DNA of 13,329 nt, from the NCBI GenBank assembly GCA_016926735.1, contig JAFGOA010000115.1, positions 1-13,329 on the forward strand, given 5' to 3'. The notes under the pieces are model-generated. The model was given only the letters and a program-made list of their open reading frames with translations, was not told the DNA's origin and ran no database searches. Below, in pieces: positions 1 to 13,329 of the stretch. Source of the stretch: Promethearchaeota archaeon (GTDB taxonomy: Archaea > Asgardarchaeota > Lokiarchaeia > Sigyniarchaeales > SOKP01). A program made the translations under genes and the position numbers. The number at the start of each line of letters is the position of its first letter. The first letter of the stretch is position 1.

Positions 1-18
1 CTTTTATGTCTTTAGATC

Positions 19-37
19 AAAAAAAAAAAAAAAAAAA
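19..37 (-). terminator. Oligo-T (T19) archaeal-type terminator after ABC permease 1
   Basis: A run of 19 A on + (T19 on -) starts immediately after the TAA stop at 38-40. Archaeal intrinsic terminators are U-tracts. Confidence 0.6.
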
Positions 38-1186
38 TTATTTTTTTGGGCGAAATATTAAAATCGCTAAAGATAAGAACATGATGGTTAATCCTATCAA
101 AATTAAAAATTCGTTTAGGAAACTTCCAAATCCCAATCCATTAATCATAATTGCTCTTGATATATCGATTGAATATGTCATTGGGATAGCTTTCGCTACC
201 CACTGCAGAACATCTGGAAATGATTGAACAGGAAAGATAAATCCTGAGAAAAACATAAAAGGAATTAGTATTATCGGGATAAATTGAAATGCCTGTAATT
301 CTGTTTTAGCTGCGCTAGCAGCTAATATACTTACTCCTATACAACTTAAAGAATAAATAAATAGTATAAAATATAATAACAATAAATTACCCACTATATA
401 TAAATTAAACAAAAACGCTCCTATAATTAATAACAATGAACTTTGAACCAACGCGATAACTGAATTGCCTAGCATATAGCCTAATAATAGATCACTCTTA
501 GTTGTTTTGGTTACAAGTACTCGATTTATAGTTCCTGATATTTTTTCTTTTGTAAAACCCCCTGTTACGTTTAAAATCATAAATAGCAGAATCGCAAAGC
601 TTAAAATTCCTGGAGCTAAAGTATCAATTGGTTTTAAATTAGGATTACCTGCCACATAATCAAAATTTAGGAGAAGTCGTGTTTTGTTTACTGTAATACT
701 ATTAGAAATATAGTTTATCATCTCTATAATCGTGGCTTTTATTGAACCTGCAATTTGAACTTGACTCCCATCTATAGCTACAATTAGATTTATTGTAGAA
801 TTTGTTTTTGGTAAATCTTCTGTGAAGTTCACAGGAAAAACAATTAATGCAAAATAATCATTACCTCCATAAATTTTAGATTCTTCGTCTGATAAGCTAA
901 AATTCACAGGAGATAATTGAGAAACCTGTACCCGATCATCTTCCTGTAAAAATTGAATTCCCATGGATGAGAACGTAGTGTCATTTATCAGAGGTGGTAT
1001 TCCAGGGCCTCCCTCATCTAAATTGACAACTTTAATAGGAATATTTTTTATATCTTGATTAAAACCATATCCAAAAAACATCATAAGTATTATAGGCATA
1101 ATTATCAATAATGCAAAGGTTCTACGGTCTTTTACGAGCGATTGCATATTCTTTTTCACGATTGCAAGAATTTGCTTCATTCCCAT
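38..1186 (-). CDS. ABC-2 type exporter permease with large extracytoplasmic loop (YbhR/YbhS-like, ABC2_membrane_3)
   Basis: 382 aa. It has an N-terminal amphipathic helix (KKNMQSLVKDRR), TM1, a ~150-aa extracellular domain starting IPIKVVNLDEG, then five more TM segments. It contains EKISGTINRVLVT and FFSGFIFPVQSFPDVLQWVAKAIPMTY, typical of ABC-2 permeases. It is coupled to the ATPase by a TAATG overlap at 1186, with GGAGGT at 1200-1195. Confidence 0.93.
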   Translation of the reverse strand: MGMKQILAIVKKNMQSLVKDRRTFALLIIMPIILMMFFGYGFNQDIKNIPIKVVNLDEGGPGIPPLINDTTFSSMGIQFLQEDDRVQVSQLSPVNFSLSDEESKIYGGNDYFALIVFPVNFTEDLPKTNSTINLIVAIDGSQVQIAGSIKATIIEMINYISNSITVNKTRLLLNFDYVAGNPNLKPIDTLAPGILSFAILLFMILNVTGGFTKEKISGTINRVLVTKTTKSDLLLGYMLGNSVIALVQSSLLLIIGAFLFNLYIVGNLLLLYFILFIYSLSCIGVSILAASAAKTELQAFQFIPIILIPFMFFSGFIFPVQSFPDVLQWVAKAIPMTYSIDISRAIMINGLGFGSFLNEFLILIGLTIMFLSLAILIFRPKK

Positions 1187-1974
1187 TAGACATTACCTCC
1201 AAGATTTATAGCTTTTTTATGTTTATGATTCCAATACATGAATACTTCTTCCATATCTGGTAATTTTGGGGCATTATTTATAGTTTTTAATTCATTCTGA
1301 AGATCAAGTGGTATCCCATATTTGATAATTTTCTTATTAATAAATCCAATTTTATCACATTTTACGGATTCTGCTAAATAATGCGTTGTAATGAGAATGC
1401 TTGTTCCTTGTTCTTTTGATATTTTTTTAAAATATTCCCAAAAAACATATCTTAAATCGGGATCAACTCCAACTGTAGGTTCATCCAAAATAAGTAACTT
1501 TGGTTTATGTAGTAATGCTATTGCTAAGGAAGTTCTTCTCTGCATTCCCCCTGAACATTTATTTAATTGACGATTTTTAAATTCTGTTAAATCAACAAGT
1601 TCTAATATCTCATCAATATAATTCATTTTGTTATTTGAATTAATATCATATAGATTTGCAAAAAATCTCAAATTTTGAATTATTGATAAATCCATATAGA
1701 GAGAGATATCTTGTGGCATATATCCAATGAAAGGAAAGACTTTTGGTAATTCTGAAGGAACACTATGCCCAAAGACCTTAATTTCTGCTCCATGATCGGC
1801 TTTTAATAATCCTAATAATATATTTATAGTTGTTGTTTTTCCAGAACCGTTTGGTCCAATTAATCCAAAGATTTCTCCTTTATTTATAGTAATTTCAAGA
1901 TCTTCAAGTGCTTTGAAATCTCCAAATGTTTTTGATAGGTTGTGAATACTAACTACCAAATCATTTTTTATCAT
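1186..1974 (-). CDS. ABC transporter ATP-binding protein (ABC-2/drug-export type)
   Basis: Walker A GPNGSGKTT, Q-loop YMPQ, signature CSGGMQRR, Walker B/D-loop LLILDEPTVGVD, H-loop ITTH. Confidence 0.97.
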   Translation of the reverse strand: MIKNDLVVSIHNLSKTFGDFKALEDLEITINKGEIFGLIGPNGSGKTTTINILLGLLKADHGAEIKVFGHSVPSELPKVFPFIGYMPQDISLYMDLSIIQNLRFFANLYDINSNNKMNYIDEILELVDLTEFKNRQLNKCSGGMQRRTSLAIALLHKPKLLILDEPTVGVDPDLRYVFWEYFKKISKEQGTSILITTHYLAESVKCDKIGFINKKIIKYGIPLDLQNELKTINNAPKLPDMEEVFMYWNHKHKKAINLGGNV

Positions 1975-1997
1975 ATTTTCAATGTATATTTAGTTTT

Positions 1998-2015
1998 TTA
2001 CTACTATCGTAGTAA
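1998..2015. promoter_or_regulatory. Palindromic operator 1a TTACTAC-N4-GTAGTAA (putative TrmB-family site)
   Basis: Perfect 7-4-7 inverted repeat TTACTAC tatc GTAGTAA in the divergent intergenic region. It recurs 25 bp away. Confidence 0.8.
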
Positions 2016-2022
2016 TAATTGG

Positions 2023-2040
2023 TTACTACTTATGTAGTAA
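2023..2040. promoter_or_regulatory. Palindromic operator 1b TTACTAC-N4-GTAGTAA (putative TrmB-family site)
   Basis: TTACTAC ttat GTAGTAA. The arms are identical to 1998-2015 and only the spacer differs. Confidence 0.8.
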
Positions 2041-2042
2041 AA

Positions 2043-2050
2043 TATTTAAA
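2043..2050 (-). promoter_or_regulatory. Candidate TATA box for ABC operon 1
   Basis: Reads TTTAAATA on -, preceded by CCGTAAAC (BRE-like), and abuts operator 1b. The AT-rich background limits confidence. Confidence 0.4.
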
Positions 2051-2091
2051 GTTTACGGAATATCTTTTTAATTGAAAGAGGTAAGATTTGA

Positions 2092-2943
2092 ATGACAATA
2101 ATTGAAAAATTGGAAGAAAATCTAAAAAAGATGAATTTTACTAAGTATGAAGCTAAAGCATTAGTAACATTAATAAAATATAATAATTTAGATGCCAGTG
2201 AATTAGCAAAGTATTCAAATGTACCACAACCTAAAGTTTATGAAACGATGGAAAAATTAAACACAAAAGGATATATTGATATTATATCTGAAGGAAGAGC
2301 TAAATTTTATAAAATCCGACCTAAGCACTCAATTACACAAATTTTTGACGATGAATATCTAGAATTTAAAAATAATTATGAAGAAATTAAAAGTGAAATA
2401 AATACTATTTATTCTATAGAAAAGGATACTGAAATTCCGTTTATAGGTATCTCTGGAGAAAAACAGCTACAAGGATATATGATTGATTTAATTGAACAAG
2501 CAGAAAATCGTATTGTAGCTTTTTTACATCATGATTACTATACTCAATCACTCATTGAGGCTATCAATAGAGTTTCAAAGAAAAAGGATATTCATCTAAT
2601 TTTCCATGATAAGAATTCATCAGAAAATTTAAAAACTGTTATTTTAAATACTAATATCTACTATTTAAAAGATCAAATTTTTACTAAAATTAAGACTTTC
2701 TTTCAAAATATTCCAAATTTTATACCTAATATAAAAGATTCTTATGGAATTAATATTCTTACTCAAGTTATTGATAAATTAAATCAAAATTTTGGATTAT
2801 TATTGGATGATAATAAAAAAAGTATTTTTATTATTCCCTTTCCTATAAAATATCCAATAGCAATTGTGAGTACTCTTCCCGACTTAGTCAACTTTCATAT
2901 GAATGGTGTTGATGAAATTCTCAAGAACTCTATTAAACTATAG
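2092..2943 (+). CDS. TrmB-family transcriptional regulator (N-terminal wHTH + C-terminal effector-binding-like domain)
   Basis: The N-terminus LKKMNFTKYEAKALVTLI..ASELAKYSNVPQPKVYETMEKLNTKGYI is the TrmB wHTH pattern. A coiled linker follows, then ISGEKQLQGYMIDLIEQAENRI, typical of the TrmB C-terminal domain start. SD-like GAGGT at 2078-2082. Confidence 0.9.
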   Translation: MTIIEKLEENLKKMNFTKYEAKALVTLIKYNNLDASELAKYSNVPQPKVYETMEKLNTKGYIDIISEGRAKFYKIRPKHSITQIFDDEYLEFKNNYEEIKSEINTIYSIEKDTEIPFIGISGEKQLQGYMIDLIEQAENRIVAFLHHDYYTQSLIEAINRVSKKKDIHLIFHDKNSSENLKTVILNTNIYYLKDQIFTKIKTFFQNIPNFIPNIKDSYGINILTQVIDKLNQNFGLLLDDNKKSIFIIPFPIKYPIAIVSTLPDLVNFHMNGVDEILKNSIKL

Positions 2944-2994
2944 TATTTTTTAAATTTTTGAGAAAATTCGCAATAAACAAAATATTATTTAAAA

Positions 2995-3378
2995 TTATTC
3001 CCGTTTATTTATCTTGATTGGTGTTATTTCAAAAAATTTATATTGTTTATTTTTCTTCACCACAATCCTATACATAAAAGGATATTTTTTCTTCATTTCT
3101 TTTAAAATATTCTTTCCTTTCTCATCCTCTATTATTGTTGCTATTCCTTCAATTAAATATTTTCCCCTAAGATTTCCAAAGTAATTACATGGAACTAACG
3201 TAACATTAGGATTATTTGCTATTCTTTTAAGTTTCCACGCTTTTTATTCAGAAAACATATATAATTTTAAATTTTTCCAAATATACCATATTGGAGTTTC
3301 AATACTAGTACCATCCTTTCTGAATGTTGTTAGACTTAAGCATTTTTTTCTATTAATAACTGTGTCTATATCAGACAT
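2995..3378 (-). pseudogene. PPOX-class F420-dependent oxidoreductase (Rv2061-like), interrupted by an in-frame TAA at codon 45
   Basis: Manual translation: MSDIDTVINRKKCLSLTTFRKDGTSIETPIWYIWKNLKLYMFSE*KAWKLKRIANNPNVTLVPCNYFGNLRGKYLIEGIATIIEDEKGKNILKEMKKKYPFMYRIVVKKNKQYKFFEITPIKINKRE*. LTTFRKDG..TPIW and KxKRIxNNPxVxxxPC are hallmark motifs. The internal stop is at 3246-3244. Not in the ORF track. Confidence 0.85.
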
Positions 3379-3485
3379 AGTTTAAAATAAAAGCAATTAA
3401 TTTTTAAAAATTAATAAATTTGTTTTAAACAATATTTTTTTAATAAAATAAAAAAAAAGAGATGATATTAGGACCTAATATAATA

Positions 3486-4292
3486 TTATCCTGTAAATCT
3501 TTTTTGTAATGTTCTTTGATGCAATGCAAAAGCTAAAATTAATAGGACGAATCCAAATATAATCAATATTGAGAAATCAATTAAGATACCAAATGTTCCA
3601 AATGCACTAAATTCTCCTAATCCTATATTTATTAAATCCACTAAATAAGTTAAAGGAGATATTAATGCTATACTATTAATATCAATAGGAGTAAATAATG
3701 GACTTATGAAGATCAGGGGAAATTTAATTAATATCGTCATAACCATTGTATCTCCAGGATTTGTTGTAGGGGGCGAGGAAAGAATTAAACTTAATGCTCC
3801 AAATGTTATTGCAGCTACCATCATTGTTAAGATTATAAAGAATATATTAAAACCATTAAATATTAATAATGAAAAAATCCCAATAATTAAAGGAATTGAA
3901 CTAAAAATCATCCCATAGATAAAACCACTCCACAAATTTCCTAATAAAATTGCTTTTAAAGAGATTGGACAAGTTATCATTCTCTCGAATGTCTTTCTCA
4001 ATGATTCCCAAGGAAAGATTATAGGTCCTATAGATGTTGATGTTAAGAATAAAACCATAGTAATCAATCCAGAAAAGAGATAATTTGATGGAATATTTCT
4101 TCCTATTGTAATTGCTATAAATAAAATTATTGGAAAAATTATTCCTTGAATCAATACAGGAGGTTTATTATAATAGATTCTAAGATCTTTCTTCGTAATT
4201 ATAAATGATCTCCTTAGTTGAGAGGAATAGGTTTTTATTTTTGTATTTTTTGATATTATTTCTTCGAGACTAATATAAACCACCCTCCTCAC
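3486..4292 (-). CDS. ABC-2 type exporter permease (start uncertain: GTG 4292, GTG 4283 or ATT 4274)
   Basis: ~6 TM helices, an N-terminal KKDLRIYY amphipathic helix, WESLRKTFERMITCPIS and FISPLFTPI..ISPLTYLVD motifs. Directly downstream of an ABC ATPase. Confidence 0.9.
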   Translation of the reverse strand: MRRVVYISLEEIISKNTKIKTYSSQLRRSFIITKKDLRIYYNKPPVLIQGIIFPIILFIAITIGRNIPSNYLFSGLITMVLFLTSTSIGPIIFPWESLRKTFERMITCPISLKAILLGNLWSGFIYGMIFSSIPLIIGIFSLLIFNGFNIFFIILTMMVAAITFGALSLILSSPPTTNPGDTMVMTILIKFPLIFISPLFTPIDINSIALISPLTYLVDLINIGLGEFSAFGTFGILIDFSILIIFGFVLLILAFALHQRTLQKRFTG

Positions 4293-5277
4293 TAATTATT
4301 TCCAAAAATGCATCCTCTAATTTTGGTTGATAAGTATTAAACTGTTTTAGTTTTACATTTTTAGATTTAAAATAAGCTATAAGTTCATAAATAGCATCAT
4401 TAACATCGTCAACAATGATGTGATATCTATTATTGATAAATTCTACATCTTTAATTGCCTTTAATGATGTAATTTCTTTTATATCAACTATTTCTTCCAG
4501 ATAACAATCAATTGCTTGGAATTTTTGTGTTAAATTTCTTAGATTTTCAGGTGTATCTAAATTTATAATTTTTCCTTGATTAATTATAGCAATTCTATTA
4601 CATAATTCATTTGCAACTTCCATATCGTGTGTTGTGAGAAAAATAGTCATTCCTTGTTTATTATAATCCTTAATTAATTCTTTAATAATTCTAGCAGATT
4701 GAACATCTAATCCTGATGTTGGTTCGTCTAAAAAGAGAATCTTAGGATTATTCATCAATGCCATGCACAAAAGTAAGCGTTGATTCATACCTTTTGAGTA
4801 TTTTTTAGTTTTAATATCTTTTTTTTCATATAGTTCAAATTTTTTCAATAAATAATTAGCTTTTCTTGTTCTTTCCTTTTTTGAGATATTATATATCTCT
4901 CCAATATAGATTAAATTTTGGAATCCTGTGAGATCTAAATATGCATCTGCCATTTCGGGTACATTTCCCATGATTTGTTTGCAAGAAATACTGTATTTCC
5001 ATAAATCATATCCATATATTGAAATATTACCAAGAGTTGGTTGTAATACTCCTGTCATCATTCTAATTGTAGTCGTTTTTCCTGCGCCATTCGGTCCTAA
5101 GAGACCAAATATTTCTCCTTCTTTCACTTTAAAGCTGATATCATTAGCTGCCTTTATCAAATTATTTTTTATTTTAAAATTATTTTTATTTTCACTATTA
5201 TTCTTGAATTTCTTTCTTTTTGAGGATTTAAAGGATTTTGATAGATTTTCTACAATGATTGCATCCAATTTATTCAC
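4270..5277 (-). CDS. ABC transporter ATP-binding protein (DrrA/NatA-like, C-terminal DUF4162-like extension); real start may be TTG at 5268
   Basis: Walker A GPNGAGKTT, signature YSKGMNQR, Walker B ILFLDEPTSGLD, LTTH, and a C-terminal PKLEDAFLEI. GGTGA (archaeal SD) at 5278-5274 sits 5 nt before TTG 5268, which would give MDAIIVENLSK. Confidence 0.96.
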   Translation of the reverse strand: MNKLDAIIVENLSKSFKSSKRKKFKNNSENKNNFKIKNNLIKAANDISFKVKEGEIFGLLGPNGAGKTTTIRMMTGVLQPTLGNISIYGYDLWKYSISCKQIMGNVPEMADAYLDLTGFQNLIYIGEIYNISKKERTRKANYLLKKFELYEKKDIKTKKYSKGMNQRLLLCMALMNNPKILFLDEPTSGLDVQSARIIKELIKDYNKQGMTIFLTTHDMEVANELCNRIAIINQGKIINLDTPENLRNLTQKFQAIDCYLEEIVDIKEITSLKAIKDVEFINNRYHIIVDDVNDAIYELIAYFKSKNVKLKQFNTYQPKLEDAFLEIISEEGGLY

Positions 5278-5424
5278 CCATTAACTATTTTTTCTTTCAT
5301 TTTTCTTATTTTTCGTATTTAATATGATTTTATTTGTTATAGAAATATTTTTTGTTAATATATATATCATTAAAACAATCTCAATAACGATTTGTTATAT
5401 TCATTTGTTAGTAATATATTTTAA

Positions 5425-5449
5425 TTAATTAAACCAATGGTTTAATTAA
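5425..5449. promoter_or_regulatory. Palindromic operator 2a (12-1-12), putative ArsR-family site
   Basis: TTAATTAAACCA-A-TGGTTTAATTAA, a perfect inverted repeat. Confidence 0.75.
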
Positions 5450-5459
5450 ACAGAATATT

Positions 5460-5482
5460 TAATTAAATCTAAGATTTAATTA
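5460..5482. promoter_or_regulatory. Palindromic operator 2b (11-1-11), putative ArsR-family site
   Basis: TAATTAAATCT-A-AGATTTAATTA. Same consensus as 2a, with centres 34 bp apart (5437 and 5471). Confidence 0.75.
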
Positions 5483-5492
5483 TATTTAAATA
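5483..5492. promoter_or_regulatory. Candidate bidirectional TATA box TATTTAAATA
   Basis: Reads TTTAAATA on both strands, abuts operator 2b, and lies ~44 bp upstream of the regulator ATG. Confidence 0.4.
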
Positions 5493-5535
5493 TTTTTATT
5501 TTTTTTATGTTATTAGTAAAGAAAAAGTAAGGATA

Positions 5536-5895
5536 ATGGCAAAAGAAATAGACTTTTTAGAATTAAAATCTTATATTAAAGCTCTACATTGCCCAATTAG
5601 ATGGGATATCATTGATTTATTAAAAGATGGACCAAAGAGTTCTGAAGAGATTTTTAATCTTTTAGTGATTAATGAAGGAATAAATAAAGAGAGGATTAAT
5701 AGAAAATGTAATGGAAATTGTAAAAACAAAAATAAAAATGATATAAAAAAACCTACACTATATTATCACCTGCGTGAATTAGAAGCAGTGGGGATTATCA
5801 AGATAAAGACATTAAAAGCTAGTGAGTATAAAAGAGCCCCAGAGAAAGTTTGGAAACTAAATATTGAAAAATTAATAATCAATTTGAAATTTTAA
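5536..5895 (+). CDS. ArsR-like winged helix-turn-helix transcriptional regulator with Cys-containing insertion
   Basis: KALHCPIRWDIIDLLKDGPKSSEEI and KPTLYYHLRELEAVGII match the ArsR/HTH_20 pattern, with wing RAPEKVWKL. Divergent from ABC operon 2 and followed by T8 (5896-5903). Confidence 0.87.
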   Translation: MAKEIDFLELKSYIKALHCPIRWDIIDLLKDGPKSSEEIFNLLVINEGINKERINRKCNGNCKNKNKNDIKKPTLYYHLRELEAVGIIKIKTLKASEYKRAPEKVWKLNIEKLIINLKF

Positions 5896-5938
5896 TTTTT
5901 TTTAAGAGATATTTTTTATAAATAAATAAAAGATATTC

Positions 5939-5981
5939 CATGGAAAAAGTAAGGATCTTAATGGAAAACCGAATTGAAATC
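5939..5981 (+). repeat. 43-bp intergenic direct repeat, copy 1: CATGGAAAA-N10-TTAATGGAAAA-YCGAAK-TGAAATC
   Basis: Ungapped match to 8907-8949 at 32/43 positions. Nine of the 11 mismatches fall in the 10-bp central spacer. Confidence 0.8.
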
Positions 5982-6461
5982 ATAGATATATCTCCCATTA
6001 GGGAGCTTAGCAATATCAATGATCTCCCGCTTTAAATAATTGGTTAGGGTCGGTTGTGAATCTTTCAACAGATTTAAGACTCTATATGCTTTCATATTAT
6101 ATTTTTATTTGAATAATTCTTAACTAAAAAGTTAGATGAGTCGTATGATTTTTAATAAAAATGAGGATGATATAAATTTTTTAAATCAATCTCTCTATAA
6201 ATTTTGAAGATAATCCTGTGAATTCTATTTATTTTTAATATACCCAGAATTAAATTAATTATAAAAGAAATAACGATGAATATTTATCTTTTCTATAATA
6301 TAAAAGAGTGAATAGGAACTATTTAATCCAAAGAAGTGTACTAAATTCTTTAATTTTAGAAGAAATTATAGATTTTTATAAATAGTCACAAAAATTATAA
6401 ATTAAATATAACTAATCAAAATATATATTAGATTTTAATAGATTTTTTATCCTATTTTCCA

Positions 6462-8759
6462 ATGAAAAAATTTATTTTCAAAATAATAATTTTATTTTTT
6501 GTAATTAATTCAATTCATATTTTAAATACATATTCTGAACCTCATAATATTAATAATCTTAATTTTAATTCAATAGAACAATCTAATCTTGAAATTATAT
6601 CAGAGGGATTTAATAATACTATTTGGAATAATGGAGGTAGTTTCTATCCTGATAATGCAATTGATTCATTTGGAAATATTCATGTAGTTTGGGAAGACCT
6701 ATCTGACGGTGAATGGGGGGGCGGATCTGATGATCCTGAAATAATGTATTGTAATTATACACAAGGTGTTGGTTGGTCCAATGCTACAGTAATTTCGGAT
6801 GGATATCAAGGTTTTTATTGGAATAACGGAGATAGTCTCAGGCCTAAAATTGAAATAGATATTAATGGTAATCTTCATGTAGTATGGCTTGATGCAACAA
6901 TCGGAATATGGGGGGGAACAATATCTAATTCAGAAATAATGTATTGTAATTATACACAAGGTGTTGGCTGGTCCAATGCTACAGTAATTTCGGATGGATA
7001 TCAAGGTTTTTATTGGAATAACGGTCAAAGTTCTTTTCCTGTTATTGATTCTGATTCAAAAGGAAATATTCATGTTGCATGGATTGAAAATTCTTATGGA
7101 ATTTGGGGTACTGATCAAGAAATAATGTATTGCAATTATACACAAGGTGTTGGCTGGTCCAATATTACAGTAATTTCAGATGGATATCAAGGTATCTATT
7201 GGAATAATGATATAAGTCGTTATCCTGATATGAGTATTGATATTAATGACAATATTCACATTGTATGGAATGATGGTACTGATGGTATTTGGGGTACTGA
7301 TCAAGAAATAATGTATTGTAATTATATACAAGATGTTGGTTGGTCCAATGCAACTGTTATCTCTGACGGGTTTAATAATATTTATTGGAATGATGATTTT
7401 AGTGAATCTCCATCAATAGATACTGATTTAGATGGAAATGTTCATGTTGTTTGGGGTGATGGTACTTCAGGAATTTGGGGTGTAGATGAAGAAATTATGT
7501 ATTGTAATTTTATACGCGGTGTTGGCTGGTCCAATGCAACTGTTATCTCTGATGGTTTTAATAGTGTTTATTGGAATAATGATACAAGTGCTCAAGCGGA
7601 TATTTTTACGGATTTAGATGGAAATCTTCATATTGTGTGGGAAGATTGGACAGCAGGTCAATGGGGGGATGATGTTGAGATTTGGTACATTCAACATTCT
7701 CAAGATAATGGATGGTCAAATCCAATCATAATATCTGATGGATTTGAAGATGAATATTGGAATAGTGGAATTAGCATAAATCCTACTATTTCAGTTGGTA
7801 ATAATGGAACTATTTCCATTGTATGGGAAGATGGTACAAATGGTCTATGGGGAACAGATACTGAAATTGTATCATATAATAATATTCCTAATCTACAATT
7901 TTTTTTCCAAACAAATCCAAAGAATGACTATTTTATTTATTTCCTGATAACAATTCTCCTCCTAAGTTTACTTTCTATTATTATTTTGAGTAATAAAGAT
8001 AAGAAAAAAGAAGAATATGAGGAATATATTTCATTTATTCAAATAAAAAAAAATGAAATGTTATGTATTGCTGTAGCAGGGACAATATCTATACAGCAAT
8101 CTATACAAATACATATCAATTCAAATTCCATAATAGATGATAGTATTTTAGATACTTTTTTTATAATTTTTCCTTATATAATCCTTTTAATTTGTTTTTT
8201 AATAATTATATTAATAATATATTCAATAGTTATTTCATATGAGCAATATAAGACATATTTACTTCATAATAATCAAGATATTGATATAAATCGTAAATTA
8301 AGATTGAAAGATATTTTTGAAAATCAAAATAGAAAAAGAATTATTAAAATTATTTTGAATAATCCTGGTATCCATTACAATGCTTTGTTTAAAGATTCTT
8401 ACCTCACACCTGGTCAATTTCAATGGCACTTAAGAGTGTTAATTGAGTATAAAATAATTAAAAGAAGAAAAATAAATAATAATACTATTTTTTTACCTAA
8501 AGTACATCCTAATAATATGAAAATGAAAGGAAATTTTAAAATTATTCAATCAGAGACAATATTTAAGATTCTGGATATAATTGAAATTAATCCTGGAATA
8601 AATCAATCAAATATCTCAAAAGATTTAGAAATGAGTAAATCTTTGGTAAATTACTATATAAATAAATTAAAGAAAAAGAATTTAATCAAATTAACCAAAT
8701 CAGGACGTGAAACACAGATTTTCATGGATCAATCCAATAGGTACGAAGTATATATATAG
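6462..8759 (+). CDS. Putative membrane-anchored one-component regulator: signal peptide + 7-repeat beta-propeller-like ectodomain + TM helices + tandem wHTH (COG3398-like)
   Basis: Signal peptide MKKFIFKIIILFFV, then repeats at aa ~45-474. Hydrophobic helices at aa ~490-510 and ~566-593, with a weaker one at ~533-552. wHTH1 is IFENQNRKRIIKIILNNPGIHYNAL..GQFQWHLRVL and wHTH2 is KILDIIEINPGINQSNISKDLEMSKSLVNYYINKL..IKLTKSGRE. Confidence 0.88.
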   Translation: MKKFIFKIIILFFVINSIHILNTYSEPHNINNLNFNSIEQSNLEIISEGFNNTIWNNGGSFYPDNAIDSFGNIHVVWEDLSDGEWGGGSDDPEIMYCNYTQGVGWSNATVISDGYQGFYWNNGDSLRPKIEIDINGNLHVVWLDATIGIWGGTISNSEIMYCNYTQGVGWSNATVISDGYQGFYWNNGQSSFPVIDSDSKGNIHVAWIENSYGIWGTDQEIMYCNYTQGVGWSNITVISDGYQGIYWNNDISRYPDMSIDINDNIHIVWNDGTDGIWGTDQEIMYCNYIQDVGWSNATVISDGFNNIYWNDDFSESPSIDTDLDGNVHVVWGDGTSGIWGVDEEIMYCNFIRGVGWSNATVISDGFNSVYWNNDTSAQADIFTDLDGNLHIVWEDWTAGQWGDDVEIWYIQHSQDNGWSNPIIISDGFEDEYWNSGISINPTISVGNNGTISIVWEDGTNGLWGTDTEIVSYNNIPNLQFFFQTNPKNDYFIYFLITILLLSLLSIIILSNKDKKKEEYEEYISFIQIKKNEMLCIAVAGTISIQQSIQIHINSNSIIDDSILDTFFIIFPYIILLICFLIIILIIYSIVISYEQYKTYLLHNNQDIDINRKLRLKDIFENQNRKRIIKIILNNPGIHYNALFKDSYLTPGQFQWHLRVLIEYKIIKRRKINNNTIFLPKVHPNNMKMKGNFKIIQSETIFKILDIIEINPGINQSNISKDLEMSKSLVNYYINKLKKKNLIKLTKSGRETQIFMDQSNRYEVYI
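6594..7883 (+). repeat. Seven intragenic tandem repeats of 62-65 codons (186-195 bp)
   Basis: Consensus VISDGxxxxYWNNxxSxxPxIxxDxxGNxHVVWxDxTxGxWGxDxEIMYCNYTxxVGWSNAT. DNA offsets of 195 bp (6738/6933) and 186 bp (7101/7287, 7341/7527). Confidence 0.95.
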
Positions 8760-8906
8760 AATAATTCACTCAACTCAAAGAAATTTTTATTCTTATTCTT
8801 ATAATTTTTTTTTTAAGAATAGAAAGAAATCATATTAATATAATAAAAGTACGATTTTAATAATTAGGTAAAATATATTAACATATTCTCTCTAAAAATC
8901 TTTTTT

Positions 8907-8949
8907 CATGGAAAAGAGTCTTGTTTTAATGGAAAATCGAAGTGAAATC
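8907..8949 (+). repeat. 43-bp intergenic direct repeat, copy 2
   Basis: CATGGAAAA gagtcttgtt TTAATGGAAAA t CGAA g TGAAATC. Same orientation and spacing as 5939-5981. Confidence 0.8.
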
Positions 8950-9107
8950 CTTCTTTCACGGCAAATTATATATATTACCATAATATTACGGTGATAATTA
9001 TTTCATTCTTTTCAGAGATCATTAAAATATGATCTATTTAGATAGTTAGTTCACAGATCTGCCATAGAAAAATTAAATTAAAAAATTAGAAATTATTATG
9101 AAAATCT

Positions 9108-9437
9108 ATGGAATCTAGAACAATAGAAGCTAACATAGATAATATTGATCTAATAATCAAAAATTTTTTAACTATAATTCAACCCCAATATTCGTACTAT
9201 AATGAAGACAAAAATATTTATGTATATATATTTGAAAAATTAGCATGGCAAAATCTTTCTGAAGTCTCAGGAACAATTATATTTGACATATTAGAGAATA
9301 AAAGATGTAAAATAATAATAACAATTTCGGGAGGAAAAACTGGTTGGCTTCGATTAACTTGGGGATCTGAAAGAAAAATGATGGAAAAAATCAGTGATTT
9401 TTTTGATTTATTAATAGACGAATTACCTGAAGAATAA
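9108..9437 (+). CDS. Small hypothetical protein, DUF6054-like
   Basis: 109 aa. The pattern VYIFEK...SxVSGTIIF...ISGGKTGWLRLTWGSE resembles DUF6054 (FEK...SLT...GGGxG...WGxE), recalled from memory. The ORF is plausible, but the family call is unverified. Confidence 0.65.
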   Translation: MESRTIEANIDNIDLIIKNFLTIIQPQYSYYNEDKNIYVYIFEKLAWQNLSEVSGTIIFDILENKRCKIIITISGGKTGWLRLTWGSERKMMEKISDFFDLLIDELPEE

Positions 9438-9570
9438 GAATTATAATATGAATCTCATGAAGTGTTATTGTTTGGTTATATAAATATCTCTAAATTAGAT
9501 TGAGTAGGATATTCAATAAAACACTTCTAATATTTATTTTTACTTTCTCTAAAAGAAAAAAAAAGAATAT

Positions 9571-12500
9571 TTAAATTAACAATTTGAATTTATTTTTCTT
9601 CTGTAATTTAACTACTAAAATTATCATGGTAATCATTGATATTGAGACTATAATTAATACAGGATAACTTGGAATATTATCCTCTTCTGGAGTTGTTTTA
9701 GTGATAACAATAGTTTCTGAAGCGATTTTATCTAAAGTGCTATTTGCATAAAAAGATATTGTAATAATTCCATCTGGTAATGATTCCCATTCTACTTGAT
9801 CTATTGTACCATTGGAAGTAAATGTTATATTATCTCCTCCATTTAACGAATACCACATAGAATCAAGTTGAGGATGATAAATCTCTACGGTAAAGGATGG
9901 AGCTTCAAAGCCAAATTCTTCATTACTAATTGGACTGATAATTTTTATAATTGGATTGGTACTTTTTATTATAGTAATATTATTTGAAGCTATATTTCCA
10001 TTAGTATCATTTGCATAAAAAGTTATAATTATTATTCCATCTAGTAATGAATCCCATTCTGCTTGATCTATCGTACCATTGGATGTGAATGTTATACTTC
10101 GTCCTCCATTTAGAGAATACCACATTATATCAAGGTTAGGATCCGGTATATCTATACTAAAGGATGGAGCTTCATGATCAAATTCCTCATTATTATTTGG
10201 GCTAATTATTATTGGAAAGGTATATTTTACAATACTAATATCTGCTGAAAAAATAGTTCCTTCTGTATTATTCACATAAAAAGTTACCGTGACTATTCCA
10301 TCTTGTATTGCTTTCCATTCAATCGGATTGCATGTAAAATCAGAAGTAAAAGTTGTATTATCTCCTCCATTTAGAGAATACCACATAGTATCAATCCAAG
10401 AATCAATATCTTCTACAATAAAAGAGGGCATATTAGAACCAATTTCTATTATATTGCTTGGGTACACTATTGTAATATTTATACCAGAATTACATATAGG
10501 ATATAAATCTTGACTATGAGAATAAATAGATATAGTATAACCAGCTATATTGTATGGTAAATCTCCAATACCATCATTATTTAAATCAATCCCTCTGTAA
10601 TCACTCCAATAATTCCCTATTGTTCCATTATCCCAATAATTCTTATCTGGTACTTGAGCCTCTTTAGCATTTACATTATTGTCAATAAATCTATTATTAT
10701 AGATTGTATTATATTCTGAATAAAAATGTAAATAAATTCCTGTTTCATTATTATTTGTAATTATGTTATCTGTTATTATATTGTAATATGAACAATCTAT
10801 ATTTATCCCCATTTTTTTATTGTACGAAGCAGTATTATTCTTTATCATGTTATTATCTGAAGTATCTATGTTAATACCAGTTTCTCCATTATTTAAAGCA
10901 TTATTATCTATAACGGTATTATCATCTGATCTCAAATTTATACCTATACCCCAATGTGAATTGTTTGAAACATTGTTGCTTTCAATTGTGCTATTAGAAG
11001 ATGTGTATAATAAAATACCATAGAAGGAGTTGTAAGAAAAATTATTATTCTTAACAGTAATATTATTTGAATACATTAATGATAAAGCTCCGGAACTTCC
11101 TGAGATATTCATCTCAGATATTTCTGAATCAGAACAATTAACAAGGATTATCTGACCTGCATTGCTAAAATCAGAATTAGTTAGTCCATTTTGATTCTTA
11201 ATATAATAGACTGGTTTATCATTTATTGTATTGGATGTATCTATTTCATGAGTTATAATATCTCTCAATAAACCATAAATTCCTATACCGGACGAATTCA
11301 TAATATTATTAGATAAAGTACACTGATCTGATCCTACTATATATATACAAAATCTATAATTATATAAAATCATATTATCCTTTATTGTACAATTATTAGA
11401 ATTGTCTAAAGAAAGTCCATATTCTGAATTAGATGAGAGGTTATTACCGAGGATTCTACTATTATCTGACCAATATGAATAAATACCATATTCTGAGTTA
11501 TAACATGCAGTGTTGTTTATGAATGAATTATAATCTGAATAAGTTACACTGAGACCTTTATCTCTATTATTTAATGCAGTATTTTCCGTTATAGTATTAT
11601 TTTCAGAAAACCACATTAACCCAATTCCCACTTCACAATTTGAAGCGGTATTGTCTTTAATAGTGTTATTATTTGAGTGATACAGATAGATCCCACATAC
11701 TGAATTATTTGAAACATTATTATTTATGATTGTGTTATTATCTGAAAATAATAGGGTTATAGCTAAAGATGTCTTAGAAATATTTAATTCAGATAGATTT
11801 GAATTAGAACAATTAGCAAGGATTATTTGACCGGGATTGGTAAAATTAGTATTAGTTAAACCAATCTGATTCTTATAATAATAGAGTGGTCTACCATTAA
11901 TTGTATTAGATATATCTATATCTATAGTTAAAAGTTCTCCAAGATAATCTCCAATTCCAATTCCAGATGATTCCATTGTATTATTATAAAGTACACAATA
12001 TGTAGATTCTTCTATAAGGATAGCATATATACTATTATGTAATATTTTATTATCCTTAATAATTTCATTTGAAGAATATCTTATATCAATCCCATATTCG
12101 CAATACAATATTGTGTTATTTATAATACTACAATCATCAGATTCATAACCCATTATACCACATTCCTTATTATAAGAAAATGTATTATTTGTAAGTATAA
12201 TTGAATCAGAATTACTTAAATAAATTCCTCTGTTGTTATTATATGAAATGTTATTTCCTTTGATGATAGTGTCATCTGCGTAAGATAAAAAAAGACCACG
12301 ATAATTATCTACTATAGTATTGTTAAATAATTCAATATTTGCAGTACTTTGTAAATATATTCCATAATTATAACCTTTGATCAAACAGTTTCTTATAATC
12401 AAAGGTCTATCAATATCTCGAATGAGAATTGCACTATCTTCTCCAGATCCCACAAAACTAAAGTTTTCGATGATATAAGGATCACCTATTAATCCATTAC

Positions 12501-12699
12501 CTGTTACATTTGGATGTGTTGCTAAATCCCCATTACCATCAATAAAAATAGGATTGATAACATCAGAAGTTTGAATGATTTCATTTATCTCTGTTTTATT
12601 TTCTGTAGTATCATTATTAAAGATTATTGAACTAAAAGATAAAACCATCAATAAAATAAACAACAAGCTTAGAGTTTTTTTCTTTTTTATTAATTTCAT
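9571..12699 (-). CDS. Cell-surface glycoprotein: NosD/right-handed parallel beta-helix + three Ig-like repeats + Loki-CTERM-like membrane anchor
   Basis: Signal peptide, N-cap PIFIDGN..GNGLIGDPYIIEN, many GIxLxxSxNNTIxxN beta-helix rungs, and C-cap GNYWSDYRGIDLNNDGIGDLPY. Three MWYSLNGG repeats follow. The C-terminus is IPSYP + TM helix + KLQKKNKFK. NxS/T sequons are abundant. Confidence 0.92.
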   Translation of the reverse strand: MKLIKKKKTLSLLFILLMVLSFSSIIFNNDTTENKTEINEIIQTSDVINPIFIDGNGDLATHPNVTGNGLIGDPYIIENFSFVGSGEDSAILIRDIDRPLIIRNCLIKGYNYGIYLQSTANIELFNNTIVDNYRGLFLSYADDTIIKGNNISYNNNRGIYLSNSDSIILTNNTFSYNKECGIMGYESDDCSIINNTILYCEYGIDIRYSSNEIIKDNKILHNSIYAILIEESTYCVLYNNTMESSGIGIGDYLGELLTIDIDISNTINGRPLYYYKNQIGLTNTNFTNPGQIILANCSNSNLSELNISKTSLAITLLFSDNNTIINNNVSNNSVCGIYLYHSNNNTIKDNTASNCEVGIGLMWFSENNTITENTALNNRDKGLSVTYSDYNSFINNTACYNSEYGIYSYWSDNSRILGNNLSSNSEYGLSLDNSNNCTIKDNMILYNYRFCIYIVGSDQCTLSNNIMNSSGIGIYGLLRDIITHEIDTSNTINDKPVYYIKNQNGLTNSDFSNAGQIILVNCSDSEISEMNISGSSGALSLMYSNNITVKNNNFSYNSFYGILLYTSSNSTIESNNVSNNSHWGIGINLRSDDNTVIDNNALNNGETGINIDTSDNNMIKNNTASYNKKMGINIDCSYYNIITDNIITNNNETGIYLHFYSEYNTIYNNRFIDNNVNAKEAQVPDKNYWDNGTIGNYWSDYRGIDLNNDGIGDLPYNIAGYTISIYSHSQDLYPICNSGINITIVYPSNIIEIGSNMPSFIVEDIDSWIDTMWYSLNGGDNTTFTSDFTCNPIEWKAIQDGIVTVTFYVNNTEGTIFSADISIVKYTFPIIISPNNNEEFDHEAPSFSIDIPDPNLDIMWYSLNGGRSITFTSNGTIDQAEWDSLLDGIIIITFYANDTNGNIASNNITIIKSTNPIIKIISPISNEEFGFEAPSFTVEIYHPQLDSMWYSLNGGDNITFTSNGTIDQVEWESLPDGIITISFYANSTLDKIASETIVITKTTPEEDNIPSYPVLIIVSISMITMIILVVKLQKKNKFKLLI
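9694..10480 (-). repeat. Three Ig-like domain repeats (87-89 aa) in the surface protein
   Basis: The MWY motif (taccacat on +) occurs at 9851, 10118 and 10379 (offsets 267 and 261 bp). Repeats 2 and 3 share APSF..LDxMWYSLNGGxxITFTSNGTIDQxEWxSLxDGIIxIxFYAN. Confidence 0.85.
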
Positions 12700-12898
12700 A
12701 ATATCTTTCGGAATTCTATTAATTTATTATTATTTTATAAAATTCAGTTAGATTAAAATGCGTATGGAATAAAATTGAAATTTTGGCTATTTTAAATATT
12801 GATTGCATTAAAATAAAAATTGGTCTATTTAAATTTAATATTGTTAAAAGAACATTTTGATATCAACAACATAAATTCTAACACAATTATTGATTAAT

Positions 12899-13329
12899 AT
12901 GAATAATAAAGACAAAGAATTAATTATTAAATTTAAAAATCTTACTAAAAAATTCGGTGATTTCTATGCTGTTTCTAATGTTAATCTAGAGATAAATAAA
13001 GGTGAAATCGTTGGATTTCTTGGTCCTAATGGCGCTGGTAAATCCACAACTATGAAAATGATGGCTTATCTTTTAAAGCCAACAGAAGGTGAAATATTAA
13101 TTTGTGGGAATGGGACATTAGAGAAATTATCTAATCATAATAAAGATTATTTGTTAGATAAAATAGGATTTCTAATTGAAAATCCCGCATTTTATAGTAA
13201 TGTATCCCCCCGATTGATTTTAAAATATTTTGCTGAACTTAAAGGTTATCCAATAAAAAAAGTAAATCAACGAATTGAAGAGGTTGTTGATATGTTTGGA
13301 TTGTCTGATTGGATTGATAAAAAAATCAA
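12899..13329 (+). CDS. ABC transporter ATP-binding protein, 5' partial (runs off window)
   Basis: Manual translation MNNKDKELIIKFKNLTKKFGDFYAVSNVNLEINKGEIVGFLGPNGAGKSTTMKMM...IGFLIENPAFY... shows Walker A GPNGAGKST, with the frame open to the window end. Not in the ORF track. Confidence 0.95.
   Translation, partial: MNNKDKELIIKFKNLTKKFGDFYAVSNVNLEINKGEIVGFLGPNGAGKSTTMKMMAYLLKPTEGEILICGNGTLEKLSNHNKDYLLDKIGFLIENPAFYSNVSPRLILKYFAELKGYPIKKVNQRIEEVVDMFGLSDWIDKKI

Follow-up and report, generated by a model that had tools for sequence, protein, structure and literature searches.

A propeller ectodomain joined to tandem winged-helix domains in a predicted membrane-tethered regulator of Asgard archaea

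We analyzed a 13,329-nucleotide stretch of DNA (the window) from a Promethearchaeota archaeon and found that one of its genes encodes a 765-aa protein, P0001, in which a seven-bladed propeller is connected through three hydrophobic helices to two winged helix-turn-helix (wHTH) domains. With modest confidence, we favour the reading that P0001 is a transmembrane one-component transcription regulator that binds DNA while tethered to the membrane; its ligand, DNA targets and signalling are predicted. Its gene is part of a family that has expanded within the genus, built on an ancient archaeal module whose sensor heads are exchangeable. Its parts are arranged as follows.

6462..8759, + strand: whole gene P0001, propeller-3TM-tandem-wHTH, 765 aa, ATG start (open reading frame as given in the first-pass annotation)
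6462..6536, + strand: signal peptide or N-terminal membrane anchor, MKK plus hydrophobic helix, aa 1-25 (hydropathy, AF2)
6594..7895, + strand: ectodomain propeller, seven blades, aa 45-478 (repeats, fold model, structural matches)
7932..8003, + strand: transmembrane helix 1, aa 491-514, out to in (hydropathy, AF2, basic loop after it)
8004..8060, + strand: basic cytoplasmic loop, aa 515-533 (charge counts in alignment A1)
8061..8126, + strand: helix 2, aa 534-555, inferred in-to-out TM (hydropathy, conservation, AF2)
8157..8255, + strand: transmembrane helix 3, aa 566-598, out to in (hydropathy, conservation)
8325..8501, + strand: wHTH1, HTH_HVO_0163_N (PF24266), aa 622-680 (Pfam, conservation, AF2)
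8550..8726, + strand: wHTH2, HTH_24/MarR-like, aa 697-755 (Pfam, AF2)

The repeat-built ectodomain

The first-pass annotation, made from the sequence alone, had described a signal peptide followed by seven acidic repeats rich in Trp, Asp and Asn, and the analysis bears out the repeats and a signal-like N-terminus. A signal-like hydrophobic helix occupies aa 1-26 (Kyte-Doolittle [KD] 2.08; helix 2-25 in the AF2 model). The seven repeats (aa 45-110, 111-175, 176-237, 238-299, 300-361, 362-423 and 424-478) are 55-66 aa long and share 42-69% pairwise identity (mean 55%), and the repetition is also visible in the DNA (period 186 nt, 4.8 copies, 77% matches); this pattern is far beyond chance. Acidic residues dominate the charge of the ectodomain, at 66 D+E vs 6 K+R (net -60), and N (12%), G, D and W (6.3%) are abundant. 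Eleven N-x-S/T sequons are present in it, NYT, NAT and NIT among them, as had been noted, and a WSNAT sequon belongs to the family consensus in the alignment. They are not enriched over composition, however: the protein is N-rich, and sequon density is alike outside (2.4 per 100 aa in the ectodomain) and inside (1.9 per 100 aa in the cytoplasmic part), which rules out sequon enrichment as evidence for glycosylation.

In a structure model (pLDDT 87.5, pTM 0.91) the ectodomain forms a closed seven-bladed beta-propeller, in line with the earlier suggestion of a closed, possibly lectin-like seven-blade fold. Its nearest solved fold is the CylK propeller (7ron_A; Z 37.5, rmsd 2.6 over 369), and the lectins CV39L, BP39L and PLL (6gxs, 6gxr and 5c9o) align across the whole domain with Z of 30.2, 30.2 and 29.6, respectively. 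Foldseek likewise places PLL/PHL lectins at the top (PLL3, E 5e-15). Generic WD40 propellers also reach a Z of about 26, and the structural alignments with the lectins and CylK show 8-16% identity, so that the likeness is one of fold alone; the ectodomain profile (A3) had no match to PDB sequences at E<=0.01. The SBBP repeat (PF06739) has no Pfam match in the P0001 ectodomain at E<=0.01 and matches 13 of 71 aligned relatives (best E 1.6e-14). ESM Atlas features gave weak leads only (0.88-0.91), with BNR_4 and SBBP on a minority of cluster members.

Membrane topology and the tandem-wHTH tail

Hydropathy confirms hydrophobic helices, three in number, between the propeller and the wHTH pair. Helix 1 (about aa 486-514; KD 2.93) corresponds to a modelled helix at 486-509, and helix 3 spans about aa 556-598 (KD 3.56). 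Helix 2 (about aa 534-552) is marginal at KD 1.30, and falls below 1.2 in P0061; the AF2 helix in this region (520-555) has a pLDDT of 53-64, and confidence in the membrane region is low (about 40-70). Helix 2 carries a conserved polar stripe (Q546, Q549, I550 and N553; Q-x-x-Q-I-x-x-N), and helix 3 has conserved P571 and S588, with E595-Y596 at its inner boundary. Among the 14 three-helix sequences of A1 (the query and 13 homologues), we counted 7 K+R vs 23 D+E in the stretch before TM1, 68 vs 8 in the loop after it and 8 vs 25 in the loop before TM3. In one homologue, P0093, a single TM separates the propeller from the wHTH pair, where most other members have three, and exactly one hydrophobic segment precedes the tail in 82 of 89 tail-family representatives of at least 300 aa (56 of the 82 also have an N-terminal hydrophobic segment). 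It follows that an odd number of membrane crossings holds across the tail family.

With so marginal a middle helix, the topology is one that we infer, from the charge distribution and the family-wide architecture: the propeller lies outside the cell and the wHTH pair inside, on opposite sides of the membrane as had been proposed. Were helix 2 not to cross, a simple model would put the wHTH domains outside. The layout had been likened to that of a type I receptor, and the likeness extends to the N-terminal, external sensor and the C-terminal, internal wHTH pair; it is not strictly type I, since most members have three helices crossing the membrane (P0093 has one).

The tail contains two wHTH domains. 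wHTH1 matches PF24266 at aa 622-680 (E 1.8e-16, 60.3 bits against a cut-off of 31; 52.5 bits in the genome scan) and has invariant residues G651 and W655-H656-L657, and wHTH2 matches HTH_24 at aa 697-743 (E 4.7e-17, 61.7 bits). Both adopt the wHTH fold in the AF2 model (pLDDT about 80), and the NPGI motif that the earlier annotation saw in both is indeed shared (ILNNPGIHYN and IEINPGINQS). Matches of the tail to PDB sequences reached E 0.07 at best, and those to NCBIfam wHTH models were all sub-threshold.

A search with the tail module recovered 2040 cluster representatives of 240-1702 aa at E<=1e-3 (241 at E<=1e-10). The tail is C-terminal wherever the best 150 of these 2040 carry a large N-terminal region, and PF24266 was present in 28 of the 28 tail-family representatives scanned. 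Family-wide, the module starts inside TM helix 3, with matches beginning at query residues 85-100. The same TM and tandem-wHTH tail occurs on different ectodomains among the representatives, an arrangement the first-pass annotation had suggested looking for, and the tail is an exchangeable module behind many different ectodomains. PF24266-type tails match 97 of 151 Asgard-phylum genomes at E<=1e-8, and PF24266 matches are also found in the control genomes of M. jannaschii, H. volcanii and M. acetivorans.

Homologues, neighbours and proposed mechanism

The architecture is kept in 14 full-length homologues with 35-48% identity by BLASTP (39-47% in A1). Wherever BLASTP homologues come with a named organism, it is Asgard (Promethearchaeota, Loki-, Hod-, Thor- or Helarchaeota), which bears out the Asgard origin guessed from the letters; the few other named entries are labelled only 'marine sediment metagenome'. 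P0001 is one of five paralogues in its own genome. The same genome also holds a sister design in which a homologous soluble tandem-wHTH protein is encoded directly downstream of surface receptors (29 of 30 loci), each receptor having a single TM and, in the cytoplasm, a small tail domain (X). At one such locus, C144, the receptor is a propeller protein with domain X at aa 509-613, and a separate gene for its soluble wHTH partner, P0269, follows. This could be taken to mean that in P0001 the genes of a surface protein and a regulator were joined by assembly or by a frameshift, or that it is a pseudogene. We consider this explanation effectively refuted: all four of the genus genomes searched contain fused genes, with 13 uninterrupted ORFs of 743-768 aa on separate contigs and with the same part order, and further full-length fused proteins are known from other sources by BLASTP. 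Moreover, the parts of the two-gene form are built differently: one TM plus domain X serves as the connector, and the factor lacks a TM. It is thus not a broken copy. A split into two genes in the homologues, which had been named as fatal to the proposal, is therefore not what they show.

Big secreted or anchored proteins are frequent beside the fused genes, and no strictly conserved neighbour was found at the own-genome and genus-mate loci. ABC transporters adjoin three of the four own-genome loci (C158, C41 and C222, not C91), and were set aside as a conserved partner because only one of eight genus-mate loci has an ABC ATPase, at its far edge. A search for an operator motif in the 300 nt upstream of 12 fused genes (k = 8-10, compared with 2518 genomic upstream regions) found none that was shared; the best k-mer had p of about 1e-3 with more than 2000 tested, and nothing emerged at k = 10.

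This negative motif search would suit a different and rather improbable role, in which P0001 is a lectin or adhesin at the surface and uses its cytoplasmic wHTH pair for protein docking, or as a nucleoid or cytoskeleton anchor, and not as a sequence-specific regulator. Most proteins that carry the same propeller are simple surface proteins of about 515 aa, anchored by a C-terminal TM, and modelling predicts that the W-H helix in wHTH1 of the related soluble factor, with invariant W100 and H101, is a protein-protein interface. Against such a role, both domains match wHTH families that bind DNA (HTH_24, MarR and ArsR-like), the 162-aa tail has a strong positive charge (net +16), and its presence behind many unrelated ectodomains is typical of sensor-output designs.

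Under the favoured reading of a tethered regulator, the outward-facing propeller would bind a ligand outside the cell. To judge from the PLL-type lectins, this would most likely be a carbohydrate or glycoconjugate carried by a polymer or a partner cell. In cultured Lokiarchaeia, as described in PMC9834061, there is no ordered S-layer and many surface proteins are thought to mediate cell-cell contacts. Binding could cluster or rearrange the three-helix bundle, with its polar helix 2 stripe and helix 3 proline, and the change would pass through the rigid, conserved E595-Y596 junction to the wHTH pair. Still held at the membrane, the pair would bind DNA and switch nearby genes, which probably encode cell-surface proteins because these are the commonest neighbours of the fused genes.

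Reaching DNA from the membrane would be constrained, since wHTH1 begins only about 15-20 residues past the last helix. So short a tether makes binding there sterically demanding, and raises the unlikely prospect that P0001 is instead an inactive, membrane-held precursor: ligand would trigger cleavage at site 1 and afterwards within the membrane, releasing the tandem-wHTH fragment to act on DNA in the cytoplasm, by a logic like that of Notch, SREBP, ATF6 and bacterial anti-sigma cascades. The helix-destabilising or polar residues conserved within the membrane helices (Q546, Q549, N553 and P571) are an indirect hint in this direction. So is the two-gene design, where modelling supports docking of domain X onto wHTH1 of the soluble factor, which suggests hold and release. 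On the other side, the fused genes conserve no protease gene (one Peptidase_C13 among 18 neighbour proteins scanned at eight genus-mate and two own loci), and the TM3-wHTH1 junction is conserved family-wide as a unit, which suits mechanical coupling more than a disposable tether. In addition, the known prokaryotic transmembrane regulators work from the membrane without release, according to PMC10269533.

A broader scheme, to which we give little credence, would combine these elements: Loki-type Asgard archaea would run a kinase-free surface-to-gene network on one tandem-wHTH module, either tethered behind exchangeable ectodomains or docked via the wHTH1 W-H helix on a receptor tail domain, with activation by release (in the fused form, by regulated intramembrane proteolysis). 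The gene family is a candidate for a direct, kinase-free path that would link a lectin-like domain at the surface with DNA. Its sensor heads are exchangeable, a genome holds several paralogues, and there is a sister design in which the module is predicted to dock as a separate protein.

Comparison with known regulators

Transmembrane transcription regulators (TTRs) of Bacteria and Archaea have been surveyed by Demey et al. (2023; PMC10269533), and that survey defines them by a predicted DNA-binding domain and at least one TM region in the same polypeptide; the word 'Asgard' is absent from the survey text (0 occurrences). P0001 falls within this definition, with PF24266 and HTH_24 above cut-off and TM helices of KD 2.93 and 3.56, and it fits a lineage-specific propeller variant of the TTR class in which regulation while membrane-bound is predicted. 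Like ToxR, TcpP and CadC, it combines a DNA-binding domain and a TM in one polypeptide, with a putative kinase-free coupling of the outside to transcription. In ToxR and CadC an N-terminal OmpR-type wHTH is followed by one TM and a C-terminal periplasmic sensor. This order is reversed in P0001, which further differs in its three TM helices, its tandem PF24266 and HTH_24 domains and its seven-bladed propeller sensor; Pfam found no OmpR-type Trans_reg_C in P0001 at E<=0.01, and it thus stands outside the ToxR/CadC group. ArnR and ArnR1 are reportedly transmembrane transcription regulators of Sulfolobus. They have an N-terminal cytoplasmic HTH and then C-terminal TM helices, whereas P0001 has its wHTH pair at the C-terminus and its large domain outside the cytoplasm.

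The PLL/PHL/CV39L/BP39L lectins and the C-terminal propeller of CylK share with the ectodomain a closed seven-bladed fold and Trp-rich blades of about 50-60 aa, but are soluble bacterial proteins, unlike P0001 with its membrane-receptor layout. RsgI/SigI-type anti-sigma/sigma pairs resemble the sister design in having a surface sensor, one TM, a small cytoplasmic domain and an adjoining gene for a soluble transcription factor, which in the sister design the receptor is predicted to hold. They differ from it in that no sigma factor is involved here and the domains are unrelated, and from P0001 in that its factor is covalently tethered, not docked.

Among the closest known systems are the HVO_0163-type membrane-anchored tandem-wHTH proteins, which we take to be the COG3398 type named in the first-pass annotation. 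P0001 has PF24266 above the gathering score with HTH_24 directly after and TM3 directly before it, and shares with them the sequence of TM, short linker, PF24266 wHTH and HTH_24 wHTH. Typical members are 230-270 aa long, with two N-terminal TMs and no sensor (as in 31 of 46 tail-family representatives of 200-299 aa); P0001 has in addition a propeller of 440 aa and a further helical hairpin. Our literature search found no tested function for any PF24266/HVO_0163-type member and no description of a propeller-TM-tandem-wHTH protein. The ectodomain (aa 26-480) and tail (aa 605-765) are small, separable parts, and finding their targets could assign the PF24266 regulator family its first role. The first-pass annotation had singled P0001 out as a candidate for an undescribed system, which overstates its novelty, since its tail is a catalogued Pfam family (PF24266) widespread in archaea and its class is covered in the TTR survey (PMC10269533). 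P0001 is a new sensor-head variant of a large archaeal family of predicted membrane-bound regulators, and not a new kind of system.

Parts and fold of the encoded protein

The G+C content of the window is 22-32% (1-kb windows), and the fused gene and its product comprise the following parts (KD, Kyte-Doolittle hydropathy).

6462-8759, +: fused gene, ATG start, 765 aa
6731-7640: DNA repeat array (Tandem Repeats Finder: period 186, 4.8 copies, 77% matches)
aa 1-26: N-terminal MKK, then a hydrophobic helix (KD 2.08; AF2 helix 2-25)
aa 45-478: seven repeats of 55-66 aa each (pairwise identity 42-69%, mean 55%)
aa 486-514: hydrophobic segment 1, TM1 (KD 2.93)
aa 534-552: hydrophobic segment 2, helix 2 (KD 1.30)
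aa 556-598: hydrophobic segment 3, TM3 (KD 3.56)
aa 622-680: HTH_HVO_0163_N (PF24266), wHTH1 (Pfam, 60.3 bits against a cut-off of 31)
aa 697-743: HTH_24, wHTH2 (Pfam, 61.7 bits)

The putative signal peptide, seven repeats, hydrophobic helices and two wHTH domains, each with NPGI, were all found where the first-pass annotation placed them. The ectodomain has 6 K+R against 66 D+E, with 6.3% Trp and 12% Asn. The N-glycosylation sequons noted earlier are real (11 N-x-S/T sites in the ectodomain), but they are no evidence by themselves because their density is nearly equal in the cytoplasmic part (1.9 versus 2.4 per 100 aa).

The AF2 model of the ectodomain, built from a register-clean alignment of 71 sequences, has seven four-stranded blades (pLDDT 87.5, pTM 0.91). 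Its top structural match in a search against representatives was the CylK propeller (7ron_A; Z 37.5, rmsd 2.6 over 369 residues), followed by the lectins CV39L, BP39L and PLL (Z 30.2, 30.2 and 29.6), with generic seven-bladed propellers around Z 26. Foldseek with the whole-protein model placed Photorhabdus PLL/PHL lectins at the top (E 5e-15; target-based TM-score about 0.7), ahead of six-bladed sialidases. A sequence search of the PDB found no relative of the ectodomain and a Pfam scan matched no family in it; SBBP repeats were matched in 13 of the 71 ectodomain relatives. To the question of whether the repeats close into a seven-bladed propeller, and of which type, the model answers that the predicted fold is closed and nearer to the lectin/CylK type than to the sialidase type. 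By analogy, the propeller may bind a ligand.

This propeller is frequent among Asgard surface proteins; most of the matches listed are proteins of ~515 aa with a signal peptide, the propeller and a C-terminal TM followed by KRK. Three proteins (P0103, P0028 and P0043) join it to a cytoplasmic TIR domain in the order signal peptide, propeller (with or without a beta-helix), one TM and TIR_2, an Asgard arrangement in the style of a Toll-like receptor.

Gene fusion and the tail as an output module

A word-index search, in which 8000 candidates were scored, returned 278 relatives at E<=0.001. The named organisms among the best 120 of these are all Asgard (Promethearchaeota, Lokiarchaeota, Hodarchaeota, Thorarchaeota, Helarchaeota), apart from a few rows labelled only 'marine sediment metagenome', which bears out the Asgard lineage suspected from the sequence. 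At least 14 relatives (708-768 aa, 35-48% identity, 89-99% coverage) combine propeller and PF24266 in one protein and align with the query end to end; P0020, P0027 and P0061 are own-genome paralogues and five more come from genus-mates. When all ORFs of the genome were searched with phmmer, ectodomain and tail were both matched in five, located on the contig of the window, C41 (two in tandem), C222 and C91, and eight further loci in three genus-mates again have both halves in one ORF (743-756 aa). Across the phylum the tail was matched in 97 of 151 genomes at E<=1e-8, and among the matches listed the open frames of 748-779 aa number 13, all within the four genomes (4/4) of the genus, with 82 weaker matches besides. 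The same one-ORF architecture recurs across paralogues, genus-mates and the phylum scan, and the fusion is therefore genuine and represents a genus-centred expansion. An assembly artefact, which the first-pass annotation had named as a possible source of the fusion, is effectively ruled out by the single-ORF form in the genome itself and in genus-mates, and we give it a very small chance.

The tail (aa 480-765) was also searched with phmmer against 1.84 billion cluster representatives, giving 2040 matches at E<=1e-3, of which 241 pass E<=1e-10 and 12 pass E<=1e-30. A typical match starts within TM3 and extends to the C-terminus, in host proteins of 240-1702 aa. PF24266 was present in 28 of 28 representatives scanned; their N-terminal parts mostly lack a Pfam family, a few carrying ThuA/GATase1-like/ABC_transp_aux-type, zinc-ribbon or Ig/MG2-type domains. 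In the genome itself, 10 places exceed the PF24266 cut-off and 25 ORFs match the tail at E<=1e-5, and PF24266 also matches in M. jannaschii, H. volcanii and M. acetivorans. The proposed search for the tail on different ectodomains thus succeeded: the TM plus tandem-wHTH tail is an exchangeable output module.

Membrane topology

Three lines agree with the claimed layout of propeller outside and wHTH domains inside. Under the positive-inside rule, counts summed over the 14 three-helix sequences of the full-length alignment (query and 13 homologues) gave 7 K+R and 23 D+E before TM1, 68 and 8 in the 184 residues of the loop after TM1, 8 and 25 in the loop before TM3, and 77 and 59 in the 25 residues after TM3, charges that would fit an out-TM1-in-TM2-out-TM3-in course. 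In the homologue P0093 neither TM1 nor the middle helix is present, and one TM joins propeller and wHTH; this is what would be predicted if the two additional helices of the other members are an inserted hairpin. Hydropathy was surveyed in 148 (P0121-P0268) of the best 150 of the 2040 tail representatives, omitting P0007 and P0032 as propeller forms already in the full-length alignment. Among the 89 of at least 300 aa, 82 have exactly one hydrophobic segment ahead of the tail, 56 of them with an N-terminal one too, and 31 of the 46 proteins of 200-299 aa have two N-terminal segments; by this family logic the tail would always be left on the cytoplasmic side.

Against this layout stand the marginal hydrophobicity of helix 2 (KD 1.30; <1.2 in P0061) and the low AF2 confidence in the membrane region (pLDDT about 40-70). 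A polar stripe along helix 2 (Q546, Q549, I550, N553) is conserved, as is P571 in TM3, and these may be helix-packing or oligomerisation determinants.

We lean slightly towards reading the protein as a transmembrane one-component regulator, in which the propeller would bind an extracellular, probably glycan-type, ligand and the tandem wHTH would control transcription while still at the membrane. Signal-dependent proteolysis, by which the wHTH pair would leave the membrane, seems improbable to us, and we also consider it unlikely that the pair is an anchor with no regulatory role.

Gene neighbourhood, a two-gene sister design and known regulators

The neighbours of the fused gene are as follows.

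5536-5895, +: small ArsR-like HTH gene, upstream, divergent from an ABC-2 exporter operon
Upstream of the fused gene: two ABC-2 exporter operons
9108-9437, +: 109-aa soluble ORF, 348 nt downstream (sub-threshold DUF6054, 24.6 bits against a cut-off of 27)
9571-12699, -: 1042-aa NosD/parallel-beta-helix surface protein, convergent, with signal peptide and C-terminal TM anchor

Three ABC transporter systems (38-5277 and 12890-13327) and a TrmB-family regulator (2092-2943) lie inside the 13 kb. ABC neighbours occur at three of four own-genome loci but only one of eight genus-mate loci. A homologue of the ArsR-like gene (E 4e-31) adjoins the C41 receptor array in a like arrangement (L020:14571-14948, -), and this gene plus exporter looks like a regulator-exporter cassette recurring beside two of the five paralogues. 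The 109-aa ORF has no counterpart beside the paralogues, and the NosD protein has three repeated C-terminal modules, each with MWYSLNGG.

Large surface-type genes often adjoin the fused loci; no single partner gene is common to paralogue and orthologue loci, and a search for a shared motif upstream of the fused genes found none. On C41 (L020:7500-14560) two tandem fused genes, and on C222 (L021:4878-9593) one, are followed by a same-strand paralogue of 778 or 783 aa with the same propeller, a PKD-like domain and a C-terminal TM anchor only; the ectodomain is therefore common to sensor and plain surface protein. In the genus-mates G030 and G019, the gene immediately downstream of a fused gene, and on its strand, encodes a large protein with a C-terminal type I dockerin (1508 aa, L070:4882-9408, -; 1512 aa, L072:5127-9665, -), and LRR proteins (854 and 673 aa) are encoded upstream. 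A Peptidase_C13 protein is a further neighbour.

Contig C144 (L023:2841-5382, minus strand) encodes a 613-aa receptor with propeller, one TM and a cytoplasmic domain X of ~100 aa, and 62 nt downstream P0269, a 212-aa tandem-wHTH protein without a TM. The same two-gene unit, a single-TM surface receptor with X and then a soluble tandem-wHTH protein, is also found on C42, C124 and C153 and at loci L037-L066. Searched across 61 genomes of the taxonomic family, domain X (core motif F..W.ENEK.EFIKEML.L.P.ER) alone was matched in 17, C-terminal in ORFs of widely differing size, and a P0269-like ORF lies directly downstream on the same strand at 29 of the 30 loci retrieved (two overlap the same place; the exception is L056). 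By profile comparison, P0269 and the tail of the fused protein are homologous across both wHTH domains (99.5%, E 2.4e-22, 175 columns), W100-H101 aligning with W655-H656. The modelled complex of P0269 and X scored 0.68, against 0.01 for the best of three controls; among 157 solved complexes 116 attain this mark, as do two out of 215 mismatched pairs, counts only roughly valid here because the alignments were our own. Contacts agreed between runs in at least 52%, with partner pLDDT of at least 58, and the predicted interface on P0269 includes residues 94-107, the invariant W-H helix of wHTH1. The models support the putative docking of X on this helix. The fused protein gains significance from its link to this docked-factor sister system and from how much surface sensing matters to Asgard archaea (PMC9834061).

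The protein shows the features that define the PF24266 family and, by its predicted DNA-binding domains and TM helices in one polypeptide, falls within the published definition of transmembrane transcription regulators (TTRs; Demey 2023, PMC10269533), whose supplement tabulates all 1,384 archaeal TTRs. In the literature we found no description of the propeller variant or of any PF24266-family function, and those supplementary tables might include members. The layout and lineage put forward by the first-pass annotation stand, while 'undescribed system' over-stated the case: the general kind is already known, and new here are the propeller head, the three-helix connector and the genus-specific expansion. 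The protein lies outside the layouts of both ToxR/CadC and ArnR, because its domain order is reversed and its wHTH type differs.
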